64,000 nucleotides of DNA from Escherichia coli (GTDB taxonomy: Bacteria > Pseudomonadota > Gammaproteobacteria > Enterobacterales > Enterobacteriaceae). How positions within the stretch are numbered: position 1 is the first letter of the stretch; the number at the start of each line of letters is the position of its first letter. The notes beneath the pieces were generated by a model. That model made no database searches and had not been told where the DNA came from. It saw only the letters and a program-made list of their open reading frames with translations. This document shows, in pieces, positions 1-64,000 of the stretch. Made by a program: the position numbers and the translations under genes. The stretch lies in assembly GCF_041248615.1 (NCBI RefSeq), contig NZ_CP158426.1; one strand, 5' to 3'.

Positions 1-654
<654 letters not shown>

Positions 655-687
655 TTAGCGGGGGAAGCAAAATGCCTCCCCCGGTTG

Positions 688-705
688 TACTCGCTAAAGA
701 GTACG
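688..705. promoter_or_regulatory. TrpR autoregulatory operator (GTACTCGCTAAAGAGTAC palindrome) upstream of trpR
   Basis: Near-perfect inverted repeat GTACTC-N6-GAGTAC located in trpR 5' region; matches known trp-type operator half sites. Confidence 0.6.
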
Positions 706-728
706 ATAGCATATCATAAACGTGCGGA

Positions 729-2666
729 TCAGTAACGACGTCCCCATTCCGTGGCGCTCATCAATGTCGGTTTATCCCCCATGAAATAGCGGTAGTAAGC
801 GTCATAAGCCAGCACGTTCTTCACATAACCGCGCGTCTCGGAGAACGGAATACTCTCGACAAATGCCACTGCGTCGATACGCCCGGCGCTGTTGCCAAGC
901 CAGGTTCGCACCCGCCCTGGTCCGGCGTTATAAGCTGCTGAGGAGAAAATACGGTTATTACCAAACTGCTGATAAACATATTGCAGGTAACTGGTGCCAA
1001 TGTTGATGTTCGTTTCCGGATCCAGCAATTGTCCTGGGCTGCTATAACCAGGAATAGAGAACATCTTCACCGTATGGGTCGCCGTGCCCGGCATAATCTG
1101 CATCAGGCCGCTGGCCCCTACCGGCGATTTCACTTTCGGATTCCAGGCACTCTCCTGACGGGCAATCGCCATCGCATAGCTTTGCGGGATCTCCTTCCCA
1201 CTGGTGTAACGTTTGAAAAGATCGTTGTAGGCCAGCGGGAATCGTTCTTCCAGATGATCCCACAGCTTCCCGGCGATCGTTGCCTGAACGCTAAGATCCC
1301 ACCATTGGTTATTGAAAGCATACCGAGCCAGTTGCGCCTGCTCTGTTTTTGACTTGCTCTTCACCAGATTGGCCCACTCGCTACGCGCGGTGTTATCGAG
1401 ATTCCAGTACATCAACTCGCGCACGCGCGCCATCTCCGGCCCCTGAGTCAGGGCGCTGTCAACATTCTGCGGCGCTTTATCAATCTTCAGCTCATACTCT
1501 TCTCCGATGCGTTGTGCTGCAACCATCGGGTAGAAACCACGCTGTTGCATGAGTTGATGCAAAATCTCTTTCGCTTCAGCTTCACGTCCGCGTTCCAGCA
1601 GTAAATCCGCCTGCCAGTAACGCCATTCATCTTTCTCTTTCGCCTCCATCGGCAAACGCGCCAGCCAGGTATTCAGGCCGCGACGATCGCCGGTGCCAAG
1701 CGCCATTCGCACACGGCGTTCAATAAGCGAAGTAGATTGCGAACGCATAATGGCGTCATCACGCCATTTCGCCTGTTCGTCGGTGACATCGTTGCCCATC
1801 AAACGCCAGGCGACGATATCGCGCAGCTCCTGAATCTGATCTTCATTAAGCTGCTGCGCCTGGGCAAGCGACGGAATCATCAGCCGTGCATTTTCAGCAT
1901 CCTGCCGCGCCACACTGGCAAACGCCACCGCCGCCATTTGACGGGTAAAATCGGTCGCTCCGGTTGTACGCGCGAAGGTCAGTACCGTATTAGGATTGTT
2001 CGCCAGTGAAATAATTGCCGAAGCGATAGTCTGGTAATCGGCAGGCATCTGCCCTGCCAGCACTGTTACCAGGCCAGTGTTACCCGCTTTCATCGCCAGA
2101 CGGATACGCTCTAAATACGCCAGCGGATCTTGTTTACCTGACGCACGCCAGACGCTAAATAACTTGTCACAGGCGTTAGGCTGGCTCTTGCCGGTTAGCC
2201 ACAGCTCTTTCGCCCCTTGCCAGGCTTCTTCACTCTGCCCGGTGTTCCATTTTGCATAGTAGTAATTACATTGCGCTTCGGTAGTTCCGGGCTTTTCCGG
2301 GCTAAAGGCTAACAAGCCACGCCAGTCTTCACGCCGCGCCAGTTCATTGACGAAACGAGATTGCAGCGTGCGAGCGGGAGGAAGCGTGGGGTTAGCGCGA
2401 ACAAAGTTAGTGACCGTCACCGCCGGTTGATTCATCAGATCATCGGTGATCTGGCGGTATTCCAGGTAGGGATAAAGCGGATAATCTTTCAGTCCAGGCA
2501 TCATTTGTTCGACCACATCCATTTGTCGATTATCCCAGGCCTGCTTGATTTGGGCGTAGCGGCTACGCTGCTCATCCAGTGAGTCGGCTCGCGCCACGCT
2601 GCTGACCGTCAGCAGACAGACACCGGCAGCCAACAGCCGCCAGGTAACGTGTTTGGCTTTTTCCAC
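729..2666 (-). CDS. slt: Soluble lytic murein transglycosylase Slt70 (GTG start inferred; six-frame ORF extends to 2696)
   Basis: 645 aa from VEKAKHVTWRLLAAGVCLL signal peptide to C-terminal SLT domain; matches Slt as recalled. Confidence 0.93.
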   Translation of the reverse strand: MEKAKHVTWRLLAAGVCLLTVSSVARADSLDEQRSRYAQIKQAWDNRQMDVVEQMMPGLKDYPLYPYLEYRQITDDLMNQPAVTVTNFVRANPTLPPARTLQSRFVNELARREDWRGLLAFSPEKPGTTEAQCNYYYAKWNTGQSEEAWQGAKELWLTGKSQPNACDKLFSVWRASGKQDPLAYLERIRLAMKAGNTGLVTVLAGQMPADYQTIASAIISLANNPNTVLTFARTTGATDFTRQMAAVAFASVARQDAENARLMIPSLAQAQQLNEDQIQELRDIVAWRLMGNDVTDEQAKWRDDAIMRSQSTSLIERRVRMALGTGDRRGLNTWLARLPMEAKEKDEWRYWQADLLLERGREAEAKEILHQLMQQRGFYPMVAAQRIGEEYELKIDKAPQNVDSALTQGPEMARVRELMYWNLDNTARSEWANLVKSKSKTEQAQLARYAFNNQWWDLSVQATIAGKLWDHLEERFPLAYNDLFKRYTSGKEIPQSYAMAIARQESAWNPKVKSPVGASGLMQIMPGTATHTVKMFSIPGYSSPGQLLDPETNINIGTSYLQYVYQQFGNNRIFSSAAYNAGPGRVRTWLGNSAGRIDAVAFVESIPFSETRGYVKNVLAYDAYYRYFMGDKPTLMSATEWGRRY

Positions 2667-2876
2667 AAGCGCATCCTCTAAGTGTAAATACATCAATGCA
2701 GCGTCATGCCGCGTAATAGATTTATGCTAACCAGTCATTGACGTTTACGCCACGTTACGGACACTTTTTTACTTTTATCGGGAGGGTGATCGACCGGCTG
2801 GGATTAGATAAGGAAACAGGCTACACTTCGCCTTTGAAAACTCATCATCACGATAAACATAGAGGCGAAGTCCAAC

Positions 2877-4544
2877 GTGGCTCAATTCGTTTATACCATG
2901 CATCGTGTCGGCAAAGTTGTTCCGCCGAAACGTCATATTTTGAAAAACATCTCTCTGAGTTTCTTCCCTGGGGCAAAAATTGGTGTCCTGGGTCTGAACG
3001 GCGCGGGTAAGTCCACCCTGCTGCGCATTATGGCGGGCATTGATAAAGACATCGAAGGCGAAGCGCGTCCGCAACCGGATATCAAGATTGGTTATCTGCC
3101 GCAGGAACCGCAGCTGAACCCGGAACACACCGTGCGTGAGTCCATTGAAGAAGCGGTTTCTGAAGTGGTTAACGCCCTGAAACGCCTGGATGAAGTGTAT
3201 GCGCTGTACGCCGATCCGGATGCCGATTTTGACAAGCTGGCCGCTGAACAAGGCCGTCTGGAAGAGATCATTCAGGCTCACGACGGTCACAACCTGAACG
3301 TTCAGCTGGAGCGTGCAGCGGATGCGCTGCGTCTGCCGGACTGGGACGCGAAAATCGCTAACCTCTCCGGTGGTGAGCGTCGTCGCGTAGCGTTGTGCCG
3401 CCTGCTGCTGGAAAAACCAGACATGCTGCTGCTCGACGAACCGACCAACCACCTGGATGCCGAATCCGTGGCCTGGCTGGAACGCTTCCTGCACGACTTC
3501 GAGGGCACCGTGGTGGCGATTACCCACGACCGTTACTTCCTCGATAACGTTGCAGGCTGGATCCTCGAACTGGACCGCGGTGAAGGTATTCCGTGGGAAG
3601 GCAACTACTCCTCCTGGCTGGAGCAGAAAGATCAGCGCCTGGCGCAGGAAGCTTCACAAGAAGCTGCGCGTCGTAAGTCGATTGAGAAAGAGCTGGAGTG
3701 GGTACGTCAAGGTACTAAAGGCCGTCAGTCGAAAGGTAAAGCACGTCTGGCGCGTTTTGAAGAGCTGAACAGCACCGAATATCAGAAACGTAACGAAACC
3801 AACGAACTGTTTATTCCACCGGGACCGCGTCTTGGCGACAAAGTGCTGGAAGTCAGCAATCTGCGTAAATCCTATGGCGATCGTCTGCTGATTGATGACC
3901 TGAGCTTCTCGATCCCGAAAGGAGCGATCGTCGGGATCATCGGTCCGAACGGTGCGGGTAAATCGACGCTGTTCCGTATGATCTCTGGTCAGGAACAGCC
4001 GGACAGCGGCACCATCACTTTGGGTGAAACGGTGAAACTGGCATCGGTTGATCAGTTCCGTGACTCAATGGATAACAGCAAAACCGTTTGGGAAGAAGTT
4101 TCCGGCGGGCTGGATATCATGAAGATCGGCAACACCGAGATGCCAAGCCGTGCCTACGTTGGCCGCTTTAACTTTAAAGGGGTTGATCAGGGTAAACGCG
4201 TTGGCGAACTCTCCGGCGGTGAGCGCGGTCGTCTGCATCTGGCGAAGCTGCTGCAGGTTGGCGGCAACATGCTGCTGCTCGACGAACCAACCAACGACCT
4301 GGATATCGAAACCCTGCGCGCGCTGGAAAACGCCCTGCTGGAGTTCCCGGGCTGTGCGATGGTTATCTCGCACGACCGTTGGTTCCTCGACCGTATCGCC
4401 ACGCACATCCTGGACTACCAGGATGAAGGTAAAGTTGAGTTCTTCGAAGGTAACTTTACCGAGTACGAAGAGTACAAAAAACGCACGCTGGGCGCAGACG
4501 CGCTGGAGCCGAAGCGTATCAAGTACAAGCGTATTGCGAAGTAA
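2877..4544 (+). CDS. ettA: Energy-dependent translational throttle protein EttA (ABC-F ATPase)
   Basis: 555 aa, two ABC cassettes (GLNGAGKST and GPNGAGKST Walker A, LSGGE signatures). Confidence 0.95.
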   Translation: MAQFVYTMHRVGKVVPPKRHILKNISLSFFPGAKIGVLGLNGAGKSTLLRIMAGIDKDIEGEARPQPDIKIGYLPQEPQLNPEHTVRESIEEAVSEVVNALKRLDEVYALYADPDADFDKLAAEQGRLEEIIQAHDGHNLNVQLERAADALRLPDWDAKIANLSGGERRRVALCRLLLEKPDMLLLDEPTNHLDAESVAWLERFLHDFEGTVVAITHDRYFLDNVAGWILELDRGEGIPWEGNYSSWLEQKDQRLAQEASQEAARRKSIEKELEWVRQGTKGRQSKGKARLARFEELNSTEYQKRNETNELFIPPGPRLGDKVLEVSNLRKSYGDRLLIDDLSFSIPKGAIVGIIGPNGAGKSTLFRMISGQEQPDSGTITLGETVKLASVDQFRDSMDNSKTVWEEVSGGLDIMKIGNTEMPSRAYVGRFNFKGVDQGKRVGELSGGERGRLHLAKLLQVGGNMLLLDEPTNDLDIETLRALENALLEFPGCAMVISHDRWFLDRIATHILDYQDEGKVEFFEGNFTEYEEYKKRTLGADALEPKRIKYKRIAK

Positions 4545-4668
4545 TGCGTAAAATGCCGGGTGCGGCGCGCCAGCATCGCATCCGGTATTAGTTAAATGAT
4601 TAGTCCCCGGAAAAAGGCAGAATTTTCTTTAAGCGTATTAGCTCAGATGCGGACTGACACCTCAAATC

Positions 4669-4693
4669 AAGCGGGAACTCATGGTTCCCGCTT
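4669..4693. terminator. Bidirectional hairpin terminator between convergent ettA and LysR-type gene
   Basis: Perfect 10 bp stem AAGCGGGAAC/GTTCCCGCTT with 5 nt loop, followed by T-rich run. Confidence 0.55.
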
Positions 4694-4699
4694 AACGTT

Positions 4700-5587
4700 T
4701 TATTCACCGCGCAGGATCTGGCGGAAATGGGAAACCAGCGGACGTTGGTTGGCTTTATGCCAGGCTGCCCATAATTGCGTTGAATAATTCATCCACGGCA
4801 ATTCACGTAATACCACCCCTTCCGGCGCATTATGACGCAGACTATGTTGAATTAAGGCCAGACCTAATCCCGCAGCGACCAAACCTAATGCCGTGAGGGG
4901 TTCACCCGCTTCCAGGCGAATATCAGGATTAAACCCGGCGTTAACACAGGCGGCGACAAAATGATCGCGAGAATGCGCATCGTCGTTATGAATCACCGCA
5001 ATCCACTGCTCATCACCAAGTTGTGACGCGACAAGGTTTTCCTCCTGCGCCAGAGGATGATTTTGCGGTAAGGCCAACAACATTCGATCATCCAGAACCT
5101 GAATATATTCCAGATCCTGCTCGCTGTCGGTGGGCGGCGTATCGACCAGAGAAAAATCGAGACTGCGCTGGCGCAGGCCTTCAATCTGGGTCGCCGGTGG
5201 TTGGCTGTAAAGTGCGATATGCACATTCGGACGCGATACACGTAACGTACGTAGCGCCGTAGAAAGCACACCGGAATGCATGGCGTTTTCGATATAGCCA
5301 ATACACAAGCCACCATCTTCCCCCCGTCCCAGGCGTTTGCCTAACGACTCCAGGCGGTTGGCGTGTGTCAGCAACGAACGTGTTTCGGCAAGGAATGTCT
5401 GTCCATCAGCGGTCAGGCGAATGCGCTGCTGATTACGCTCAAACAGCGTCAGCCCCAGCCGTTCTTCCAGTTGTGCAATCTGGCGGCTCAGCGGTGATTG
5501 CGAGATATGTAATCGCTCGGCTGCGCGTCCCACGTGCTCTTCTTCTGCGACCACCACGAAGTACTTCAGTTGGCGTAAATCAATCAT
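4700..5587 (-). CDS. LysR-family transcriptional regulator (start at MIDLRQLKYF; ORF track extends to 5680)
   Basis: N-terminal LysR HTH (QLKYFVVVAEEEHVGRAAERLHISQSPLSRQI) plus substrate-binding domain; divergent from reductase operon. Confidence 0.8.
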   Translation of the reverse strand: MIDLRQLKYFVVVAEEEHVGRAAERLHISQSPLSRQIAQLEERLGLTLFERNQQRIRLTADGQTFLAETRSLLTHANRLESLGKRLGRGEDGGLCIGYIENAMHSGVLSTALRTLRVSRPNVHIALYSQPPATQIEGLRQRSLDFSLVDTPPTDSEQDLEYIQVLDDRMLLALPQNHPLAQEENLVASQLGDEQWIAVIHNDDAHSRDHFVAACVNAGFNPDIRLEAGEPLTALGLVAAGLGLALIQHSLRHNAPEGVVLRELPWMNYSTQLWAAWHKANQRPLVSHFRQILRGE

Positions 5588-5720
5588 GTTAGACCTCAAA
5601 GGACTTAAGTCAGACGAATTATGTCCTATCAAGTCACAACCTCGCAAGGTATTGTGATCCACGTCACAGGGCGATAGCAAAAAAACGCCCTAACCCAAAC
5701 CGAATAATTGAGGACATCTT

Positions 5721-6731
5721 ATGAGCATCAAAAATTTACTTCCCGGCAAAATTGGCTTAGGTGGCGCACCACTCGGCAACATGTTCCGTGCCATTCCGGA
5801 AGACGAGGCCCACGCCACCGTGAGCGAAGCCTGGAACCTGGGCGTGCGTTACTTTGATACCGCGCCGCTGTACGGCTCTGGCCTTTCTGAAATCCGCATG
5901 GGTGAAGCGCTGTCTCAGTATCCACGCGATGAATACGTTCTGAGCAGCAAAGTCGGTCGCATCATGCTGGACGAAATGGAAGATCCGGCAAAACGTGATT
6001 TCGGTGAAAAAGGTGGCCTGTTCGAACACGGCCTGAAAAACAAAATTCTGAATGACTACTCTGCTGACGCCACGCTGCGCTCGATTGAAGACAGCCTGAA
6101 ACGCCTGAAAACAGACCGTCTGGATATTGTCTGGATCCATGACCCGGCGCAGGACTTCTACGGTGACAGCTGGCTGGAACAGTTCAACATTGCCCGTACC
6201 GGTGCGTTTCGTGCGCTGACGCGTTTGCGTGACGAAGGTGTGATTAAAGCCTGGGGACTGGGTGTGAATCGCGTCGAACCTTGCGAACTGACGCTGGCGC
6301 TGGACGAACCGAAGCCGGATGCGTTCCTGCTGGCGGGGCGTTATTCCCTGCTGGATCACGAACGTGCGCTGCAACGCCTGATGCCAGAAGCACTGGAACA
6401 GAACGTGGATATCGTTGTGGGCGGTCCGTACAGCTCTGGCGTACTGGCAGGCGGCGAGCACTTTGAATATCAGATAGCTTCTGCGGCCATCCAGCAGAAA
6501 GTGGCGCAAATTAACACCATTGCCACACGTTTCAATGTGAACGTTAAAGCAGCTGCGCTGCAGTTCGCGCTGGCAAACCCGGCCGTTGCGGCGGTTATTC
6601 CTGGCTCCAGCCGTCCTGGCCGTATGGCAGAAGATCTGGCTGCACTGAATGCGCCTGTTCCGGCTGAATTCTGGGCAGAAATGCGCCGTCAAAATCTGGT
6701 TGCGGAAAACGCTCCGCTGCCGACCCGTTAA
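5721..6731 (+). CDS. Aldo-keto reductase family oxidoreductase
   Basis: 336 aa, AKR hallmarks (GLGGAPLGNMF, YFDTAPLYG, IPGSSRP); good RBS. Confidence 0.85.
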   Translation: MSIKNLLPGKIGLGGAPLGNMFRAIPEDEAHATVSEAWNLGVRYFDTAPLYGSGLSEIRMGEALSQYPRDEYVLSSKVGRIMLDEMEDPAKRDFGEKGGLFEHGLKNKILNDYSADATLRSIEDSLKRLKTDRLDIVWIHDPAQDFYGDSWLEQFNIARTGAFRALTRLRDEGVIKAWGLGVNRVEPCELTLALDEPKPDAFLLAGRYSLLDHERALQRLMPEALEQNVDIVVGGPYSSGVLAGGEHFEYQIASAAIQQKVAQINTIATRFNVNVKAAALQFALANPAVAAVIPGSSRPGRMAEDLAALNAPVPAEFWAEMRRQNLVAENAPLPTR

Positions 6732-6750
6732 TCAACCTGGTGAGAAAACG

Positions 6751-7548
6751 ATGAAACTGGATCTGACAGGTAAAGTCGCGGTGGTCAGCGGCTCAACCTC
6801 CGGCATTGGGCAGGGTATCGCCGCCGGACTGGCAAAAGCAGGCGCAACGGTGGTTGTCGTCGGCCGTAAACAGCGCGGCGTTGATGACGCCATGGCAGCG
6901 ATTGCGACACAAACTCCCACGGCGTCACTGCGTGGCGTGGTGGCCGATCTCAGCACCGAAGACGGCGTGGCTGCGCTGATCGCTGCAGTCCCAACGGCTG
7001 ATGTGCTGGTCAATAATCTGGGCATTTTCAACGATAAAGATTTCTTTAGCGTTCCGGATGATGAGTGGATGCAATTCTATAACGTCAACGTCCTTTCCGG
7101 CGTTCGTCTGGCGCGTCACTATGCGCCAGGCATGACGGAACAGGGCTGGGGGCGGATTATCTTTGTCTCGTCCGAATCCGGCGTGGCAATCCCTGGCGAC
7201 ATGATCAACTACGGCGTCACCAAAGCCGCGAATCTGGCGGTCTCTCATGGTCTGGCGAAACGACTGGCGGGGACCGGTGTGACCGTCAACGCCATTCTGC
7301 CAGGGCCAACCTTTACCGATGGCCTGAAAGAGATGCTGGCGGATGCCGCTGCACAATCGGGACGCAGTGCGCGTGAACAGGCCGATGAGTTTGTTAAAAC
7401 CTCGCGTCCGAGCTCCATCATCCAGCGTGCGGCGGATGTGGAAGAAGTGGCGAATCTGGCGGTTTATCTCGCGTCACCGCTTTCCTCGGCAACCACAGGG
7501 GCAGCCCTGCGCGTCGATGGCGGCGTCGTCGACACCCTGACAATGTAA
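6751..7548 (+). CDS. Short-chain dehydrogenase/reductase (SDR) family oxidoreductase
   Basis: Start MKLDLTGKVAVVSGSTSGIG (Rossmann TGxxxGxG); 265 aa; immediately downstream of AKR gene. Confidence 0.85.
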   Translation: MKLDLTGKVAVVSGSTSGIGQGIAAGLAKAGATVVVVGRKQRGVDDAMAAIATQTPTASLRGVVADLSTEDGVAALIAAVPTADVLVNNLGIFNDKDFFSVPDDEWMQFYNVNVLSGVRLARHYAPGMTEQGWGRIIFVSSESGVAIPGDMINYGVTKAANLAVSHGLAKRLAGTGVTVNAILPGPTFTDGLKEMLADAAAQSGRSAREQADEFVKTSRPSSIIQRAADVEEVANLAVYLASPLSSATTGAALRVDGGVVDTLTM

Positions 7549-7573
7549 CCCTATAAATTAAGAGAAAATTATC

Positions 7574-7990
7574 ATGGCTAAAACAACTGTATCGATCGAA
7601 ATTCCGGCTTCTGCCGACGCCGTATGGCAATTGATGGGCGGCTTTGATGCGCTGCCAGACTGGCTGCCGTTCATCCCGAAAAGCGTAGTGACAGAAGGCG
7701 GTCGCGTTCGTTCGCTGACAACCTCTGACGGCGGCACTGTGGTTGAACGTCTGGAAGCGTTTGATAACCGTCAACGCAGTTATACCTATTCCATTATTCA
7801 GGCACCGTTCCCGGTGGTGGATTACCTCTCCACCATTACCGTTCATGAAACCGCCGACAGCCAGGTTTCCCGTGTGGAATGGTTCGGTGAATTCACCCCG
7901 GTGAATGTGACGAACGAAGAGGCCGAAGCGCTGTTTACCGGCATCTATCGGGATGGTCTCAAGGCGCTGAAGGACAACTTTGTTGCCTGA
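7574..7990 (+). CDS. SRPBCC (Bet v1-like / polyketide cyclase-like) family protein
   Basis: 138 aa ORF third in the AKR-SDR operon; family assignment by general sequence character only. Confidence 0.6.
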   Translation: MAKTTVSIEIPASADAVWQLMGGFDALPDWLPFIPKSVVTEGGRVRSLTTSDGGTVVERLEAFDNRQRSYTYSIIQAPFPVVDYLSTITVHETADSQVSRVEWFGEFTPVNVTNEEAEALFTGIYRDGLKALKDNFVA

Positions 7991-8147
7991 TGCGATCGAC
8001 AGGCGTCGGAACGTCCGGCGTCTGATTATTAACAAAAACAGAATAGTCTATTGTCATTTGTATCATTTATGTTATCAGGCAGCAGGCGTATTCTCTTCCC
8101 ATCGCGTTAATAAACGCCAAACAATTAAGACACTCTGGAATATAAAC

Positions 8148-8360
8148 ATGAAAACGATCATCGCAATTTTTACAGCTTCTCTTTTCTCTGTCGCGGCGTT
8201 TAACGCATCGGCGCAAAGCGTAACAGCAACCGGTACAACACTGGATTCTGCGGAAGCAGTTATTGCGCAGAAAGCGAAAGAGATGAACGCCTCTGAATAC
8301 AAAATCACCAGCGCTCGCATGGGCAATACCGTCACCATGAGTGCCGAACTGTACAAATAA
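8148..8360 (+). CDS. DUF1471 (YdgH/BhsA/McbA-like) small periplasmic protein
   Basis: 70 aa with signal peptide MKTIIAIFTASLFSVAAFNASA and typical C-terminal SARMGNTVTMSAELYK. Confidence 0.7.
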   Translation: MKTIIAIFTASLFSVAAFNASAQSVTATGTTLDSAEAVIAQKAKEMNASEYKITSARMGNTVTMSAELYK

Positions 8361-8408
8361 CCGCGCAAGGGACCCATTACGTAATTTGCTAAATATGCGC
8401 TGAATGCG

Positions 8409-8594
8409 TTGCCATTAAAAAACCGTATTGTAATGCCACCGATGACACGTTCCCGTGCGGGTGACGTTACGACTGACATGATGGCGGACTATTACGCGCA
8501 GCGCGCCAGTGCAGGACTTATCATCAGCGAAGGTACGCAAATCAGCAGAAGCGCTGCGCATAATTTTCCACGGCACGCTGATTTACTCCGGTAA
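8409..8594 (+). pseudogene. Remnant of old-yellow-enzyme/NemA-like alkene reductase (5' fragment only)
   Basis: PLKNRIVMPPMTRSRAGD...YYAQRASAGLIISEGTQIS resembles OYE N-terminus, then diverges and stops after 61 codons. Confidence 0.5.
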
Positions 8595-8819
8595 ATACAC
8601 CAAAGCGCGCGCCGAAGCAGACTGTCAGATTTGATTGCATTCTGGCTACGCAACCGGTCGGTTGGAGTATGAAGTTGCTCACGAATAGCCTTAGCATCCG
8701 CAATTTCGTAGCGGGTCACCCGTACAGGTTCTTTCTAATCTCGACAGTCTCTTCCAGAGAGGTTTTCAACTCATCAAAAAACTTATTTTATACCTCGCCT
8801 TTGAGCCGTTTCGTCACGG

Positions 8820-10052
8820 TTATCTCTGCTCCCCCATCATCTCCCGCACTAGCTCCACGCAGCGCAGGAAACGGCTGTCATAATCGTCCTCTTCAACCCG
8901 CACGAATTCGATATTGTTCTCTTCCAGCATCTCCACCAGCAAGTTCTGGAACTCTTTGCGATCCACCGAACTGCCGAGGCTGCGTAAACCATCCGCCACC
9001 CACGGCGTGTTGTTCTCCAGCAGGATCACCAGATCGAAACGGTATTCATCAATCAGCGCCTGCACGAACGGATGCTCACGCCCTTCGTACTTTTTGCAGA
9101 ACGCCTGGGTAGTGACAAAATCAGTGTCAATAAACGCCACTTTATTGGCGTATTTCACTGCAAAATCAATGTATTGAGCGTGGCCCAGCGCGATTTTATC
9201 GTAGTCGGAATACTGCAATGCAATCTCATCACCGCCGAGGTGTGAAAAGACATAATCGCGACCATATTCCCACGCACTGGTGGTATTGAAGATATTGGCA
9301 AGTTTGTTTACCAGGGTGGATTTACCGCTCGACTCGCCGCCAAGGATCGCCACGGTACGCACAAAGAACGGCTTCACTTCCGTAGGAATATATTCCCAGT
9401 AGCGGAACGGGTTTTCGCGGATCTGCGCACCGCTGATACTCATAAAGGTACGTTTCGGATCGACCAGTACCGTCTCGATCCCCAGATGTTCCATATACTG
9501 TGGCGCATCGGCTTCTTCCGAGGTGTAGATCAGGTCCGGCTGGATCCCCTTTTCAGCCATAAACTTTTTGATGCCGTTGCTCCACACATCCCAGCCGTGC
9601 GGATATGGCTCCATGCCCTCTTCGTTGAAAGCATGAATACGGATATTCTTCTGATATTTAAAGGTTTGCAATAACCAGCGCAGACGATCCGGCACCGTGG
9701 GCTGCTGCGACATGGCGCTGTCTTCAAACAACGCGCGGTCGCGGGTATCGTCAAAACCCATAATGATATGCAGCTCATCAACCTGGCTACAGGCGCGCTG
9801 GATAAGGTAGATATGTCCGGTATGCAGCGGGTAGAACTTACCGAATACGACACCAATGGTTTTCTTCTGCCGGGGAAATTCAAGCCCCAAAAAACGGTGC
9901 AATGCCTCCAGCTTTTGCGCGCTGGGGCTTTTAATTTTGGCATTCAGTAACTGGCTTAAATACCCTTTGGTCATACCGCTGGCATCAGCGACCTGCTGTA
10001 GCGTGCAGCCCTGTTGCTTGATGGCAGTTTTCAGGTAATCAAATGACGACAT
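8820..10052 (-). CDS. nadR: NadR: NMN adenylyltransferase / ribosylnicotinamide kinase / repressor
   Basis: 410 aa from MSSFDYLKTAIKQQG; HTH, NMNAT (GKFYPLHTGH) and kinase P-loop (GGESSGKST). Confidence 0.95.
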   Translation of the reverse strand: MSSFDYLKTAIKQQGCTLQQVADASGMTKGYLSQLLNAKIKSPSAQKLEALHRFLGLEFPRQKKTIGVVFGKFYPLHTGHIYLIQRACSQVDELHIIMGFDDTRDRALFEDSAMSQQPTVPDRLRWLLQTFKYQKNIRIHAFNEEGMEPYPHGWDVWSNGIKKFMAEKGIQPDLIYTSEEADAPQYMEHLGIETVLVDPKRTFMSISGAQIRENPFRYWEYIPTEVKPFFVRTVAILGGESSGKSTLVNKLANIFNTTSAWEYGRDYVFSHLGGDEIALQYSDYDKIALGHAQYIDFAVKYANKVAFIDTDFVTTQAFCKKYEGREHPFVQALIDEYRFDLVILLENNTPWVADGLRSLGSSVDRKEFQNLLVEMLEENNIEFVRVEEDDYDSRFLRCVELVREMMGEQR

Positions 10053-10072
10053 ATCTCCCTCCGTATCTCTCA

Positions 10073-31853: not shown

Positions 31854-32428
31854 CTGCTCCCGTGGTTATAACTGCCATCATGGATGGCAGTATTGTTATA
31901 GCGAATGGCCACAGACTGATACTCCAGGCTGGCCAGATGGCAGCGGGCCGGTGCAAATGCAGCCAGCGTCTGACGCAGCATCGCGGCCTGATCGTTAGTA
32001 ATGGGCTGTTTCAGAATAACGCGATAAACTGCCCAGGCGGCTGCATCTCCATGAACAAACAGTCCGTTATAGCTGCGATTGCCGTCGTAACTGAGACGAC
32101 CTGTGCCTTCAATCAGATCCACTTCACCAAAGCCAAAACGGCGGATAACTTCCCGGATTGACCACGGCGTCCCTTTATACCGGTGCAGTTCGATGGCTGC
32201 TTTTATAAGCATGCGGCGAACATCGTCCGATTCCGCCAGTTCCCAGCCATCGCCAGACAGTGAGAACTGCTCGCCCAGCCATGGCAGCGCGGAACTGTCG
32301 ACGATATCGACGAGAAAGACCATCAGTACGCTCAGGTCGATGTTATCCAGCCGTCCTGCCAGTCTTCCCAGCGTCCTGAGACTGATATCACCCTCAAGCG
32401 GTGGCGGGAGTTGTAATGGCTCAGTCAT
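31850..32428 (-). CDS. Baseplate protein (P2 gpI / Mu gp48-like)
   Basis: 192 aa, position between baseplate J and tail fibre. Confidence 0.7.
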   Translation of the reverse strand: MTEPLQLPPPLEGDISLRTLGRLAGRLDNIDLSVLMVFLVDIVDSSALPWLGEQFSLSGDGWELAESDDVRRMLIKAAIELHRYKGTPWSIREVIRRFGFGEVDLIEGTGRLSYDGNRSYNGLFVHGDAAAWAVYRVILKQPITNDQAAMLRQTLAAFAPARCHLASLEYQSVAIRYNNTAIHDGSYNHGSS

Positions 32429-33524
32429 CAGACACTCCAGTCATGTTAAGAGTGATTGCCGTACAGTTTGCCCATTCGTTTTCTGCCACCACCCGCAGTG
32501 CCGGTGTCACCAGTTCAACCTGGTACACCCCGGAAACGGACAATGCACTGATAATCTGGCTGGGGACAATATCGCGCCCCAGCGTGGCGGCACGTGATGC
32601 CACCCAGTTCTGTATGGCGCTGTTAGCGGCATCTTTTACAGACCTGGCATCCTGATCACGATAGATCGTAATCCTGGCTTCAATGGTGTAATCCACCTTC
32701 ACTGGTGTTTTAGCCCGCACTGTATCAGTGAGTGGCCTGACTTTCTCATCAGAGCAGAAACTCTCTACCAGCGTGAGAACACCGCCGTCCGGCAGACCGG
32801 TACTGAGCAGCGGATACAGATCTACGGTCCCGGGAACCGGGGAAAGCACAGCAACATCGACAATGTTGGGATGGGCCTGCATGGCATGAAAGCGGTATGC
32901 GCCACGGCTTCCGGCATTGGTGAATGACTCCGGGGCCAGCCTGATACGCTCCCGGAGCCTGTCATCGTCTTCCTGTTCTGAACCGCCGGAACTGGCCGTC
33001 AGATTGCTCACCAGCAGGTCGACGTTATCAATCTCATCGAGTAACTGACTGACCTGCGCAGGTTGCCAGCCGTTACCAGCGGTACCGGGTTCGGTACAGG
33101 TGGACGTGACATTGACCAGCAGCAATCCGGCCTTCAGTACCACATCTGTATCGGTGGCAAAAATAACGCTGTCGGAAGCGCTGACGCGGGTGCCTGCCGG
33201 GATCAGCACATCAATGGTCAGTGCCTCATCCACAGAGAACTGAAGTGTGGTGGTGGCAGGCTGCGCGGCAAGGCGGTATACACCAACCAGTTCTCCGAGG
33301 TAATCAATCATCGGCTCTCGTGAAAAGGCGACCAGATTCTGCTTTGCTGCCTCCTGTACCGCAACCCTGACCAGCATTTCGCGATAGGCCCACAGATCAA
33401 TCAGCAGACGTTCTGCCTGTGCCGGGTACAGCGTTTTGCCGGTATCCGCTTCATACTTCGCAATCATTTCTGCCGTGATTTTGTCGGCATCGCGTTCAAT
33501 AAAATCGGGTTCTGTCAGCGCCAT
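32421..33524 (-). CDS. Baseplate J-like protein (Mu gp47-like)
   Basis: 367 aa, baseplate J family character, conserved order. Confidence 0.8.
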   Translation of the reverse strand: MALTEPDFIERDADKITAEMIAKYEADTGKTLYPAQAERLLIDLWAYREMLVRVAVQEAAKQNLVAFSREPMIDYLGELVGVYRLAAQPATTTLQFSVDEALTIDVLIPAGTRVSASDSVIFATDTDVVLKAGLLLVNVTSTCTEPGTAGNGWQPAQVSQLLDEIDNVDLLVSNLTASSGGSEQEDDDRLRERIRLAPESFTNAGSRGAYRFHAMQAHPNIVDVAVLSPVPGTVDLYPLLSTGLPDGGVLTLVESFCSDEKVRPLTDTVRAKTPVKVDYTIEARITIYRDQDARSVKDAANSAIQNWVASRAATLGRDIVPSQIISALSVSGVYQVELVTPALRVVAENEWANCTAITLNMTGVSDD

Positions 33525-33862
33525 AGCAACTCCTGAGTCCGGGTCTGTCCGTCTGAGCCTTTCCAGCTCACCCGGAGCGTAAGATGTTCGCCGTCGACGG
33601 CGGGTTTAACTGACATAAGCTGGCAGCGGGGCTCCCAGCGTCGGATGGCATCGACGGATTCGCGCACCACATGCGGAATGGCCCGGTCTACAGGCCAGTC
33701 GATATAAAGATGCAGATTGCTGCCGAACTCCGGGCGATGCGGGTCGCTGCCGCGGGGAGTCCGCAGGATAATTTGAATCGCCTGCCGGATATCATCCAGC
33801 CCCCGGACAATTTCGCCGGGAGCCTGCAGGGCTGGTTGCCAGAATACTGAGGTTGTTTTCAT
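33515..33862 (-). CDS. Baseplate wedge protein (gpW/gp25-like)
   Basis: 115 aa with IIRTPRGSDPHRPEFGSNL motif typical of gp25/gpW. Confidence 0.8.
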   Translation of the reverse strand: MKTTSVFWQPALQAPGEIVRGLDDIRQAIQIILRTPRGSDPHRPEFGSNLHLYIDWPVDRAIPHVVRESVDAIRRWEPRCQLMSVKPAVDGEHLTLRVSWKGSDGQTRTQELLWR

Positions 33863-33916
33863 GGGGGCAGTATTGCCCCCGTGCGGGAACGCTGATATTA
33901 AAGGCGTTTAAAAAGC

Positions 33917-34513
33917 TCAGTGGGAGTGGTGGCTGGAGTTTTCGCCATCAGACAACATACTGCCCGTGGCATGGGCATTCCCTTTAATCTCGATATTGCC
34001 ATGGATGGTCGCGGTAACACCTTCACCACCAGAACCCGCCATGCCTCCTTCGTAAATCAGCTTACCCCTGACACGCAGATCTCCGGTAAGTTCGGTTTCC
34101 GGTGCGTCAATCGTGGCTTTCTGTGTTTTCAATACCACATCAGCACCACACTCAATGACAATATGCTCAATGCCGCCCCGGATGATCAGAGTGTGCGTCT
34201 TCCGGTTGTAGCTGTACTCTGCACCATCAGCAAACCGGGTTCCCCGGATATTTTTGTCACTGAACGGTGGTTTATCGACGTCTGAATACACCGCGCCCAG
34301 AATAACACCATCCTCGCCGTTGGCATCGAGCAGCACCTCAACCTGCTCCCCCACGTCAGGGAGCCAGTAATCTTTGTTATCCTGGGTATTGCGCTGCAGC
34401 ACGTTAAGCCAGTTTGTGCGCAGGTTATCGCATTCAGGCAGACGAACGCGGGCCTGAACCCTGTCGGCATCAACGGCACTGACCGTACCGACCTGACGAG
34501 TGACACCAGTCAT
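33917..34513 (-). CDS. Baseplate assembly protein V / spike (Mu gp45-like)
   Basis: 198 aa, gpV-like N-terminus and His-rich C-terminus. Confidence 0.75.
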   Translation of the reverse strand: MTGVTRQVGTVSAVDADRVQARVRLPECDNLRTNWLNVLQRNTQDNKDYWLPDVGEQVEVLLDANGEDGVILGAVYSDVDKPPFSDKNIRGTRFADGAEYSYNRKTHTLIIRGGIEHIVIECGADVVLKTQKATIDAPETELTGDLRVRGKLIYEGGMAGSGGEGVTATIHGNIEIKGNAHATGSMLSDGENSSHHSH

Positions 34514-35664
34514 TTTTTCTTCTCCTTAATCACCGTCGATGTACTGCCATCCGGGTGATAAACCGTGAGTTTCTGAGTTTTTTGTTTTTTCCCTCTTGTG
34601 ACTGGCCCCCGTGCCACTTCCAGCTCTGTGGTGTAGCCGCTGTTACGGTCAAACGCATGGCGGGCAGTGGTTATGAGCCATGGCCCGGATAACTGCCCAA
34701 AACCCACCAGTTCAATTTTGTTGCCTGCTGTCAGTTGAGGTGTTCCCGTCAGCGTCAGGGAGCCGTTCTGCTGGTATTCGTTATGTCTGGCCAGTGCTGA
34801 ATCCGCTTTAATCCGGGCACTGTCCGGGTCGCTGACGCGGCTGTTAACTTTAAGTGAGTCAGCGCTGGTAACCTTACCACCTTTGAGCTTTTTGTCGCTT
34901 TCACGGGTACCACCATCAGCTTCGTAGACGATCAGTTTTTTACTGCTGCTTTTCTGGTGTTTTACCTTTGCAGATTTATAGACCCGGTTGATGGTGTCAC
35001 GCAGGGAAAAGCGGGCCACATCCTGCGGTTTTAACTGCCTGACCGGCTCCTGACTGCGCAGTGTGGCCAGATGAGAAAAAATCAGCTGGTCACTGACCAC
35101 TTTCACTGCATAACCATACTCGCTGGCCAGCCGGCGCAGAAAACCCACGTCGGTTTCAGCATACTGGGTCACCCGGTCGATTCTGATGGACTCAATGCTG
35201 CCCACCAGTTTCAGCCGGTGCTTTCTGGCAATCCGCCCCGCAACAGCTGCCAGCGTGGTGTTCTCAAAACCACGACTGGTTTTAGTCCGCAGGGCACTGT
35301 TAACCGAGGTGGCCACCCCACGGATAGAAACAACGGAAGCGGGCGAACTCACTTCGATCTCGTCTATAGAGAACGTACCGCAGGACAGCAGCTTCTCGCC
35401 CTGATAGCCCATTTTCAGCGTCAGCGTGTCACCCTTGCCCGGATACCACTTATCCAGCCAGCGGCCATCGGTGTCGTCCAGCTCCACCTCAATGGTATCG
35501 GACTCATTTTTGATGTTATCGCTCCAGGTCACACGGGTGACATAAGGCGCGATATCAGAGGTGATGTTTTTCTGCAGATACCACAGAGTGAACACCGGTG
35601 TCAGCACATCGCTGACGCCGGTTAACGCTGATGTGACTTGCGCAGTGCTGTTTATCTCAGCCAT
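34510..35664 (-). CDS. Baseplate hub / late-control-D-like tail protein (Mu P-like)
   Basis: 384 aa, gpD-like, follows tape measure module. Confidence 0.7.
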   Translation of the reverse strand: MAEINSTAQVTSALTGVSDVLTPVFTLWYLQKNITSDIAPYVTRVTWSDNIKNESDTIEVELDDTDGRWLDKWYPGKGDTLTLKMGYQGEKLLSCGTFSIDEIEVSSPASVVSIRGVATSVNSALRTKTSRGFENTTLAAVAGRIARKHRLKLVGSIESIRIDRVTQYAETDVGFLRRLASEYGYAVKVVSDQLIFSHLATLRSQEPVRQLKPQDVARFSLRDTINRVYKSAKVKHQKSSSKKLIVYEADGGTRESDKKLKGGKVTSADSLKVNSRVSDPDSARIKADSALARHNEYQQNGSLTLTGTPQLTAGNKIELVGFGQLSGPWLITTARHAFDRNSGYTTELEVARGPVTRGKKQKTQKLTVYHPDGSTSTVIKEKKK

Positions 35665-35867
35665 GGGGCAATATCCTCTTCTGTACGGGCTTCTTCAGCC
35701 TCAATCACCGGGATCAGTAACAACAGCCCGGAGGGCAGCACCGGCGTGATGGCCACGTGCGGATTGGCGGCAATAATCCGGGGATAGCCCAGCGGGTCAC
35801 CGTAGTACTGCCATGCCAGCGAATCCCAGCGCTCTCCGTCACGGGTAACATGTTCAAGAAACATCAC
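35652..35867 (-). CDS. Tail protein X-like small protein
   Basis: 71 aa between N-like and hub genes; overlapping starts and stops. Confidence 0.45.
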   Translation of the reverse strand: MMFLEHVTRDGERWDSLAWQYYGDPLGYPRIIAANPHVAITPVLPSGLLLLIPVIEAEEARTEEDIAPWLR

Positions 35868-36748
35868 ACACTCCTCGTCAGTATTCTGGCGGCCATTGCA
35901 CTTAATCCCGGAGACATGCGGTTGAATGCTGTGCCGGCGGCGTTAAGCTGCCCGGAAACGGTATCCAGAGCACCTGCAATATTTCTTTTGTCCACACCAC
36001 TCAGCGCAGACTGTGCCTGCTGTACATACGTGGCTGCTTCGCTGGCTGTTCTGGCCAGACTGATGGCATCGGGCATGGATTCAGAGAGTGCGTTAAACGC
36101 CGGAACACTTTTCCCCAGAGCCCCGGAGATATTACCCAGTCCGCTCATCAGCCCCGGCACACGGGTCAGTGCGACAACGGGGTTATCCTTCATTTTCTGT
36201 GTCACCCGAACGGCGCTGATAGTGGTCTGGAGTACAGACTGCGCCTGTTTCGCATAGTTGACGCCGTTGCGGATGAACTGCGCCACCCCTGAAGGTGAAG
36301 GAATGGCACCGGAGACCGCCCCGACACCCGGGAGCTTCGTGCGTATTGCCGGTGGTTGCAGAGGATTTTTCGGATCACCGGTGTATTCCCGGAGAGACAC
36401 GGTGGCACTGACAGCCAGCACGTTACCGGTGCTGTCTGTCTGCTCGCTGGTTGCGGTCACATCGGTAATCACGAACCAGCCACGATAGTCACCGTTGCCG
36501 AAGACCAGCGCCAGTGCCTGATGGGCTTTCATGGCTGTTCGCAGTCTCGCCAGCTCCACATCGGGTACACAATAATGCTGATGGAAGACCAGACTTATCT
36601 GGATTTCGTCCAGCCTGTCGCCGACGAACTGCAGGCCAGGCTTACCCCCGATGCGGGCATGCTCCGCATAATCGACGCCGGACGTGGCCTCGAAGCCGTC
36701 CCAGTAGGTAATCAGCTCAAACTCAATATCACCCAGTACGGCAAACAT
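35864..36748 (-). CDS. Tail protein (Mu N / DNA-circularisation family-like)
   Basis: 294 aa immediately downstream of tape measure. Confidence 0.55.
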   Translation of the reverse strand: MFAVLGDIEFELITYWDGFEATSGVDYAEHARIGGKPGLQFVGDRLDEIQISLVFHQHYCVPDVELARLRTAMKAHQALALVFGNGDYRGWFVITDVTATSEQTDSTGNVLAVSATVSLREYTGDPKNPLQPPAIRTKLPGVGAVSGAIPSPSGVAQFIRNGVNYAKQAQSVLQTTISAVRVTQKMKDNPVVALTRVPGLMSGLGNISGALGKSVPAFNALSESMPDAISLARTASEAATYVQQAQSALSGVDKRNIAGALDTVSGQLNAAGTAFNRMSPGLSAMAARILTRSV

Positions 36749-39699
36749 CAGCGGTACTCCTTACGTTGTTTCTGAGCCAGCAGACGCTCCAGCATTTTTT
36801 CCAGCTCATGCAGACTCATATTCAGGGCACCAGTCAGTCCTGCAGGCGCTGTGGTTTCCCTGCCATTGAGGAAAAACTGAGGATTAAAGCTGACCTGGAT
36901 ACCACCAGACGTTCCACCGCCGGTTGCAGCTGCACCACGGCCTGAATATCCGGCAGTCAGGATTTCAGGCGAGGGGATACGGGGAACATCCGGTGTCATC
37001 TCATTTGCCAGACGTTGCCCTGGTAAAATCGATGCCCGGGTGGGGAGCGGAATAGCGGGCATGGAAGACAAACTATTGATTACGGCTCCGATCGCATTTT
37101 TAGCAGACGACATAAACACATTGATATCGGGCAACGGCATACTGAAGCGAACACCTGAAGTGTTATCCCGTATTTCTGGCCCCTGAATGCTCACGGGCAT
37201 TCTGGGGAGCAGTTCACTGGCCATTCGCTGCCCGGCCAGAGCTGCAAGCGGAGTGGTCCGCTGCAGGCCAATGGCGGCCCCCTGCGCGATATTGTCACCA
37301 AAGCCCATAAACACGCGGCTCGGCGAATGAATGCCCAGCTTTTCGCTGAACCAGCCACTGATGCTGTCGCCCATTCCGGTTACACTGGATTTGAGCGACT
37401 CCCATTTGTTTTTGATACCGTTAATCAGACCATCGACAAGATGGCCACCGAAGTCGGTAAACTTTGCCGGCAGATCAACACCAAGATATTTCAGCGCAGC
37501 TGCAAAGGCTTTATAGAGCAGACCTGCCGGCGACCAGTTAATCAGCAGCTTACCAGTTCCCGCGATACCGCCGTTAAAGGCTTCCTGAATGTCAGCCCAG
37601 CACTGTTTAAACCAGCTACTGATGCTGTCACCCATTCCGGTTACACTGGATTTGAGCGACCCCCATTTGTTTTTGATACCGTTAATCAGACCGTCGATAA
37701 GATGACCACCGAAGTCGGTGAACTTTGCCGGCAGAGTAACGCCGAAATATTTCAGCGCAGCCGCAAAGGCTTTATAGAGCAGACCTGCCGGCGACCAGTT
37801 AATCAGCAGCTTACCAGTTCCCGCGATACCGCCGTTAAAGGCTTCCTGAATGTCAGCCCAGCGCTGTTTAAACCAGCCACTGACTGCCCCCCAGTTGCGG
37901 TAGATAAGGTAAGCTGCTGCCGCGACAGCGGTGATAACGAGACCGATGGGATTCATCATCAGCGCACGTCCAATCCAGAGAACAGCACGTCCGGCGAGCA
38001 TAATTCCGCGAACCAGCCCCCCGGAGAGCACGCCACTCAGTGTTCTGGCTCCTCTGGCGACGGCGCTAAATCCGGTCACCAGCCAGCGGAGCTTACCGCC
38101 TTGCCCCAGTGCGAGCGACAGACGAAGCCAGTTGGCCCGAAGTAAAACAGCATTTTTCCAGACACTTACAAAGGGGGAAATAAGGAGATTCAGCCCCAGT
38201 TTGAGACCAACAGTCGCTATCTTAATCGCAAGGAGCGCACTGATGAGCTTAAAAGCCCCACTGACAAATTGCGGGTGAGTCGCTACCCAGTGTTTTGCCC
38301 CCTGAATGAGTGGAAGCAGTTCCTGAGTCAAAGAAATAAAAGATGGAGCTAATTGATCGCCCAGCGTAATTGCCAGATCGCGACTGCTGACCATAAGTGT
38401 TTTAGTGGCTTCAAGGGGAGATTTCAGCCGCTGATCATAAGCACTGGCAAGCAAATCGTTATCCGCAGCCCTGAGAGCACCGGCACGGATCTCTCGATAT
38501 CTGTCCATGTTGGCCAGCATCGGGCGGATAAATGCCATGACCTGCATATCCGCGAACATATCGCCCAGACCAAAGTTTTTCGCCAGAGCCTGAAGTGCCT
38601 CATCTCTTGCCGTATCATTCTTTATTTTCATGGCTGATTTGAAGCCGGCCAGCGCTTCGGGGCTTTTGGCATTGAGGTAACGTTCTATAACACTCAACAT
38701 CCCTTCAATCGGAGAGATCCCCGCAGCTTTATAACTCGCAATAGATCCCTGCAAATCAATACCCAGATCAGCAAACTGTTTCTGAGTATCGCGGGCAAAA
38801 ATTTTGGTAAGAAAGTTTTTAAAATTATTAGCTGCTTCGTCGGTGGAACCTGCACCGATTTTTGCTATCTGGAGACTGGCCCCGATTTCAGCAACAGCCT
38901 CTTTTCCACTGGCAATACCCGCCATCATTGGGGCCAGGGACTGCATCCACTTGACCTGATCCGGGATTTCAAATGACCCCTGGTCACCGGCATAAGCCAT
39001 AATATTCTGAACGGCACCAAAATCTCTGGCCGCACCTTTCAGGGAGTTTTGCCAGACTGCGGCCACTTTTGCCCAGTCCTGAGCAGACGTGCGTGTTGCC
39101 GTTGCCGCGCGGGCAATATCCGGCATCAGAAAACCGATATCTGACACATTATCAATATTGTCGCTGATGAGTGAACCCACCGCCTCCTGCAGCTCATCCT
39201 GATACTGATTGTATTTAAGCGCCCAGCCTTTTATCTGTCCGGCAAGTGCATCCCGCGTTTTATTGTCATATTTTGCGGTGATCGACATATCAATCATTTT
39301 GTCCTGAAAAGACATGGACTGCTGAACGGCAGGGGAAACCGTATGATAAACAGTCTGTGCCATGCCATACGCTTCAATCCCCTGACCATACAGCGCCATG
39401 CGGTTAGCTTTCAGCGCATCACTGGTAGCGGATGCCGCTGACAGACGGCGCTGCTGGCGCTCAATTTGCTCCATGGTGCGGCTTACCCGCAGCAGCTCGC
39501 TGTTGAGATGCTGCATCCGGGAAGAACCCAGTTGACCATAACGTTCTGTTGCACGGGTTAAAGCGTTCTGACGTTCCTGCAGGCGGCGTGAGGTATCGCT
39601 CAGGGAATCAAGCGCACGGCGGGTACCGCTCATTGCAGAACGGAATGTGCTGCCAATCATCCCGCCGATAACAACGCCGACTGAAAACTGTCCCGACAT
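36748..39699 (-). CDS. Tail tape measure protein with internal 87-aa tandem duplication
   Basis: 983 aa, alpha-helical Gly/Ala-rich; 261 bp direct repeat (blocks at 37534 and 37795). Confidence 0.85.
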   Translation of the reverse strand: MSGQFSVGVVIGGMIGSTFRSAMSGTRRALDSLSDTSRRLQERQNALTRATERYGQLGSSRMQHLNSELLRVSRTMEQIERQQRRLSAASATSDALKANRMALYGQGIEAYGMAQTVYHTVSPAVQQSMSFQDKMIDMSITAKYDNKTRDALAGQIKGWALKYNQYQDELQEAVGSLISDNIDNVSDIGFLMPDIARAATATRTSAQDWAKVAAVWQNSLKGAARDFGAVQNIMAYAGDQGSFEIPDQVKWMQSLAPMMAGIASGKEAVAEIGASLQIAKIGAGSTDEAANNFKNFLTKIFARDTQKQFADLGIDLQGSIASYKAAGISPIEGMLSVIERYLNAKSPEALAGFKSAMKIKNDTARDEALQALAKNFGLGDMFADMQVMAFIRPMLANMDRYREIRAGALRAADNDLLASAYDQRLKSPLEATKTLMVSSRDLAITLGDQLAPSFISLTQELLPLIQGAKHWVATHPQFVSGAFKLISALLAIKIATVGLKLGLNLLISPFVSVWKNAVLLRANWLRLSLALGQGGKLRWLVTGFSAVARGARTLSGVLSGGLVRGIMLAGRAVLWIGRALMMNPIGLVITAVAAAAYLIYRNWGAVSGWFKQRWADIQEAFNGGIAGTGKLLINWSPAGLLYKAFAAALKYFGVTLPAKFTDFGGHLIDGLINGIKNKWGSLKSSVTGMGDSISSWFKQCWADIQEAFNGGIAGTGKLLINWSPAGLLYKAFAAALKYLGVDLPAKFTDFGGHLVDGLINGIKNKWESLKSSVTGMGDSISGWFSEKLGIHSPSRVFMGFGDNIAQGAAIGLQRTTPLAALAGQRMASELLPRMPVSIQGPEIRDNTSGVRFSMPLPDINVFMSSAKNAIGAVINSLSSMPAIPLPTRASILPGQRLANEMTPDVPRIPSPEILTAGYSGRGAAATGGGTSGGIQVSFNPQFFLNGRETTAPAGLTGALNMSLHELEKMLERLLAQKQRKEYR

Positions 39700-39774
39700 A
39701 GTGGTTAACCTCCGGGGAAGGTGAAAAGACGTGAGGGAATAACGCAGAACAGCCGCTACTGGCGGCTGTCTGTA

Positions 39775-40032
39775 CTATGATTTGTCGCCGTACTCGCTTT
39801 TTATTTGCTCTTCAGCCTGCTCCAGCCACATCTCCAGATCGTCAGTATCGAGGGCATCAATCTCCCCCGGCTGAAACCGGAACCATCTCGCCAGCAGCCC
39901 CTGCGCCTGCGTCAGCGCCCTGGTTGCTCTCACCCATCCCCGTGATGAGCTGAAATCGTTTCTGTAACTGCAGGTAATCAGCCAGATCCATATTGTCGAG
40001 ATCTTCCGGGAGAAGACCAGTACTGCGGGCAA
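39775..40032 (-). CDS. Candidate frameshift extension of tail assembly chaperone (no ATG; TTG in ORF track)
   Basis: Overlaps 39857-40032 in the +1 frame relative to the chaperone and ends 82 nt past its stop. Confidence 0.35.
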   Translation of the reverse strand: MPAVLVFSRKISTIWIWLITCSYRNDFSSSRGWVRATRALTQAQGLLARWFRFQPGEIDALDTDDLEMWLEQAEEQIKSEYGDKS

Positions 40033-40192
40033 TCAGCGGTTCGTCCCAGTCTGCCGGGTTTTTGCTGATTTTGCGCACCTGCTTCAGGTCTTTTACCGTC
40101 AGGCGTTTCAGTTCAACCAGCTCAATTCTGGTGCCTGCAGCAGTGGTGAAGGGATAAGACAATTTAAAAGTATCGGATGGGGTCTGTGACAT
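39857..40192 (-). CDS. Tail assembly chaperone (upstream ORF of frameshift pair)
   Basis: 111 aa between tube and tape measure; acidic C-terminus; overlapping out-of-frame ORF follows. Confidence 0.6.
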   Translation of the reverse strand: MSQTPSDTFKLSYPFTTAAGTRIELVELKRLTVKDLKQVRKISKNPADWDEPLIARSTGLLPEDLDNMDLADYLQLQKRFQLITGMGESNQGADAGAGAAGEMVPVSAGGD

Positions 40193-40289
40193 GATTGTGC
40201 TCCTGTGTAAGTTCAGGGCAGTATGTCGGGAGAAGCGCGTGACGGATATTAAAGGAGATTAAGAAGAAGGGGCCGGAGCCCCTGTGATG

Positions 40290-40571
40290 TCAGCAAGTGC
40301 GAAACCCCTTGCAGTTACGCAGGAAAGCGATGAGAAGCGTCTTTCCCTCAGATTTGCCGATGCCGGAGAACCAGTGGTCGGGAGGCTCCCATGCTTCAAT
40401 CAAATCCGCCAGTTTGCGGGCCTTTGAACGTGTGCAGTCAATCGGGTCATTGGTTTTACGGGTATTAAAAAGGGTTTCCACCCCCGGAATATCAAGGAGG
40501 GTAAACCACGTACCATTTGACATGCCCAGTGCCGCACATCGTCCTCCTTTATCCGTCAGTTCAACACTCAC
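40290..40571 (-). CDS. Small tail-module protein of unknown function
   Basis: 93 aa ORF directly after tail tube gene. Confidence 0.5.
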   Translation of the reverse strand: MSVELTDKGGRCAALGMSNGTWFTLLDIPGVETLFNTRKTNDPIDCTRSKARKLADLIEAWEPPDHWFSGIGKSEGKTLLIAFLRNCKGFRTC

Positions 40572-40573
40572 CG

Positions 40574-41095
40574 TCAGCCCCCGATATTGATACGGTAGTC
40601 AGTCAGCTGATCAACGCCACCGACGCGGAAGATGTTGGCCAGATAGTCCAGTTGCAGCAGCTCTTCACCATCCAGTACCTGTCTGATATACGTGCAGGTG
40701 AAGCTACTGGAGAACTCGGCGTTCTCGTGCTGTTTGAACGTCCCCAGCGGGTTCTTCTTGAACATAATCGTCAGGAAGGTGACCAGCGGGATTTCGTCAA
40801 TCAGCCCCTGCGAGCTGTAGCGCTGGACGCTGGAACGACACTGCAGTGCCAGCGACCTGTACGGGTTCGCGGCAGACAGCATCGCATCGCGGTAAAAGCT
40901 GTTCCATTTGATTTCGCCTTCCAGTTTGTCAAAACCAGCCGGGAGTTCCACCTTACCCACCATCCCCAGCGCCTTGTGTTCCTGCATAATCATGGAGACA
41001 TCGGGGAGTTTAACTTCCTCAGCCCGTCCCAGCAGGTTAGTACCATCCAGATAGATGTTGGCATTCGTGATGCGGTTTATCTCAATCTTTGACAT
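40574..41095 (-). CDS. Tail tube protein (Mu M-like)
   Basis: 173 aa immediately after sheath gene, start/stop overlap. Confidence 0.8.
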   Translation of the reverse strand: MSKIEINRITNANIYLDGTNLLGRAEEVKLPDVSMIMQEHKALGMVGKVELPAGFDKLEGEIKWNSFYRDAMLSAANPYRSLALQCRSSVQRYSSQGLIDEIPLVTFLTIMFKKNPLGTFKQHENAEFSSSFTCTYIRQVLDGEELLQLDYLANIFRVGGVDQLTDYRINIGG

Positions 41096-42522
41096 CAGTT
41101 GCCCCCTTTCAGGGTTAACAGGTATTCCGAGGTGATCTCAGTCTCATACGTCAGTCGCTCCAGCGGTGGCGGCGGCGTGTATTTGTAGCTCAGCAACAGG
41201 TGACCGGCTGCCAGTTCCGTCTCCGGATTACGGGCCGGATCAAACCAGCAGTTGAAACCCAGCAGTGCACCATCACTAATCATCTTTCGACCGTAGGCGT
41301 TGACCGACTCCGTCAGTGCATCAATCAGCGCCTGAGTAATCGGCATGTCGATGTACTGCTGACTGAAGTAACGAATGGACTCGTTGATCACATCACCGGT
41401 GCGGCGAACATTCTCAAAGTTACGCATATGGGTGACCGTTGGCCATGCTGCCGTCCGGTTACCACACAGACGAAGGCCGCTGCCATAACTGCTGAATACC
41501 GTGGTGATCCCCTGTTCGTTAAGCAGGTTCACCTCACTCTGTGGGTCATCAATCATCGCGGACAGCTGGCGCTCCACACCGGTGATCCCCAGAATCTCCT
41601 GATTGGAGGACGACCACCAGTAGCCCTTGTCCAGATCGACTCTGGCACGCAGACCTGCTGCACGCTGGCTGAGCGGCTCCAGACGCTCCGTGTTTGTCAC
41701 CGGGTCATATACCTTCACATGCGGATAGCACAGACGGACGCGGTCGGAGCTGGTATTGAAGTTAATGGTGCCTTCCGGGCCACGACCTGCCAGAGCCTGT
41801 GCAAAGGTGGTACCGACAGGCGCATCAATGTAGGTTACCGCTCCCAGCTTCTCTGTCATGGCGATAAGCTCAACTGCTACACTCTTCTGGGTGCAGAACA
41901 CCGGCGCAATCAGAATTTTGGCAAAATAGCCGTACAGGTTGAAGCTGTCGTTAAGCAGCTTCATGCCGGTTCGGTTTCCGGCGCTGTTCACCCCGCCGAT
42001 GATGTCCGCCGCAGTCACCTTCGACGGGTCCGCGTACTCATAGCTCACCTTCACGCTGCCACTGGCCTCAATAGCCTTGCCCAGGTTCGTGAGCACACCC
42101 GTCTGCGCATCAACACGGTAGTCCGTGTTCGCCGTGTGGGTGGTGCTGCCTTCACTGTTTTTCACCACCACATTAGCGACAACCGGATGCGCCAGTCTGG
42201 CCTGCCCTGTCGATTTGTCAAAGGTAACCACTTCACCCTGGATCGCCGTTTTATGTTTCGCCGGGTCGAGGACGTTAATGACCAGAACGGTGCCTGCACC
42301 ATGGTCATAAATCGCATCCAGCGCCTGCGGAATGGTAAAGCCGGTGAACTGGCTGCCAAATGCCGCTGCGTCTTTCTCAGACAGGCACTGTACCAGCGTA
42401 TTGACGTCCCCCATCGGGGCGGTACCAATCAGGCCAATAACGGCAGATTTCACCGTTTTAACCGGGCGGGCTCCGTTTTCCACCTCAATGGTTTCGACGC
42501 CATGCAGATAGTTAGCTGCCAT
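41095..42522 (-). CDS. Contractile tail sheath protein (Mu L-like)
   Basis: 475 aa, sheath family character. Confidence 0.9.
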   Translation of the reverse strand: MAANYLHGVETIEVENGARPVKTVKSAVIGLIGTAPMGDVNTLVQCLSEKDAAAFGSQFTGFTIPQALDAIYDHGAGTVLVINVLDPAKHKTAIQGEVVTFDKSTGQARLAHPVVANVVVKNSEGSTTHTANTDYRVDAQTGVLTNLGKAIEASGSVKVSYEYADPSKVTAADIIGGVNSAGNRTGMKLLNDSFNLYGYFAKILIAPVFCTQKSVAVELIAMTEKLGAVTYIDAPVGTTFAQALAGRGPEGTINFNTSSDRVRLCYPHVKVYDPVTNTERLEPLSQRAAGLRARVDLDKGYWWSSSNQEILGITGVERQLSAMIDDPQSEVNLLNEQGITTVFSSYGSGLRLCGNRTAAWPTVTHMRNFENVRRTGDVINESIRYFSQQYIDMPITQALIDALTESVNAYGRKMISDGALLGFNCWFDPARNPETELAAGHLLLSYKYTPPPPLERLTYETEITSEYLLTLKGGN

Positions 42523-42766
42523 GGGAGTCCTCCGTTTTCACTTCGCTGTCACTGCTGCTTCTGCGCTTTGGTGACTGCACAGCCGGTGCGCCGGCGGGTT
42601 TAGTCTCTTCTGGTACCGGCGTCAGGTGCTTCAGTGCCACCAGTACCTTCACATAGTCATGCTCCTCCGGCAGGGAAACAGTCTTCCCCGGCCAGAGCAG
42701 GATTTCGGTTCCGTCCGACAGCGTGACGCCGCTGGCCGGGCCGGAATAGCGGTATGCTTTCATCAC
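42512..42766 (-). CDS. Small structural protein (Mu gp38-like)
   Basis: 84 aa upstream of sheath. Confidence 0.55.
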   Translation of the reverse strand: MMKAYRYSGPASGVTLSDGTEILLWPGKTVSLPEEHDYVKVLVALKHLTPVPEETKPAGAPAVQSPKRRSSSDSEVKTEDSHGS

Positions 42767-43227
42767 TCGCTTTCCTCATAGTTCACTTCGGTTAACAGCG
42801 GGCCGGACGGTAAATCGCTGTCTTCGATAAAGACGCTTTCAGTCGCGAAGTCGAGGGCGTATTGCCACAGCCCCCTGACTTCACCGATAAACACCTCGCG
42901 GGTCAGCCAGATACGACGGCGGCAGCCGGGCGGGGTGTAGCCACCGAGAATGCGGCGGACAGCATCCAGGACATTAATCGCCCCTTTTTTACCGTTGAGC
43001 TGGCGGAAGACCACCGTGACGCAGAGCTGGATAGTCTGAGGCTGGATCACCGCACCGGTATCATCCGGCCTGTCAAAGCGCGAACCGGCATAGCTCAGCA
43101 GCAACGCGCCAACCGGATGGTTCAGGCGATATTCAGCCGGTTTCTCCGGGAAGTACTCCACCTGCAGTTGCGGCAGCTTCTCGCGTAACCGGGCCAGTAC
43201 CGCATCAAGGACGGGCAGAACGTTCAT
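42763..43227 (-). CDS. Head-tail joining / tail completion protein (Mu gp37-like)
   Basis: 154 aa in conserved position. Confidence 0.6.
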   Translation of the reverse strand: MNVLPVLDAVLARLREKLPQLQVEYFPEKPAEYRLNHPVGALLLSYAGSRFDRPDDTGAVIQPQTIQLCVTVVFRQLNGKKGAINVLDAVRRILGGYTPPGCRRRIWLTREVFIGEVRGLWQYALDFATESVFIEDSDLPSGPLLTEVNYEESE

Positions 43228-43673
43228 CAGTATTTCTCCAGTAAACCGTCACGACCGCCGAAAGTGGCCGGGCGACTGCGTACACGAAACTCTCCTGGTT
43301 CAGGCACATCTTTCTGAGTGGACGGCAGCCCCAGCGTGAGCCTGTTATCACGTAACTCCCTGAGTTGCCGCAGCGCTTCTTTGTGGTCATCCTTCACCGT
43401 ATCCGGGAGGTCACCTTCCGGGCGGCGGGCGTAGAGCCGGTAACGGACCAGCGTGATGGCAATGTCCCGCAGAACGGTCGGTATCTCCGCCAGCGGCAGG
43501 ATATAGCGTCCGCGCAGATGGGCATCAATCAGCTCGTCGGCATAGCGGATACAGCTGTCCACCACACGGGTATTCACTGTTGCAGGCGAGTCGAAGTCCA
43601 TATCTTCACTGGTGAGCTCGATCAGCGTTCGTTCCGGCACCTGCGCAAGCAAATCCTCCAGGGTGCAGTACAT
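43227..43673 (-). CDS. Head-tail connector family protein (Mu gp36-like; ORF track extends to 43835)
   Basis: Start at MYCTLEDLL chosen to avoid overlap with the upstream gene. Confidence 0.55.
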   Translation of the reverse strand: MYCTLEDLLAQVPERTLIELTSEDMDFDSPATVNTRVVDSCIRYADELIDAHLRGRYILPLAEIPTVLRDIAITLVRYRLYARRPEGDLPDTVKDDHKEALRQLRELRDNRLTLGLPSTQKDVPEPGEFRVRSRPATFGGRDGLLEKY

Positions 43674-43674
43674 C

Positions 43675-44010
43675 TCACACCCCGCGCAGGATACGGATGA
43701 TGTCGCCTTCGGCCTTTGCCTCATCCAGTGCAATGCCACAGGATTTACCACTGTCAGCCTGAGGAACAGCCCTTGATTTGGCATCAGACTGTACCAGTGC
43801 CCCTCTGGAAACTGCCGCTCCCGTTTCAACTGCAAGGATCCCAGTCACACTCACCGGGGTCAGATCACCTGCACGGGCATCCACCTGGGCGACACCGACG
43901 GCAACGGCACCCTGCTTACATGCGCCGTTATCTGCTCCCACAAACCTCTGCTGAGTAAGTGCAGTACTGGCTGTGACTGTCATGGTCAGAGTGACCTGCT
44001 GTGTAGTCAT
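43675..44010 (-). CDS. Gly/Ala-rich small capsid-associated protein
   Basis: 111 aa directly after major capsid gene. Confidence 0.55.
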   Translation of the reverse strand: MTTQQVTLTMTVTASTALTQQRFVGADNGACKQGAVAVGVAQVDARAGDLTPVSVTGILAVETGAAVSRGALVQSDAKSRAVPQADSGKSCGIALDEAKAEGDIIRILRGV

Positions 44011-44020
44011 AGACTTCTCC

Positions 44021-44974
44021 TTACTTCACTATATTTGTAACGAGATAACCGGCATCCCCGCCCACGACCGCCACCTTATAGATGTCGGTATAACGGCAGT
44101 ACTTCACCTTTCCGCCCACTCCATCGTATTTATCTGCCACCGGCATCCCCTTACGTCGCAGGGTATACCCGAACGATGGTTCATTTTCGTCGGCACTTTC
44201 GGCACCTTCTCGCGGTGGAGTGACATAGAAGAGCATGAGATTATCTCCCCAGATGTCCACCGGATATTTGTTCCGGTTGCCTGCATCAGTCATGGATGCC
44301 ATGGAAACAGGCTCACCCACAATGACCTTGTCCAGACCAAAAAGCTCCCTGAGGATTTGCGGGGTGATCCGTTTTCTCTCATTAAGTCCCAGAGCAGTGG
44401 TGATGGCTGGATGATATCTCAGCAGGGGCATCACACTGGCTCCCATGACCATCAGATTGGGTCTGACCCCGATCTTACTTCGCACAGCTTCAATGCCTCC
44501 CTCAATGACCTCAACAGGATCACCATGGCCTCCTTCCCAGCGTTCAACAGACGTCATCGTCTTTACCGAAGATGCCGGGTACACTTTTTTGTCCTGCGCA
44601 AGACGGGCAGCAATAAGCTCACGGCGAAGATGAATGCCATTTGTCACCCGCCGGATTGCCTTGGCCTCTTCGTTGAACATTGACTCCGTCTGTTCACGGT
44701 AGTCCACAGGTGCAGCAAGATCGTGCTCATGCAACACCAGATCCAGCGTACTGCTCTTTTCCCTGATCAGAACATTACTGTCTGCCCCCACAGCACGGAC
44801 GGTATCAACTTCCACAAACGCTGATCTCCCGAAAACGGGGACCGTTACCGCTTCTCTGTCCGTATACACAACCGGAAATATATGTTCTCCGATGAAGGCT
44901 GCATTCCTGTAGCCACGCGCGATGCTGGTCATAACAGGATCAACAACGCGTTTACTTTTTAAGTAATCAGACAT
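44021..44974 (-). CDS. Major capsid protein (Mu T-like)
   Basis: 317 aa, follows protease/scaffold gene as in Mu. Confidence 0.85.
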   Translation of the reverse strand: MSDYLKSKRVVDPVMTSIARGYRNAAFIGEHIFPVVYTDREAVTVPVFGRSAFVEVDTVRAVGADSNVLIREKSSTLDLVLHEHDLAAPVDYREQTESMFNEEAKAIRRVTNGIHLRRELIAARLAQDKKVYPASSVKTMTSVERWEGGHGDPVEVIEGGIEAVRSKIGVRPNLMVMGASVMPLLRYHPAITTALGLNERKRITPQILRELFGLDKVIVGEPVSMASMTDAGNRNKYPVDIWGDNLMLFYVTPPREGAESADENEPSFGYTLRRKGMPVADKYDGVGGKVKYCRYTDIYKVAVVGGDAGYLVTNIVK

Positions 44975-44983
44975 GCTTTCTCC

Positions 44984-46099
44984 TTACAGGCAGCGTGTGA
45001 CAGCAGCCTCATAGCTGATGCCTTCTTTTTTCGACAGTTCCACAGCCTTCTGGTGCAGTGCCAGACGGTCAGGGTCGGCTTCTGCAAACTCCGTCACATC
45101 CACTTTCACCGTGTCGCCGACACGCTCCTTCGTGGCCTGTTCGGCGAAGTTCATCACCGGCTCCCCGTCGGAGAGCAGCGAACGGAAGGCGGTGGCCAGC
45201 GGTGTGCGGCTTTCCCCCTCAGCAAACTCCACCGGCTTGTTGCCACCGGCGACGGCATCCAGCAGGGCAACCACCACGGAGGAGGCGCGGGGAGCCAGAC
45301 GGCCCTCTGCGACCAGTTTTTCTGCAAAGGCCACATTGTCCTTATGCAGTTGCTCCTGTCTGACCTGTGCATCACGCGCATCGCGATCAGCAGCCTGCTG
45401 CTTCAGGCGGCGGTTCTCCGCCTGAAGGGCTTCAATCTCTTCTTTTGTCATCGATGATTCCTCGTTACTTGCGGAAGACGGCACCTGGCCTGTCTCACTG
45501 AATTGCGCACCTGCTGCATCCTGCGACGGTGTGTCGCGGTACGCCTCTTCGCGCAGACTGTTGAGCTGCCATTCCGGCAGAACTTTTTCTGCTTCGTCCA
45601 GACTGAAGCGGGCGATCAGAAAATCGCGCAGCTTTCCCCACAGTGAGGCATTCGTGATGGCCTGCCAGTCGGCGAACTCCACCACACCTTCTTCCTGCTC
45701 ACTGAAGGACACCTGTTTCAGCCCTTTGACGGAAGGTGGCTGTGCCCCGAGAAAGCCCACATGGCGCAGGTAGAGCACGCCGGGCTTCGGATTGGACGGT
45801 GAATCCGGGAGGTAGAAAGAGGCAGACACTTTTTTGAATCGTCCGTCGGTGACCATCTCAGCAAACTGCGGGTCCAGCTGGGCAGGCTCTGCCATCAGAT
45901 CGACGCCGCTGAGCGACAGGGCTTTCACCCAGCCCCACGCCGGGTCTTCCGTTCTGGGATGACCAATCACGAGTGGTGCTTCATGGACGGACGGGTCATA
46001 GGCTTTCACGCAGGCGGCAAGATCGTCTGGCGTGAACGGCAGTTTTTTGCCGTGCATATCGGTATGAGTACCGGCTTTAAAAATGTGAATGGCTGACAT
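44984..46099 (-). CDS. Head protease / scaffold protein (Mu I-like)
   Basis: 371 aa; coiled-coil, Ala/Gln-rich C-terminus. Confidence 0.8.
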   Translation of the reverse strand: MSAIHIFKAGTHTDMHGKKLPFTPDDLAACVKAYDPSVHEAPLVIGHPRTEDPAWGWVKALSLSGVDLMAEPAQLDPQFAEMVTDGRFKKVSASFYLPDSPSNPKPGVLYLRHVGFLGAQPPSVKGLKQVSFSEQEEGVVEFADWQAITNASLWGKLRDFLIARFSLDEAEKVLPEWQLNSLREEAYRDTPSQDAAGAQFSETGQVPSSASNEESSMTKEEIEALQAENRRLKQQAADRDARDAQVRQEQLHKDNVAFAEKLVAEGRLAPRASSVVVALLDAVAGGNKPVEFAEGESRTPLATAFRSLLSDGEPVMNFAEQATKERVGDTVKVDVTEFAEADPDRLALHQKAVELSKKEGISYEAAVTRCL

Positions 46100-46313
46100 T
46101 TTGCTGTCCCGCGTTATGTTGTCGGAGACAGTTTGTGAGAAATGCGGGCCCGGCGATTTTAATCTGCTTTAGAAAACATCAGGGGAGAAGGACAGGGAAA
46201 GCAATGTGGTGAACCGGAGGCAGTTATAAAACAGAGGCTGTAAAGCCTTTATAAAGGTAATACAGCCCCTCATTCGCTGGCAATGATAAATCACCCGCCT
46301 GAAGAGAGAAAAC

Positions 46314-46772
46314 TCAGCGACGGGCCGCTGATTCAAGATGGCGGACAATGGTATCGAGGATGGGGATTACCACTTCAGGCTGTAGTTCTCCATCCCCCGT
46401 CACCGGCAGGAACGGGCGGGCCGGAAGTTCAACAGACTCATTACGCCCCGTTTTACCCCCGAACTGGTGAATGGCACCGTAAACAACGTTGGTCCCCACA
46501 ACCGCCTGCCGGTCGTCATGGTCGGTTGATACTGACCCCATCAGACGCCCGGTATCCTGCAGTGTCTGCCCGTCACGTTCTTCCGCTGCCAGCGAGGGCA
46601 TCCACCCCGGACGCCCCTCATCAAGAAAGTTAAACTGTGTTTCCGCCAGCAGGGTTCCGGCGATTTTGCGCATCGCGGGCTCCATGTCTGTGGCAGCCAG
46701 ATCCAGCGCACGGAGGCTCCGGCGCAGGGATTTATCATTAATGGTGATACTGACCAGGTTATCGGAAGCCAT
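46314..46772 (-). CDS. Virion morphogenesis protein (Mu G-like)
   Basis: 152 aa, conserved position after F. Confidence 0.75.
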   Translation of the reverse strand: MASDNLVSITINDKSLRRSLRALDLAATDMEPAMRKIAGTLLAETQFNFLDEGRPGWMPSLAAEERDGQTLQDTGRLMGSVSTDHDDRQAVVGTNVVYGAIHQFGGKTGRNESVELPARPFLPVTGDGELQPEVVIPILDTIVRHLESAARR

Positions 46773-46774
46773 TG

Positions 46775-47596
46775 TTATCCTCTCAGTTCCTGTTGTGCCA
46801 GTGTCTGAAGCGTACCCTGATAGCGGGCCAGGTCGGGACGGTATGCTGCCCCCGGTGCATAAGACCAGCCGACGTCGGTGGTCACCTTCGTGGTGCCGGT
46901 ATTAAAGGTGGCCACGTTCCGCATTTCGCCGGTTTTCTCTGAGACCAGTTTCAGTTCCTGGCCCATGGCAGAGCCGGAGCTGATAACCTTCAGGCCACGG
47001 GCACGTACATCCGCCGCACTCAGGGCAATCACACTACAGCGGCAGCGCCAGCCGTTCGGCGGGTAAAATGCCTGCCAGAACGGGTCATCCCAGCGCAGCA
47101 CCAGACCATGCAGCGCCAGATGGCTCCTGCGGGTATGGCTGTCGTTGATGCCGGTATACATCCAGTACGGCCTGTCGTCGACGTTTTCCATCTGTTCCGC
47201 CCAACGACCGGCGCTGTAGAGTACGGACATATTGGTGCGAAAGATGGTATCGAGCCGCCACGGACTGCCCTGCTGAATGGTGACCGGCTCACCCGTTACC
47301 GGGTCAGTCGTGTCACGTGGTCCCCACCATCCCTTACGCTTCAGCACCGGCTCCAGCTCCTGCCGGAACCAGCGATCGGTTTTTCCTTCATCGACAGCCT
47401 GCTGCAGTGCCCCGCGAATATCTTCCAGGATATCCAGGCGGGTCACTTTAGCAACGGTAAAGGCGCGGGCATGGGCCTCCTGCCACATTTCTTCCTGGTC
47501 CCAGGTAATCTGATATCCTTTGGACTTCAGGTAGTTGATTGCCCGCTTCGGGGGAAGCGTCATGCAGTACGCCAGTTCAGCCGTTGTCACGCTCAT
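46775..47596 (-). CDS. Minor head protein (Mu F-like; ORF track extends to 47623)
   Basis: About 273 aa, F-like character, directly after portal gene. Confidence 0.8.
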   Translation of the reverse strand: MSVTTAELAYCMTLPPKRAINYLKSKGYQITWDQEEMWQEAHARAFTVAKVTRLDILEDIRGALQQAVDEGKTDRWFRQELEPVLKRKGWWGPRDTTDPVTGEPVTIQQGSPWRLDTIFRTNMSVLYSAGRWAEQMENVDDRPYWMYTGINDSHTRRSHLALHGLVLRWDDPFWQAFYPPNGWRCRCSVIALSAADVRARGLKVISSGSAMGQELKLVSEKTGEMRNVATFNTGTTKVTTDVGWSYAPGAAYRPDLARYQGTLQTLAQQELRG

Positions 47597-49073
47597 GCAG
47601 ACGCCCCCAGATATTTGCCACAAAGAGAATGCGGGCCAGCCGCTCCTGCAGATCGTCCGTGTTCATCTGAGGGTAGAGCTCCGCCAGTTCGCCCAGCAGC
47701 TCAGACGGGTTAACCCCATTTTCGACCCGCCTGAACAGAGGTGCCAGGACGGGTTCCAGCGTGCCATTTAACGCGCCTCCGTTCATCAGAATGTCCAGCG
47801 CGTCGTCAAGCTGCTGCTGAGCCTGAATATCAGCATCAATCGCCTCGGCAAATGACAGCGGCAGCATGTTATTCTGGCGTTCCGACGGTGGTGTCTCGTC
47901 AATATCGCCGTCCTGCAGTTGGTACTCACGCTTGAAGTACTGCGGGGTCAGACGCAGACCCGCCCGGGTGAGTTTTTCGTCGCGGGTGGCACGGGTGTCA
48001 TCAATGGCCTCCTGTTCCCACATGGCCCAGACCGGACACGGCACATCGCCGAAGTTCAGGGTGACCACCGTTCTGATGACCTGATTCACTGCCGCCTGAA
48101 TGATGTCCGCATCCGCATCGCGGATATCAGCCGTTACCTCCAGCCCGGCCTGTGCAGAGGCCTTGTTACTGTTCGCTTCCGTGGTCTGATTCTGACCGAG
48201 TAATGCAATGGAGATCTCACTGCGTGACAGTGTGATCAGCTCGCGAAATACCTCGCTGCTGTCCGCCTTGCCATCCGCTGCTTTGAGTTCGATGCTGCTG
48301 TCATCAGGGATGGCGGCCACCGCGTCCTCCACCATCTGCTCCATGGAGTCCAGCAGTTTTTCAATCTCTGCATCATTTGCACCCCTCGGGTGCTTACCGA
48401 TGACCCAGGGGGAGCCAAACTTTTCGGCAAAGCGGAGCCAGAATTTCATCCCGCCTTTCTTGAAGGCGACCGGCCAGAAGCACATGGACAGGTCCGGGAA
48501 ACCGTAAGGATTGTCATACGAGGCATCCTGTGCCGGCACCACGAATTTTGACGGTGACAGCAGCTCACCCTCCACACCCGCATCACGAGCCCGGAAGCGC
48601 AGGCAGTTGTCCGTATCAAACTGAAACCACTCAGGCGGTTTGCCGACAATATCCGTCACCGTCCACGCCCTGACCGAACGGCCCCACATGATTTCACAGG
48701 GCTGATACCCGTAGAGCACGGCATCGCTCATCTCACCGATGATGCGGGACAGATCCAGATCGTCGAGCATGTCGCGGATGAAACGGAAGACCCGGGCAGA
48801 AGCGTGACCGCGCTCCAGTCCACGCTCCAGTGATTTGAGCGCTGCTTTACGTCTGCGGATACAGCCCCCGACCAGCGGGTCGGTGCGCAGTTCGCGGTAG
48901 ATACGGATATCCCGTCCCTGAGCCTTGAGAATGGGATCAGGATTGGGCAGATACATGCCCAGAGCGTAAAAATCAATGGCTCGACTGCGGGAGGCAATCT
49001 GCGCGGTCAGTGATTTTTTGGGTTCGGCGAACGCCACGAACTCATCGGGTGAAACCCAGATGCCTTTTGCCAT
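47577..49073 (-). CDS. Portal protein (Mu H / gp29-like)
   Basis: 498 aa, directly downstream of terminase large subunit. Confidence 0.85.
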   Translation of the reverse strand: MAKGIWVSPDEFVAFAEPKKSLTAQIASRSRAIDFYALGMYLPNPDPILKAQGRDIRIYRELRTDPLVGGCIRRRKAALKSLERGLERGHASARVFRFIRDMLDDLDLSRIIGEMSDAVLYGYQPCEIMWGRSVRAWTVTDIVGKPPEWFQFDTDNCLRFRARDAGVEGELLSPSKFVVPAQDASYDNPYGFPDLSMCFWPVAFKKGGMKFWLRFAEKFGSPWVIGKHPRGANDAEIEKLLDSMEQMVEDAVAAIPDDSSIELKAADGKADSSEVFRELITLSRSEISIALLGQNQTTEANSNKASAQAGLEVTADIRDADADIIQAAVNQVIRTVVTLNFGDVPCPVWAMWEQEAIDDTRATRDEKLTRAGLRLTPQYFKREYQLQDGDIDETPPSERQNNMLPLSFAEAIDADIQAQQQLDDALDILMNGGALNGTLEPVLAPLFRRVENGVNPSELLGELAELYPQMNTDDLQERLARILFVANIWGRLHERDNG

Positions 49074-50389
49074 CAGAATCCCTCCAGCATGCGGGCGGCT
49101 TCACGGCGGCGGCGCGAACGCGCCACTACCGGCCCTGACGGTCCGTCAGTGGCGTTAATAGCCAGAAAACAGGCCCATGTACGGTCGGCGTGACCTGCTG
49201 CATCACTTTCCGCCACAAAGCGAGGCGCTCCGGTAGGTCCGGTGATCTTACGGAGCTTATGCAGATCACTGCGCAGTACCACATCTCCCGCGGGAATACG
49301 CAGGCGGCGGTCCTCAAACATCTCCCTGCCACGGGTCGCGAGGGTGAGCTTGTTCGGGCTGTTAAATATCACCCCCTCCACACGACTCCTGCCGTGGCGC
49401 TCCTGAGCATCTTCCACAGGCTTTTCCCCCATTCCTGTCTGATCCATACAGCAGCGCAGCACGCGATAACGGAAAAATACGTCATCCAGCAAAGCATCCT
49501 GCTCAGCAAAGGTGGCCCGTTTACGGGTGATGATTTCCCGGGTCCAGTAGACATCCCCCACCTGTTCAAGCACCCAGATGACAAACAGGTCATTACGAAC
49601 AGCAATATCCACCCCCACAAAGCAGGGGCCACCCGTATAGTGCACCGGCAGCCCGGCAGCATCGTGCTCCACGCCGTCAATCAGTTCAAACGTCAGCCAG
49701 GCCGATGCCTCATCCAGCCACTTCAGTTCAAACTCCTGTGCCCAGGCGTCATCATCGTTGAGCGCCTGTCGCATCTGTGCAATATCACGCGGAAGGCCGT
49801 CGCGCACGGCACGGTAAATATCCACGATGTGACGTGACCAGACATTTTCAAGGGCGTTGCTGGTCATCAGTTCATAAAACTTGTTTCCCTTGCCGTTCGG
49901 CGTCGATGTCACACGCAGTCTGTAGCCGTTGGAAATGACCGGAAACAGAGCGGTCCAGATTTTGCGACTGTCGGCATGGAAGGCGAACTCATCCAGAAAA
50001 ACGTTAGCCGCAAACCCACGGGCCGTGTCGGCATTGGCCGGCAGGGCCGTGATACGGGAGCCACCGGGTAACTCCACCTCAAGCATGGTATAGCGTTCGC
50101 CACTTTCGGCCCTGTAATAACTCTCCATTTCACGGGCTGCCATCCGGTAGGCGCTGCAGTGTTTTTTCACCCCCTCCACCATGGCTTCTTTTGCCTGGCG
50201 CTCCCCGCGCGAGAGGATCACCCAGCGTGTACGTCCCCCTGAGGCCTCCGTTTCAAAACAGTCATCAACCAGCTCCAGCGTGGTGGTGAACGTCTTGCCC
50301 GTCTGACGGGCAAACATACCAATCTTGAAACGGGCACGATCCAGAAACCACGACTGCTGATAGGGATACAGCTGAATGGCCGCTGTCAT
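49073..50389 (-). CDS. Terminase large subunit (Mu gp28-like)
   Basis: 438 aa, Walker A-like ARQTGKT, nuclease-type C-terminal half. Confidence 0.85.
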   Translation of the reverse strand: MTAAIQLYPYQQSWFLDRARFKIGMFARQTGKTFTTTLELVDDCFETEASGGRTRWVILSRGERQAKEAMVEGVKKHCSAYRMAAREMESYYRAESGERYTMLEVELPGGSRITALPANADTARGFAANVFLDEFAFHADSRKIWTALFPVISNGYRLRVTSTPNGKGNKFYELMTSNALENVWSRHIVDIYRAVRDGLPRDIAQMRQALNDDDAWAQEFELKWLDEASAWLTFELIDGVEHDAAGLPVHYTGGPCFVGVDIAVRNDLFVIWVLEQVGDVYWTREIITRKRATFAEQDALLDDVFFRYRVLRCCMDQTGMGEKPVEDAQERHGRSRVEGVIFNSPNKLTLATRGREMFEDRRLRIPAGDVVLRSDLHKLRKITGPTGAPRFVAESDAAGHADRTWACFLAINATDGPSGPVVARSRRRREAARMLEGF

Positions 50390-50940
50390 GAGATCACCCC
50401 GTAAATCTGTTCCCGCACCATCTTCAGGGTTTCCAGACTCAGGCGGGTGTCGCCGGACTTCGCCTGTTTTTCCAGAGCATTCATCCGTGCCTCAATTTTT
50501 GCCAGCACCTCGGCCCGGAATCGCTTGTGGGTCACCGAAGCACGGACAAGAGTGGCTATGCTTTCCGAAGCAGTGGCCAGCAGTTTTGCGCGTTTTGCAG
50601 GATCATCACTTTCTCCGATTTCCTGCAGACGCATCAGAACATCCAGCATCTCGGTCTGAATCAATGCCATCATCCCGGCAGAACGATCGTCCGCCTCGTC
50701 ACCGGCTTCCTGCGCCATCAGACGCGCGGCCTCGGTGGCGGCGCGGATGCGGGCCAGTTGTCGCTCCATTTTGTACCCGAACCGCTGCAGGGAGGAACGG
50801 GTGATGACGTATCCCTTCTCCTTCAGCAGGGCTTCCAGCCGGGCGTAGCCGCTGAAGTTATTCTCCGTCAGGGCTCGCTCCAGCCAGCGGCGCACCTCTG
50901 TCGGGAGGGTATCAATGCTGCTGCGACGTCCCATAATCAC
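50386..50940 (-). CDS. Terminase small subunit-like protein (Mu gp27-like)
   Basis: 184 aa, helical, immediately upstream of the large subunit. Confidence 0.6.
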   Translation of the reverse strand: MIMGRRSSIDTLPTEVRRWLERALTENNFSGYARLEALLKEKGYVITRSSLQRFGYKMERQLARIRAATEAARLMAQEAGDEADDRSAGMMALIQTEMLDVLMRLQEIGESDDPAKRAKLLATASESIATLVRASVTHKRFRAEVLAKIEARMNALEKQAKSGDTRLSLETLKMVREQIYGVIS

Positions 50941-51248
50941 TCACTCCAGTACTTTTCCGGGCGGGCAATACCCGGGCCGCATTCCACGGTGTATTCCACA
51001 ATATCCACACCAAGGCGACTCAGATCGGCAAACCAGTCACCGGAAGGTCTCTTCTCCAGCTCCACCATTTTGCGATCTGCCAGATAATCAAGCTCCCGGC
51101 GCAGCTCCAGTTGCGTGGTGTCCGGGTAGATGGCGCGGGACACTTCCAGCAGCAACGTCTCGCTGGCGGTGTAAGGGCGGGTTTTGTTAAGGGCAACCAG
51201 CAGACTCCAGCGCAGGGATTCACGGCGTACCCGGGTAATATCGACCAT
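50937..51248 (-). CDS. Hypothetical protein (Mu gp26 position)
   Basis: 103 aa ORF in operon context. Confidence 0.45.
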   Translation of the reverse strand: MVDITRVRRESLRWSLLVALNKTRPYTASETLLLEVSRAIYPDTTQLELRRELDYLADRKMVELEKRPSGDWFADLSRLGVDIVEYTVECGPGIARPEKYWSE

Positions 51249-51574
51249 TATTGACCTCCGGTATTGCGGTACTGCTGTACCACTTCCAGTTTGTTGTAAA
51301 GCGCGTCCAGTTTGGCCTCGATGACTGTCTGGCCACGGATATAATCCTCGCGACGGACATAATTCAGCGGTAAATCCGCTTTAAATCGCATCAATTCTTT
51401 TTCCAGCTCGCCCCAACTGGAGGCGGACTGCTGCAGTGACTGCTCAAGAGAGGCAAAACGTGCAGCCTGACGTTCCTCCGCTTTACTGAACAGCCATTTG
51501 GCCATACCGCCAACAAAGCTCATGAAGGTGATGAGAAAGCCCACCACCGTCCAGAATTCAACCTGCAGTGTCAT
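51248..51574 (-). CDS. Small membrane protein (Mu gp25 position)
   Basis: 108 aa, N-terminal TM helix. Confidence 0.5.
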   Translation of the reverse strand: MTLQVEFWTVVGFLITFMSFVGGMAKWLFSKAEERQAARFASLEQSLQQSASSWGELEKELMRFKADLPLNYVRREDYIRGQTVIEAKLDALYNKLEVVQQYRNTGGQ

Positions 51575-52224
51575 TTCTGTAATCCTTCCCGTTCATCCAG
51601 CAACGCGTTTATCTGGTTCCGCCAGCGACGACATTGTCCTGCGTTGTCGATGATGTTGGCGAGAACGTCACGCTGGGAGACACCCGAATCGCGTAACCGG
51701 GTATCAGCGGTTTCAGGTTGCCCGGTCGCTGCGCCAGTGCCGGTGCCAGCGGTGGCAGTTGCGTCTGAATGACCGGTGTCGACGGATGCGTTGTCATATC
51801 CGAGTGCGGCGTTGTACTGGCGCACGAAACCGCGAGTAAACACGCACTCAATGGGATGGCTCTTACCTTTTTCATCAATCCAGCGCTGTGTGACATCGTT
51901 AATTTGCCCCTGTAGTTGTTTGTTCCGGCTCTCCAGTTGAGCAATCTGCTCAAGGTAACTGGCTTCAGCCCGTTGCCCGGCGGCTACCTGCTCCTGATAC
52001 CGTTTTGCCCATGCTCGCAATGCAGCGTTCTCAAGCATTGCCTGCTCCGTTTTGTATGTGTCGAATGCTGACTGCAACTCACTGATCGCCTTATCGCCGT
52101 TGCGCGTGGCGTTTTCATGCCCGCTTTTGTAGCCCAGGTAATAAAGTCCAATCAGAAAAGCATTTATGAGCACTGCCAGCAGCAGACTGCGCCACGGCAG
52201 ATTTTTTAGCAGGTTAGTCCACAC
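51571..52224 (-). CDS. Inner-membrane spanin (Rz-like)
   Basis: 217 aa, N-terminal TM helix then coiled coil; directly after endolysin. Confidence 0.6.
   Translation of the reverse strand: MWTNLLKNLPWRSLLLAVLINAFLIGLYYLGYKSGHENATRNGDKAISELQSAFDTYKTEQAMLENAALRAWAKRYQEQVAAGQRAEASYLEQIAQLESRNKQLQGQINDVTQRWIDEKGKSHPIECVFTRGFVRQYNAALGYDNASVDTGHSDATATAGTGTGAATGQPETADTRLRDSGVSQRDVLANIIDNAGQCRRWRNQINALLDEREGLQK
51609..51875 (-). CDS. Embedded outer-membrane spanin (Rz1-like lipoprotein) in alternative frame
   Basis: MKKVRAIPLSACLLAVSC lipobox-like signal then Pro-rich PSTPVIQTQLPPLAPALAQRPG; entirely inside the Rz-like gene. Confidence 0.55.
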   Translation of the reverse strand: MKKVRAIPLSACLLAVSCASTTPHSDMTTHPSTPVIQTQLPPLAPALAQRPGNLKPLIPGYAIRVSPSVTFSPTSSTTQDNVVAGGTR

Positions 52225-52948
52225 AGCTGCCGCCCCCCCATGTCAGATAACGGGGGGCCAGTTCGTGCAGGATGCGCTGCGGATAATGACGGTTCTCCCG
52301 CCAGCTGGCAGCATTGCGTCCGGCATTCACCGTGGCGACATGTCCGAACCAGCGCTGACTGTCCAGCCCCAGATTTGCGGCGAGCCGCTGGTCACGACGC
52401 ACCCAGCCCGGGCCACCGTTATAGCCCGACAGTGTCATGGCCATACGCTCGCAGTCACTGGCGGCGCTGATGCGCTGCCACAGCCAGCGGTCATAGCTGA
52501 CCAGCGCCCGGATGGCCCATGCCGGATTAAACGGCTCACGACTGCTCAGCGCCGGCATCAACTGGCTTATCCAGTCAGCGGTGGCGGGCATAAACTGCGC
52601 CAGCCCCTGAGCGCCCACCGGCGAGACCGCATCAGGCCGCCAGCCGCTTTCCTGATGCAGTTGCGCGGCGAAATCGGCCACCGGCGCAGACAGCCCCCAT
52701 TCAAGCCGGGCATTACGGATCACATCATCGCGATACTGCAGCGCAGCCTGCGGAGGCTGCGCTGCGCGGGCCTGACTGAAGAAGCCGCCACACCAGAGCA
52801 ACATTGCGACAAAGAATACCCATGCCATATGAACCAGAAAGGTCCCGACACGGACTGACAGGCGTTCGGTTCTGATGAAGACCAGAAAGGCTTCGAAAGC
52901 CAGTTTCAGGGACATGCATACAATCCAGGTGCTCTGTGGCCAGTTCAT
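52214..52948 (-). CDS. Endolysin, lytic transglycosylase (SLT-domain) type with N-terminal hydrophobic segment
   Basis: ESGW, GxxQ and YNGG-like motifs; possible start at 52948 right after the holin stop or at an internal Met. Confidence 0.7.
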   Translation of the reverse strand: MNWPQSTWIVCMSLKLAFEAFLVFIRTERLSVRVGTFLVHMAWVFFVAMLLWCGGFFSQARAAQPPQAALQYRDDVIRNARLEWGLSAPVADFAAQLHQESGWRPDAVSPVGAQGLAQFMPATADWISQLMPALSSREPFNPAWAIRALVSYDRWLWQRISAASDCERMAMTLSGYNGGPGWVRRDQRLAANLGLDSQRWFGHVATVNAGRNAASWRENRHYPQRILHELAPRYLTWGGGSCVD

Positions 52949-52950
52949 GA

Positions 52951-53301
52951 TTAAAGCCCCATCGCAACAGCCAGACAGACAGCTGCAACAATCAGTGCAC
53001 GGCGGATTAACGCAGCAGAAAAAACCAGGTGAAGGCCGGTCTGTACGGGCCAGCGCCCCTCAGCCATGAGGCGCTCGTCATGCTTCAGGTACTGCCCCGG
53101 ACGGGCCTTCGGGAAGAGTGAGCGGTCCAGCCAGTAGCCGAGCACGGCGGCGAGGGAGATGAGAGAGAGCTTGTACACCACCACCGGCAACTGCTGGGGC
53201 GAGACCAGCGCGATGATGAGGAGTAGCAGCACGGCCGCAACAAGCCATCCACGCAGGCGGGTTTTTTGTACGTCAGCGATAAGGGAAGTGAATGGTTTCA
53301 T
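52951..53301 (-). CDS. Holin-like membrane protein
   Basis: 116 aa with 2-3 TM helices, first gene of the minus-strand late arm. Confidence 0.55.
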   Translation of the reverse strand: MKPFTSLIADVQKTRLRGWLVAAVLLLLIIALVSPQQLPVVVYKLSLISLAAVLGYWLDRSLFPKARPGQYLKHDERLMAEGRWPVQTGLHLVFSAALIRRALIVAAVCLAVAMGL

Positions 53302-53432
53302 GAAAATGTCTCCTTGTTGTGTGGAGACAGCATGGCAAAAGCGTGGCGCGGAGGATTTTAAAGCGCGTTAAGAGAGAGGCGTGTTCGGGGTATGCAGAAT
53401 ACACGCTGGATCACTCACAAAGGAGATACAGA

Positions 53433-53981
53433 ATGACAGTCACACCGAAGCCGACCATCACCGTCAGAGTGTCCGGGCCTGTGGGCAGCGGTAAAAGTTA
53501 CGTTCTGACGCGTATAAAAGAGATGGTGAAAAAGGAATTTGGAAAAAGCGTCATTGTCGATGCCGCAGTTGTGGACGACGAGCGTATCTGTCGGACGAAT
53601 GAGCTGCTTCAGGAGCAACTCATGAAGGTGTTACGCAAACTCACCGGTCAGACAACAAAATGTTTTTCAGCCCCGGAGTACGGGATACAGGAACACATCC
53701 CGGTGAACATGCCCCCCGTTAACCAGCCTCCCCGGTTCTTCGACGAATACATTCTGACACCGGAAAATAAAGCTGAGCATGAAGAGATCAAAGCGGCGTT
53801 GTTCCGGGAAATCAGGAAGATTGCTGAAATGCAGCTGGAGGGCGGGCTGGACAGAGTGATGGCGAGAGGAGAATGGGAATCGCTGTTTGAAAGAGTTTCC
53901 CCGGAATTGCTTCCCCTCGCACTGGCTATCGGGATTATGCAGACAGCGGATAAACCTCACTTACGTTCATTAAACACGTAA
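53433..53981 (+). CDS. Small P-loop NTPase of unknown function (cargo)
   Basis: 182 aa; Walker A GPVGSGKS after a beta-strand (TITVRVSGPVGSGKSYV); strong RBS AAAGGAG. Confidence 0.6.
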   Translation: MTVTPKPTITVRVSGPVGSGKSYVLTRIKEMVKKEFGKSVIVDAAVVDDERICRTNELLQEQLMKVLRKLTGQTTKCFSAPEYGIQEHIPVNMPPVNQPPRFFDEYILTPENKAEHEEIKAALFREIRKIAEMQLEGGLDRVMARGEWESLFERVSPELLPLALAIGIMQTADKPHLRSLNT

Positions 53982-54361
53982 CGCATAATCCGGGATACGC
54001 ATTCAGCGATGACTGCATTTTCACCGGTTTTTACTGCATCCAGAAGTGACTCTTTAAATGGTACGGGCCGGGGCTGCAGAAAGGTCGGCATGGCATTGAG
54101 CAGACAGAGCGTTTTTTCCGTGAGGACGACATCAGCCGCTCCCACAGCCAGCAACTGAGAGTAACGAATATAGCTGTTATCCCGAAGCCATATCAGCGTA
54201 TCAATAAAATACCGGCACTTTTTCTGATCGTGATCAACCTGGTCCGGGATATCGAAAAAACCAGAATAAATCAAAACCTGAGGAGCCGGATGCGTGTTCA
54301 GTAATCGGCAGAATATTTTGCCGGTGAGTACATAAAAATCATCATTTAAGGAGTGCATCAT
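53957..54361 (-). CDS. Hypothetical protein (cargo)
   Basis: 134 aa ORF, no recognisable motif; 3' end overlaps the P-loop gene by 25 bp; start codon overlaps that of the divergent 71-aa ORF. Confidence 0.4.
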   Translation of the reverse strand: MMHSLNDDFYVLTGKIFCRLLNTHPAPQVLIYSGFFDIPDQVDHDQKKCRYFIDTLIWLRDNSYIRYSQLLAVGAADVVLTEKTLCLLNAMPTFLQPRPVPFKESLLDAVKTGENAVIAECVSRIMRYVFNERK

Positions 54362-54575
54362 GAATCCCCGATTAACGTTAACAGAACATCAGCGCCGTGC
54401 CGAAGCAGTGAACAATGTTCTGGAAGATATTATCCGGTTACATCGCGGAGAACTGAGTGTCTGTCGTGCCACTGTTCATTTTCAGGAAATACAAAAGCAG
54501 TTTGATACTTCTGTTTTTGCAGAAGGGATCACTTATGCCCTGGACCAGATAAGGTCAGAAAATCGCCCCGGATAA
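54360..54575 (+). CDS. Hypothetical small protein (cargo)
   Basis: 71 aa; strong RBS TAAGGAG 7 nt upstream. Confidence 0.5.
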   Translation: MNPRLTLTEHQRRAEAVNNVLEDIIRLHRGELSVCRATVHFQEIQKQFDTSVFAEGITYALDQIRSENRPG

Positions 54576-54767
54576 TCCCTAAACCACATTAACAGAAATC
54601 ACTTCATCCCTGCCGCATCATGAAAGAACGACCAGCCCGGTGCTTCGGACCCACCAGGCTGGCCATCGTCCCACAGGAATGCGCTGTGAGCCGACCGGGG
54701 TTCAGTCAGTCTCGCGAGACCAGACTAGCCTGCCATATTTTTAATAATTGTAAAAGGCTTACAGATT

Positions 54768-55532
54768 ATGAAAATGCAGACATTACCCATCGTTCCATGG
54801 ATTGGTGGCAAACGTCGCCTGGCAAAACACATCCTGCCGCTGTTTCCGGCGCATGAATGTTACGTGGAGCCGTTCTGCGGCGCAGCAGCGCTCTATTTTC
54901 TTAAGACACCTGGTAAGCTCGAAGTCATTAACGATATCAATGGTGAACTGGTAAATCTGTATCGGGTGGTAAAACATCATCTGGAAGAATTTGTCCGCCA
55001 GTTCAAATGGGCGCTGGTCAGCCGGCAGATCTACAAATGGCTGCAGATCACCCCGACAGAAACACTGACGGATATCCAGCGTGCAGCACGGTTCTACTAC
55101 CTCCAGAAGCAGGCGTTTGGCGGCAAGGTGGCAGAGCACAGCTTCGGCACCTCCACCACATCCCCGCCACGCTTCAACCTGCTGCGTATCGAGGAAGAAC
55201 TGTCAGCGGCACACCTGCGGCTTTCCAGAACGGTGATAGAACACATGGACTGGCAACAGTGCATTGAGCGCTATGACCGTCCGCACACGCTGTTCTACTG
55301 TGACCCGCCGTATCTGGGTACAGAAGGCTATGGTGTGGATTTTCCTGAAGGGAACTACTCGCGGCTGGCAGAGCTGGCCCGGTGCATCAGAGGAAAGATG
55401 ATAATTTCGGTGAACGACATCCCGCAGATGCGCGAGGTGTTCACTGGACTGAACATACAGACAGTGAACATCAACTACAGTCTGGCAGGCAAATCAACTC
55501 CACGCCGTGAGCTGGTGATCTGCAATTTCTAA
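54768..55532 (+). CDS. Orphan Dam-like N6-adenine DNA methyltransferase
   Basis: 254 aa; motif I VEPFCGAAALYF and catalytic DPPY (FYCDPPYLG); N-terminus WIGGKRRLAKHILPLFP resembles Dam; no restriction partner nearby. Confidence 0.85.
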   Translation: MKMQTLPIVPWIGGKRRLAKHILPLFPAHECYVEPFCGAAALYFLKTPGKLEVINDINGELVNLYRVVKHHLEEFVRQFKWALVSRQIYKWLQITPTETLTDIQRAARFYYLQKQAFGGKVAEHSFGTSTTSPPRFNLLRIEEELSAAHLRLSRTVIEHMDWQQCIERYDRPHTLFYCDPPYLGTEGYGVDFPEGNYSRLAELARCIRGKMIISVNDIPQMREVFTGLNIQTVNINYSLAGKSTPRRELVICNF

Positions 55533-55650
55533 AAGCCATAACCGGAAAGTACAGTGCTTTCCGGTAAGCCCGCCGATTTCTGCCATGCTACTGACGGCGT
55601 TTTCTGAAAGCATCCAGATCAACCACCTGTCCTTTCTGTCCAGGTCAGAA

Positions 55651-56043
55651 TCAGCCTGCGAGTTTGCCTGGTTTTGGCTGAGTGAAGACTTTGCCGACGT
55701 CAAGAAATGAACGTTGTTGTTCTCTTGTCATTTTATCAAACGCAGCCACCAATTCTTGCTGATCATGAGAAAGTGGTTTAGTAGGTGGCACACTATCTTC
55801 CGTAAGAAACCTTGAACCGACACCTGTTAATAGCCAATTAATGTTTATACCCAACTGTGTACAAAGTTTTGTTAACCCCACAATATTCGGCTCACGAGCT
55901 CCATTCAAATAGCTTTGCGCAGTACGGTATGGCAGCTCACACGCTTCCGCAAACTCTTTGATAGATTTGATTTTCTTTTCTGTCAAAACTTCCTTCAAAC
56001 GTTCAGCAATACACATTTGCATCTCTTTTATTGCTTTATACAC
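55651..56043 (-). CDS. Phage repressor, XRE-type HTH (start codon uncertain)
   Basis: 130 aa, HTH around EFAEACELPYRTAQSYLNGAREPNIVGLTKLCTQLGININWL; divergent from early operon. Confidence 0.7.
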   Translation of the reverse strand: MYKAIKEMQMCIAERLKEVLTEKKIKSIKEFAEACELPYRTAQSYLNGAREPNIVGLTKLCTQLGININWLLTGVGSRFLTEDSVPPTKPLSHDQQELVAAFDKMTREQQRSFLDVGKVFTQPKPGKLAG

Positions 56044-56053
56044 ATTTGTGTAT
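56038..56053. promoter_or_regulatory. Candidate operator palindrome ATACACATTTGTGTAT in immunity region
   Basis: Near-perfect 16 bp palindrome overlapping the repressor 5' end. Confidence 0.35.
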
Positions 56054-56104
56054 ATAATCTATCACATATAACGCAAACATCATTACACCAAAAAGGAGGC
56101 AACA

Positions 56105-56293
56105 ATGACTGCAGACCAGGTCAAAGCCCATTTCCGCCGCAATGGGATCACCTTTACCCAGTGGGCAAAACAGAACAACTACACCAGAGCGGAGGTGTAC
56201 CGCGTTCTGAATGGTCAGGTAAAAGCGAACTACGGCAAAGCCCATGAAATCGCCGTCAAGCTGGGATTAAAAACCATCACTGACGCCGCTTAA
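56105..56293 (+). CDS. Small DNA-binding early regulator (Ner/Cro-like)
   Basis: 62 aa, first gene of the plus-strand early operon, strong RBS AAAAAGGAGG. Confidence 0.55.
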   Translation: MTADQVKAHFRRNGITFTQWAKQNNYTRAEVYRVLNGQVKANYGKAHEIAVKLGLKTITDAA

Positions 56294-56346
56294 AAAGATA
56301 CAGCATACGAAAAAGATTATCACATATTGAAAAAAGAGGTGTGCAG

Positions 56347-56655
56347 ATGAGTAAGACGAATGTTTCAAGCTCCGGCAGTCGCATCCTCCGGGTACTTAAA
56401 GCGCTGCGTGGGCATGCCCTGAACGGTATTTCCAATGGTGAACTGGCAGCAGCACTGCACGAGTCACCGGCGAACATCAACCGGGCACTCAACACCCTCA
56501 TTGAAGAAGGGCTGGCTCTGAAACTGGAGAACGGACGTTTCGCACCGGGCATCCAGTTATTACAGATCGCCATGGCACACACTAATGAGATGGCACGAGC
56601 ACAGGATCGTATTAACGAAATCAACCAACGTGTCATTTCAGGTAGTCGTTTATAA
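56347..56655 (+). CDS. Small winged-helix-like protein
   Basis: About 102 aa; ILRVLKALRGHALNGISNGELAAAL resembles an IclR-type HTH. Confidence 0.45.
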   Translation: MSKTNVSSSGSRILRVLKALRGHALNGISNGELAAALHESPANINRALNTLIEEGLALKLENGRFAPGIQLLQIAMAHTNEMARAQDRINEINQRVISGSRL

Positions 56656-56665
56656 GGAGTAATCA

Positions 56666-57583
56666 ATGGGACGTACCAAATCACCGGTTAACACTGAACT
56701 GAGCGTCGAGGTACCGCTGTCGGATGATCTCAACGTCAGCCTGAATGCCATGACACAGCATCGCATGGAGATCATGCAGCAGTTTGGCGATGGTCAGCCC
56801 TATGAGCGCGATCGTATCGTGCATGAAGCTCGCTTTTATATGGCACAGAGCGCTGAGGCTATGCTGGAAGCGGGTAAGCGACTGATTATTCTAAAAGAAA
56901 ATGAACCGCATGGTGATTTCATAAATATCGTCGAGTCTGAATTATCAATGTCGAAGCGTACTGCACAGGTCATGATGCAGGCATCAATAAAATATTTATC
57001 ACCACAACTTGGGTCAAAAGCGCAGACGTTTGCGCTTTTAGGAAAAGCAAAACTATTTGAGTTAATGACGGAAGACGATGAAGACCTTGCCGAACTGGCC
57101 GACGGCGGTACGGTTGCCGGCCTGACGCTTGACGATGTTGATCGCATGTCAGTACGTGAACTTCGTCAGGCCCTGCGCGAAGCGCGCGAAACCAATGCAG
57201 CACAACAGCGTGTTCTAGCCGACAAAAATGAAAAAATCGACTCACTCTCCACCAGGCTGGAGAAAAAATCCCGTATTCAACCGCCTGAGCCTGATGAAGA
57301 GGTGAAGAAGCTGCGGGCGGAAGTGACCGCATTAGCGGTTGAGGCGGAATCTGCCATCGCCGTCCGGCTCTCCGGTGCCTTTGAAACCCTGTGTGAATAC
57401 TGCAGTAAAAACATGATTGATACCCCCAGAGATTTCATGGCCGGTCTGGTCTGCCAGATTGAACGCAGTGTTCATGCATTGCGTGAGACGTTCGACCTTG
57501 ATGCCGCACCATCGGGTAACGATGTCCCCGCATGGCTGACCGAACCGGAGCCTGAAATCAACCGACCGGAGGGCATGCGTTAA
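56666..57583 (+). CDS. Early-operon protein of unknown function
   Basis: 305 aa, RBS AAGGAG, coiled-coil central part. Confidence 0.55.
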   Translation: MGRTKSPVNTELSVEVPLSDDLNVSLNAMTQHRMEIMQQFGDGQPYERDRIVHEARFYMAQSAEAMLEAGKRLIILKENEPHGDFINIVESELSMSKRTAQVMMQASIKYLSPQLGSKAQTFALLGKAKLFELMTEDDEDLAELADGGTVAGLTLDDVDRMSVRELRQALREARETNAAQQRVLADKNEKIDSLSTRLEKKSRIQPPEPDEEVKKLRAEVTALAVEAESAIAVRLSGAFETLCEYCSKNMIDTPRDFMAGLVCQIERSVHALRETFDLDAAPSGNDVPAWLTEPEPEINRPEGMR

Positions 57584-57900
57584 TGAACACGAATAATACA
57601 CAAAATATCCTGATGGACAGCCCGGAAGCACTGGGGCACGCACTGTGTAATCTGCTGCCGGAGATGGTGCAGGGTTTCCGCGTGGTGACACCTTCCGGTG
57701 AAATCTGCGTACCCGCACAGGAGGCGCATCCGTTTGTACTGACGATGGAAGTGATGCTGATGCAGCAGATAAGACGTCTGCAGCATCAGTCAGCATTGCG
57801 CCCGGCAGTTGCGCCGCAACCGGTAAATAACGTGGTGAAAACCTGCGATGGCGAAACACTGTACGACCTCGCCAGAAAAATTGCCGCCAGAATCGGATAA
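57583..57900 (+). CDS. Hypothetical early protein
   Basis: 105 aa, start overlaps upstream stop. Confidence 0.45.
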   Translation: MNTNNTQNILMDSPEALGHALCNLLPEMVQGFRVVTPSGEICVPAQEAHPFVLTMEVMLMQQIRRLQHQSALRPAVAPQPVNNVVKTCDGETLYDLARKIAARIG

Positions 57901-57915
57901 CAGGGAAGACAAGCT

Positions 57916-59685
57916 ATGACCCCGGCACTGACTGAAAAACTTGTTGAAACAGCCCGCGCGGCACGTAATGCAGGGCATGGTAAACGCGGTGCAATATACG
58001 ACGCTGCCTGTGCTGAACTTGGCATGTCCCGCGCCACTCTGCTGCGCAGGCTGAAGGAGGTCTCTGTGACTGATAAACGCAAAAAACGCGCCGATGCCGG
58101 ACGCAGCACCCTGACCCGCGACGAAGCCGCGCTGATATCTGCCACACTACGTGAGGCCACCCGCAAGAACGGTAAGCGTCTCTATTCCATCGCGGATGCA
58201 GTGGAAACCCTGCGGGCTAACGGCTTTATCTCCGCAGGCAGAACAGATGAAACTACCGGTGAGTTTTTCCCGTTGTCCGAAGATGCCATCAGTCGTGCCC
58301 TGCGTAACTATGGCCTGCACCCGGAACAACTGGATGCCCCTGCACCGCATACCGAAGTGGCCAGTCTGCACCCCAATCATGTCTGGCAGATTGACGCCTC
58401 ACTCTGCACGCTTTACTACCTGAGCAATGGACATAAAGGGCTGCAGGTGATGGACAGCGCGAAATTCTACAAGAACAAGCCCGCTAACCTTGCCCGTATC
58501 GCCAGTGACCGCGTGTGGAGTTACGAGATTACCGACCATGCCAGCGGCTGGATTTACGTTGAGTATGTGACGGGTGCGGAATCCGGTGAGAACCTGTGTT
58601 CTGTGCTTATCAACGCCATGCAGGAGCGTGGCGGCGCAGACGTGCTGCACGGCGTGCCAAAAATACTCTATCTCGACCCCGGCTCGGCAAACACCGCGGG
58701 TATGACGAAAAACATGTGCCGCTCACTGGGCATCGACCTGATAGCGCACAAGCCGCATAACGCCCGCGCCACCGGACAGGTGGAAAAGGCGCGTGACATT
58801 ATCGAACGCAAGCTGGAGCCGGGTCTGAAGTTCCGGCCGGTTCACAGTCTGGAAGAACTCAACGCGCTGGCCGCGAAATGGCGCAGCCACTTTAACGCCA
58901 CGGCTGTTCACAGCCGCCACGGTAAAACCCGCACGGATATCTGGCTGAAGATTACTGCTGAGCAGCTGAAAAAAGCGCCTTCCGTTGAGGTATGTCGTGA
59001 ACTGGCTGTGGCGGGACCAGAACTCCGCAAAGTCACGCCAAAACTTCGTGTCTCGTTCCGGGGCACTGAATTTGACGTATCAACGGTACCGGGCGTACTG
59101 GTCGGTGAAAAACTGATGATTACCCGTAACCCGTGGCGCAGCGATGTGGCACAGGTGGTTCTGACCGGTGAGGACGGCCACGAGACGTTCTTCCTGGTCG
59201 AAGAGGTCAGAAAGAACGAGTTTGGCTTTGCTGAAGGCGCGGCGGTATTTGGCGAAAGTTACAAAGCCCTGCCGGAAACCCCGGCGCAGATGGCGGCAAA
59301 AGAAACCGAAGCGCTGGTCACCGGTACAGACAACGCCGCAGATGCAGCTGCCGCACGCAAGGCGAAGGCGCTGCCGTTCGGCGGGCGGCTTGACCCGTAT
59401 AAACATATTGATGACGCCACACTTCCGGCCTGTATACCGAAGCGTGGTCAGGCCTCTGACGTACGCGGACCGCGCACTGAACAGCGTCCCATGACTCATG
59501 TGGAGGCCGCGAAAGCCCTGCGCGGGAAGTTTAGCGCAAACGGCCTGACCTGGACGCCGGAACATTACCGCCAGTTAACAGCACAGTACCCGGACGGCGT
59601 ACCGGAAGCCGCACTGGATGAAGTCATGGCCACGCTGACCACGCCGGCCCGCAGCAGCGTTATCAGCATTGTTAACGGCAACTGA
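57916..59685 (+). CDS. DDE (rve-type) transposase, Mu A-like
   Basis: 589 aa; catalytic D (HVWQIDASL), D (ILYLDPGSAN) and E (TGQVEKA) with D-35-E spacing. Confidence 0.9.
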   Translation: MTPALTEKLVETARAARNAGHGKRGAIYDAACAELGMSRATLLRRLKEVSVTDKRKKRADAGRSTLTRDEAALISATLREATRKNGKRLYSIADAVETLRANGFISAGRTDETTGEFFPLSEDAISRALRNYGLHPEQLDAPAPHTEVASLHPNHVWQIDASLCTLYYLSNGHKGLQVMDSAKFYKNKPANLARIASDRVWSYEITDHASGWIYVEYVTGAESGENLCSVLINAMQERGGADVLHGVPKILYLDPGSANTAGMTKNMCRSLGIDLIAHKPHNARATGQVEKARDIIERKLEPGLKFRPVHSLEELNALAAKWRSHFNATAVHSRHGKTRTDIWLKITAEQLKKAPSVEVCRELAVAGPELRKVTPKLRVSFRGTEFDVSTVPGVLVGEKLMITRNPWRSDVAQVVLTGEDGHETFFLVEEVRKNEFGFAEGAAVFGESYKALPETPAQMAAKETEALVTGTDNAADAAAARKAKALPFGGRLDPYKHIDDATLPACIPKRGQASDVRGPRTEQRPMTHVEAAKALRGKFSANGLTWTPEHYRQLTAQYPDGVPEAALDEVMATLTTPARSSVISIVNGN

Positions 59686-59695
59686 GGAGGGAAAC

Positions 59696-60862
59696 ATGCT
59701 GGTACTGAAGCAGCAACTGAAAGAGGCCCGTATTCCACAGGCGGTGGCGGCGAGAGCTGTCGATGTTTCTGAGGCCACGCTGGCCCAGATTGTGAATCAT
59801 AACGCGTGGCCCCGCACCAGCCCCGGAGAAGTGCGCCGGCGTCTTGCGTCCTGGCTGGAAAGCCAGGGGATTGATACAACGAAGAGTTTTGATGCTGTAC
59901 AGGGCGCGGCCACGCCCCGTACAGCGGATACCACAGATAAAACGAGCCTCAGTGAGGAAGAGAATATGTTACTCAAAAAACAGGTGTTATTTCCAGCAAC
60001 CAAAAAAGCGTTTGGTCTTTTCCGTGACCCGTTCGCCGATGAAGCCATGCAGGGTTCTGATGATGTGTTCACCACCCCGGACATTCGCTACGTGCGTGAG
60101 GCGCTGTACCAGACAGCCCGTCATGGTGGGTTTATGGCCGTCATCGGTGAGTCCGGTGCGGGTAAATCCACGCTGCGCCGCGACCTGACTGAACGTATTA
60201 ACCGCGAGAATGCGCCGGTAATTGTTATCGAGCCATACATCATCGCTATGGAAGACAACGATGTGAAAGGGAAAACCCTGAAGGCAGCAGCTATTGCCGA
60301 AGCCATTATCAGTACCATCGCACCACTGGAAAGCATCAGACGCAGTCAGGACGCCCGCTTTCGCCAGTTGCATCGCGTCCTGAAAGACAGCAGCCAGGCG
60401 GGGTTCAGCCACGTTCTGGTGATTGAGGAGGCCCACAGTCTGCCCATTCCGACACTGAAACACCTCAAACGCTTTTTTGAGCTGGAGTCCGGTTTCAAAA
60501 AACTGCTGTCCATCGTGCTGATTGGCCAGCCGGAACTGGCGACAAAACTGTCTGAACGCAATATGGAAGTCCGTGAAGTCGTTCAGCGCTGTGAGGTGGT
60601 CGAACTTCTGCCTCTGGACAATAACCTTGAAGAATTTCTGACGTTCAAACTGCAACGGGCCGGTAAACAACTGACGGACATTATGGACGCCAGCGCAGTG
60701 GATGCCATACGTGCCCGCCTGAGCAATCCGGGAAGTCATCGTAAAAATATGGTCAGCCTGCTGTATCCGCTGGCCGTCAGTAACCTGGTAATAGCCGCCA
60801 TGAATCTGGCCGCTGAAATCGGGGTTCCACAGGTCAACGCTGACGTTGTCAAAGGAGTTTAA
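59696..60862 (+). CDS. AAA+ ATPase transposition helper (Mu B / TniB-like)
   Basis: Walker A GESGAGKST, Walker B HVLVIEEAH; directly downstream of the transposase. Confidence 0.85.
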   Translation: MLVLKQQLKEARIPQAVAARAVDVSEATLAQIVNHNAWPRTSPGEVRRRLASWLESQGIDTTKSFDAVQGAATPRTADTTDKTSLSEEENMLLKKQVLFPATKKAFGLFRDPFADEAMQGSDDVFTTPDIRYVREALYQTARHGGFMAVIGESGAGKSTLRRDLTERINRENAPVIVIEPYIIAMEDNDVKGKTLKAAAIAEAIISTIAPLESIRRSQDARFRQLHRVLKDSSQAGFSHVLVIEEAHSLPIPTLKHLKRFFELESGFKKLLSIVLIGQPELATKLSERNMEVREVVQRCEVVELLPLDNNLEEFLTFKLQRAGKQLTDIMDASAVDAIRARLSNPGSHRKNMVSLLYPLAVSNLVIAAMNLAAEIGVPQVNADVVKGV

Positions 60863-60864
60863 TA

Positions 60865-64000: not shown

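Follow-up and report, generated by a model that had tools for sequence, protein, structure and literature searches.

A probable horizontally acquired accessory islet that splits nadS between ettA and nadR in Escherichia coli

What is the 4.3-kb block that lies between ettA and nadR in some strains of Escherichia coli, how did it come to be there, and what could it do for its carriers? In this work we have analysed a window of 64,000 nucleotides (the whole stretch of DNA under study) in which this block, noticed in a first-pass annotation, was measured as a gap of 4,275 bp (4545-8819) between the convergent genes ettA (2877-4544, plus strand) and nadR (8820-10052, minus strand). These core flanks were defined by their open reading frames and by the RefSeq annotation of a 100% identical record, NZ_OW967178.1, which agrees with the gene calls in the window. 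The first pass had put the K-12 gap at less than 100 bp; its actual length is 307 bp, and it contains a 55-aa nadS and REP elements, the length and the nadS gene being given likewise in previous work (PMC7232551). A 120-bp allele was found in O25b:H4-type strains. The ettA-nadR gap is a polymorphic site with four alleles, namely REP elements only, a truncated nadS, an intact ParE/RelE-NadS pair, or the islet described here. Our best explanation overall, which we consider probable, is that the islet is a horizontally acquired accessory element carrying the functional module proposed below.

Positions 4545-4632 of the window are ancestral DNA, comprising a REP-like terminator of ettA and then the 3΄ end of nadS. 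The REP-like hairpin that closely follows ettA (4552-4589, plus strand; -26.9 kcal/mol, z -3.7) is kept in the toxin-antitoxin-bearing allele and has its first half in common with K-12; it is ettA's own terminator-like element, ancestral and outside the islet. The nadS 3΄ remnant (4596-4632, minus strand), identified by alignment and by blastn of window positions 4300-4632 against KKo009 L003 2756-3099, comprises the last ~12 codons and reads TLKENSAFFRG as against TIKENPAFFREL, with an 11-bp deletion spanning the stop codon. At the opposite end, alignment and blastn to KKo009 L003 3216-3370 and DH1 L002 3001-3147 revealed the 5΄ remnant (8673-8816, minus strand), whose start codon has changed from ATG to ATA and which bears deletions of 1 bp and 10 bp. 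Some RefSeq records label this remnant as a partial 'NadS family protein'. The window does not hold a type II toxin-antitoxin system of the ParE/RelE-NadS kind, since the toxin gene is absent from it and nadS, the antitoxin gene, is split, frameshifted and without a start codon. Both nadS and the toxin gene are intact in 674 genomes, and K-12 and the window have exactly the same toxin-deletion junction. Because the islet splits a gene that is intact elsewhere, and an interrupted gene is the derived state, the islet is an insertion rather than ancestral DNA.

Two short fillers separate the nadS remnants from the cassette. The left one (36 bp, 4633-4668) showed no homology to K-12 or to the toxin-antitoxin alleles, nor to what flanks the cassette in E69 and E. 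whittamii, two Escherichia genomes outside E. coli. The right one (55 bp, 8618-8672) was delimited by comparison with a longer O166:H15 allele, in which a GNAT acetyltransferase gene precedes this sequence; relative to that allele, the window allele lacks 727 bp, deleted at a CGAAGC microhomology. The hairpin at 4669-4693 (plus strand) had been proposed as the left edge of the block; it is the left end of the imported cassette, but not the edge of the gap, since 4545-4632 is ancestral. Folding gave a perfect 11-bp stem with a 3-nt loop (-17.4 kcal/mol, z = -4.2; none of 200 shuffles folded equally well), and a terminator scan flagged it as terminator-like on the plus strand, with the tail AACGTTTTAT. 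The hairpin belongs to the cassette: homology of the E69 and E. whittamii copies to the window begins exactly there, and Trabulsiella has a different hairpin with a T-run at the corresponding position. It sits 6 bp beyond the lysR stop codon and most likely would insulate lysR from read-through by the convergent upstream gene.

The gene content first proposed, a LysR regulator divergent from an AKR-SDR-SRPBCC operon and accompanied by a DUF1471 protein and an old-yellow-enzyme (OYE) fragment, held up, each element being matched by a Pfam profile. The LysR-type transcriptional regulator (4700-5587, minus strand, 295 aa; dN/dS 0.03 against E69) has both domains of its family, HTH_1 at residues 4-63 (2e-24) and LysR_substrate at residues 88-293 (7e-39). 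No NCBIfam equivalog reached its cut-off, the best being AlsR (223 bits, cut-off 430) and PRK09986 (207, cut-off 290). Orthology with a named regulator of the family (AlsR, HcaR, OxyR and others) was rejected on these scores. The divergence of lysR from AKR-SDR-SRPBCC is characteristic of LysR-type regulators, and the region shared by lysR and the AKR gene (5588-5720) contains an imperfect dyad, GGACTTAAG-N8-ATTATGTCC (5601-5626), together with a promoter-like site for lysR at 5647-5618. The dyad pattern recurs in 70/79 orthologous intergenic regions, from Enterobacterales to Pseudomonas, and is a candidate LysR binding site.

The first gene of the operon codes for an aldo/keto reductase (5721-6731, plus strand, 336 aa; Pfam Aldo_ket_red 2.7e-44 over residues 10-322; dN/dS 0.06), in which translation and alignment to L-galactose dehydrogenases located the complete catalytic tetrad of the superfamily, D46-Y51-K77-H140. 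None of its more than 7,000 close homologues is characterised. Its sequence is 70-75% identical between E. coli, Streptomyces, Bacillus/Priestia and Burkholderia; its best PDB matches are plant L-galactose dehydrogenases (E 3e-29; the 8SCC, 7SMI, 7EZI branch), and its automated names (JGI, NCBI) include D-threo-aldose 1-dehydrogenase. The second gene codes for a classical SDR (6751-7548, plus strand, 265 aa; Pfam adh_short_C2 1.2e-44) with complete cofactor and catalytic motifs, SGSTSGIG, NNLG, SSESG and YGVTK, and with a basic GRKQRG after strand 2, which is of the NADP(H) type. Among characterised enzymes, the closest to it are NADPH-sorbose reductase and 3-hydroxybutyrate dehydrogenases. 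A near-orthologue from A. baumannii has been solved (8G9M, E 1e-137), its natural substrate being unknown according to its authors (PMC10889901), and the Bacillus structural-genomics protein 3T4X also matches (3e-70). The third product is an SRPBCC (Polyketide_cyc2) ligand-binding protein (7574-7990, plus strand, 138 aa) that matches the helix-grip domain PF10604 over its full length (1.7e-30) and resembles two Bacillus structural-genomics proteins of unknown function, 3CNW 'XoxI' (4e-52) and 3F08 (1e-50). Among homologues and solved structures, no member of the AKR, SDR or SRPBCC groups has a known substrate. A 10-bp hairpin just past the SRPBCC stop codon (8001-8023, plus strand) is a weak candidate for the operon terminator, because its z is only -1.5 over a 76-nt context.

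Downstream lie a small secreted protein of the DUF1471 (YdgH/BhsA/McbA) family and the remains of an OYE. The former (8148-8360, plus strand, 70 aa; Pfam YdgH_BhsA-like 2.5e-11; dN/dS 0.05) has a signal-peptide-like N-terminal segment and weak NCBIfam matches to BhsA, RclB and YhcN. The latter is a NemA-like pseudogene (8379-8617, plus strand), recognised by tblastn with the intact OYE of E69, by blastn, and by Pfam and NCBIfam matches to the NemA N-terminus. From ~8385 it aligns with positions 11-65 of the 342 of the Oxidored_FMN profile (4e-10); what is left of a 365-aa protein is residues ~3-58 and ~287-310, split over two frames, the start codon being lost, 686 bp being deleted internally (junction 8546/8547 by blastn) and the 3΄ end missing, so the window lacks a complete FMN-binding TIM barrel of ~365 aa. 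The OYE has been inactivated twice, independently, in Escherichia. In the E. coli islet it has decayed, as has, in most carriers, the GNAT gene.

How widespread is the islet? It was found in 482/5,426 complete E. coli genomes (8.9%), and in the two carriers inspected (O145 and O166:H15) it lies between ettA and nadR. The block had been called strain-specific; it is indeed accessory, but specific to lineages, with O145 and O166:H15 strains among its carriers and the same junctions throughout. All carriers but one (481/482) cover at least 80% of the segment in which the right junction and the junction of the OYE deletion lie, and this speaks for a single origin. Within E. coli the copies are up to ~3% divergent, so that the acquisition is old. 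The islet may later have been lost in some lineages. Further rearrangements, seen as split matches, were observed in some carriers. Strong purifying selection keeps the five intact genes in E. coli, with dN/dS of 0.03-0.09 against E69.

In a scan of species representatives, only two other Escherichia genomes carried the cassette, each at a different locus: in E69, yhiN next to a ProA-like gene, and in E. whittamii, between glyS and ghrB. Its neighbours differ once more in Trabulsiella and Yokenella. Between the window and E69, dS is 0.06-0.13 for islet genes (n=5) and 0.20-0.41 for flanking core genes (n=5), that is, 3-5 times lower in the islet. The LysR/AKR/SDR/SRPBCC core is conserved in Enterobacterales, Acinetobacter and more than 60 Pseudomonas species; among the best 80 species-representative loci, lysR is present in 77 (79 having enough flank to judge), the SDR in 71 (76 judgeable) and SRPBCC in 74. 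In several Enterobacterales an intact NemA-like OYE, a DUF1471 gene or both are linked to the cassette, and both are absent from the Pseudomonas versions. Farther afield, a Priestia plasmid has the AKR beside genes for OYE and DJ-1/PfpI, and a LysR-AKR-SRPBCC unit recurs in Actinobacteria and Betaproteobacteria, in Streptomyces with msrA beside the AKR.

We propose that the ParE/RelE-NadS pair was the original occupant of the gap, that its toxin gene would have been lost before the islet arrived, and that the imported DNA (~4669-8617, with short filler on either side) would have landed inside nadS. The imported block would be a degenerate copy of a ~4.8-kb cassette, with the hairpin first, then lysR on one strand, and then AKR-SDR-SRPBCC, DUF1471 and OYE on the other. 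The cassette, although it has no mobility genes, would be able to move from one chromosomal site or species to another. The islet is neither a classical genomic island nor a transposon: no integrase or transposase ORFs and no junction repeats were found, nor was a tRNA gene within 1-14000, and its GC (~0.45-0.62) is not distinct from that of the flanks.

What might the module do? The first-pass suggestion of an aldehyde or quinone detoxification module is plausible on the chemistry of the families and the gene neighbourhood. In the mechanism that we propose, the LysR protein would bind the conserved dyad (5601-5626) and, on sensing a small-molecule inducer, would activate the AKR-SDR-SRPBCC operon; the AKR and the SDR, NAD(P)H-dependent oxidoreductases, would transform a small carbonyl or electrophilic compound, probably a hydrophobic one, and the SRPBCC protein would bind or present that substrate or its product. 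The module would then be an inducible system of detoxification or conversion, not a growth pathway. We hold this functional part only tentatively, at somewhat less than an even chance. Detoxification is favoured by which genes are present, by their repeated association with OYE and stress-type genes in other taxa, and by the NADPH-type motif of the SDR. Against it, the OYE, the most quinone- and enal-specific element and the best marker of detoxification, is dead in the window, and OYE and DUF1471 are dispensed with in Pseudomonas.

The AKR and the SDR raise another reading, in which the operon serves carbon-source use as a small unit of catabolism or oxidation, the AKR being an NAD+-dependent aldose 1-dehydrogenase (for D-threo-aldose, L-fucose or L-galactose) and the SDR a polyol or hydroxy-acid dehydrogenase. 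The nearest solved relatives of the AKR are NAD-dependent L-galactose dehydrogenases, which together with its annotated name suggests oxidation of a sugar-like substrate, and the sorbose and 3-hydroxybutyrate enzymes nearest to the SDR point the same way, away from detoxification. However, that similarity is modest and the names are automated transfers; the basic pocket of the SDR suggests NADPH and hence the reductive direction, the invariant partner is a hydrophobic-ligand-binding protein, and no transporter, lactonase, dehydratase, kinase or aldolase gene lies alongside at any of the cassette loci examined. We regard this reading as unlikely. Still less likely is that AKR-SRPBCC (with the SDR) serves to produce or alter one particular small hydrophobic metabolite or signal rather than to deal with toxins from outside, with SRPBCC acting as a cyclase- or dehydratase-like catalyst or as a carrier. 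The unusual conservation of the AKR across phyla, the recurrence of the unit in Actinobacteria and Betaproteobacteria and the presence of polyketide cyclases and hormone receptors in the SRPBCC superfamily would fit; biosynthetic partners (synthases, ligases, exporters) are absent, and a patchy distribution with horizontal movement is what niche stress genes more commonly show.

Whatever its chemistry, the E. coli islet could be a decaying and functionally inert remnant, as its OYE (start codon, 686 bp and 3΄ end lost), the deleted GNAT gene in the window allele and the split matches in some carriers might suggest. We find this improbable: the five remaining genes are complete, match their orthologues over the whole length and are under the selection reported above, the dyad is intact, and the block is kept in 482 genomes up to 3% apart. 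Least credible of all is the reading set beforehand as the one to overturn the islet, that the interval is ancestral in Escherichia and K-12 and most strains are deletion derivatives, for although the divergence of islet copies resembles deep within-species divergence, the toxin-deletion junction is common to K-12 and the islet allele, and K-12 has REP elements exactly at the islet position, so that deletion from an ancestor with the islet could in principle have produced it, the interruption of nadS, the carriage of only 8.9%, the different loci in E69 and E. whittamii and the low dS to the E69 copy all favour an acquired accessory islet.

The acquired islet is a real but ordinary part of the accessory genome. 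It shows that a toxin-antitoxin locus in decay can be supplanted by a small cassette that lacks mobility genes, and it has a modest wider value, as the core occurs across many Proteobacteria and the AKR-SRPBCC pair reaches Actinobacteria. Since structures are solved and no substrate is known, natural E. coli carriers offer an easy route to function assignment. It is possible, if doubtful, that LysR/AKR/SRPBCC (with the SDR in Gammaproteobacteria) constitutes an undescribed, very widespread pathway for one specific common small molecule, because the AKR is so similar from E. coli to Streptomyces and Bacillus and because architecture and operator dyad are the same from Enterobacterales to Pseudomonas; in that case a new triad of inducer, enzyme and binding protein could conveniently be identified by genetics in E. 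coli carriers.

How does the islet compare with known systems? The same intergenic site holds the ParE/RelE-NadS (parE-3/yiaG-2, 'TA30') islet of CFT073, NRG857c and 83972 (PMC7232551), whose antitoxin gene is the insertion target flanking the window islet; in contrast to it, the window has no toxin gene, its nadS fragments are dead and its cargo is metabolic. With the branch of L-galactose and D-threo-aldose 1-dehydrogenases, the islet AKR shares the GxGxxPLGNxF N-terminal motif and the D-Y-K-H tetrad, but the similarity is partial and moderate (two stretches), and the islet enzyme is bacterial, its gene forming an operon with those for SDR and SRPBCC. The near-orthologue 8G9M and the clear homologues 3T4X, 3CNW and 3F08 offer structures only. 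Regulator-plus-reductase modules that respond to electrophiles exist in E. coli K-12, for example nemR-nemA-gloA and yqhC-yqhD-dkgA. The islet differs from them in having a LysR-type regulator instead of one of the TetR or AraC type, enzymes without orthology to DkgA, YqhD or NemA (every NCBIfam equivalog score being far below cut-off), an invariant SRPBCC partner and an OYE reduced to a dead fragment. Like them, it is a small, stress-linked unit without a transporter, in which a dedicated transcription factor stands beside predicted reductases of carbonyls or enals (AKR, OYE) that depend on NAD(P)H.

Our results show that the block between ettA and nadR was acquired horizontally: it is an accessory oxidoreductase unit, partly decayed, that lies in a dead antitoxin gene. 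The feature that the first-pass annotation had placed at 4545-8819 is real and was correctly described: all the genes that it had read there were confirmed by Pfam and NCBIfam scans, and the islet is already annotated in RefSeq with the same content. The window is 100% identical to the E. coli record NZ_OW967178.1, and its gap measures 4,275 bp between the convergent flanking genes ettA (2877-4544, + strand) and nadR (8820-10052, - strand), both supported by ORFs and RefSeq. Within it, the gene for a LysR regulator of 295 aa (4700-5587, - strand) is divergent from that of an aldo/keto reductase (AKR; 5721-6731, + strand), and the + strand then carries the genes for an SDR (6751-7548), an SRPBCC protein (7574-7990), a 70-aa protein of the DUF1471 or YdgH-BhsA family (8148-8360) and a NemA-like old yellow enzyme (OYE) fragment (8379-8617, the match starting at about 8385). 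Two long antisense ORFs, one of 311 aa over the AKR gene (5757-6692, - strand) and one of 205 aa over the SRPBCC gene (7418-8035, - strand), have no gene in the RefSeq annotation and look like by-products of coding-strand codon bias. An Rfam scan of 4300-9100 returned nothing beyond a chance snoRNA match (E 0.46).

On both sides the islet is flanked by remnants of nadS, the antitoxin gene of a ParE/RelE-NadS toxin-antitoxin (TA) pair. Window 4545-4632 aligns to the TA allele and reaches the last ~12 codons of nadS, and window 8673-8816 aligns to its first ~40 codons, with the start codon changed to ATA and deletions of 1 bp and 10 bp; the ~116 bp of nadS between these two remnants have been replaced by the islet. 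By this alignment, the islet was inserted within nadS. Since a gene that is interrupted represents the derived condition, the scenario in which the interval is ancestral and K-12 is the deletion outlier is rejected. The window and K-12 share exactly the same toxin-gene deletion junction, so the toxin was lost before the islet was inserted; the K-12 allele may descend from an islet-bearing or from a nadS-intact ancestor, both being compatible with these data.

Among 5,426 complete genomes, the E. coli ettA-nadR gap is polymorphic, with at least four alleles: a REP-only allele of 120 bp (about 430 genomes, e.g. O25b:H4), a truncated nadS plus REPs of 307 bp (about 3,800 genomes, e.g. K-12 and O157:H7), an intact nadS plus ParE/RelE toxin gene of 765 bp (674 genomes, e.g. 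KKo009 and ABU 83972), and the oxidoreductase islet of 4.3 kb, or 5.0 kb in the O166:H15 variant (482 genomes, 8.9%). In both short alleles, nadS sequence seems to have given way to REP elements. The K-12 gap, put at less than 100 bp in the first-pass annotation, measures 307 bp and is occupied by REP elements and a nadS gene of 55 aa; the same length is given in a paper on TA systems (PMC7232551), and expression of K-12 nadS has been reported in a transposon-reporter study (PMC12350097). Strain WB61, considered as an intermediate with intact nadS and no toxin, has a gap of 307 bp, equal in length to that of K-12, and was set aside as a candidate separate allele for that reason. At least 80% of window 7574-8683, which takes in the right junction as well as the junction of the OYE deletion, is covered in 481 of the 482 islet carriers, and this sharing of both junctions argues for a single origin of the E. 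coli islet. In the two divergent carriers that were fetched, O145 RM9154-C1 and O166:H15, the islet also lies between ettA and nadR. A further variant, in H124, carries a DUF2846 gene.

The hairpin at 4669-4693, which had been taken to mark the left edge, has indeed a perfect 11-bp stem (-17.4 kcal/mol, z = -4.2, with none of 200 shuffles as good) and is terminator-like on the + strand in a terminator scan. However, ettA is followed by a REP-like hairpin that belongs to it (4552-4589, -26.9 kcal/mol), so the 4669-4693 hairpin is neither the ettA terminator nor the edge of the gap. It is carried by the cassette, the imported unit that runs from this hairpin to the OYE gene, and is kept with one loop substitution in the Escherichia genome E69 and in E. 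whittamii; the Trabulsiella cassette has another hairpin plus a T-run at the same position. Because the T-run is on the + strand, and because in each of these four (window, E69, E. whittamii, Trabulsiella) the gene immediately upstream converges on lysR, the likeliest role of the hairpin would be to block read-through into lysR, possibly terminating transcription in both directions.

Where did the cassette come from? When the AKR protein was searched against one genome per bacterial species, the only other Escherichia to carry it were E. whittamii and E69; in the core genes that flank its cassette, E69 shares about 92% identity with all E. coli genomes. The cassette lies between yhiN and a ProA-like anti-phage gene in E69, between glyS and ghrB in E. 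whittamii, between a malic-enzyme gene and a 3-hydroxybenzoate monooxygenase gene in Trabulsiella, and downstream of a formate-hydrogenlyase activator gene in Yokenella. Homology among the three Escherichia copies starts exactly at the hairpin, and the E69 copy is 97.6% identical to window 4669-8546. Between the window and E69, dS is 0.06-0.13 in five islet genes and 0.20-0.41 in the five core genes adjoining the E69 cassette; this lower islet divergence indicates that the cassette was exchanged after the E. coli and E69 lineages split. The islet region contains no tRNA gene (tRNA scan), integrase or transposase, and no att-like or terminal repeats turned up at its junctions beyond short chance matches. 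Plasmids were also searched for a possible vehicle of transfer: the AKR is found on megaplasmids, chromids and a 331-kb Ewingella plasmid, no match exceeds 90% identity, and the 15 best matches listed include no E. coli plasmid. Abutting the E69 cassette is an ORF of 1,154 aa (E69 locus 11523-14987) that matches the C-terminal part of anti-phage ProA, at 1,173 bits, under the cut-off of 1,500; the neighbourhood of yhiN may therefore be a hotspot for variable defence or accessory genes. A 1.4-kb contig of a 'Collinsella sp.' MAG (JAIJJM010000794.1, 1-1397) carries the lysR 5' end (100% aa identity), the AKR (99.7% aa) and the same control region as the islet, and is probably an E. coli fragment that was binned in error.

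The right part of the islet has decayed. OYE is intact in E69 (365 aa; E69 locus 9659-10756), and window 8547-8617 picks up the match to the E69 gene after a skip of 686 bp, an internal deletion common to all E. coli carriers; the E. whittamii gene (its locus 9656-10116) has a different internal deletion, of 638 bp. These two inactivating deletions hint that OYE may be dispensable or costly in Escherichia. The O166:H15 allele (JNE070796) retains 58 bp more of the OYE 3' end and, between the OYE and nadS remnants, a low-GC GNAT N-acetyltransferase gene (its locus 6044-6769); relative to it, the window allele has lost 727 bp at a CGAAGC microhomology.

What could the cassette do? Its gene context favours a stress or detoxification role: in Enterobacterales it is linked to NemA-like OYE and BhsA-family genes, on a Priestia plasmid the AKR gene follows OYE and DJ-1/PfpI genes, the Streptomyces unit is linked to msrA, and no transporter or downstream catabolic gene was found at any locus examined. 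By sequence, the AKR has the full D46-Y51-K77-H140 tetrad, and the SDR retains all its catalytic motifs together with a basic segment, GRKQRG, that follows strand 2 and is characteristic of NADP(H)-dependent enzymes. The reading that we tentatively favour, plausible but short of confident, is that the substrate would induce expression of the AKR and SDR through LysR, that these two NAD(P)H oxidoreductases would act on it, a hydrophobic carbonyl or electrophile, and that the SRPBCC protein would serve to bind the ligand. The best solved relatives of the AKR are plant L-galactose dehydrogenases, and its database names, such as 'D-threo-aldose 1-dehydrogenase', are generic or automated; that it is a sugar dehydrogenase seems unlikely. 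A metabolite- or signal-modifying role is more doubtful still. The SDR has a near-ortholog structure from A. baumannii (8G9M), whose authors call its substrate unknown (PMC10889901), and the SRPBCC protein resembles the Bacillus structural-genomics proteins 3CNW and 3F08, which have no assigned function.

No paper describing the islet was found, including through its RefSeq protein accessions, and the TA-system paper (PMC7232551) was the only literature found on an island at ettA/nadR. Two candidate counterparts, 'cluster 17' of P. donghuensis and the 'polyketide cyclase' XAC1230 of Xanthomonas, were set aside as unrelated in architecture. Of the best 80 species loci, 77 have lysR (79 with enough flank to judge), 71 have SDR (76 with enough flank) and 74 have SRPBCC; only 9 have DUF1471 and only 3 an intact OYE. 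The lysR-AKR-SDR-SRPBCC core is found in Trabulsiella, Yokenella, Yersinia, Raoultella, Serratia, Providencia and Ewingella, in an Acinetobacter MAG and in more than 60 Pseudomonas species, where the conserved neighbouring genes (sensor kinase, response regulator, membrane protein) were judged local synteny and not cassette parts. The islet genes have dN/dS of 0.03-0.09, and the dyad GGACTTAAG-N8-ATTATGTCC of the lysR-AKR control region (5601-5626) recurs as a pattern in 70 of 79 orthologous regions. The AKR shares 70-75% identity with its counterparts in Streptomyces, Bacillus/Priestia and Burkholderia (70-73% for the plasmid copies of Priestia, Streptomyces and Caballeronia), and on Streptomyces and Caballeronia megaplasmids LysR is divergent from AKR-SRPBCC without the SDR. 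The islet is an ordinary type of element, with a cargo that is uncharacterised but widely conserved.

Follow-up and report, generated by a model that had tools for sequence, protein, structure and literature searches.

A tandem duplication of 261 bp was found within the tail tape measure gene of an Escherichia coli prophage in the window (the whole 64,000-nucleotide stretch of DNA that was analysed). We consider, with a probability of roughly 0.75, that it represents an in-frame duplication of an 87-residue helical module in the ruler of a BcepMu-like prophage, variable in copy number by recombination, and that it lengthens the tail. That the length of the tape measure protein sets the length of the tail is textbook knowledge; the duplication alters no concept, and is an ordinary, well-understood variation and a fresh case of a known phenomenon. 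The coordinates of the features are given in Table 1.

Table 1. Features of the tape measure region and of the tandem array (positions in the window; aa, residues of the tape measure protein)
Feature	Position	Strand	Basis
Tail tape measure protein gene, intact ORF, 983 aa	36748..39699	-	ORF, Pfam, PHROG
gpE-type tail assembly chaperone, upstream of the tape measure gene	39857..40192	-	Pfam Phage_TAC_7, E=5.5e-21; WP_000084213.1
Tail tube protein, P2 FII type, subunit polymerising along the ruler	40574..41095	-	Pfam Phage_tube, E=2.9e-53; WP_162832341.1
gpU-like tail protein, directly downstream of the tape measure gene	35864..36748	-	Pfam Phage_P2_GpU, E=3.2e-39
Hydrophobic helices just upstream of the array, about aa 478-508 and 579-600	37900..38268	-	Kyte-Doolittle scan
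Conserved GIHSPSRVF motif right after the array, aa 789-797, family-wide anchor	37309..37335	-	Alignment
Whole tandem array, 2 x 261 bp + 13 nt	37349..37883	-	Tandem Repeats Finder
Unit A, promoter-proximal, aa 609-695, WFKQRWADIQ...DSISS	37615..37875	-	Translation
Unit B, distal, terminal type, aa 696-782, WFKQCWADIQ...DSISG	37354..37614	-	Translation
13-nt microhomology, upstream copy bounding the array	37871..37883	-	Sequence
13-nt microhomology, downstream copy	37349..37361	-	Sequence

The identity of the gene as a tape measure gene, which an initial annotation made from the letters alone had proposed, was confirmed from the Pfam and PHROG matches and from its position between the genes for a gpE-type chaperone and gpU. 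The protein matched PF10145 (PhageMin_Tail) at aa 159-340 with E=2e-20 and 74 bits (cut-off, 33.2), phrog_28 with E=7.9e-135, and more than 15 further PHROG profiles annotated as 'tail length tape measure protein'; the PHROG families named for the protein are 28, 794, and 58, and the family type is TIGR01760. The source record carries it as WP_106631229.1 in NZ_LT599825.1. The order of the tail genes is sheath, tube, small ORF, gpE chaperone, tape measure, gpU, gpX, gpD, gpV, gpW, gpJ, gpI, and fibre, with the tape measure gene in the position expected of the family, after the tail assembly chaperone and ahead of the baseplate/hub genes. The AlphaFold2 model of the protein is helical nearly throughout to about aa 830, with long helices at aa 498-564 predicted with low confidence. 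S792 and P793 of the GIHSPSRVF motif are nearly invariant in an alignment of 89 sequences.

The label 'Mu-like', also given by the initial annotation, is acceptable. The prophage carries a DDE transposase gene and an ExeA/MuB-like ATPase gene (RefSeq annotation of the source record) together with Mu-type head genes (DUF935 portal, Mu F-like protein, and Mu G-like virion morphogenesis protein), and PhiKM, the named phage nearest to it, is classed in Bcepmuvirus; however, the tail module is of the contractile P2 type (tube, gpE chaperone, tape measure, gpU, gpX, and gpD). The tape measure of Burkholderia phage phiE255 is homologous to the window protein. Judged by gene content, the E. coli prophage is BcepMu-like and transposable, with a contractile tail of the P2 type.

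A single array was detected with Tandem Repeats Finder (period, 261; 2.0 copies; 94% matches; no indels; score, 972), and the repeat search aligned positions 37349-37609 with 37610-37870 at 95% identity, with differences at 13 of 261 positions. A 261-nt match at this identity is far beyond chance. Since 261 nt equals 87 codons and the copies are arranged head to tail without indels, the frame is kept and the ORF is intact. Both units start with WFKQ(R/C)WADIQEAFNGG, and they differ at 6 of 87 residues. The array, with the inter-unit junction TCAGTAGCTGGTT, is bounded by two copies of the 13-mer TCAGTGGCTGGTT (codons S-G-W-F), which brackets the unit on both sides in single-copy alleles too. 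The tandem duplication and the two near-identical 87-aa units were thus found as initially described; the starts given there for the matching blocks (37534 and 37795) lie inside the copies, 261 nt apart and in register.

The array is located in the C-terminal third of the protein, past the hydrophobic helices and near the GIHSPSRVF region. The units were predicted with AlphaFold to be mainly helical (pLDDT about 65-83 for unit A). Aromatic residues stand at positions 1, 2, 6, 13, 27, 33, 36, 42, 43, 51, 54, and 70 of the unit; the spacing is irregular, and a fixed spacing of 11 or 18 residues was absent on reading of the sequence. A half-unit repeat within the 87-aa unit was also considered and rejected as not significant, 245 of 2000 shuffles attaining at least the observed score. 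No PDB chain was matched by sequence among the solved structures.

Among close relatives, the copy number forms a series in which one, two, and three copies correspond to proteins of 896, 983, and 1070 aa, respectively. Translation of the loci gave one copy for FCI23 and AVS0947, two for the window and EC958, and three for 10034292-3, A1.S1.65, and 2016C-3878. All of these strains have an identical tube protein, WP_162832341.1, and all but FCI23 an identical chaperone, WP_000084213.1; in FCI23 the chaperone gene is annotated as a pseudogene. One-copy alleles were seen in at least three complete genomes, FCI23, AVS0947, and TUM14759 among them, and more distant relatives with a single copy are Klebsiella phage KP12 and E. 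coli IAL7250 and GABEEC10 (821-825 aa) and phiE255 (870 aa). The comparison of tape measure lengths among related phages that was suggested with the initial annotation thus showed that the duplication is absent from some close and distant relatives, and it is not the case that both copies are present in all of them.

Two copies are the common state in this E. coli prophage group and are not particular to the window genome. Among 633 matching complete E. coli genomes, about 70% have two copies, about 19% three, and about 2% (close relatives) and 7% (more distant relatives) a single copy; these rough shares were estimated from samples taken at even intervals and from the number of records with less than 80% cover. 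In an even 60-row sample of 635 genomes, the match extended over 2952 bp in 41 rows and over 2691 bp in 2, and 11 rows were of the three-copy type. The two-copy probe was covered to less than 80% in 121 of the 633 records, and the sampled rows of that class were three-copy. A count of 269 obtained with a one-copy construct probe with 300-bp flanks was discarded, because overlapping pieces had been joined in the plus-strand matches. Counting of units by regular expression in 120 listed homologues missed variant units, so that only the length classes were used; some 983-aa rows were scored as one copy by this method. In the protein census, lengths of 896, 983, and 1070 aa recurred, and no longer protein headed the score list. 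We also observed an intact three-copy ORF that is carried in the annotation as two pseudogenes.

The unit belongs to a largely helical type of module that is widespread in tape measure proteins. It matched 623 cluster representatives at E<=1e-3, with 1-5 matched stretches in each, and the periods across the family are about 42-49, 76, 87, and 113 aa, those of about 42-49 aa being partial units. The median protein length was 867, 932, and 997 aa for one, two, and three copies, respectively; proteins with more units are longer, and the extra units are therefore not offset by losses elsewhere in the wider family.

By the divergence between its copies (dS, 0.126), the duplication is old; the dN/dS between them (0.28) indicates that both are under purifying selection. 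For comparison, the gene differs from that of EC958 at 0-6 positions per 246 nt over most of its length. The terminal unit is conserved across alleles, unit B departing by 1 nt from the single AVS0947 unit and by 3 nt from the final unit in three-copy alleles; the A-type units cluster together across alleles, and, with the outgroups as reference, A- and B-type units each show some ancestral and some derived states. FCI23 and AVS0947 each have a chimeric single unit, with an A-type 5' part and a B-type 3' part, a structure that a collapsed assembly would mimic. The rare close relatives with one copy seem to have been contracted secondarily through unequal crossover, and their state does not look ancestral. 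In 2016C-3878, unit 1 is 1 nt away from unit 2, a sign of recent re-duplication. Illegitimate recombination or slippage involving the two 13-nt microhomologies is the most likely source of the first duplication. Unequal homologous recombination between the 261-bp copies, for which the alleles give partial evidence, would then have moved the copy number up and down, and the outcome would be the natural series of one, two, and three copies in prophages whose tube and chaperone proteins are otherwise identical.

From the ruler model of lambda, T4, and TP901-1, we infer that the duplication would give a longer tail. Starting at the baseplate, the tube and sheath would grow along the tape measure and halt at the end of the ruler. 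At about 1.5-1.7 Å per residue, each extra unit would add about 13-15 nm, or about three tube/sheath discs; the tail of the window phage would be about 13 nm longer than those of one-copy relatives and about 13 nm shorter than those of three-copy relatives. In TP901-1, deletions removing 347 aa shortened the tail from 118 nm to 65 nm (about 1.5 Å per aa), and an insertion of 29% gave a tail 30% longer (PMC5099701). For the contractile phage T4, a tail length of about 1000 Å corresponds to 590 residues, and the setting of T4 length by the ruler is cited in the same source (PMC3185693); for the lambda ruler, Katsura and Hendrix are cited in PMC3271669. A literature search for tail lengths of PhiKM or of BcepMu-like E. 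coli phages found no usable publication.

We regard it as unlikely that the duplication is real without any effect on tail length, the variation in copy number being neutral repeat instability. The unit would then fold back, sit in the baseplate hub or the tube lumen, or form part of a C-terminal region with a role only once ejection has taken place. The location of the units beyond the hydrophobic helices and close to the conserved C-terminal region is compatible with this, as are the AlphaFold prediction of four short helices with breaks per unit instead of one long helix (moderate confidence, in a monomer model that is silent on the conformation inside the tube), the length of the unit, which is not a whole number of discs (about 3.2-3.7), and the finding that some internal changes of the TP901-1 tape measure affected infectivity more than morphology (PMC5099701). 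However, the TP901-1 tail was shortened in proportion to the residues lost whether the deletions lay in the repeat region or in the hydrophobic region (PMC5099701), and the purifying selection on both copies and the growth of protein length with unit number in the wider family also argue for an effect.

It is very improbable that the extra unit mainly tunes genome delivery, by giving a longer or better conduit through the periplasm and inner membrane, formed or extended after ejection by the hydrophobic and C-terminal part of the ruler. The units adjoin predicted membrane-type helices, and tape measure proteins have been reported to aid DNA transit and to form channel-like structures (PMC5099701; PMC8616913); however, the unit itself is not strongly hydrophobic (no 19-residue Kyte-Doolittle window within aa 609-782 attains a mean of 1.6), no link was found between the module and membrane insertion, and such a role is compatible with a ruler effect. 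An assembly artefact has a negligible probability as the source of the duplication or of the copy-number variation: assemblers can expand or collapse repeats of this length, PhiKM (the only close isolated phage) has a 100-N gap exactly in the repeat, many database proteins are truncated 'partial' entries, and a collapse would yield a chimeric single unit as in FCI23 and AVS0947, but the 13 differing positions make the copies easily distinguished in reads, the two-copy allele is present in several hundred complete genomes from many laboratories, including the PacBio-assembled EC958, about 120 complete genomes carry three-copy alleles, whose units differ from one another in a pattern particular to each, and one-copy alleles also come from complete genomes. 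With the same structure in hundreds of independent complete genomes, an artefact was rejected for the window duplication.

The practical value of the finding is modest. Public E. coli genomes hold a natural allelic series of 896, 983, and 1070 aa, with proteins of 821-825 aa slightly further off, the tube and chaperone being identical throughout. With this series the ruler rule could readily be tested on a contractile tail of the P2 type with regard to nanometres per residue and quantisation by discs; direct evidence for the rule has so far come mostly from siphophage mutants made by engineering. In the pandemic ST131 clone the prophage is widespread, and a tailocin role has been proposed there for its tail. 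The repeat is also a practical hazard, since it breaks or collapses assemblies, as in the PhiKM gap, and misleads automatic annotation. It is distinctly doubtful that the 87-aa module serves as an evolvable length dial whose units are gained and lost under selection; if it did, the length of the tail or the reach of the ejected tape measure would be matched to the thickness of the envelope, capsule, or O-antigen, and copy number would follow host lineage or surface type rather than drift.

The known rulers (lambda gpH, T4 gp29, and the TP901-1 tape measure protein) are likewise long, mostly helical, and encoded between chaperone and baseplate/hub genes, and in-frame deletions or duplications in them shift tail length proportionally (PMC5099701; PMC3271669; PMC3185693). 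Those results come from engineered mutants, mostly with non-contractile tails, whereas the present series consists of natural alleles from a prophage group with a P2-type contractile tail. The units described by Belcaid, Bergeron and Poisson in 2011 are likewise tandem tape measure repeats, whose number varies by duplication and loss and whose history can be reconstructed; however, they are of 11 or 18 aa, with Trp/Phe in the 11-aa repeats, whereas the present unit is of 87 aa with irregular aromatics.

Prophage Phi2 of EC958 (ST131) shares the two-copy array, with a tape measure gene 97.6% identical and identical tube and chaperone; a 246-nt patch of the gene is 23% divergent from that of the window. 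The EC958 copy was assigned to Phi2 because it is adjacent to the Phi2 invertible tail-fibre segment, and it lies at another chromosomal site than the window prophage, as expected of a transposable phage. Phi2 probably corresponds to 's2-ST131', the prophage with an R2-pyocin-like tail in Tantoso et al. (2022). The repeat is not mentioned in the papers on EC958 Phi2 and s2-ST131 ('tape measure' has 0 occurrences in PMC9205054). Farther away, phiE255 gp18 and RSA1 gpT of the BcepMu-like and P2-like phages of Burkholderia and Ralstonia have the same C-terminal layout, consisting of hydrophobic helices, the unit, and a GIHSPS-type motif. The phiE255 protein shows 55.5% identity across residues 2-256 of a query made up of the C-terminal 423 aa (tape measure aa 562-816), and the gene order is as in the window; it has a single unit in 870 aa, whereas the E. 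coli lineage has two or three units and an extra C-terminal segment of 71 aa.

The 261-bp tandem duplication that the initial annotation had claimed in the gene encoding the tape measure protein of the tail (TMP) was confirmed, and it is far beyond chance. Tandem Repeats Finder reported one array (period, 261; 2.0 copies; 94% matches; zero indels; score, 972), and the starts of the two matching blocks that had been picked out are 261 nt apart, both within the copies. The identity of the copies was 95% in a repeat search, 13 of 261 nt differing in the pairwise alignment. In the protein register, unit A (promoter-proximal) and unit B (distal) both start with WFKQ(R/C)WADIQEAFNGGIAGTGKLLINW; of their 87 residues, 6 are not shared.

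Features of the TMP gene and the surrounding prophage (window positions)
Feature	Window position	Strand	Position in protein, gene or record	Remark
TMP gene	36748-39699	-	983 aa	uninterrupted ORF
Tandem Repeats Finder array	37349-37883
Copies, repeat search	37349-37609; 37610-37870
Repeat unit 1 (A)	37875-37615	-	aa 609-695	protein register
Repeat unit 2 (B)	37614-37354	-	aa 696-782	protein register
Second, diverged duplication	36961-37314	-	aa 796-843; aa 861-913	two arms
71-aa segment	37021-37233		aa 823-893
Central TMP	about 38300-39350	-	aa about 115-470	includes PhageMin_Tail domain
Mosaic patch	37978-38223	-	gene nt 1477-1722	246 nt
Overlapping ORF, first	39857-40192	-		Phage_TAC_7, gpE-like
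Overlapping ORF, second	39775-40032	-		'GpE family phage tail protein' in other annotation
Recombinase pseudogene and fibre genes	about 28479-31850		NZ_LT599825.1 4544024-4547392	invertase family, frameshifted
Prophage end	about 27500-28400		NZ_LT599825.1 4543052-4543949	beside dinI and prfC

TMP matched Pfam PhageMin_Tail (E = 2e-20) and more than 15 PHROG families of 'tail length tape measure protein', and its gene neighbours encode a P2 FII-type tube protein, a gpE-type chaperone, gpU and gpD. Profile, gene order and helical character all agreed with the tape measure family, of which the gene is an ordinary member; by analogy, it would have the length-setting role. E. coli NRZ14408 (NZ_LT599825.1) was 100% identical to the window, and its RefSeq annotation contains a complete prophage with a DDE transposase, an ExeA-family (MuB-like) protein, repressor-type HTH proteins, a holin and a transglycosylase, followed by terminase, DUF935 portal and head morphogenesis genes, then P2-type tail and fibre genes. 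The nearest named phage is Escherichia phage PhiKM (97% identity across the TMP gene), which is classified in Bcepmuvirus. Because of this gene set and the placing of PhiKM, the term 'Mu-like' in the initial annotation can stand, with one reservation: the tail module is of the P2 kind. The two overlapping ORFs 5' of the TMP gene are arranged as one would expect of the E/E+E' chaperones of P2-type tails, a pair made by programmed -1 frameshift. The recombinase pseudogene adjoins a tail fibre gene, a fibre assembly gene and a fibre fragment in opposite orientation; in Phi2, the homologous prophage of EC958, a tail-fibre segment of 2067 bp is invertible (PMC4134206), and the fibre switch of the prophage in the window may be locked. 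A partial YadA C-terminal domain pseudogene and a sigma-factor-like HTH protein at the prophage end may be cargo or a remnant.

The ruler model, in which tape measure length sets tail length, is well established. A shorter gpH gave a proportionally shorter tail in lambda (summarised in PMC3271669), and contractile T4 is also placed under the model, its 590-residue tape measure needing to span about 1000 Å (PMC3185693). The TP901-1 tail of 118 nm became 65 nm long when 347 aa were removed (about 1.5 Å per residue); with a 29% insertion the tail was 30% longer, and deletions in the hydrophobic region counted towards length too (PMC5099701). By analogy, each 87-aa unit would add about 13-15 nm of tail at 1.5-1.7 Å per residue. 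With the disc rise of about 4 nm in P2/pyocin/T4-type tails, one unit would correspond to about three discs. The main alternative, that an extra unit is accommodated without tail lengthening, seems unlikely to us. That the unit serves mainly in a post-ejection conduit is possible but unsupported, and such a role would be compatible with the ruler effect. The two- and three-copy alleles recur in hundreds of complete genomes (PacBio-assembled EC958 among them), which excludes an assembly artefact as their source; such an artefact is a minor caveat for individual one-copy genomes only.

Matches to the TMP gene were found in 635 of 5,426 complete E. coli genomes with megablast. The presence of both copies in all relatives, which the initial annotation had named as counting against its reading, was not what we found (fetched loci translated): a single unit occurs in FCI23 and AVS0947 (896 aa), in the 821-825-aa proteins of more distant relatives (E. 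coli IAL7250, E. coli GABEEC10 and Klebsiella phage KP12), and in Burkholderia phage phiE255 (870 aa). Two copies (983 aa) are carried by the window and ST131 strain EC958, and three (1070 aa) by 10034292-3, A1.S1.65 and 2016C-3878. The tube protein (WP_162832341.1) is one accession across FCI23, AVS0947 and these two- and three-copy strains, as is the chaperone (WP_000084213.1) except in FCI23, where the annotation lists its gene as a pseudogene (internal stop). Among 60 evenly spaced megablast rows, the span was 2952 bp in 41 and 2691 bp in 2, and 11 belonged to the three-copy type; the two-copy probe had less than 80% cover in 121 of 633 records, the rows sampled from these being three-copy. 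The shares estimated from the samples (two copies, about 70%; three copies, about 19%; one copy, about 2% in close and about 7% in distant relatives) are heavily skewed by the abundance of ST131 genomes in the collection. The two-copy state is the common one among relatives, not an exceptional one. The 896-, 983- and 1070-aa classes also recur in a 5.8-billion-protein collection, where no protein longer than the three-copy class headed the score list. Owing to the repeat, the PhiKM record (PQ738613; locus L001, 4915-5014), the sole record of a close isolated phage, has a 100-N gap within it and a tape measure split into two CDS, and PGAP calls the three-copy gene of A1.S1.65 (NZ_CP146591; locus L006, 2501-5713) two 'incomplete' pseudogenes, the 1070-codon ORF being intact.

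With one unit as the query against the whole set of 1.84 billion cluster representatives, HMMER retrieved 623 proteins with E<=1e-3, or 330 with E<=1e-10, and 1-5 matched stretches per protein. The 95 near-full-length matches held one (59), two (26), three (8) or four (2) copies, and median protein length increased from 867 to 932 and 997 aa with one, two and three copies. Repeat periods across the family include about 42-49, 76, 87 and 113 aa; therefore, multiplication of this region is recurrent in the TMP family. A conserved GIHSPSRVF motif lies directly downstream of the multiplied region. Each unit was predicted with AlphaFold2 (89-sequence alignment) to be mostly helical (four helices; pLDDT, about 65-83), and no solved structure with a sequence match was found. 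The C-terminal part holds another tandem duplication, which is older and has diverged far more (BLOSUM62 local score between the arms, 58 vs 26.6 +/- 5.1 for shuffled sequences; 0 of 2000 shuffles reached 58). It matches the 71-aa segment, which is missing from the relatives IAL7250, GABEEC10 and KP12; the ruler is thus polymorphic in length at this point as well. The centre of TMP in GABEEC10, phage Phi06_2974 B and KP12 is replaced by a different, only distantly related sequence (megablast cover of the gene, just 43-54%), the N-terminal ~100 aa and the C-terminal half being still 85-90% identical; therefore, the tape measure is modular and mosaic.

In a variable-site table of 16 units, the last unit (B type) was near-constant in all alleles, and the A-type units, first or internal in position, grouped together. 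Compared with the single units of distant relatives, both types mix ancestral and derived states and have therefore both diverged since an old duplication. The synonymous divergence of the copies in the window is 0.126, compared with just 0-6 differing positions per 246 nt between the window and EC958 over most of the gene; thus, the duplication is older than the spread of the prophage group. Given a dN/dS of 0.28, both copies are under purifying selection. The single unit of the close one-copy alleles is a chimera (5' part, A type; 3' part, B type), the product expected from unequal crossover, so that these alleles would have contracted secondarily; an assembly with collapsed copies would give the same picture. 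Units 1 and 2 of 2016C-3878 are one nucleotide apart, which indicates a recent re-duplication. The 13-mer TCAGTGGCTGGTT is present at both array boundaries and also flanks the unit in one-copy genes, which points to recombination or slippage between these microhomologies as the origin of the first duplication. Directly upstream of the repeat, in a hydrophobic, low-confidence region, the mosaic patch has 57 differences (23%) from EC958, all other 246-nt blocks having 0-6, and looks like a recombination tract.

Judged by where it lies with respect to the invertible segment of Phi2, the ST131 homologue of the prophage is EC958 Phi2. Probably it is identical with 's2-ST131', a prophage of Tantoso et al. 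that has a pyocin-like tail; the papers on the two leave the TMP repeat unmentioned. The find is unsurprising, and the one-, two- and three-copy alleles form a tidy natural allelic series, handy for a simple experiment. Tape measure genes have already been described as carrying internal tandem duplications that vary in copy number (Belcaid et al. 2011), and the duplication in the window is a further example of this known variation, differing from that class in its unit of 87 aa without the 11-residue aromatic periodicity.

Follow-up and report, generated by a model that had tools for sequence, protein, structure and literature searches.

[quoted passage not shown]

Recoding in phage chaperone genes and at UUU codons

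Frameshifts in the genes of phage tail assembly chaperones are well known, occasional +1 cases included, and programmed +1 frameshifts in bacteria are, to our knowledge, few. In phage lambda, the long form of the gpG/gpGT pair is produced by recoding, through a -1 shift at G_GGA_AAG (PMC5009743). In phage P2, whose record annotates E and E+E' as essential tail proteins, the shift is also -1 and takes place on the tandem-slippage heptamer T_TTT_TTG. For the chaperone gp41 of phage Mu, the literature describes a tandem -2 slip on GG_GGG_CGA, credited to Xu et al. 2004 (PMC3458567; PMC5009743). Outside this group, UUU_Ynn has been documented in bacteria as a tetranucleotide prone to +1 shifting without need of an adjacent stop codon, the Yersinia YopN-TyeA fusion probably arises at UUU_Y, and influenza A PA-X is made by a shift within UCC_UUU_CGU (PMC5009743). 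In the RF2 system, weaker E-site pairing favors +1 shifting (PMC5009743).

The chaperone locus and its second reading frame

The window, meaning the whole stretch of 64,000 nucleotides that was analyzed, carries on its minus strand part of a contractile-tail module. Genes for the tail sheath (41095..42522) and the tail tube (40574..41095; Pfam Phage_tube, 2.9e-53) are followed by a 93-aa ORF (40290..40571), by an ATG-initiated ORF of 111 aa (39857..40192) and by a gene of 983 aa (36748..39699; Pfam PhageMin_Tail, 2e-20) that is named tape measure in relatives. The 111-aa ORF, whose frame is referred to as the 0 frame, matches Pfam PF10109 (Phage_TAC_7) over residues 8-81 (E=5.5e-21; 74.8 bits, cut-off 25). 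This is the family of P2 gpE and Mu gp41, and its Pfam title mentions "E, or 41 or 14". Escherichia phage PhiKM, which belongs to the genus Bcepmuvirus, was deposited as a phage and carries the same CGA_TTT_C cassette (see below), matches the region at 99.4% identity, and Klebsiella phage KP12, which was isolated from sewage, matches it at ~83%. Judged by its sequence, the prophage is BcepMu-like (Bcepmuvirus) and the locus is its E/E+E'-type tail assembly chaperone pair. The prophage was found in 640 of 5426 complete E. coli genomes. Relatives of the locus, about 100 sequences, were gathered from IMG/VR, GTDB genomes and GenBank phages; their chaperone identity ranges from 27 to 100%, and they come from Enterobacterales, Burkholderia, Ralstonia, Pseudomonas, Chromobacterium and others. 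A sequence search of the PDB for structural relatives found none.

A second minus-strand frame, offset by +1 (equivalent to -2) from the 111-aa ORF, is open from position 40032 or earlier to a stop at 39775..39777. As listed, this ORF begins at a TTG at 40032 and encodes 85 aa, and the two frames overlap by 176 nt. In the preliminary description, two overlapping minus-strand ORFs (39857..40192 and a frame open to 39775) had been interpreted as a chaperone pair between tube and tape measure, with a downstream frame that is offset by +1 and has no ATG start. Each of these points is borne out, the pair by the Phage_TAC_7 match (5.5e-21) and a downstream homologue of P2 gpE', and the +1 geometry by its conservation across the family. 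There is no ATG near the beginning of the +1 frame, where the sole ATG encodes the internal Met of "LEMWL", and candidate GTG or TTG starts are not conserved among relatives. With no conserved independent start, the frame would be reachable only by recoding, and the short and long forms are predicted to share their N-terminus.

The translated segment that only the long form would contain (39775..39951; 58 aa and a stop; SSSRGWVRATRALTQAQGLLARWFRFQPGEIDALDTDDLEMWLEQAEEQIKSEYGDKS) is open in all relatives and matches phrog_8286 (E=3e-33). Within it lies a gpE'-like domain (39805..39906; AQGLLARWFRFQPGEIDALDTDDLEMWLEQAEEQ), delimited by hhalign to P2 E' and by Pfam Phage_P2_GpE matches in relatives. 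The family profile was aligned to P2 E' with a probability of 93.8% (E=1.7e-7), the domain beginning at "AQGLLARWF". Peptides from 17 of 17 representative relatives matched Pfam PF06528 (Phage_P2_GpE), the best at 9.1e-8, and the window's own +1 peptide scored 15.8-18.3 bits, under the 23-bit cut-off. These comparisons identify the +1-frame peptide as a homologue of P2 gpE'.

The +1 frame is the best-conserved part of the locus, and so the lack of conservation in relatives that the preliminary description had named as evidence against its proposal was not observed. The consensus +1 peptide, ..L-W.....LLA[RK]WF[RH]FQP[SG]EID.L..[DE][FL]..W...A..QIK.E.., is found in the +1 frame in all relatives but one, and this geometry is kept from E. 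coli to Burkholderia, Pseudomonas, Chromobacterium and Ralstonia at 27-100% chaperone identity. In the one exception, a Mannheimia prophage (L088), the same peptide lies in the -1 frame behind a canonical G_GGA_AAG, the signal used by lambda G/GT. Among 24 representative relatives, +1-frame stops occupy 127 of 2477 codons upstream of a conserved Phe (F80 in the window) and 0 of 604 from that Phe to the E' motif.

The pattern of variation also changes along the gene. In 37 unique close relatives, entropy summed over codons 1-80 is 29.9, 18.5 and 66.7 at 0-frame positions 1, 2 and 3, and over codons 95-111 it is 9.0, 1.6 and 0.7. Variation thus concentrates on 0-frame position 3 in codons 1-87 and, from codon 95 onward, on 0-frame position 1, which is position 3 of the +1 frame, and for this reason the last 17 codons of the 111-aa ORF are considered to evolve as +1-frame coding sequence. 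This entropy switch, together with a natural 0-frame stop at codon 91, marks a dual-coding overlap at 39857..39951, in which the 0-frame C-terminal tail of the short form appears dispensable and is variable, and the +1 frame would supply a linker and the start of the E' domain. Because the gpE' homologue is encoded in the +1 frame even where chaperone identity is as low as 27%, there is good support for a programmed shift into +1, and it is highly likely that this shift makes an E+E'-like fusion.

The predicted fusion, join(40192..39953, 39951..39775), would have 138 aa and a mass of 15,853.7 Da (15.85 kDa), and would consist of the Phage_TAC_7 domain (residues 1-80), a weakly constrained linker of ~15 residues and the gpE'-like domain. 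It is colinear over its whole length with P2 E+E' (142 aa), which has the same PF10109 chaperone domain and PF06528 extension and is likewise encoded between the tube (FII) and tape measure (T) genes. The P2 slip site falls within 3-4 residues of the family's Phe column, at the end of the chaperone domain. However, the prophage has the extra 93-aa ORF between tube and chaperone, and its inferred shift is +1 at UUU_C with an upstream CGA, with no heptamer in the interval allowed for the shift (see below), instead of -1 on T_TTT_TTG. Moreover, the P2 0 frame runs only 7 codons past the shift, compared with 31 here, hence the long dual-coding overlap. The locus shares with lambda G/GT the overlapping ORFs between the major tail (tube) gene and the tape measure gene, an abundant short form, a long form that would be made by recoding and presumed chaperoning of the tape measure, but it has no sequence homology to G or T, and its shift would be into +1 and without a heptamer.

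Probable position of the shift

Stop codons bound the shift on both sides. Upstream, a +1-frame stop is located 3 codons before the TTT of the invariant Phe (F80 in the window) in four relatives (L077, L078, L079 and L005). Downstream, 0-frame stops are located at F+8 (L080), F+9 (L084), F+10 (L087 and Pseudomonas phage Bise) and F+11 (L085), counting codons from that Phe. A common E. coli allele of the same prophage also has a 0-frame stop at F+11, where codon 91 is TAG instead of CAG, with the +1-frame residue unaltered; its 90-aa product (P0014) is found on 914 contigs. Stops in both frames therefore confine a family-wide shift to about 11 codons. Within this interval, conservation at F+4 to F+6 is stronger for the +1-frame residues, L-[G/A]-W, than for those of the 0 frame. 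In the enteric clade, 53 of 53 sequences have NTG as codon F+6, and each of the four bases occurs at its first position, which implies that the +1 frame is already being read at this point.

The only universal feature within the interval is TTT followed by C, which is present in 98 of 98 unique sequences, TTC being found in none. In flanking genes of high-GC relatives, Phe is encoded by TTT in just 4-30% of cases (TTC in 70-96%), and the product of these TTT fractions over a dozen lineages is ~1e-9, a rough figure as the lineages are not fully independent. The residue that follows Phe differs (Q, L, R or H), yet the first base of its codon is always C. The Arg that precedes Phe is CGA in 75 of 75 sequences, compared with mostly CGC or CGT for Arg elsewhere in the gene. 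All six positions of CGA TTT have zero entropy, whereas adjacent codons vary at position 3, and other invariant residues with two-fold degeneracy (D and E) in the same alignment carry 13-36% of the minor codon. CGA is not universal, however, as UCC, UCU, GCN, ACA, AAA or CAC precede TTT in other clades; the BcepMu clade, for example, has TCC_TTT_CGC, and L175 has TCT_TTT_CGT. Sequence features expected of a UUU_Y site are present, namely a 0-frame UUU followed by a pyrimidine, an open +1 frame downstream and avoidance of the synonymous TTC.

On the basis of this conservation and of the stops that flank it, the shift probably occurs at CGA_UUU_C (39952..39958; R79, F80 and the first base of Q81), ~80 bases upstream of the site suggested in the preliminary description. 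This candidate cassette shares with YopN-TyeA and PA-X a P-site UUU followed by a pyrimidine, the lack of an adjacent stop codon and a 5' (E-site) codon whose identity matters (PMC5009743); the genes and hosts are other ones, and here the E-site codon is mostly CGA and the A-site codon is not rare. With prfB (CUU_UGA_C), it would share a +1 slip in the P site onto better or equal pairing, with E-site strength modulating the efficiency (PMC5009743), but it lacks the A-site stop codon, the Shine-Dalgarno stimulator located 3 nt upstream and the autoregulatory logic of that system. The A-site codon at CGA_UUU_C is a common one (CAG, CAA, CTG or CGC), so no pause is obvious. The conservation of TTT and CGA could instead reflect some other constraint at the nucleotide level.

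The best of the alternatives, though an unlikely one, is a programmed shift into the +1 frame elsewhere in codons 81-92, possibly at clade-specific positions. Selection data alone place the switch only between codons ~80 and 93, because 0-frame constraint still predominates in codons 81-87 and there is little conservation of +1 residues 81-92. Candidates are a shift at GGG_A (codon 85), at or next to the 0-frame stop in relatives with a short 0 frame, or by -2 re-pairing of tRNA-Ala on GGC_GCA (codons 96-97). In the short-frame relatives, which stop 8-11 codons past the Phe, the 0-frame stop itself may be an alternative site (CAG_TTT_TGA in L085, TCC_TGA in Bise), the TTT_TGA of L085 being a classic +1 context. 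The motif GGC_GCN is shared by the window, BcepMu, Salmonella and Bise. Across the family, however, none of these motifs is maintained, and GGG_A varies to GGG_C, GGG_T, GGC and AGC. GGC_GCA is located downstream of the 0-frame stops of L080, L084, L085, L087, Bise and the Q91-stop allele, as well as downstream of the +1-conserved residues "P-x-x-L-W" and "L-[GA]-W", which rules out -2 re-pairing on GGC_GCN as a family-wide site.

It is considerably less probable that no frameshift takes place and that the gpE'-like ORF is translated alone from an internal non-ATG start, as the annotation of BcepMu gp42 implies. Gene callers often call this frame separately (phrog_8286, BcepMu gp42), an ATG is retained in the +1 frame of BcepMu-clade sequences, and in the window a GGGGA string precedes a GTG, which encodes the Val of "GWV". 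Yet the spacing from GGGGA to GTG is only 3 nt, the GTG is replaced by GCA, GCG, CTG or ATA in relatives, and the enteric clade has no conserved +1 start at all. In the P2 record, the homologous E' appears solely as part of the -1 fusion E+E'. Independent translation would also leave unexplained the invariant CGA_TTT_C and a +1 frame that is free of stops back to the Phe in every lineage.

The slip region suggested in the preliminary description, GTT TCA GCC GGG GGA (39863..39877), lies inside the gpE'-like domain, where the +1 frame reads F-Q-P-G-E. A shift at GCC_GGG_GGA (39871..39863) could be a +1 event, in which tRNA-Gly slips from one GGG onto the GGG that overlaps it, or a Mu-like -2 event on the G5 run (39864..39868), and would yield a fusion of the form ...MVPVSAG(G)EIDALD.... 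Five G residues are slippery in principle and resemble GG_GGG_CGA of Mu (PMC3458567), and the run closely precedes the 0-frame stop, where chaperone shifts usually occur. Such a product would have a mass of 15,195.8 Da (+1) or 15,252.9 Da (-2) and would give one long tryptic peptide, FQLITGMGESNQ...PVSAG(G)EIDALDTDDLEMWLEQAEEQIK; for a shift at UUU_C, the prediction is 15,853.7 Da and the peptides FSSSR, GWVR, ATR, ALTQAQGLLAR and WFR. Despite these features, a shift at this place is very improbable. At least 16 of ~38 unique close relatives, KP12 included, end the 0 frame at GAG GTG GTT TAG, 21 nt upstream of GTT TCA GCC GGG GGA, and many relatives do not have the run, with CCG AGT GAG in its place. 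Purifying selection on the +1 frame begins ~15 codons upstream, and a shift at the run would cost the gpE'-like domain its "LLARWFRFQ". This very junction does occur in database proteins (P0003-5, P0007-9), but their contigs carry several homopolymer deletions per 1.6 kb. The 138-aa "fused" database proteins were also considered as natural fusions or annotated frameshift products and set aside; their junctions are scattered, and given the number of homopolymer deletions in the error-laden contigs that encode them, they are regarded as sequencing artefacts.

A comparison with the frameshift sites of Mu-like phages was also proposed in the preliminary description. Mu and the prophage share the Pfam chaperone family, the context of a Mu-like transposable myophage, an alternative frame at +1/-2 and a CGA in both signals. 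However, the Phe codon at the comparable "DDFQ" of Mu is TTC, and a +1-frame stop is located just before its G run; Mu must therefore shift at the run, and its signal is truly different. In the prophage, the -2 signal GG_GGG_CGA is not what is conserved, the G run is excluded as the site, and the shift would be +1 rather than -2, with no extra residue. The resemblance is thus superficial. Finally, transcriptional slippage (RNA polymerase stuttering), for which nothing specific speaks beyond the existence of the G5 run, itself excluded, and for which the allowed interval holds no long A or T run (T3 being too short), is scarcely credible, and the same is true of an unexpressed, non-functional relic since about 100 sequences show strong purifying selection on the +1 frame.

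Proposed mechanism and annotation of the locus

From the comparative data, we infer the location of the shift at CGA_UUU_C, its mechanism, its efficiency and the role of CGA. Most ribosomes would stay in the 0 frame and synthesize the 111-aa chaperone, and a minority, expected to be a few per cent from the lambda G/GT case, would shift by +1 at CGA_UUU_C (39958..39952). Peptidyl-tRNA-Phe (anticodon GAA), placed in the P site on UUU (39955..39953), would re-pair to the overlapping UUC (39954..39952), which pairs better than UUU through G:C instead of G:U, and decoding would restart at AGC (39951). As tRNA-Phe on UUU cannot re-pair at -2 (GAU), the event would be +1, with no extra residue. CGA is read by tRNA-Arg(ICG) through I:A wobble, which makes it a plausible weak E-site codon. 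The rare CGA would occupy the E site at the moment of the shift, and its weak pairing probably promotes it. If the lambda G/GT and P2 E/E+E' pairs are a guide, the tape measure would be bound or chaperoned by both forms, and the extension would bring in tube subunits at a low, fixed ratio.

The proposed shift appears to depend on neither a stop codon nor an RNA structure nor a Shine-Dalgarno-like element. Upstream of TTT only AAA CGA is kept, with no Shine-Dalgarno-like sequence conserved. A stimulatory RNA structure downstream of the shift was considered and rejected. RNAalifold on 9 diverse relatives gave a consensus of -8.76 kcal/mol with an unfavorable covariation term (+1.38) and one compensatory pair, so that no conserved structure was found, and the fold of the window's own 93 nt has z = -1.79, with 12 of 200 shuffles folding equally well. 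The preliminary description had also seen no canonical XXXYYYZ heptamer, and this agrees with a search of the 111-aa ORF, in which the sole in-frame case, A_AAC_CCG at 40061, leads to the unconserved -1 frame and is attributed to chance.

A broader proposal can be made only tentatively and may well not hold. CGA_UUU_C would be a compact and self-sufficient +1 cassette with CGA as the E-site stimulator, independent of stop codon, Shine-Dalgarno element and structure, and conserved across Entero-, Beta- and Gammaproteobacterial BcepMu-like phages. A single PF10109 + PF06528 family would then have arrived at -1 (P2), -2 (Mu) and +1 solutions, with the 0-frame tail as a dispensable by-product. The use of -1, -2 and +1 shifts by homologous chaperones suggests that selection acts on the ratio of products and not on the mechanism. 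If true, a deeply conserved signal of seven nucleotides without a stop codon would provide a clean model for UUU_Y P-site slippage and the effect of the E-site codon, and relatives with 0-frame stops at differing distances would serve as natural controls. Since chaperone frameshifting, with its occasional +1 cases, is familiar already, the advance is incremental; the locus is an unannotated case in a class that is well known, and its comparative signature is unusually clean.

Part of the literature was searched for a frameshift in BcepMu-like chaperones and no description was found, which is not proof of novelty. The KS10 paper reports that no such frameshift was found in KS10. The 111-aa ORF is named "phage tail assembly protein" in RefSeq, and its counterpart in PhiKM is named "tail protein E". 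Only the short form, or separate small ORFs, are annotated in RefSeq (PGAP), PhiKM, KP12, phiE255 and vB_E427. As these records annotate the short chaperone only, ~60 codons of essential-looking coding sequence are missing from the annotations of a widespread phage group. In the BcepMu record, gp42 and gp43 are labelled as a G/GT-like pair, yet gp42 is the +1-frame gpE'-like ORF that overlaps gp41. In phiE255, the region matching gp43 is annotated as a minus-strand membrane protein.

Apparent fusion proteins and a truncated chaperone allele

Database 'proteins' of 138-194 aa (P0001-P0009) resemble natural fusions of the chaperone with its gpE'-like extension (E'), and they mimic exactly the product expected from the candidate slip site in the preliminary description (GTT TCA GCC GGG GGA, 39863..39877, minus strand). 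They were rejected as natural fusions because the Logan contigs from which they derive (L189-L196) carry several homopolymer deletions per 1.6 kb (G5 to G4, T5 to T4, C4 to C3); these fusions are sequencing artefacts. In a common E. coli allele of the window's prophage (L026, L027, L107 and L108), codon 91 of the chaperone gene is changed from CAG to TAG, a change that is synonymous in the +1 frame, and the resulting 90-aa product (P0014) is found on 914 contigs. This allele suggests that the final 21 residues of the short chaperone form are dispensable.

Shift direction among relatives

The Mannheimia haemolytica locus L088 is the sole relative with a gpE'-like peptide in the -1 frame, and it carries the lambda-type heptamer in its canonical form (G_GGA_AAG, at about 1440..1465) just ahead of the 0-frame stop, so both shift directions occur within one protein family. 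In the window, an in-frame XXXYYYZ string, A_AAC_CCG, is present at 40061 (minus strand, codons 44-45 of the chaperone gene); it was rejected as a slip heptamer since the -1 frame beyond it is neither long open nor conserved, and its occurrence is probably due to chance. In the BcepMu reference annotation (L003, NC_005882, 4498..5003), gp42 and gp43 are described as a frameshift pair similar to lambda G/GT. However, gp42 is the gpE'-like ORF in the +1 frame and overlaps gp41, and the gp43 region corresponds in phiE255 to a minus-strand membrane-protein gene (L188, 2204..2446), so this pair was probably mis-assigned.

Hairpins, an additional ORF and the tape measure gene

An 8-bp GC-rich hairpin, ACAGCCGC-CAGTA-GCGGCTGT, is located at 39749..39769 (minus strand), 6 nt past the E' stop codon and ahead of the tape measure start. 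Several relatives have hairpins of different sequence at the equivalent place, and T runs come after some of these (L053, L131, L084). This element may act as a partial terminator or attenuator setting the chaperone-to-tape-measure ratio.

Between the tube and chaperone genes lies a 93-aa ORF (40290..40571, minus strand; phrog_1239) with a weak, sub-threshold match to Pfam DUF7739. PhiKM, KP12 and E. coli relatives carry this ORF. BcepMu, phage Bise and the prophage of Salmonella Infantis lack it, and in these the chaperone gene directly follows the tube gene; the ORF may be a moron-like insertion. Downstream of this ORF, midway through the tail operon, a terminator-like GC hairpin with a T-rich tail was observed at 40268..40283 (minus strand; AGGGGCTCCGGCCCCT TCTTCTT).

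The tape measure gene contains an internal tandem duplication (37349..37883, minus strand), with a period of 261 nt, 2.0 copies and 94% identity; a sequencing gap interrupts the PhiKM record at this position. In the window the gene is 2952 nt long, compared with 2466 nt in KP12 and E. coli O68:H12, and a longer tape measure would predict a longer tail.

Follow-up and report, generated by a model that had tools for sequence, protein, structure and literature searches.

A predicted Mor-type late promoter and a candidate terminator in the gap between the G- and I-like genes of an Escherichia coli BcepMu-like prophage

What does the longest intergenic gap among the late genes of a BcepMu-like transposable prophage contain? 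This gap of 214 bases (46100-46313) lies in the window, by which we mean the whole 64-kb stretch of E. coli DNA that was analysed. The late genes occupy the minus strand, and the other gaps measured between them were about 157, 97 and 54 bp, the remainder being 15 bp or less. The gap sequence was found in 636 of 5426 complete genomes, ST131 strains included. An earlier note had called the gap non-coding, with an internal terminator and a putative late promoter upstream of a protease/scaffold gene, and had likened it by position to the promoter region of Mu gene I. The likeness in position was borne out, as the gap lies between the G and I homologues (Table 1). The identity of the downstream gene was confirmed by its PHROG 976 match and by the 49.7% identity of the 371-aa protein to BcepMu gp32/gp33, the equivalents of Mu I/Z, and this gene is predicted to be the first in the transcription unit served by the gap promoter.

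Table 1. Coordinates of the genes and sequence features in and around the gap and of the sister promoters
Feature	Coordinates	Strand	Description
Mu-G-like virion morphogenesis gene	46314-46772	-	PF05069, E 6e-23
Weak hairpin TCAGCGGCCCGTCGCTGA	46314-46331	-	holds the G stop codon (TGA, 46316-46314); terminator-like in scan
Conserved block I GGCGGGTGATTTATC	46285-46299	-	candidate gyrase core; kept in both diverged groups of relatives
Two-tier hairpin AGGGGCTGTA-TTA-CCTT-TATA-AAGG-CTT-TACAGCCTCT	46270-46233	-	candidate intrinsic terminator of the lysis-to-G transcript
Conserved 16-mer TTTATAAAGGCTTTAC (block II)	46240-46255	-	inside the hairpin; identical in Burkholderia phage BcepMu
U-rich tail GTTTTATAA	46224-46232	-	immediately 3' of the hairpin
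Pyrimidine-rich tract	46177-46223	-	between terminator and promoter; poorly conserved
Mor-box, 16-bp dyad TCTAA-AGCAGA-TTAAA	46173-46158	-	predicted site of the prophage Mor-family activator
22-nt spacer, Mor-box to -10	46136-46157	-	first ~13 bases variable, length constant, T-tract at end
Predicted -10 hexamer CAAACT	46130-46135	-	CAGACT or CACACT in relatives; A2, C5 and T6 invariant
Inverted repeat CTGTC.CCG ... CGG.GACAG	46104-46131	-	-10.7 kcal/mol, z -1.8
Predicted transcription start	46122-46123	-	from Mu Pm/late-promoter geometry, 7-8 nt after the hexamer
Head maturation protease/scaffold gene, 371 aa	44984-46099	-	PHROG 976, E 9e-163
Sister promoter before holin/lysis genes	53329-53372	-	CTTAA-CGCGCT-TTAAA 53372-53357, 22 nt, CATGCT 53334-53329
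Sister promoter before tail assembly chaperone/tape-measure genes	40220-40263	-	CTTAA-TCTCCT-TTAAT, 22 nt, CATACT
Sister promoter before GPW/gp25 baseplate gene	33869-33912	-	54-bp gap; TTTAA-ACGCCT-TTAAT, 22 nt, AATACT

The gap is indeed non-coding within a packed late arm, and checks of open reading frames and of Rfam gave nothing convincing. Using Rfam covariance models on the window and, at a permissive E-value, on the gap, no match reached the gathering score, and the best E-values in the gap (1.8-5.4) belonged to unrelated eukaryotic or CRISPR families. The sole open reading frame on the same strand has 59 codons and a TTG start and overlaps G. That the gap encodes a small protein, either this frame (46169-46348) or a 41-codon form with a GTG start (KP12_270 in KP12), is hardly credible. 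The frame is open in most relatives and one copy has been annotated in KP12, but a pyrimidine-rich strand gives an open frame by default and the conservation of the gap follows blocks and geometry rather than codons. The candidate was rejected because the PHROG search with the 59-aa product gave no match, the start codon varies (L031, L032 and L035 lack the GTG), and the frame is broken by 1-nt indels in part of the relatives of group B and by a stop in L035.

The short hairpin followed by a T-run that had been reported in the gap turned out to belong to a larger structure. As a simple pattern, a hairpin with a T-run was not above chance (7 in 4.5 kb against 3.8 ± 1.8 expected), whereas the full two-tier structure was. 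This 38-nt hairpin consists of a 10-bp outer stem, a 3 × 3 internal loop and a 4-bp inner stem, with a folding energy of -19.6 kcal/mol (z -4.7) that none of 200 shuffles equalled. GUUUUAUAA follows directly on its 3' side, and the tail has only four consecutive U. The terminator scan reported AGGCTTTACAGCCT with CTGTTTTATA at 46248-46235, within this structure, and also TCAGCGGCCCGTCGCTGA with GTTTTCTCTC at 46331-46314. The latter hairpin, which is followed at once by GTTTTCTCTCTTC (46313-46301), was indistinguishable from chance (-8.8 kcal/mol, z -1.5), and its conservation is confounded by the coding sequence of G.

The internal terminator is supported as a candidate. In shape and position the two-tier hairpin resembles the terminator predicted in the Mu G-I gap; the annotated Mu structure has -19.8 kcal/mol and z -4.2, and a GUUUUAU tail is common to both. 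Of the 12 sequences compared, six retain the outer stem; group A and KP12 have it, with a change from G-U to G-C, whereas group B has lost it and carries a different GC-rich hairpin upstream of the conserved core. KP12 has an eroded U-tail (CGCTTTGCA) and group B a different one. Because group B lacks the outer stem and KP12 has a poor U-tail, termination may be partial or lineage-specific. In BcepMu, a 13-pair hairpin is built on the same core with different arms, and the core of block II, TTTATAAAG, also occurs in the Ralstonia and Pseudomonas relatives. Block II was considered as a repeated operator and rejected, as it is present in a single copy in the prophage and the sequences that come close to it are 261-bp repeats within the coding sequence of the tape-measure gene.

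The late promoter placed upstream of the protease gene was also supported, and it could be refined to a Mor-type promoter by a dyad, a 22-nt distance and a -10 hexamer. The dyad, or Mor-box, sits in an invariant 22-mer, TTTTCTAAAGCAGATTAAAAKC (46176-46155), which is unchanged in 12 diverged relatives. Its half-sites are inverted repeats at 4 of 5 positions, that is, the dyad is imperfect, and its spacer AGCAGA has 50% G/C, while the lysis copy has the spacer CGCGCT. Pm is the experimentally established Mor-dependent promoter of Mu. The site bound by Mor is a 16-bp element, centred at -43.5, in which a G/C-rich spacer of 6 bp separates two inverted repeats of 5 bp; it replaces the -35, and Pm keeps a recognisable -10 (PMC4390567). 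The Mu late promoters also have -10 hexamers without a -35, as described in PMC2582627 and PMC4461284. In the gap, no -35-like hexamer was found 17 bp upstream of CAAACT, and the distance of 22 nt from the Mor-box to this hexamer equals that in Mu Pm.

We consider CAAACT (46135-46130) the most likely -10, and not the eye-catching TAAAAT. By analogy with Mu, the leader would then be about 24 nt long, counted from the predicted start near 46123. At the fixed distance, the hexamers in all copies and relatives were CAAACT, CAGACT, CACACT, GATGCT, CATGCT, CATACT, AATACT, CAAGAT and GATGAT, all with A at position 2 and T at position 6. In BcepMu and a Ralstonia phage no more than 6-7 nt separate the predicted -10 from the protease ATG, which implies a leaderless mRNA there, or a different start; with so short a distance, the hexamer may have been assigned wrongly.

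The earlier note had proposed a comparison of the gap with the region upstream of the lysis genes for a shared activator motif. The local alignment score was 28 against 16.2 ± 2.3 for shuffled sequences (z 5.2; 2 of 1000 shuffles), and a shared motif was present in the form of the dyad at a fixed distance from a -10 hexamer. The signature TAA-N6-TTAAW-N22-NANNHT had four exact matches in the window where 0.03 were expected, and 100 shuffles never gave more than one. All four matches are on the late strand in the few late-arm gaps, before the lysis, protease, tail-chaperone and baseplate genes. The signature was built without the tail-chaperone and baseplate sites, and its W was chosen so that Mu Pm fits; in the genome of phage Mu, Pm was the sole match. 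When the spacing was set to 21 or 23 nt, only unrelated matches were obtained.

The element upstream of the holin gene (CTTAA-CGCGCT-TTAAA) is paralogous to the Mor-box of the gap. The tail-chaperone promoter, which is conserved in relatives, is directly preceded by the hairpin GGGGCTCCGGCCCC with TTCTTCTT, so that 40290-40220 makes up a second module of a terminator followed by a Mor-box. At the baseplate promoter the ATG comes 6 nt after AATACT, and the same site is present in KP12 and PhiKM. Since the same activator site and -10 distance occur before the lysis, tail-chaperone and baseplate genes, one activator would serve four late units, and the gap promoter, as one of four in the prophage, would be an ordinary regulatory region. 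A third copy of the shorter motif first used (28889-28905) lies inside the coding sequence of a Gin-like invertase and was discarded as a chance match. PADLOC, applied to the accessory genes beside the lysis promoter, gave weak P-loop matches only.

An inverted repeat spans the start region. Its right arm (46110-46104) contains a Shine-Dalgarno-like GGGA and the left one is placed after the -10 and ahead of the predicted start; the lysis promoter has an analogous repeat, TGTCTCC/GGAGACA. In 12 sequences all cells of the repeat were paired, three pairs change one side to G-U and none breaks, and no double compensation was found. This repeat bears on another reading, which was the first one: TAAAAT (46161-46156) would be the -10, with a start near 46149 and a leader of about 50 nt in which the hairpin CTGTCTCC/GGGACAG sequesters the ribosome-binding site, and the conserved sequence after TTAAAATC would be a translational control element, not a -10 region. 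TAAAAT agrees with TATAAT at 5 of 6 positions, is conserved and lies inside the conserved element. The repeat is fully pairable in the 12 relatives, its analogue covers the holin Shine-Dalgarno sequence, and L047 and L048 carry two compensatory pairs in a hairpin immediately upstream of the ATG; in BcepMu and the Ralstonia phage the mRNA would have a normal leader rather than none. However, the hexamer is TAAAAG in KP12, group B, BcepMu, phiE255 and the Ralstonia and Pseudomonas phages, so that the T at -7 is lost, and this T is among the most important positions of a -10. Neither the form of the conserved element as a Mor dyad nor the exact 22 nt between box and NANNHT in four promoters and Mu Pm is explained by a -10 at TAAAAT, and the tail and baseplate sister sites read TTAATATC, without a good hexamer there. 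TAAAAT was demoted on the basis of TAAAAG in most lineages and the fixed 22-nt geometry, and we regard this reading as improbable.

The Mor-type promoter with CAAACT remains the preferred reading, and its signature was found at homologous places in PhiKM, KP12, about 40 IMG/VR prophages, BcepMu, phiE255, a Ralstonia phage and a Pseudomonas phage. The conservation of the element thus spans relatives from E. coli, Klebsiella, Burkholderia, Ralstonia and Pseudomonas. Conservation near the protease start also touches a sigma-70-like site on the plus strand, CTGACA-16-TATGTT (46093-46120; 9 of 12 matches in the scan), from which an antisense transcript could run back across the gap. Such a transcript is very improbable: sites of this kind were no more frequent than expected (1 in 4.5 kb against 1.8), the conservation of this one is explained by its overlap with the protease start and leader, and no terminator was found after it on the plus strand.

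Strain LH50-c, whose gap is 100% identical, encodes a 132-aa Mor-family protein about 18 kb away, and this is the one Mor/C-family gene of its prophage. Its identity is 31% with Mu Mor (E 9e-16) and 35% with Mu C (E 5e-15), and the PHROG match of the protein is family 532, "late transcriptional activator". As placed from identical prophages, the activator gene of the present prophage should lie about 300 bp past the right end of the window.

The predicted promoter shares features with two promoters of Mu. Like Pm, it has 22 nt between element and -10, no -35, a T-rich stretch immediately ahead of the box, a terminator near the box and a Mor-family activator encoded by the phage itself. The elements are AGTAA-AGCCGG-TTAAT in Mu Pm, TCTAA-AGCAGA-TTAAA in the gap and CGTAA-AGCCGA-TTAAA in BcepMu. 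Pm differs in that it is a single promoter of a middle operon encoding a second activator, whereas the prophage has four copies before late genes and one Mor/C-family gene compared with two in Mu; the spacer of the protease promoter is also less G/C-rich than that of Pm. Like the Mu late promoter PI, the gap promoter follows a hairpin with a GUUUUAU tail in the stretch that separates the G and I homologues, has CAAACT as predicted -10, no -35 and a T-tract in the spacer, and carries an inverted repeat across the start region which ends beside the ribosome-binding site; the -10 of PI was placed by aligning the four annotated 67-bp late-promoter features of Mu. The C sites of the Mu late promoters have the form (TT)AT-N6-ATAA / CCATAACCCC, whereas the prophage sites read nnTAA-N6-TTAAw, and the activator site of the gap accordingly looks more like the Mor site of Pm than the C sites. 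The similarity of the whole gap to the Mu PI region was weak and confined to the C/T tract, which Mu has at the same place and for which 12 of 300 shuffles reached the local alignment score.

The gap between gp31 and gp32 of BcepMu, the type phage of Bcepmuvirus, is homologous. It is 202 bp long, lies between the G and I equivalents and aligned significantly with the window gap (0 of 300 shuffles). It has the identical 16-mer TTTATAAAGGCTTTAC in its hairpin and the same Mor-box, which in BcepMu is also found before the holin gene; it differs in the outer hairpin arms (CCCGTAAAG/CTTTACGGG) and has no GCGGNTGATTT block. The predicted -10 of BcepMu, GATGAT, is 7 nt before the likely start codon, so the leader would be missing there.

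For the start-region repeat, IS10 and IS50 offer a parallel. Fold-back inhibition was reportedly described for them by Davis, Simons and Kleckner in 1985; the 5' arm is said to lie upstream of the element's own start and the 3' arm over the ribosome-binding site, so that only read-through transcripts fold and are silenced. The protease and holin layouts would fit this arrangement if transcription starts near 46123 and near 53322, the resemblance being purely architectural.

A further reading concerns the 5' half of the gap (about 46300-46225), which could be a central strong gyrase site (SGS) like that of Mu; such a site would be compatible with the promoter and the terminator. In this case gyrase would bind 46300-46225 and wrap the I-proximal arm, and the supercoiling it introduces would bring the prophage ends into synapsis for replicative transposition. 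The annotation of the Mu G-I region gives, in order, the gyrase cut site, the predicted terminator and the late promoter PI, with the cut site 20 bp after G; the earlier note had made no mention of the gyrase site. The Mu site must be central (PMC10052514, and the title of Pato 1994), and only its right arm is needed (PMC10052514). In the prophage, which measures 37.6 kb, the gap between the G and I homologues is 0.7-0.9 kb away from the exact midpoint; the corresponding positions are 50.7-51.3% of the genome for the BcepMu gap and 48.7% for Mu. Blocks I and II are conserved across lineages despite diverged flanks. Within block I, GCGGGTGATTT matches the reverse complement of the Mu SGS core (GCGGCT/GATT/TTATGCC) at 10 of 11 positions, and GCGGNTGATTT is unique in the window (0.14 expected) and also unique in Mu, where it occurs at the SGS cleavage core. 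The 63-bp I-proximal arm shows A/T periodicity of 10.5-11 bp in the top 0.7-0.8% of the window, which is kept in KP12 and group B, while the G-proximal arm shows none, an asymmetry as in Mu.

Several points weigh against a gyrase site. Unbiased local alignments of the gap with the Mu and Sp18-type gaps were not above chance (108 and 27 of 300 shuffles, respectively), and as neither orientation exceeded the shuffles, sequence homology with the Mu SGS was dropped. The 11-mer match was found after inspection and is inverted relative to Mu. The right arm of Mu itself ranked only in the top 5-16% by period (about 10% at 10.7 bp), so the periodicity measure discriminates poorly, and the central position may merely follow from conserved gene order. 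A crude score counting matches to the published 133-bp gyrase consensus was discarded, as it did not place the SGS of Mu near the top of the Mu genome. The likeness to the Mu SGS consists of the G-I gap, the position near the centre, the phased A/T arm on the I-proximal side only and the 11-mer resemblance, without significant sequence homology and with an inverted core match. We regard a gyrase site as a tentative possibility, on the unlikely side. A combined reading, in which the G-I gap of BcepMu-type phages holds three functions in one, is rather unlikely: GGCGGGTGATTTAYC, TTTATAAAGGCTTTAC and the phased I-proximal arm would form a gyrase site that arose or was kept without recognisable homology to that of Mu, and the repeats straddling the starts would be fold-back traps that silence lysis and head translation from read-through transcripts entering the randomly inserted prophage.

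In conclusion, the gap is probably the boundary of two late units, with a terminator followed by a promoter that would depend on a Mor-family activator. What was computed is which elements are present, with what geometry and conservation, and how far they exceed chance, together with the finding of the activator gene in identical prophages; activator binding and dependence, the start site, termination and its efficiency, and the timing are what we infer in the following scheme. Transcripts from the lysis promoter would cross the terminase, portal, F-like and G-like genes and stop, at least partly, at 46270-46233. The single Mor-family activator, as a dimer (or higher oligomer), would then bind about 60 bp downstream of this point to the dyad at 46173-46158, which is centred about 43 bp upstream of the predicted start and would replace the -35 element. 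The bound activator would let sigma-70 RNA polymerase use the weak -10 CAAACT (46135-46130), and transcription would begin near 46123 and proceed into the protease/scaffold, capsid and downstream genes.

These results provide a concrete regulatory map for a very common E. coli prophage, in which one activator and four promoters with a searchable signature would turn on the lysis, head, tail and baseplate genes. With this signature, late operons can be annotated and inducible reporters built. If the gyrase site is real, the central site that Mu uses for the synapsis of its ends would extend to a second large group of transposable phages. It seems that the late promoters of the BcepMu lineage were ancestrally built on the Mor-box geometry of Mu Pm, a design conserved from the phages of Enterobacteria to those of Burkholderia, Ralstonia and Pseudomonas.

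The prophage in the window is BcepMu-like and transposable (genus Bcepmuvirus), with its late genes on the minus strand. The surroundings of the gap (46100-46313) share 99.5% identity with Escherichia phage PhiKM and ~86% with Klebsiella phage KP12, and are present in 636 of 5426 complete E. coli genomes. On the 5' side lie, in order, the holin, lysin, terminase, portal, Mu-F-like and Mu-G-like (46314-46772) genes, while the 3' side holds the gene of a 371-aa protein (44984-46099), followed by the major capsid and tail genes. The 371-aa protein had no match in a Pfam search, was matched to PHROG 976, head maturation protease (E 9e-163), and shows 49.7% identity to BcepMu gp32 with its nested gp33, which carry annotations as equivalents of Mu I and Z. 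The last two results bear out the label protease/scaffold gene given in the earlier note, and its description of a 214-bp non-coding gap also proved correct, this being the largest gap of the late arm. A small protein in the gap was considered and rejected, since the sole same-strand ORF shows no reading-frame conservation and has no family match. An Rfam covariance search of the gap gave no family match; two naRNA4 copies (REP/BIME-type; 21634-21711 and 21734-21812, minus), in host DNA outside the prophage, were the only Rfam matches in the window. In the Mu-like, Sp18-type prophage of E. coli O157:H7 (L064), RefSeq annotates a 'tRNA-OTHER' at 265-345, antisense to the F-like and G-like genes that flank it.

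The comparison of the gap with the lysis upstream region, proposed in the earlier note, revealed a shared motif, with a local alignment score of 28 against 16.2 ± 2.3 in 1000 shuffles (z 5.2). The shared TTAAAA served to anchor an alignment of 18 different forms of the lysis upstream region with 12 different forms of the protease gap. The lysis versions are unrelated to one another beyond ~20 bp upstream of TTAAAA; nnTAA-N6-TTAAA is constant across all 18 and 12 versions, and exactly 22 nt after this element there is always a hexamer nAnnCT (CAAACT, CAGACT, CACACT, GATGCT or CATGCT). The site of the Mu Mor dimer is a 16-bp element of two 5-bp inverted repeats with a G/C-rich 6-nt spacer, centred at -43.5, and Mor replaces the -35 at the Mu middle promoter Pm, where a recognisable -10 is retained (PMC4390567). 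Pm reads AGTAA-AGCCGG-TTAAT, 22 nt, TATCCT, and the two BcepMu boxes are CGTAA- and GCTAA-AGCCGA-TTAAA, compared with TCTAA-AGCAGA-TTAAA in the protease gap and CTTAA-CGCGCT-TTAAA before the lysis genes of the window. Judged by sequence, nnTAA-N6-TTAAA followed by 22 nt and a predicted -10 is the architecture published for the Mor-dependent middle promoter of Mu.

The pattern TAA-N6-TTAAW-N22-NANNHT, derived without the tail-chaperone and baseplate sites, was matched exactly four times in the 64-kb window (0.03 expected). Every match is on the late strand and falls in one of the few late-arm gaps.

Predicted Mor-type promoters of the late arm
Feature	Position	Strand	Basis
Mor-type promoter before holin gene	53372-53329	minus	pattern match
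Mor-type promoter before protease gene	46173-46130	minus	pattern match
Mor-type promoter before tail assembly chaperone and tape-measure genes	40263-40220	minus	pattern match
Mor-type promoter before GPW/gp25 baseplate gene, in 54-bp gap	33912-33869	minus	pattern match

Shifting the spacing by one base gave only unrelated matches, and in the Mu genome Pm was the sole match. The pattern was found at homologous positions in PhiKM, KP12, IMG/VR loci, BcepMu, phiE255, a Ralstonia phage and a Pseudomonas phage. The E. coli prophage encodes one Mor-family protein, with 31% identity to Mor and 35% to C. For a prediction made by computation, we are highly confident that a Mor-family-dependent late promoter lies in the gap and that four such promoters make up a late regulon of the prophage, comparable to Plys, PI, PP and Pmom of Mu but with a Pm-like box. 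The predicted promoter of the gap is of the Mor/C-dependent class, its box and geometry matching Mu Pm. The shared box, the 22-nt geometry and the four late-gap sites thus support the activator-dependent late promoter that had been put forward for the gap. No account of these boxes was found in the literature searched, which left out the first description of BcepMu (Summer et al. 2004).

For the protease promoter, the preferred -10 is CAAACT (46135-46130), with a predicted start at ~46123 and a leader of ~24 nt; CAAACT is also the -10 that we placed for Mu PI from our own alignment of four annotated Mu late-promoter features. In BcepMu and the Ralstonia phage, this assignment would make the start coincide with the ATG and the mRNA leaderless, which favours an alternative -10, the TAAAAT (46161-46156) that lies within the conserved element. 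The leader would then be ~50 nt, and its repeat CTGTC.CCG/CGG.GACAG would sequester the ribosome-binding site. We regard this alternative as improbable: most lineages carry TAAAAG, not TAAAAT, no similar hexamer is present at this position in the tail and baseplate copies, and the 22-nt rule would be left unexplained. The inverted repeat is fully pairable in 12 of 12 relatives, with one-sided G-U changes only, and at the holin promoter an analogous repeat, TGTCTCC/GGAGACA, covers the Shine-Dalgarno sequence. With CAAACT as the -10 and a start at ~46123, transcripts made from this promoter would lack the left arm, which only read-through RNA would carry, a layout that recalls the fold-back inhibition in IS10; such inhibition of read-through RNA at late promoters is suggested here as an idea, not a finding. 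A short GC-rich inverted repeat has a predicted -10 as its loop at 33862-33885 of the window (GGGGGC-AATACT-GCCCCC), at 8965-8990 of the related locus L059, and in the relatives L047 and L048. An ATG follows 6-7 nt later (the protease ATG in L047 and L048), implying either that the mRNA is leaderless or that read-through RNA forms a hairpin. Two compensatory pairs distinguish the arms of L047 (GGCCCG/CGGGCC) from those of L048 (GGGTCG/CGACCC).

In the minus-strand reading, the gap starts with a T-run that comes after a weak hairpin (z -1.5) at the stop codon of G, and a two-tier hairpin (46270-46233, minus; -19.6 kcal/mol, z -4.7, 0 of 200 shuffles) is followed by GUUUUAUAA. Of the hairpin and T-run claimed previously, the structure of this second element stood, but the hairpin at the G stop is weak and the simple terminator pattern was not above chance, with no local enrichment (7 sites against 3.8 ± 1.8 expected). 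The case for a terminator is based on folding energy and the comparison with Mu, not on the simple pattern. In Mu, the 196-bp G-I intergenic region is annotated with the SGS (strong gyrase site) cut site, a predicted terminator and the late promoter PI, in this order, which makes the proposed positional analogy to the promoter before gene I exact. The Mu terminator has the same two-tier shape (-19.8 kcal/mol, z -4.2), followed by GUUUUAUC, and this likeness extends the analogy to the order terminator-then-promoter. A pyrimidine-rich tract lies between terminator and late promoter in both (TTGCTTTCCCTGTCCTTCTCC, 46177-46202, and TTCCTTTCACTTTCTTTCTCC, Mu 17954-17974), a borderline likeness whose score was reached by 12 of 300 shuffles. 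The outer stem is kept in the close group of relatives and KP12, with one G-U to G-C change, and is lost in the second group (73-74% protein identity), where another GC-rich hairpin lies just upstream. The BcepMu gap (202 bp) has a hairpin on the identical 16-mer TTTATAAAGGCTTTAC with different outer arms. A hairpin at the gap position is common among relatives and its form is not fixed. The hairpin GGGGCTCCGGCCCC with TTCTTCTT directly precedes the tail-chaperone promoter.

Fifty-three related loci were gathered from viral contigs, and alignment of 12 distinct gap versions revealed blockwise conservation: GGCGGGTGATTTAYC; CCTTTATAAAGG(C)TTTACAGCC; TTTTCTAAAGCAGATTAAAAKC; and TTTnnCnCAnACTGTCTCCGACAAC...GGGACAGCAAAATG. 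Between the blocks, the pyrimidine-rich tract and a 13-nt stretch vary freely. The 16-mer (46240-46255), which occurs once in the prophage, is identical in the E. coli prophage and Burkholderia phage BcepMu, where the flanking protease has only ~50% protein identity, and its core TTTATAAAG is also present in the Ralstonia and Pseudomonas relatives.

The Mu SGS lies within the G-I intergenic region, and its central position is required (PMC10052514). That the gap holds a similar central gyrase site is a tentative, rather doubtful reading, and the most interesting of the remaining possibilities. In strain LH50-c, 0.7-0.9 kb separate the gap from the centre of the 37.6-kb prophage, and the BcepMu gap is at 50.7-51.3% of the genome. 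Conserved block I contains GCGGGTGATTT, which matches the reverse complement of the Mu cleavage core GCGGCT|GATT at 10 of 11 positions and exactly matches a core variant in the fragment of Sutormin et al.; the core pattern occurs once in the window and once in Mu. However, the 11-mer was chosen after inspection and is inverted relative to Mu, and unbiased alignment of the gap with the Mu and Sp18-type gaps was not above chance. The protease-side 63 bp have an A/T periodicity of 10.5-11 bp (top 0.7-0.8% of the window), kept in diverged relatives, and the G side has none; this one-sidedness parallels Mu, where the right arm alone matters (PMC10052514). By the same measure, the right arm of Mu itself reaches no higher than the top 5-16%, a rank that varies with the period, and a crude gyrase consensus score failed its control, since Mu's own SGS was not near the top of the Mu genome.

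The late-side prophage end is at base 28404; judging from LH50-c, whose gap is 100% identical, the early-side end and the Mor-family activator gene would lie beyond base 64000. In LH50-c (locus L057) the activator gene is at 1724-2122, and the window's right edge excludes the regulator gene of the promoter. The end at 28404-28444 (...GCATTTATCGCGCGGCGCA) bears two copies of the repeat CATTTATCGC, which probably bind transposase. Next to it, the ORF at 28024-28401 resembles a C-terminal fragment of a YadA-type adhesin. The insertion site therefore differs from that in LH50-c, where the prophage lies in an ABC-transporter gene; such variation is expected for a transposable phage. A Gin-like serine invertase (~28480-29049, minus) beside the tail-fibre genes appears frameshifted, and its LH50-c homologue is annotated as a pseudogene. 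The tape-measure gene contains 261-bp tandem repeats, with CTCTATAAAG every 261 bp (37502-37778; L057 28642-29434); a pattern search gave two copies in the window and four in LH50-c, which probably accounts for the gene lengths of 2952 bp and 3474 bp. Between a dam-type methylase gene (54768-55532) and the lysis promoter, an accessory cassette (53433-54575) contains ORFs of 182 aa (P-loop ATPase-like), 134 aa and 71 aa; it is swapped for unrelated DNA in otherwise near-identical prophages, marking a variable hotspot, and PADLOC gave only weak SngB/HerA P-loop matches to it.

In conclusion, the gap is a predicted terminator-promoter junction between two late operons, and what the analysis adds is the signature of a four-promoter regulon, conserved throughout the BcepMu lineage.

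Follow-up and report, generated by a model that had tools for sequence, protein, structure and literature searches.

The outer gene and the inner +1 open reading frame described here very probably encode a two-component spanin of the embedded lambda Rz/Rz1 type, carried by a BcepMu/B3-like transposable prophage. This reading is drawn from sequence comparison of a 64,000-nucleotide stretch of Escherichia coli DNA (contig NZ_CP158426.1), which we will call the window. The Rz/Rz1 arrangement is a well-known phage means of breaking the outer membrane. In the window, the assignment of the outer gene as an Rz-like i-spanin is supported, as is that of the inner ORF as an embedded, Rz1-like o-spanin and predicted lipoprotein. 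Therefore, we will use the terms Rz and Rz1 for the two products. The features are collected in Table 1.

Table 1. Predicted spanin genes of the window and their neighbours in the lysis cassette.
Feature	Position	Strand	Description
Holin, first lysis-cassette gene	52951..53301	(-)	PF13272 Holin_2-3, E = 1.7e-41; PHROG 1528, E = 8.7e-51
Endolysin, SLT domain	52214..52948	(-)	PF01464, E = 4e-15; 63% identity to BcepMu gp22; directly upstream of Rz
i-spanin (Rz-like) gene	51571..52224	(-)	217 aa, GTG start; 11-nt overlap with the endolysin stop
i-spanin N-terminal transmembrane segment (predicted)	52132..52188	(-)	Residues 13-31, SLLLAVLINAFLIGLYYLG; best 19-aa Kyte-Doolittle window, 2.03
o-spanin (Rz1-like), upstream-ATG form	51609..51896	(-)	+1 frame of Rz, 95 aa, MSHSAGLMKK...; longest plausible form
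o-spanin (Rz1-like), downstream-ATG form	51609..51875	(-)	MKKVRAIPL..., 88 aa; 0.53 L to 0.94 L of Rz
Lipobox AVS-C	51822..51833	(-)	Cys is the predicted lipid-modified residue 1 of the 71-aa mature o-spanin (CAS...)
gp25-like membrane protein	51248..51574	(-)	108 aa; directly downstream of Rz; 46% identity to BcepMu gp25, E = 6e-32

The element is a BcepMu/B3-like transposable (Mu-like) prophage in the E. coli chromosome. Its genes follow one another on the same strand in the order holin, SLT endolysin, Rz-like protein, 108-aa membrane protein, gp26-like protein, small terminase (Mu gp27-type), and large terminase. The window is identical in sequence to the chromosome of E. coli NRZ14408 (NZ_LT599825.1), and related prophage copies are present in 636 of 5426 complete E. 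coli genomes.

The gp25-like protein encoded after Rz has a hydrophobic N-terminal segment and was considered in two other roles. It was rejected as the lipoprotein partner of Rz since it contains no cysteine at all. It was also rejected as an equivalent of the Mu gp25 "releasin" (DUF2730), with which it gave no BLASTP alignment and for which it had no Pfam match. The label "lipoprotein" has nevertheless been attached to homologues of this protein, namely PHROG 462, B3 ORF28, and BcepMu25.

The product of the outer gene matches PHROG 1403, "Rz-like spanin", over its full length (E = 1.8e-88), and a CVFTRGFVR motif is invariant when it is compared with the Rz proteins of B3 and BcepMu. Pfam and NCBIfam scans of the Rz-like protein return no significant family. 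Only one hydrophobic segment is found in the protein by the Kyte-Doolittle scale, at residues 13-31, and the residues K7 and R12 ahead of it imply, by the positive-inside rule, a predicted N-in, C-out topology. The AlphaFold model, computed from a 19-sequence alignment (mean pLDDT 61), has a helix at residues 11-119 (pLDDT about 78-89), a linker at 120-183 modelled as disordered, and a second helix at 184-215. The model is confident for the first long helix only, the linker and the second helix being of low confidence. As modelled, the plan of the protein is transmembrane segment, helix, linker, and helix, as described for lambda Rz. Together, the PHROG match, the single N-terminal transmembrane segment, and the helix-linker-helix model bear out the original prediction that the outer gene encodes an Rz-like inner-membrane spanin. 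Regarding its cysteines, C127 is invariant across the family, while C198 is clade-specific; it is restricted to the enterobacterial clades, being present in the E. coli clade and in relatives with 40-53% identity, and is missing from B3 and BcepMu.

In the +1 frame of Rz, the ATG at 51875 opens a frame that reads MKKVRAIPLSACLLAVSCAS...PPLAPALAQRPG...GGTR before a stop whose last base is 51609. The 88-aa ORF opened by this ATG can be written as MKKVRAIPLSACLLAVSCASTTPHSD...PPLAPALAQRPGNLKPLIPGYA...GGTR and stop. The ATG is offset by 349 nt from the Rz start, which places it in the +1 frame, and the embedded stop ends 38 nt ahead of the Rz stop, which leaves the whole ORF within Rz. The layout originally proposed, a lipoprotein-like ORF lying wholly in the +1 frame of the Rz-like gene, is thus confirmed, with 51609-51875 falling within 51571-52224. 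The program-made ORF list contains the embedded frame only as a longer ORF of 114 aa with a TTG start (51609-51953), as had also been noticed.

The form starting with MKK fits the PROSITE-type lipoprotein pattern at Cys18 (PLSACLLAVSC). All of the PROSITE-type rules are obeyed by this 88-aa form, in which the Cys falls between positions 15 and 35 and K/R occurs among residues 1-7; counted from the MSH start of the longer form, the same Cys is residue 25. A lipoprotein signal of the kind expected for the embedded ORF is therefore predicted, with LLAVS-C as its lipobox. An alternative lipobox Cys, Cys12 (PLSAC/LSAC), was rejected since K/R falls within the required uncharged stretch, and also since the B3 Rz1, and approximately the BcepMu Rz1, align at Cys18. 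The mature protein begins with C-A-S and has no Asp at +2. Sorting to the outer membrane is predicted because Ala, not Asp, follows the lipobox Cys. The 71 mature residues include 11 Pro (15%), and Pro, Ser, Thr, Ala, Gly, and Gln together make up 62%; the mature part is Pro/Ser/Thr-rich, in keeping with the first description of the tail as Pro-rich. The conserved core of the mature protein is PPLAPALAQRPG, and no further (periplasmic) Cys is present. Scans of the embedded protein against Pfam, PHROG, and NCBIfam matched no family model.

A second in-frame ATG is located at 51896, 7 codons upstream of 51875, and neither ATG varies among 42 distinct relatives. This adds a layer of complication, since the true start of the embedded gene could be the upstream ATG (giving 95 aa with a 24-aa signal) rather than the MKK ATG, or both could be used; we give this an even chance. 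Pairing with the anti-SD sequence is -5.7 kcal/mol for ATG 51896 and -3.1 for ATG 51875. The first value is modest, with roughly 5-10% of the gene's 18-nt windows pairing as well or better, and the second is at background level. The upstream ATG has the stronger pairing in 38 of the 42 sequences (-5.7 to -8.9 vs -3.1 kcal/mol), and its place in the alignment is exactly that of the start codons of B3 Rz1 and BcepMu gp24. On the other hand, four variants have weak SD pairing upstream of ATG 51896 (-2.9), and one relative (L127, 53% Rz identity) has only the MKK-equivalent ATG, the upstream one being missing. The 95-aa MSH form also has no K/R in residues 1-7 and fails one PROSITE-type rule, and its seven extra residues differ between clades at 4 of 7 positions, compared with 1 of 7 in Rz. 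The SD energies and the comparative alignment do not decide between the two codons, and ATG 51896 may be the real o-spanin start. The ORF, the frame, and the lipoprotein character named in the original prediction stand, while its start at 51875 competes with the equally invariant 51896. The mature lipoprotein is identical whichever start is used.

Taken as a single sequence, the open frame is weakly unusual and only suggestive. When the Rz codons are shuffled synonymously, the +1 frame is open for 124 codons or more in 270 of 5000 shuffles (5.4%) and contains a lipobox ORF in 108 of 5000 (2.2%). A +1 lipobox ORF is also present in 4 of 65 other long ORFs of the window. For this reason, the argument for an embedded gene relies on relatives and not on ORF length. 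Two scans of viral contigs, together with phage and E. coli records, provided 62 distinct Rz genes with 31-100% amino acid identity. In all 62, the +1 frame contains an ORF whose start and lipobox occupy the equivalent relative position, the lipobox being AVSC, AASC, VASC, VVSC, AAGC, or VVGC.

Diversity was measured at each codon position after codon-aligning 42 distinct close relatives, which have 68-100% identity. Before the overlap, diversity at Rz codon positions 1, 2, and 3 is 0.18, 0.11, and 0.32, respectively, while over the Rz1 segment MKK..PGYA the corresponding values are 0.136, 0.036, and 0.050. At Rz position 3, diversity thus drops from 0.32 to 0.05 in the overlap (Mann-Whitney p = 6e-16), and variable Rz third positions decrease from 93/106 before the overlap to 22/62 within it (Fisher p = 5e-12). 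Where the genes overlap, Rz position 3 coincides with position 2 of the Rz1 codons, and Rz position 1 with the Rz1 wobble, which is the most variable position within MKK..PGYA. Translated in the Rz1 frame, the nucleotides of this segment give an amino acid identity of 0.925, compared with 0.850 when they are read in the Rz frame. In the sequence ahead of the overlap, identity in the +1 frame is only 0.59 and stops occur in 33 of the 42 sequences.

Over the final 26 codons of Rz1 the opposite holds, with an identity of 0.905 for Rz and 0.72 for Rz1, so that the two genes partition the DNA they share. The constrained core of Rz1 (signal, lipobox, and PPLAPALAQRPGNLKPLxPGYA) sits over the variable Ala/Gly/Thr linker of Rz, and the loose C-terminal tail of Rz1 sits over the conserved C-terminal helix of Rz. 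These alignments show that the embedded ORF is under purifying selection in its own frame. The original prediction depended on the embedded frame being conserved, and this is what was found, both in the 62 homologues and in the shift of variability into phase with the second gene.

An open frame arising by chance has to be weighed against these observations. The linker of Rz is G+C-rich and codes for Ala, Gly, and Thr, which could leave few +1 stops, a Pro/Ser/Thr-rich translation, and a fortuitous lipobox. The shuffle frequencies and the lipobox ORFs in other window genes given above are compatible with such an origin, as is the failure of the embedded protein to match any family model. However, the ORF with its start and lipobox is kept in every homologue down to 31% Rz identity, the variable codon position shifts to the wobble of the +1 frame, and over MKK..PGYA the Rz translation is less conserved than that of the +1 frame. 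In addition, the curated BcepMu gp24 is a homologue of the embedded protein. Because of the conservation and the phase shift of variability, we exclude a chance ORF, which we regard as extremely improbable.

It is just as improbable that the low diversity over Rz codons of about 100-180 is due to conservation of the nucleic acid itself, as an RNA structure or DNA site, and to no second protein: diversity is indeed low already from about Rz codon 100, ahead of both ATGs, and the 21 nt between the ATGs are near-invariant at all three codon positions, but past the start region constraint is confined to +1 codon positions 1 and 2 (0.036, 0.050), with position 3 free to vary (0.136, locally 0.27). 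This period of three bases, in register with the +1 frame, indicates coding constraint and is not explained by such an element, and the frame stays open, with its lipobox, across very divergent DNA.

The mechanism proposed for the embedded spanin is based on lambda Rz/Rz1 and the spanin literature. Rz would be held in the inner membrane by its N-terminal transmembrane segment, with its helical domain reaching into the periplasm. The embedded gene would be translated independently from its own start, 51896 or 51875, and its product would be exported, lipid-modified at the Cys of LLAVS-C, and freed of its signal by signal peptidase II. The Lol pathway would then carry Rz1 to the outer membrane, where binding between the C-terminal parts of Rz and Rz1 would form a bridge through the peptidoglycan mesh. 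Once the wall has been destroyed by the holin and the SLT endolysin, the complex would be free to collapse, and by fusing or disrupting the two membranes would complete lysis.

An intermolecular disulfide in at least one spanin subunit has been proposed to be near-universal (Kongari et al. 2018, PMC6139136). A single periplasmic o-spanin Cys is present in B3, in BcepMu, and in the relatives with 40-53% identity, and there is none in the E. coli clade. In the window pair, any covalent dimerisation would rest on C127 and C198 of Rz. It could be speculated that the E. coli clade re-partitioned its covalent links, losing the o-spanin Cys and using i-spanin disulfides only, and that the dual ATG start tunes signal-peptide efficiency; we consider this unlikely. 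If true, the Cys re-partition or the dual start would be a small variation on spanin biology and no new system.

The embedded o-spanin is unannotated in every RefSeq and GenBank annotation inspected. In RefSeq, the outer gene is named "hypothetical protein", "lipoprotein", or "lysis system spanin subunit". Of the pair, only the outer gene is annotated in PhiKM (filed under Bcepmuvirus) and KP12, the nearest phage records, where it is called "putative lipoprotein". A search for the embedded protein in a collection of 5.8 billion proteins found just six stray partial or mis-called proteins, with no useful names. The value of the assignment is mainly one of annotation, as with this pair the lysis cassette of these prophages is complete, comprising the holin, the endolysin, and the two spanin subunits. 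Comparison of the relatives also shows cleanly how constraint is divided between overlapping genes. The biology is ordinary, and the current understanding of spanins is unchanged.

The arrangement in the window is that of lambda Rz/Rz1, in which an o-spanin lipoprotein gene lies wholly within the i-spanin gene in the +1 frame. In both cases the i-spanin follows the plan of transmembrane segment, helix, linker, and helix (as modelled for the window), the o-spanin is Pro-rich and unstructured, and the embedded gene lies over the linker and distal helix. No sequence similarity to the lambda proteins was detected, however, and the Pfam Rz and Rz1 families do not match the window spanin proteins. 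The window proteins are also larger than those of lambda (217 and 88-95 aa), the mature Rz1 having 71 aa compared with 40 aa in lambda. Lambda Rz1 makes an intermolecular disulfide through a periplasmic Cys, which the window Rz1 lacks.

Phage Mu is a transposable phage too, and has a two-component spanin, gp23/gp23.1, encoded directly after the endolysin and ahead of gp25-gp27 (PMC9239132). The comparison with Mu gp25 gave no alignment, and no similarity was seen to the Mu proteins compared. Mu relies on a SAR muramidase and has no holin, whereas the window element has a holin and an SLT endolysin. The spanin of D108, a relative of Mu, is classed in SpaninDB as overlapped, not embedded.

Closer counterparts are found among the embedded two-component spanin families, which include (BcepMu, phiE255) and (B3, JBD25, JBD18, JBD67) (Kongari et al. 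2018, PMC6139136). The comparison with embedded Rz/Rz1 pairs that had been suggested at the outset bears on both families, since the embedded protein proves homologous to BcepMu gp24 and to the embedded B3 o-spanin. The Rz proteins of the Pseudomonas phages B3, JBD25, JBD18, and JBD67 (ORF27, Rz-like spanin, in B3) are homologous to that of the window, with 31-33% identity. B3 also has a +1 lipobox ORF from the aligned start, and the lipobox Cys of its Rz1 aligns with that of the window. After the lipobox, CATSTPP in B3 corresponds to CASTTP in the window, and PPALKQRPG...LTPSYW to PALAQRPG...LIPGYA. The two differ in that the o-spanin frame ends at 1.01-1.03 L in B3, at or just past the Rz stop, and at 0.94 L in the window. 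B3 Rz1 has one periplasmic Cys where the window Rz1 has none, and B3 has an extra small ORF between the endolysin and Rz.

In BcepMu (NC_005882), gp23 is Rz, and gp24 is annotated as "Rz1, out of frame, embedded proline-rich protein". The gene order is the same as in the window, with holin, SLT endolysin, Rz with a +1 Rz1, gp25, gp26, and TerS, and in both elements Rz1 ends 38 nt ahead of the Rz stop. Homology to the window extends over Rz (34% identity to gp23, BLASTP E = 1e-10), Rz1 (35% identity to gp24, BLASTP E = 1e-6, with PLIPGYA identical), the endolysin (63%), and gp25 (46%). A five-way alignment of Rz1 proteins has a common segment after the lipobox and a P-L-x2-R-P...L-x-P-x-Y core. 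In this alignment, the BcepMu lipobox Cys is one or two columns off that of the window. The host of BcepMu is Burkholderia, compared with E. coli for the window element. The mature Rz1 has 71 aa in the window and 56 aa in BcepMu, and Rz1 starts with ATG in the window and GTG in BcepMu. The cysteines differ as well, BcepMu Rz1 having a periplasmic Cys that the window Rz1 lacks, and the window Rz having a second Cys (C198) that BcepMu Rz lacks. Overall, the divergence from BcepMu is large, and BLASTCLUST-style grouping would probably place the window pair in a separate family.

Measured along the i-spanin, about 70% of embedded o-spanins have their start at 0.4-0.5 L and their end at 0.9-1 L (PMC6139136). 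The window o-spanin, starting at 0.50 or 0.53 L and ending at 0.94 L, fits this typical range. The pair belongs to the known BcepMu/B3 group of embedded spanins, as a hitherto unannotated member.

Both candidate Rz1 start codons, which lie in frame and 7 codons apart, are invariant in the 42 E. coli-clade sequences. Each ATG requires that Rz encode an Asp there with GAT rather than GAC. The B3 and BcepMu starts align with the upstream ATG, while a relative with 53% Rz identity (L127) has the downstream ATG only. A dual start for Rz1 is possible.

Features considered in the window and in one relative with a truncated Rz
Feature	Coordinates	Strand	Remarks
Rz1 candidate start codons	51875-51896	-	
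Rz1 mature part	51609-51824	-	
SLT endolysin ORF	52214-52948	-	compared with BcepMu gp22 by BLASTP
gp25-like protein, 108 aa	51248-51574	-	46% identity to BcepMu gp25
L061 Rz relative	1501-2154		same contig as L121, IMGVR_UViG_2898975184_000011

The cysteine content of the two spanin subunits varies by clade at Rz residues 127 and 198 and in the mature part of Rz1. Rz C127 is invariant and C198 is limited to enterobacterial clades. In the o-spanin, a single periplasmic cysteine is present in relatives with 31–53% Rz identity and missing from the E. coli clade. In the L061 relative, Rz is interrupted by a premature stop (W200 to stop), despite which the embedded +1 ORF is still open. This prophage copy may be decaying, or the stop may come from an error in sequencing.

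The i-spanin is named inconsistently across RefSeq and GenBank records L001, L002, and L004-L006, as "hypothetical protein", "lipoprotein", "putative lipoprotein", or "lysis system spanin subunit", and the embedded o-spanin is annotated in none of these records.

The annotated start of the SLT endolysin adjoins the holin stop. Compared with BcepMu gp22, the ORF is extended by ~41–43 aa at the N-terminus, and its residues 69-242 align to gp22 residues 26-202 by BLASTP. Met41 lies inside the ORF (MAWVFFVAMLLWCGGFFSQARA|AQPP), and the product from this candidate start, 204 aa long, would have a signal- or SAR-like N-terminus. The enzyme may be either secreted or tethered to the membrane.

The gp25-like protein has a single, N-terminal hydrophobic segment. 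It contains no cysteine, despite the "lipoprotein" label carried by its homologues (PHROG 462, B3 ORF28, and BcepMu25). The protein does not match Pfam DUF2730 and shows no similarity to phage Mu gp25, the "releasin" (PMC9239132), by BLASTP; its gene occupies the same place as gp25 in phage Mu.

What the first reader, a model, noticed from the sequence alone, without database searches (positions are those of the whole stretch)
53302..55650. Cargo cassette between late and early arms of the prophage: P-loop NTPase, two unknown proteins, orphan Dam-like methyltransferase
Four genes unrelated to transposition, morphogenesis or lysis sit between the lysis operon (minus strand) and the repressor. 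The 182-aa protein has a Walker A motif (GPVGSGKS). It converges on, and overlaps by 25 bp, a 134-aa ORF with no recognisable domain, whose start codon overlaps the start of a divergent 71-aa ORF (CATG at 54359-54362). A 190 bp structured spacer (hairpins, palindrome GTCTCGCGAGAC) precedes the Dam-like methyltransferase. Hotspots at junctions of phage transcription units often carry defence, anti-restriction or superinfection-exclusion cargo. I recognise no described system with this composition.
Basis: partly seen in the sequence, partly recalled or inferred. Interest (0 to 1): 0.7.

Follow-up and report, generated by a model that had tools for sequence, protein, structure and literature searches.

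The report
Mosaic accessory-gene hotspot in Mu-like prophage
The four genes are real and lie in a swap-prone cargo slot of a common E. coli Mu-like (BcepMu-type) prophage, but they are three independently exchanged units rather than one system, and the most interesting unit is an uncharacterised two-gene pair, also found in P2-like phages, whose start codons overlap head-to-head.

Summary
The window carries a BcepMu-like transposable prophage, the same type as Phi2 of E. coli ST131 strain EC958. The interval 53302-55650 is the variable region between its lysis/late arm and its repressor. The same cassette occurs in 555 of 5426 complete E. coli genomes.

It is not one system. Comparison with relatives shows at least three units that assort independently.

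- **Gene A** is a very mosaic gene (168-370 aa in relatives). Its only recognisable feature is an N-terminal Walker A motif. The 182-aa copy here is an in-frame deletion variant that lacks the family's conserved second strand.
- **B-C** is a winged-helix protein plus a 63-73-aa partner, joined at a shared CATG. The junction is kept in E. coli, Serratia and Salmonella prophages and in 43 of 43 P2-like loci, where the pair sits in the gpA-gpQ hotspot. Both genes are under purifying selection. Each gene's ribosome-binding site lies inside the other gene.
- **Dam plus a conserved leader.** The methylase is 98% identical to M.EcoMIV, which is reported to be poorly transcribed in lysogens. The leader contains a conserved leftward intrinsic terminator.

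No known defence family matches A, B or C. The function of A and B-C remains unproven. Interest is moderate.

The parts
53302..53432 (.). Divergent control region between the holin (late operon, minus strand) and gene A. It contains a 7-bp inverted repeat (53307-53313 / 53323-53329) that would pair with the holin Shine-Dalgarno sequence in the holin mRNA. It also contains a promoter-like motif, TTAACGCGCTTTAAAAT (53355-53371, minus strand).
   Evidence: Sequence. The motif is conserved in PhiKM, KE50 and MSB1_9D. The motif search found 2 matches in the window against 0.09 expected.
53433..53981 (+). Gene A, 182 aa. Walker A motif GPVGSGKS. It is an in-frame deletion variant (-36 aa and -29 aa) of the usual 242/247-aa protein and belongs to a highly mosaic family.
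   Evidence: phrog_3787, 5.9e-89. Alignment to the PhiKM 242-aa protein. Family survey. Pfam matches cover only the Walker A stretch. AF2 model pLDDT 54 with no fold match.
53957..54361 (-). Gene B, 134 aa. A winged-helix protein (phrog_2266). Its 3' end overlaps A by 25 bp and its start codon overlaps C's.
54359..54362 (.). CATG junction. The ATG of C (54360-54362, +) and the ATG of B (54361-54359, -) share two bases. Each gene's Shine-Dalgarno sequence lies in the first 5-6 codons of the other gene.
   Evidence: Sequence. The junction is conserved in Serratia and Salmonella prophages and in 43 of 43 P2-like loci. Synonymous diversity is depressed at the junction.
54360..54575 (+). Gene C, 71 aa. 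A small, non-hydrophobic protein of presumably helical structure (phrog_4490) that partners B.
   Evidence: phrog_4490, 4.7e-51. Serratia orthologue at 34.5% identity, E = 4e-11. Intact in all E. coli variants examined. The positional counterparts in P2-like phages are phrog_2454, with dN/dS 0.15.
54621..54667 (-). Intrinsic terminator for leftward (minus-strand) transcription. A 16-bp stem is followed on the minus strand by GTTCTTTCA. It forms part of the conserved leader that travels with Dam.
   Evidence: Minus-strand fold -78.6 kcal/mol, z = -4.08, against plus-strand z = -1.14. Terminator scan. In 9 lineages 97% of cells are paired and 3 pairs show compensatory changes, while slid controls pair at 20-50%.
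54709..54720 (.). Perfect 12-bp palindrome GTCTCGCGAGAC within a longer imperfect dyad upstream of Dam. It is a candidate operator or RNA hairpin of unknown role.
   Evidence: Sequence. It is identical in KP12, KE50 and MSB1_9D but not conserved in Serratia.
54768..55532 (+). Orphan Dam-family (D12-class) N6-adenine DNA methyltransferase, 254 aa. It is the homologue of M.EcoMIV of EC958 prophage Phi2.
   Evidence: TIGR00571 at 116.8 bits against a cut-off of 114.85. PADLOC MTase_II, 1.3e-112. DpnM and EcoDam are the closest solved structures. 98% identity to the EC958 gene.
55541..55565 (.). Hairpin between the convergent Dam and repressor genes. On the minus strand it scores as a terminator for the repressor transcript.
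   Evidence: Terminator scan and inverted repeat I9.

Best explanation
The interval is the accessory-gene ('moron') hotspot of an enterobacterial BcepMu-like transposable prophage. It lies between the late/lysis operon and the repressor. It is a mosaic of at least three independently exchanged units, not a four-gene system.

(1) Gene A is a lineage-specific, rapidly shuffled gene. Its invariant part is an ~80-aa N-terminal unit: a strand, a Walker A loop, a helix and a second conserved strand. The copy here has lost that second strand and a second block through in-frame deletions, so it probably binds phosphate or nucleotide at most and is unlikely to be a working NTPase.

(2) B-C is a portable two-gene module shared with P2-like phages. 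B is a winged-helix, probably DNA-binding, protein and C is a small, non-hydrophobic partner. The two start codons share CATG and each ribosome-binding site is encoded inside the other gene. Their promoters must therefore lie inside or beyond each other's coding sequence, and their mRNA 5' ends must be complementary. I infer a mutually exclusive, antisense or transcription-interference coupled switch.

In this model B (same strand as the repressor) is the lysogen-state product. The plus-strand genes A, C and Dam form the lytic-state unit, which runs antisense across B.

(3) Dam with its ~150-nt leader is a lytic-phase orphan adenine methylase. The leader's conserved leftward terminator insulates B and the lysis operon from read-through from the immunity region.

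Shown: gene reality, modularity, the folds, the junction geometry, the terminator, and low Dam mRNA in lysogens (from the literature).

Inferred: expression states, DNA binding by B, and any phenotype.
For: Element identity:
- BcepMu-type gene order and PhiKM/Bcepmuvirus taxonomy.
- EC958 carries the same A-B-C-Dam arrangement, and its Phi2 tail-fibre inversion coordinates fall inside this prophage.

Prevalence:
- 555 of 5426 complete E. coli genomes carry the cassette.

Modularity:
- Dam without A-B-C: KE50, MSB1_9D, KP12.
- A-B-C without Dam: 2014C-3075, Salmonella L015.
- A without B-C: Salmonella L082-L086.
- B-C without A: P2-like phages.
- B inactivated by a stop codon or a 318-bp deletion in some prophages.

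Gene A:
- 231 clusters, 168-370 aa among the best 120. The N-terminus is invariant and the C-termini are alternative.
- The deletions map onto the conserved 'W.KPR.GT...L.E' block.

B-C:
- Winged-helix fold.
- CATG junction in 43 of 43 P2-like loci and in Serratia and Salmonella.
- dN/dS of 0.08 and 0.15.
- Low synonymous diversity at the junction and in the 5' part of B.

Terminator:
-.

Dam:
- Family assignment.
- No plus-strand terminator between C and Dam.
- M.EcoMIV is transcribed significantly less than dam in mid-log LB, and no methylation motif was assigned to it (PMC4659465).
Against: - No transcript data were available for A, B or C. No convincing sigma-70 promoter was found for B or C, so the switch model rests on geometry alone.
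- The small partners of B in the BcepMu-like and P2-like lineages show no detectable homology (hhalign probability 0.1%). The 'conserved pair' may therefore be a conserved arrangement with replaced partners.
- Distant B homologues often lack a divergent small partner.
- The A model is of low confidence (pLDDT 54), so loss of NTPase function is argued from sequence only.
- The 182-aa form of A has persisted and diversified (P0026 and P0027), which suggests it still does something.
- Dam's sequence specificity is unknown. The GATC-reading hairpin of EcoDam/DpnM is not conserved in the alignment.
Confidence: 0.68

Rival explanations
1. One reading: the four genes form one defence, anti-restriction or superinfection-exclusion cassette that is expressed from the prophage and acts together.
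For: - The position is a variable hotspot next to the repressor.
- Other occupants of the hotspot include a weak KwaA-like membrane protein and 2TM-effector-like or lipoprotein genes.
- A methyltransferase next to an ATPase-like gene superficially resembles R-M-like or BREX-like gene logic.
Against: - The units assort independently.
- PADLOC gives nothing for B and C. For A it gives only Walker-A-level hits: SngB 3.8e-4 and HerA 2.2e-3.
- No nuclease or other effector domain is present.
- A lacks its conserved second strand here.
- The Dam homologue is weakly transcribed in lysogens.
Confidence: 0.07
2. B-C alone is a new prophage-borne anti-phage (exclusion or abortive-infection) module. B senses or binds invading nucleic acid or a phage protein, and C is its antagonist or effector. 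A and Dam are unrelated neighbours.
For: [quoted passage not shown]
- The E. coli P2-type proteins WP_000042038 and WP_000551925 appear in that paper's hotspot table as 'hypothetical', next to a retron reverse transcriptase.
- The module has moved between two unrelated temperate phage families.
- It is under purifying selection.
- It is dispensable for the prophage, since pseudogenes occur.
- A conserved larger protein with fast-changing or replaced small partners is typical of conflict systems.
Against: - No enzymatic or membrane effector domain is present. There is only a ~70-aa winged-helix core plus helices.
- No match in PADLOC, NCBIfam or Pfam.
- I found no report of it being tested. The accessions occur only in one supplementary file of PMC9122126, in rows that read as a per-locus arrangement listing. 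I did not open the file of cloned systems itself.
- The hotspot also holds non-defence genes.
Confidence: 0.22
3. B-C is a regulatory switch for the phage's own accessory or late functions. B would be a repressor and C a Cro/Apl/Cox-like antagonist, in an extreme version of face-to-face-promoter switches. It would have no role against other phages.
For: - The winged-helix fold is closest to MarR-type regulators.
- The overlapping 5' ends are obligatory.
- Synonymous diversity is depressed over the first ~200 nt of B, where C's promoter or operator would lie.
- One B homologue heads an operon behind a cI-like gene in a P4-like element.
Against: - The same module works in phages with unrelated regulatory circuits (Mu-like and P2-like), so it is unlikely to be wired into either one.
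- It is dispensable.
- No operator repeats were found.
Confidence: 0.3
4. The genes are conserved core genes of Mu-like phages with an essential role in development.
For: A-B-C-Dam is stably linked in about 490 E. coli genomes, and A is common in Salmonella relatives.
Against: - They are absent from BcepMu, which has unrelated gp18-20.
- They are absent or replaced in KE50, MSB1_9D, KP12 and Salmonella prophages.
- B pseudogenes exist.
Confidence: 0.03

Closest known systems
P2 gpA-gpQ (old/tin) accessory hotspot of P2-like phages (Rousset et al. 2022, PMC9122126)
   Same: It is a short, high-turnover locus between conserved phage genes that carries unrelated small cassettes. The B-C type pair is itself an occupant of that P2 hotspot.
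   Different: Here the hotspot is in a transposable BcepMu-like phage, between the holin and the repressor, and is not cos-proximal. None of the occupants matches a validated defence system.
M.EcoMIV, the orphan D12-class methyltransferase of prophage Phi2 in E. coli ST131 EC958 (Forde et al. 2015, PMC4659465)
   Same: 98% identical protein in the same position of the same prophage type. Pfam PF02086 / Dam family.
   Different: Nothing substantive. The recognition sequence is still undetermined. It is only distantly related to E. coli Dam (67 bits against the equivalog cut-off of 441).
Face-to-face promoter switches of coliphages 186 (pR/pL) and P2 (Pe/Pc), and IS10 RNA-IN/RNA-OUT antisense control (from my own knowledge)
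   Same: Two oppositely directed transcription units have overlapping 5' ends, so each interferes with the other. In IS10 the overlap covers the ribosome-binding site and the start codon.
   Different: In B-C there is no intergenic region at all. Both start codons and both Shine-Dalgarno sequences lie in the overlap, which makes the arrangement symmetrical. No promoter has been mapped, so the resemblance is inferred from geometry.
MarR-type and other winged-helix DNA-binding proteins
   Different: There is no sequence-profile membership in any Pfam HTH family. The extra C-terminal helical hairpin, the dimerisation mode and the DNA target are all unknown.
BcepMu gp18-gp20 region (Summer et al. 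2004; record NC_005882)
   Same: Same genomic slot, between the repressor gp17 and the holin gp21.
   Different: The proteins are unrelated: no BLASTP match better than E = 0.3.

Membership tests
Dam family / D12-class N6-adenine DNA methyltransferase (TIGR00571, PF02086) | Whole-protein profile score above the curated cut-off | tested here: met
   TIGR00571 scores 116.8 bits against a cut-off of 114.85, so it only just passes. PADLOC MTase_II PDLC03253 matches at 1.3e-112 over the full length.
Dam family / D12-class N6-adenine DNA methyltransferase (TIGR00571, PF02086) | Catalytic DPPY motif and N-terminal SAM-binding motif | tested here: met
   YCDPPYLG lies at residues 177-184. EPFCGAAA aligns with EPFVGGGA of DpnM.
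Dam family / D12-class N6-adenine DNA methyltransferase (TIGR00571, PF02086) | GATC specificity | not testable with these tools
   The EcoDam/DpnM segment FNGLYR...NVP(F/Y)GRY aligns with QAFGGKV...TSPPRF and is not conserved. No motif was assigned to M.EcoMIV experimentally.
Orphan (solitary) methyltransferase | No cognate restriction endonuclease gene adjacent | tested here: met
   The neighbours are C and the repressor. No nuclease domain was found in A, B or C.
P-loop NTPase (gene A) | Walker A motif GxxxxGK[ST] after a beta-strand | tested here: met
   GPVGSGKS at residues 15-22. K21 is invariant and G15, P16, G18, S19, G20 and S22 are nearly invariant across the family.
P-loop NTPase (gene A) | Walker B strand (hhhhD/E) | tested here: not met
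   The family's only candidate (GT[VI][IF][RK]L.E, residues ~66-73 of the 247-aa form) is deleted in the window's 182-aa copy.
P-loop NTPase (gene A) | Full-domain match to an NTPase profile or fold | tested here: not met
   Pfam hits cover only ~30-65 residues around Walker A, with a best E of 5.7e-4. The AF2 model has pLDDT 54, shows two strands only, and has no Foldseek match with E < 0.6.
Known anti-phage defence systems (PADLOC-DB v2) | Profile match of the component proteins | tested here: not met
   B and C have 0 families. A has only SngB at 3.8e-4 and HerA at 2.2e-3, both over the Walker A region. Only the methyltransferase matches.
Winged-helix fold (gene B) | H1-strand-H2/H3-wing topology superposable on known winged-helix domains | tested here: met
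   [not shown]
DUF2513 (the label on the Serratia relative of B) | Pfam profile match | tested here: not met
   No Pfam family matches B or any of its 30 relatives at E <= 0.001, apart from one spurious hit.
Type II toxin-antitoxin pair (B-C) | Co-transcribed two-gene operon with a recognisable toxin domain | tested here: not met
   The genes are divergent with overlapping start codons. No toxin family matches.
Conserved Mu-like core gene set | Presence and synteny in related transposable phages | tested here: not met
   Absent from BcepMu. Variably present in enterobacterial relatives.
Phage accessory ('moron') hotspot cargo | Variable gene content between conserved flanking genes, with modules shared with unrelated phages | tested here: met
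   At least six different arrangements occur between the holin and the repressor. B-C is shared with P2-like phages.

The most novel reading that the evidence does not exclude
B-C is a new kind of self-contained, horizontally mobile two-gene phage module. Its head-to-head CATG start overlap, with each ribosome-binding site written inside the other gene, would act as a symmetrical antisense toggle. The module would confer a lysogen phenotype such as exclusion of, or defence against, other phages. The winged-helix protein would be the sensor or regulator, and the fast-replaced small protein would be its antagonist or specificity partner.
Probability: 0.2. Interest if true: 0.7.

Novelty: new member of a known kind. 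Interest (0 to 1): 0.42.

Why it matters
This prophage is present in about 10% of complete E. coli genomes, including the pandemic ST131 lineage, so its cargo is widespread.

Showing that the region is a three-unit mosaic stops it being mis-filed as a single novel defence system. It also points experiments at the one unit that is unusual, the B-C pair.

That pair has crossed between Mu-like and P2-like phages. It sits in a hotspot known to be rich in antiviral genes. It has a start-codon architecture that forces antisense coupling. If it has a phenotype, it would add both a new accessory function and a compact regulatory design.

The mosaic gene A, with hundreds of length variants behind one invariant Walker A unit, is a second lead for studying rapid protein shuffling in prophages.

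Tried and rejected
- **Tum of phage 186.** B has a similar size and position to the Tum antirepressor. Rejected because Tum is DinI-like and is transcribed in the other direction.
- **DUF2513 membership of B.** Not reproduced by Pfam.
- **Homology between the small partners.** The BcepMu-like and P2-like partners were compared by hhalign and no homology was found.
- **A shared 10-mer as a B promoter.** ATGTGGTTTA lies upstream of B in both the window and P2-like phages. It is not conserved in Serratia or Salmonella and is coding in P2-likes.
- **The 54578-54598 repeat as a second late promoter.** It is a degenerate copy of the holin-upstream motif, but its -10 element is destroyed. It may be only a recombination scar.
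- **Rfam scan of the region.** No match.
- **PDB sequence searches.** Nothing significant for B or either partner type.
- **Fold searches.** BFVD for B and PDB for A returned nothing usable.
- **Profile-based locus search.** The B alignment was too divergent for it.
- **Literature searches.** Searches for the protein accessions and for DUF2513 found no papers.
- **Promoter scan.** It gave no more hits than shuffled sequence, 3 against 3.0 expected, so no promoter is claimed.
Full report
**1. Observation.**
- The holin ends its reading frame at 53301, on the minus strand.
- Gene A runs 53433-53981 (+, 182 aa) and carries GPVGSGKS.
- Gene B runs 53957-54361 (-, 134 aa) and overlaps the 3' end of A by 25 bp.
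- Gene C runs 54360-54575 (+, 71 aa), and the two start codons share CATG at 54359-54362.
- A 192-bp spacer with the palindrome GTCTCGCGAGAC (54709-54720) precedes a 254-aa Dam-like gene (54768-55532).
- The repressor follows at 55651-56043 (-).

RefSeq annotates the same four genes in a 100% identical E. coli locus. All four proteins fall into PHROG families.

**2. What the element is.** The flanking genes are:
- on one side, holin, SLT endolysin, Mu Gp27-like small terminase, TerL, Mu-type portal and P2-type tail;
- on the other side, repressor, Ner-like protein, DDE transposase, ExeA-like protein, Gam, GemA and Mor.

These genes and their divergent two-arm order match Burkholderia phage BcepMu and the E. 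coli phage PhiKM, which is classed in Bcepmuvirus. E. coli ST131 strain EC958 carries the same A(242 aa)-B-C-Dam arrangement at 1,030,271-1,032,551. The published Phi2 tail-fibre inversion sites (1,005,540-1,007,607; PMC4134206) lie inside that prophage, which ends at Mor, 1,041,719. The window's prophage is therefore a Phi2-type element. The cassette is found in 555 of 5426 complete E. coli genomes, and 489 of them cover at least 80% of it.

**3. It is a variable slot, and the four genes are not one unit.**

BcepMu has unrelated genes (gp18-20) between its repressor and holin. Among enterobacterial relatives I found these arrangements:

| Arrangement (holin ... repressor) | Where found |
|---|---|
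| A-B-C \| Dam | this window, EC958, PhiKM |
| A-B-C \| 328-aa protein | E. coli 2014C-3075 |
| Dam \| 401-aa + nucleoid-associated protein | KE50 |
| Dam \| lipoprotein | MSB1_9D |
| other gene \| Dam \| lipoprotein | Klebsiella KP12 |
| 89-aa protein-B-C \| Dam | Serratia |
| A(258)-B-C \| DUF7424 | Salmonella |
| A(207) \| Dam \| ... | Salmonella |
| A(297) \| 280-aa protein | Salmonella |

B-C also occurs without A or Dam in P2-like phages. In some E. coli prophages B carries a stop codon or a 318-bp deletion while its neighbours stay intact. The region is thus a mosaic of at least three independently assorting units. A fourth slot lies between Dam and the repressor and is empty in this window.

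**4. Gene A.** The usual E. coli protein is 242-247 aa. The window's 182-aa form differs from it by two in-frame deletions (36 and 29 aa) and a 5-aa insertion.

A search with the Salmonella homologue returned 231 clusters, with lengths from 168 to 370 aa among the best 120. The alignment shows three parts:
- an almost invariant ~80-aa N-terminus: strand, GP.GSGKS, helix, then 'W.KPR.GT..(K/R)L.E';
- optional blocks after it;
- several alternative C-termini.

The first deletion in the window removes the whole 'W.KPR.GT...L.E' block, which is the only Walker B-like strand in the family.

Pfam matches only 30-65 residues around Walker A. The AF2 model is poor (pLDDT 54, two strands) and has no structural neighbours. 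'P-loop NTPase' is therefore a motif-level statement, not a family assignment, and this copy lacks part of even the minimal unit.

The 182-aa type has nevertheless persisted and diverged (P0026 and P0027), so it is not simply a dead gene.

**5. The B-C pair.**

*Family size and contexts.* The family is small and diverse: 37 representatives in 1.84 billion proteins. Its members sit as isolated inserts in Mu-like, P2-like and P4-like elements.

*The junction.* The striking feature is the junction with C.
- In E. coli, Serratia and Salmonella BcepMu-like prophages, B's start codon shares CATG with a divergent 63-73-aa ORF (86 aa in one locus).
- The same holds in 43 of 43 P2-like loci from IMG/VR.
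- In the P2-like set both genes are under purifying selection, with median dN/dS of 0.079 for B and 0.153 for the small gene.
- Nucleotide diversity, including at third codon positions, is lowest around the junction and over the first ~200 nt of B.

*Ribosome-binding sites.* Read directly from the sequence, C's Shine-Dalgarno AAGGAG is the complement of B codons 3-5. B's purine-rich GGGGA is the complement of C codons 2-4. The equivalent holds in P2-like phages.

*The partners differ.* The small partners belong to different families: phrog_4490 in E. coli and Serratia, phrog_2454 in P2-likes, and none in Salmonella. They show no profile-profile similarity. A conserved winged-helix protein is thus paired, in a conserved geometry, with a partner that diverges beyond recognition or gets replaced.

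*Position in P2-like phages.* There the pair lies in the cos-proximal gpA-gpQ hotspot. This is the locus of old and tin, which Rousset et al. showed to be rich in antiviral systems (PMC9122126). Their hotspot table lists the E. coli P2-type proteins WP_000042038 and WP_000551925 as 'hypothetical' beside a retron reverse transcriptase. Those accessions occur in only one of the paper's supplementary files, in rows that read as a per-locus arrangement listing. I therefore found no sign that the pair was cloned or tested, although I did not open the file of cloned systems itself.

**6. Spacer and Dam.**

*Leader.* From about 54621 onward the spacer travels with Dam in every Dam-bearing relative, including those that lack A-B-C.

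*Terminator.* The spacer folds no better than shuffled sequence on the plus strand (z = -1.1) but far better on the minus strand (-78.6 kcal/mol, z = -4.1). The reason is a 16-bp hairpin (54627-54667) followed on the minus strand by GTTCTTTCA, which is an intrinsic terminator for leftward transcription.
- Across nine lineages, 97% of cells pair and three pairs carry compensatory changes.
- Slid controls pair at only 20-50%.
- The hairpin is kept even in a Salmonella prophage with no Dam.

Its likely job is to stop read-through from the immunity side from entering B and, in prophages without A-B-C, the lysis operon.

*The methylase.* It passes the Dam-family model narrowly (116.8 bits against 114.85). 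It is far from the E. coli Dam equivalog (67 bits against 441). It has DPPY and the SAM motif. Its nearest solved relatives are DpnM and EcoDam, but the segment that reads GATC in those enzymes (my recollection of the EcoDam-DNA structure) is not conserved in the alignment.

It is 98% identical to the EC958 Phi2 methylase. Forde et al. reported that enzyme, M.EcoMIV, as transcribed significantly less than dam in mid-log LB cultures and as having no assignable motif (PMC4659465). No plus-strand terminator separates C from Dam.

**7. Most likely mechanism.** What is shown and what is inferred are kept apart below.

Shown:
- the gene content;
- independent assortment of the units;
- the winged-helix fold of B;
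- the junction geometry;
- the leftward terminator;
- the low level of Dam mRNA in lysogens (from the literature).

Inferred:
- There is no intergenic DNA between B and C, so C must be transcribed from within or beyond B.
- B lies downstream of a terminator. In Serratia that terminator abuts C's stop codon. B must therefore be transcribed from within C.
- The two mRNAs would then be complementary over both ribosome-binding sites and both start codons, which would make B and C expression mutually antagonistic.
- The plus strand can be read as one unit: A, then antisense across B, then C, then Dam. It would be opposed by B on the repressor's strand.
- I therefore propose that B is the lysogen-state product and possibly the repressor of the plus-strand unit. 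A, C and Dam would be made after induction, with Dam modifying replicating phage DNA.

The phenotype conferred by B-C is open: exclusion or defence, or purely internal regulation.

My estimates are:

| Claim | Estimate |
|---|---|
| Independent-module architecture | ~0.9 |
| Lytic-phase Dam | ~0.6 |
| Antisense-coupled B/C switch | ~0.45 |
| Defence role for B-C | ~0.2 |

**8. Comparison with known systems.**
- As a locus, this is an accessory hotspot of the kind described for P2/P4, in a different phage family and position.
- The methylase is already catalogued.
- B-C works most like face-to-face promoter switches (186 pR/pL, P2 Pe/Pc) or IS10 RNA-IN/RNA-OUT, but no promoter has been mapped, so this is resemblance and not membership.
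- B is a winged-helix fold member but belongs to no named family.
- Type II toxin-antitoxin, PADLOC defence families, the Mu core gene set and DUF2513 were each tested and not met (see the membership table).

**9. Verdict.** The region is ordinary in kind (prophage cargo hotspot) and one gene is already known. The B-C pair and the mosaic gene A are genuine uncharacterised leads.

- Interest: 0.42.
- Novelty: new member of a known kind.
- Novel reading: B-C as a new mobile toggle or defence module, probability about 0.2.

Noticed in passing
window 53307-53329 (minus-strand mRNA of the holin): A 7-bp inverted repeat, TGTCTCC / GGAGACA, separated by 9 nt lies just upstream of the holin ATG. In the holin mRNA the 3' arm contains the Shine-Dalgarno GGAG. 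This could form a hairpin that gates holin translation. The sequence is conserved in PhiKM, KE50 and MSB1_9D.
   Followed up: partly
window 29114-29342 and 30508-30736: A 229-nt inverted repeat (86% complementary) flanks a ~1.2-kb segment in the tail-fibre region. It matches the kind of invertible tail-fibre segment reported for EC958 Phi2, which has a 227-bp inverted repeat (PMC4134206).
   Followed up: partly
window 28900-28916 (minus strand): GAAACGCGCTTTAAAGT is the only other near-match (3 mismatches) in the window to the promoter-like motif upstream of the holin, against 0.09 matches expected. It may be a second late promoter in the tail-fibre region.
   Followed up: no
window 56009-56019 and 56038-56048: Two exact copies of ATACACATTTG, 29 bp apart, lie in the repressor/Ner-like divergent region (family D7). 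They are candidate repressor operators.
   Followed up: no
window 54578-54598: Just after C's stop codon there is a degenerate copy of the holin-upstream motif: TTAATGTGGTTTAGGGAT against TTAACGCGCTTTAAAATC on the minus strand. A-B-C is thus flanked by two related sequences, which may be a scar of its insertion into a holin-Dam intergenic region like that of KE50.
   Followed up: partly
L009 (E. coli KE50) 4405-6620; L015 4000-4677; L082 5110-5832; L008 4864-5850: The sub-slot between Dam and the repressor is empty in the window. In relatives it holds other cargo transcribed with the repressor. KE50 has a 401-aa protein with a weak KwaA match (8e-5) plus an NdpA-like nucleoid-associated protein. 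Other relatives have DUF7424 lipoproteins or a 328-aa phrog_10002 protein.
   Followed up: partly
[not shown]
   Followed up: partly
L080/L081 (metagenomic P4-like element) 1831-4605: A B-family protein (141 aa) follows a cI-like HTH gene and precedes a HipA_2-like kinase and two unknown genes, next to AlpA and Ogr/Delta genes. This suggests B-family proteins can head accessory operons in satellites.
   Followed up: no
window 55541-55565: A 12-bp-arm hairpin lies between the convergent Dam and repressor genes. It is followed by a T-rich tail on the minus strand only, so it is a terminator for the repressor transcript rather than for Dam.
   Followed up: no

Follow-up and report, generated by a model that had tools for sequence, protein, structure and literature searches.

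The region between positions 55651 and 56104 of the window (the whole 64,000-nucleotide stretch of Escherichia coli DNA analyzed here) is, with a probability of about 0.8, the switch that controls lysogeny in a transposable prophage of the BcepMu type (Bcepmuvirus), ~37 kb long. At the center of this reading stands a 16/18-bp palindrome, which is very probably the operator of the divergently transcribed 121-aa immunity repressor. The strain carrying the prophage is E. coli NRZ14408, and the phage nearest to it is PhiKM of the genus Bcepmuvirus. The genes around the switch (Pfam/PGAP) include lysis genes and those for a Dam methylase, a DDE transposase, an AAA+ ExeA/MuB-like ATPase, Gam and Mor. 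The prophage backbone was found in 617 of 5426 complete E. coli genomes (~11%), whereas the immunity cassette of the present prophage occurs in only three of them.

The initial annotation had described a compact immunity region, and this description holds, with the repressor gene running divergent from the early operon. The features of the repressor side are:

55651-56016, minus strand: immunity repressor gene, 121 aa, with its ATG at 56016 and its stop at 55651-55653 (PGAP CDS WP_029490538.1)
55819-56016, minus strand: repressor NTD (residues 1-66), an XRE-type HTH of five helices (Pfam HTH_3/HTH_26/HTH_19 and AF2)
55654-55767, minus strand: repressor C-terminal module, with two helices (residues 84-94 and 98-112) and a disordered tail, QPKPGKLAG (113-121) (AF2)
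55541-55565, minus strand: terminator-like hairpin separating the Dam methylase gene from the convergent repressor gene, with a 9-bp stem (five GC pairs) followed by the tail TATGGCTTTT

The same annotation had given the repressor 130 aa and an XRE-type HTH. The longer product, with a GTG start at 56043, is a longest-ORF artefact: both the PGAP start and the lengths of the twelve closest homologues (120-122 aa) agree with 121 aa. The HTH, on the other hand, is real, with Pfam matches to HTH_3 at 24.1 bits (cut-off 23) and HTH_26 at 26.0 bits (cut-off 22); HTH_19 scored 27.5 bits, under its cut-off of 30.2. The AF2 helices of the NTD span residues 3-13, 19-26, 30-38, 45-55 and 59-64, with a pLDDT of ~90 over residues 1-66. 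Foldseek placed this domain in the five-helix 434/P22-type fold, superposing it on P22 c2 and 434 Cro at TM 0.81-0.87 and an rmsd of ~1.5 A; target-normalized TM-scores of 0.8-0.87 were obtained against the N-terminal domains of P22 c2, 434 Cro, SinR and DdrO. A PDB sequence search with the repressor returned weak HTH-level matches alone, the top match being a spurious dehydrogenase. The C-terminal module is kept across heteroimmune relatives, whose DNA homology runs from the left up to 55740-55760. Its near-invariant residues in alignment A1 are K86, Q87, A92, F93, D94, M96, E99, R102, L105, G108, Q113, P114, K115, P116, K118 and A120. Its role may be dimerization or oligomerization, and possibly that of an induction handle.

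The putative regulatory sites on the early side of the repressor gene and within it are:

56031-56058, plus strand: predicted early promoter Pe, with -35 TTGCTT (56031-56036), a 16-bp spacer and -10 TATAAT (56053-56058)
56037-56054, no strand: O1, putative primary operator, an 18-bp palindrome, TATACACA-TT-TGTGTATA, with perfect 8-bp arms
56008-56025, no strand: O2, putative weaker auxiliary site, aATACACA-TT-TGCATCTc, covering the repressor start codon (56014-56016)
55846-55863, no strand: O3, putative distal operator-like site in the repressor gene, TATACCCA-AC-TGTGTACA, over codons C52-I57 and 191 bp from O1

O1 fills the 16-bp spacer of the rightward promoter Pe. When the 88-bp intergenic region was shuffled by dinucleotides, only 0.8% of the shuffles gave a palindrome with arms of at least 8 bp (P ~0.008). 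The initial annotation had seen this element as a 16-bp near-palindrome, ATACACATTTGTGTAT, overlapping the 5' end of the repressor gene. The palindrome itself stands, and is in fact longer and perfect in its arms; the overlap does not, since the proposed GTG at 56043 sits in its left arm and O1 therefore lies 21 bp upstream of the gene, clear of its 5' end. O1 is kept in six loci with a homologous NTD, from E. coli, Klebsiella, Salmonella, Yersinia and metagenomes. Transcription from Pe would be expected to start near 56065. The consensus promoter scan did not call Pe because its -35, TTGCTT, matches only three of six positions and is weak in this allele. At the same position relatives show TTGACA, TTGACT, TTGATA or TTTACA, 17 bp, and then (A/C)ATAAT. 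BcepMu and phiE255 follow the same promoter plan, an 18-bp dyad lying between the -35 and the -10 (BcepMu TTGACA-GGTAATCAAACGCATACC; phiE255 TTGACA-GGTAACGAATTTGTTACC-ATAAT). For the repressor's own promoter, the consensus scan gave nothing convincing. Two minus-strand hexamers were considered for this role and dropped, namely TATAAA at 56035-56040, whose -35 is poor, and GATTAT, which reads as the conserved ATAATC on the opposite strand; the two are inconsistent across immunity groups.

O2, 29 bp from O1 center to center, contains the direct repeat D11 (ATACACATTTG, 56009-56019), a weaker copy of the palindrome that overlaps the true repressor start codon. In the present allele it matches 11 of 16 arm positions, its left arm being also bound by the M-C-I codons. 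The Yersinia, Klebsiella and Salmonella relatives carry at this position TATACACAT(T/C)TGTGT, a full palindrome. O3 is the sole further site within three mismatches of O1 in the 64 kb, where 0.00 are expected, and is kept in seven homologues, the rare Ile codon ATA included. Synonymous-codon identity reaches 79% at O3 versus 43% in the rest of the NTD (Fisher test), with codon pairs that are not phylogenetically independent. O3 is located in conserved coding sequence. All three sites are kept in the same-NTD loci of Yersinia, Klebsiella and Salmonella, whose repressors are 55-70% identical.

We compared 44 distinct related loci for covariation between the palindrome and the parts of the repressor. 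Every immunity type carries a palindrome of its own, 16-20 bp long and placed at -71 to -50 relative to the first early ATG. Operator identity averaged 0.87 for pairs with the same NTD and C-terminal domain (CTD) and 0.91 for pairs sharing the NTD with a different CTD. It was just 0.31 where the CTD was the same and the NTD different, and 0.33 where both differed. In a Mantel test, the correlation with the NTD was reached by none of 2000 permutations, and that with the CTD by 132 of 2000. Across these sequences the palindrome follows the repressor NTD, and neither the conserved CTD nor the conserved first early protein; the NTD is the putative immunity-specific part of the repressor. The boundaries of the exchanged DNA are sharp. 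In blastn comparisons with six heteroimmune relatives, homology was lost at 55740-55760 and came back at exactly 56054 in all six, defining one further feature:

55760-56053, no strand: exchangeable immunity cassette of ~295 bp, comprising the NTD and linker coding sequence, O3, O2, the -35 and O1

Within it, the NTD-coding DNA physically adjoins O1.

Such an arrangement raises the question of whether the covariation reflects linkage only, with the palindrome serving some other purpose, for example as a host-factor site or as a structure in the promoter spacer, and the operators proper lying elsewhere. As the NTD-coding DNA and the palindrome share one ~295-bp cassette, their co-inheritance is expected whatever their function. 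We nevertheless hold this explanation to be highly improbable. All of the approximately nine unrelated cassette types have a dyad-symmetric 16-20-mer at the same spacer offset; within a group the palindrome arms are conserved while the centers drift; and a host-factor site would keep its sequence from cassette to cassette, whereas the palindrome changes. Further, several immunity groups have extra own-type copies of the palindrome at distances of 29-34 bp and 190-260 bp, and groups other than the present one have own-type distal sites at -228, -259 and -192; in several groups (the L003 and L007 types) no auxiliary sites were found at the threshold used. The palindromic form, the fixed position in the promoter and the fact that the cassette encodes no further protein together argue for a function beyond linkage, in keeping with O1 as a repressor operator.

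The conserved DNA to the right of the cassette holds the following features:

56060-56069, plus strand: TATCACATAT motif, located where the early transcript is predicted to begin, conserved and not immunity-specific
56105-56293, plus strand: first early gene, coding for a 62-aa HTH protein in the Cro/Ner position, homologue of BcepMu gp16 and phiE255 gp45
56318-56327, plus strand: second exact TATCACATAT copy, upstream of the second early gene (IclR-type wHTH) and within a conserved GTAACAGGTTATCACATATTG-type element

The first early protein matches PHROG 925 ('HTH DNA binding protein', E 3e-31), and BLASTP gave 48% identity to gp16 and 52% to gp45. A Ner-type HTH was not recovered in it, Pfam giving only sub-threshold matches to HTH_31 and HTH_7; in the absence of a Pfam Ner domain, the gene is 'Ner-like' by position only. 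Could this gp16-like protein, or the IclR-like second early protein, be the one that reads the palindrome in place of the repressor? Both are small HTH proteins whose genes adjoin it, and binding in the divergent promoter region is likewise established for the Cro/Ner analogue of Mu and lambda. The comparisons leave this idea scarcely credible. The first early protein is 100% identical in the present locus and in two others (L003 and L004) that carry three different, unrelated palindromes, and hence cannot be their specific binder. Two sequence forms of the GTAACAGGTTATCACATATTG-type element accompany two alleles of the second gene, and these alleles do not track the palindrome. Moreover, the return of homology between heteroimmune loci falls exactly at the right edge of O1.

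The initial annotation had also placed half sites resembling ATCACATATA in the 60 bp that precede the first early gene. We found just one copy there (TATCACATAT, 56060-56069), in a motif that is kept in heteroimmune relatives, and the proposal is not supported. As a repeated site, the 10-mer is likewise discarded: at this tolerance three were found in the window against 2.0 expected, which is not above chance. A related possibility is that the repressor reads both the palindrome and ATCACATATA-like half-sites downstream of the -10, given that TATCACATA superficially resembles the O1 half-site TATACACA only 6 bp away and recurs before the second early gene. We consider it very unlikely: loci whose repressor NTDs and palindromes (TCCCA..TGGGA, TGTCTAA..TTAGACA and TGCTCAT..ATGAGCA) are unrelated still carry CTAWCACAYATAA, and the motif has no inverted partner and lies in DNA common to all immunity types. 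Being kept despite entirely different HTH domains and palindromes, it cannot be immunity-specific. The 5'UTR also features an inverted repeat, GCAAACATCATTGC, with compensatory arm changes in one lineage. It is absent in more distant relatives, and for that reason its reading as an RNA hairpin, or as a site for the gp16-like protein, was set aside.

Among characterized systems, the repressor shares its position with BcepMu gp17 and phiE255 gp46, which lie divergent from the gp16/gp45-like HTH gene and beside the lysis and early modules; here it is divergent from the gp16-like gene, between the lysis/methylase block and the transposition operon. Those proteins also combine an XRE HTH with a helical C-terminal part. 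Pairwise BLASTP with gp17 was marginal (E 0.001, ~19% identity); hhalign of the family profile A1 against gp17 gave 98.2% probability and an E of 4.9e-14 over residues 2-92. On these grounds the repressor is a positional and profile-level homologue of gp17, with a putative role in early-promoter repression and superinfection immunity. It differs in its CTD variant, in the palindrome sequence and in its E. coli host, as opposed to the Burkholderia proteins. Gene 46 of phiE255 has already been noted as a region differing from BcepMu (PMC2920897). In the literature searched, we found no experimental operator mapping for the BcepMu-type phage group, and no experimentally mapped operators of gp17 or gp46.

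The family profile also matches E. coli DicA of the Qin prophage (the P22 C2-like dicA-dicC immunity region), at 97.9% probability in an alignment that takes in the HTH and the first C-terminal helix (LSPKELELLELF versus LSHDQQELVAAF). DicA, too, is a small prophage repressor that is not cleavable and is encoded divergently from a Cro-like gene, but belongs to a lambdoid prophage, is unaligned beyond residue ~105 and has unrelated operators. The phage Mu repressor c (Rep) presents the same logic: a transposable phage with a repressor divergent from an early operon that codes for a small DNA-binding protein, then the transposase and its ATPase. It too is not RecA-cleaved, and the Mu system has several operators (O1-O3) and Ner. 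The C-terminal tail of the Mu repressor governs its sensitivity to ClpXP. However, the DNA-binding domain of Mu Rep is a winged helix related to MuA (domain I-alpha), whereas Pfam finds only a Cro/C1-type HTH in the present repressor, whose fold is of the 434/P22/SinR type; membership in the Mu-type repressor or Ner families is ruled out on the Pfam results. Further, the Mu immunity region is at the left genome end, whereas the present one is central and its putative operators are simple palindromes.

By fold only, the best full-length analogues of the AF2 model are SinR, the SPbeta-type arbitrium phage repressor and DdrO (also 3op9), which join an HTH to a short helical CTD; full-length TM is ~0.45-0.5 with an rmsd above 9 A, and the match to the SinR-SinI complex (1b0n_A) has an E of 2.9e-3 and an rmsd of 11 A. 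None of SinR, the arbitrium repressor and DdrO cleaves itself; each is switched off by a partner (SinI, AimX) or by a protease dedicated to it (IrrE). In contrast to the SinR and DdrO systems, the neighborhood yielded neither a SinI-like paralogue nor an IrrE/ImmA-like protease. A tblastn search of the window with the CTD found no SinI-like CTD paralogue (best non-self match E 0.32), and the prophage genes include no annotated antirepressor or ImmA/IrrE-type protease by Pfam, PHROG or PGAP names. The locus also departs from the ImmR/ImmA and DdrO/IrrE arrangements, its neighbors being the Dam methylase, uncharacterized PHROG families and early genes; the proteins scanned and the PGAP names across the prophage include no peptidase family, and thus no COG2856/M78-type metalloprotease. 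With the lambda CI/LexA type, the repressor would share the repression of an early promoter through dyad-symmetric operators, multiple sites and possibly looping, but it does not share the S24 peptidase domain or the Ala-Gly site in the linker, being all-helical and 121 aa long.

This last difference concerns induction. The initial annotation had seen no LexA-like autocleavage domain in the repressor, and this is supported: there is no Pfam match to Peptidase_S24 at E<=0.01; the AF2 model is all-helical, its C-terminal 55 residues forming two helices and a disordered tail without beta structure; the linker (residues 67-83, SRFLTEDSVPPTKPLSH) has no Ala-Gly or Cys-Gly scissile pair, the sole A-G being the last two residues of the protein; and 121 aa is too short for such an architecture. 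The corollary drawn there, that induction is unlikely to be directly RecA-mediated, is a sound one. A search for LexA boxes (CTGT-N8-ACAG and the 20-mer consensus) found none inside the Mu-like prophage. Apart from a GC-rich match in a head gene, ascribed to chance, it returned just two SOS boxes (26816 and 26844), both ahead of a dinI-like gene in a flanking lambdoid remnant; SOS wiring of the prophage was rejected on this distribution.

An indirect coupling to the SOS response is a separate matter, in which a LexA-controlled or damage-activated antirepressor or protease, of phage or host origin, would hit the C-terminal module. The inactivation of the structural analogues by partners or proteases speaks for it, as does the conservation of the repressor CTD and tail across immunity types. 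In Gifsy phages, short repressors lacking a cleavage domain are inactivated by LexA-controlled antirepressors (PMC3121763), and an unexplained rise of the BcepMu early genes follows H2O2 after 30-60 min (PMC2830190). Against this stand the lack of a LexA box in the Mu-like prophage and of an antirepressor, protease or SinI-like candidate in the searches above, and we give such coupling a minor, though appreciable, chance. The two-helix CTD and its tail are common to repressors with at least six unrelated HTH/operator specificities. More speculatively, this shared CTD with its QPKPxK(L/F)AG tail might serve as a common induction handle for one non-LexA-boxed protease or small antirepressor, encoded by phage or host, with the cassette setting immunity independently; we regard this as a doubtful proposition. 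Were it true, heteroimmune Bcepmuvirus prophages would be co-induced by the same non-SOS signal.

Taken together, we propose that the 121-aa repressor, consisting of an XRE HTH, a flexible linker and a two-helix module, would bind O1, presumably as a dimer. As O1 fills the Pe spacer, this binding would shut off the early operon, silencing the genes for the gp16-like HTH protein, the IclR-like regulator, a DUF3102 protein, the DDE transposase and the MuB-like ATPase and those beyond. The weaker O2 and O3 would probably provide cooperativity and negative autoregulation, and possibly a loop of ~190 bp. The ~295-bp cassette appears to be exchanged whole between otherwise similar prophages, and as one unit would define the immunity type. 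Since the repressor has no S24 domain, derepression would have to go another way, perhaps by proteolysis or by a partner acting on the conserved C-terminal module. The operator assignments in this scheme are putative, being derived by comparison.

No new principle is involved: a small XRE repressor occluding an early promoter, modular heteroimmunity and the lack of autocleavage are all textbook phage biology. What the analysis provides is a set of testable operator assignments for approximately nine immunity types, along with the exact limits of the exchangeable immunity cassette. These may be used in annotating BcepMu-type prophages, predicting superinfection immunity between strains and designing induction or curing experiments.

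The immunity region belongs to a Mu-like prophage of ~37 kb, the nearest phage record of which is Escherichia phage PhiKM, a Bcepmuvirus; positions 55400-57000 match the E. coli NRZ14408 chromosome (NZ_LT599825.1) at 100% identity. The genes and flanks are arranged as follows:

28024-28404, minus strand: YadA-like C-terminal fragment, left flank of the prophage
Minus strand: tail, head and terminase genes
51.5-53.3 kb, minus strand: holin, SLT transglycosylase and Rz-like genes
Between the lysis genes and the methylase: three small genes with no assigned function
54768-55532, plus strand: Dam-type methylase (D12 class, adenine)
Between the methylase and the early operon, minus strand: repressor gene
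Rightward operon, in order: 62-aa HTH protein, IclR-type wHTH protein, DUF3102, 105-aa protein, DDE transposase (57916-59685), AAA+ ExeA/MuB-like ATPase, Gam, GemA-like protein, Mor
NZ_LT599825.1 4581596-4582408 (locus L096, 5597-6409): YadA-like N-terminal fragment, right flank of the prophage

The same layout is seen in BcepMu, with gp17 as repressor and gp16 as small HTH protein (PMC2628397, PMC2920897). A YadA-like gene is split by the prophage, which appears to have transposed into it; this gene is part of a lambdoid prophage resident next to prfC. While its backbone is present in 617 of 5426 complete E. coli genomes, this immunity region is found in only 3; in the remaining backbone-carrying genomes the match to the window is broken into two pieces. 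The convergent methylase and repressor genes share a terminator-like hairpin (55541-55565).

The initial annotation described a repressor of 130 aa. An ORF of that length with a GTG start does exist (55651-56043); however, the true start is almost certainly the ATG at 56016, giving 121 aa. This is the start annotated by PGAP, the 12 closest homologues in a search of 5.8 billion proteins are 120-122 aa long, and the nine-codon N-terminal extension lacks protein conservation, its GTG-TAT being a palindrome arm. The proposed XRE-type HTH was borne out, with Pfam matches only to Cro/C1 HTH families, and PHROGs assign the protein to transcriptional repressors. An AlphaFold2 model built on a 21-sequence alignment (mean pLDDT 80) predicts a five-helix HTH domain (NTD; residues 1-66, pLDDT about 90), a low-confidence linker (67-83), two C-terminal helices (84-94 and 98-112; CTD) and a disordered tail, QPKPGKLAG. 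We likewise found no LexA-like autocleavage domain, as initially claimed: the model has neither beta structure nor an S24 domain, and the linker lacks Ala-Gly or Cys-Gly. The best full-length structural analogues, namely 3op9, SinR (from the SinR-SinI complex), an arbitrium-phage repressor with its antirepressor, and DdrO, combine an HTH with a short helical domain and are controlled by partners or proteases; superposition over the full length is poor, with rmsd above 9 A. The family profile matched BcepMu gp17 at 98.2% and E. coli DicA at 97.9%, both through the first C-terminal helix. Across related loci, the repressors consist of two modules, a variable NTD and one of several CTD variants, with natural chimeras pairing one NTD with different CTDs and one CTD with different NTDs.

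The 16-bp near-palindrome placed by the initial annotation over the repressor's 5' end is real and better than described, at 18 bp, but its position relative to the gene was mistaken, as the GTG of the longer ORF lies within a palindrome arm. This primary candidate operator, O1 (TATACACA-TT-TGTGTATA, 56037-56054), has 8-bp arms without mismatch. When the 88-bp intergenic region was shuffled by dinucleotide, 0.8% of the shuffles had arms of at least 8 bp, and the whole 64 kb holds only 19 palindromes as good. O1 occupies the 16-bp spacer of a predicted rightward early promoter, Pe (TTGCTT, 56031-56036; TATAAT, 56053-58), and covers the first two -10 bases. A consensus promoter scan did not call Pe, because its -35 matches the consensus at only 3/6 positions.

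We then compared this region with five other E. coli alleles, 80 IMG/VR loci obtained with the first early protein as query, and four contigs (from Yersinia aldovae, Klebsiella oxytoca, Salmonella and a metagenome) with 55-70% identical repressors. Between -71 and -50 from the first early ATG, each immunity group carries a 16-20 bp dyad of its own. This places the dyad in the -35/-10 spacer, directly against a conserved (A/C/T)ATAAT. Among these dyads are TATCCCAT..ATGGGATA, TGTCTAA..TTAGACA, TGCTCATAATTATGAGCA, TGGTGAG..CTGCACCA, ATGAGAAC..GTTCTCAT and TTCCCG..CGGGAA; BcepMu and phiE255 also show TTGACA, then GGTAA(T/C)..(A/T)TACC, then a -10. In four IMG/VR loci (L013-L015, L028) the slot upstream of the gp16-like gene holds unrelated 97-118 aa ORFs rather than an HTH repressor; these extend nearly to that gene, and a palindrome or promoter of the usual form is absent. 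Such loci may have a different switch architecture or be rearranged.

Operator identity, averaged over a 22-nt window in 44 distinct loci, followed the NTD: it was 0.87 where NTD and CTD were both the same and 0.91 with only the NTD the same, versus 0.31 with only the CTD the same and 0.33 where both differed. In a Mantel test, the NTD correlation was reached by 0/2000 permutations and the CTD correlation by 132/2000. The first early protein was ruled out as the specific palindrome binder because it is 100% identical in the window and two related loci (L003, L004) despite three unrelated palindromes. Between the window and six heteroimmune relatives, homology ends at 55740-55760, the start of the first C-terminal helix, and returns at exactly 56054 in all six, thus delimiting an exchangeable cassette of the HTH and linker coding sequence, the -35 and the palindrome. 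As the NTD coding DNA and the palindrome are adjacent, linkage by itself would yield their covariation; however, the cassette codes for no other protein, and about nine cassette types, with dyads unrelated in sequence, all have the dyad at one fixed position in the promoter. On both counts, a functional repressor-operator pair is by far the simplest interpretation.

Two candidate auxiliary sites accompany O1. At O2 (56008-56025), ATACACATTTG is repeated at 56009-56019, 29 bp left of O1 and on the repressor start codon; the left arm of O2, read on the opposite strand, also spells the M-C-I codons. Its right arm is degenerate in this allele (11/16 arm positions matching), and the Yersinia, Klebsiella and Salmonella relatives have a complete dyad there, TATACACAT(T/C)TGTGT. 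O3 (TATACCCAACTGTGTACA, 55846-55863) sits within the repressor gene; apart from it, nothing else in the 64 kb comes within three mismatches of O1 (expected 0.00). O3 spans codons C52-I57 and is retained in 7/7 same-NTD homologues, with invariant codons for Thr (ACA), Gly (GGT) and Ile (ATA, a rare codon); synonymous-codon identity is 79% at O3 vs 43% in the rest of the NTD, across phylogenetically non-independent pairs. Other immunity groups have extra sites of their own type near -30 to -34 and further out at -192, -228 and -259, and some have none at the threshold used. No promoter for the repressor itself was identified; any such promoter has to fall inside the 56008-56054 block or direct transcription across it, and negative autoregulation is therefore expected. 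GATC is absent from O1 and O2, and occurs once within the repressor gene, in TGATCATGA (55760-55768).

The initially proposed ATCACATATA-like half sites before the first early gene reduce to a single TATCACATAT (56060-56069). A second exact copy (56318-56327) precedes the second early gene, a recurrence not above chance at 10 nt. Directly past the Pe -10, CTAWCACAYATAA covers roughly positions +1 to +11 of the predicted early mRNA; since it lies in DNA common to all immunity types and is conserved alongside unrelated repressors, we rejected TATCACATAT as a repressor-specific half-site. The motif may be bound by a conserved early regulator, or may act as initial transcribed sequence or as a UTR signal. 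The copy near the second gene is part of a conserved intergenic element (56294-56346) with two forms, GTAAMAGGTTATCACATATTG and GTGTAACAGTGTTTCATATATAG, paired with two alleles of the downstream IclR-type wHTH gene. The early 5'UTR also contains an inverted repeat, GCAAACATCATT(G/A)C (56073-56086), which in one lineage (L011, L012, L016, L017, L022) reads TACAAACATAGTTGTA, with compensatory changes in both arms; there the gp16-like protein has S or Y for N in its R-N-EVYRV helix. More distant relatives lack the repeat, which may be recognised by the Cro/Ner-position protein or may form a small hairpin in the RNA.

With respect to induction, no LexA box was found inside the Mu-like prophage, no peptidase or annotated antirepressor among its genes, and no CTD paralogue in the window. 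Two good SOS boxes 28 bp apart, at 26816 and 26844 (CTGTTTATTCATACAG and CTGTATACAAACACAG, 26816-26859), lie directly upstream of an 82-aa DinI-like gene (26875-27123, PHROG 189). Matches to this segment are found in lambdoid phages (cdtI, 2H10) and at the Stx2c-phage insertion site beside prfC, and it thus belongs to the flanking lambdoid remnant. The repressor tail (residues 113-121, 55654-55680), QPKPxK(L/F/I)A(G/S), is predicted to be disordered and hardly varies among repressors whose HTH domains are unrelated; it could serve as a degradation or recognition tag. One precedent for induction through the C-terminal part of a repressor is Mu, in which ClpXP or Lon acts on the repressor tail. 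Short repressors under antirepressor control are another (PMC3121763). In BcepMu, early genes are up-regulated at 30-60 min following H2O2 exposure, through a mechanism that is unexplained (PMC2830190).

In the model we favor, a repressor dimer at O1 would occlude Pe and thereby silence the transposition and replication operon, with the ~295-bp cassette setting the immunity type; we hold this core to be roughly 80% probable. O2 and O3 would add cooperativity and autoregulation, possibly via a ~190-bp loop, the O1-O3 spacing being 191 bp, or about 18.2 helical turns. The conserved C-terminal module would provide oligomerisation and may be the target of the induction pathway. The immunity region is a new, rare allele of a kind of switch already known, and since the literature searched contained no operator mapping for Bcepmuvirus phages, these comparative operator assignments are useful but not surprising.
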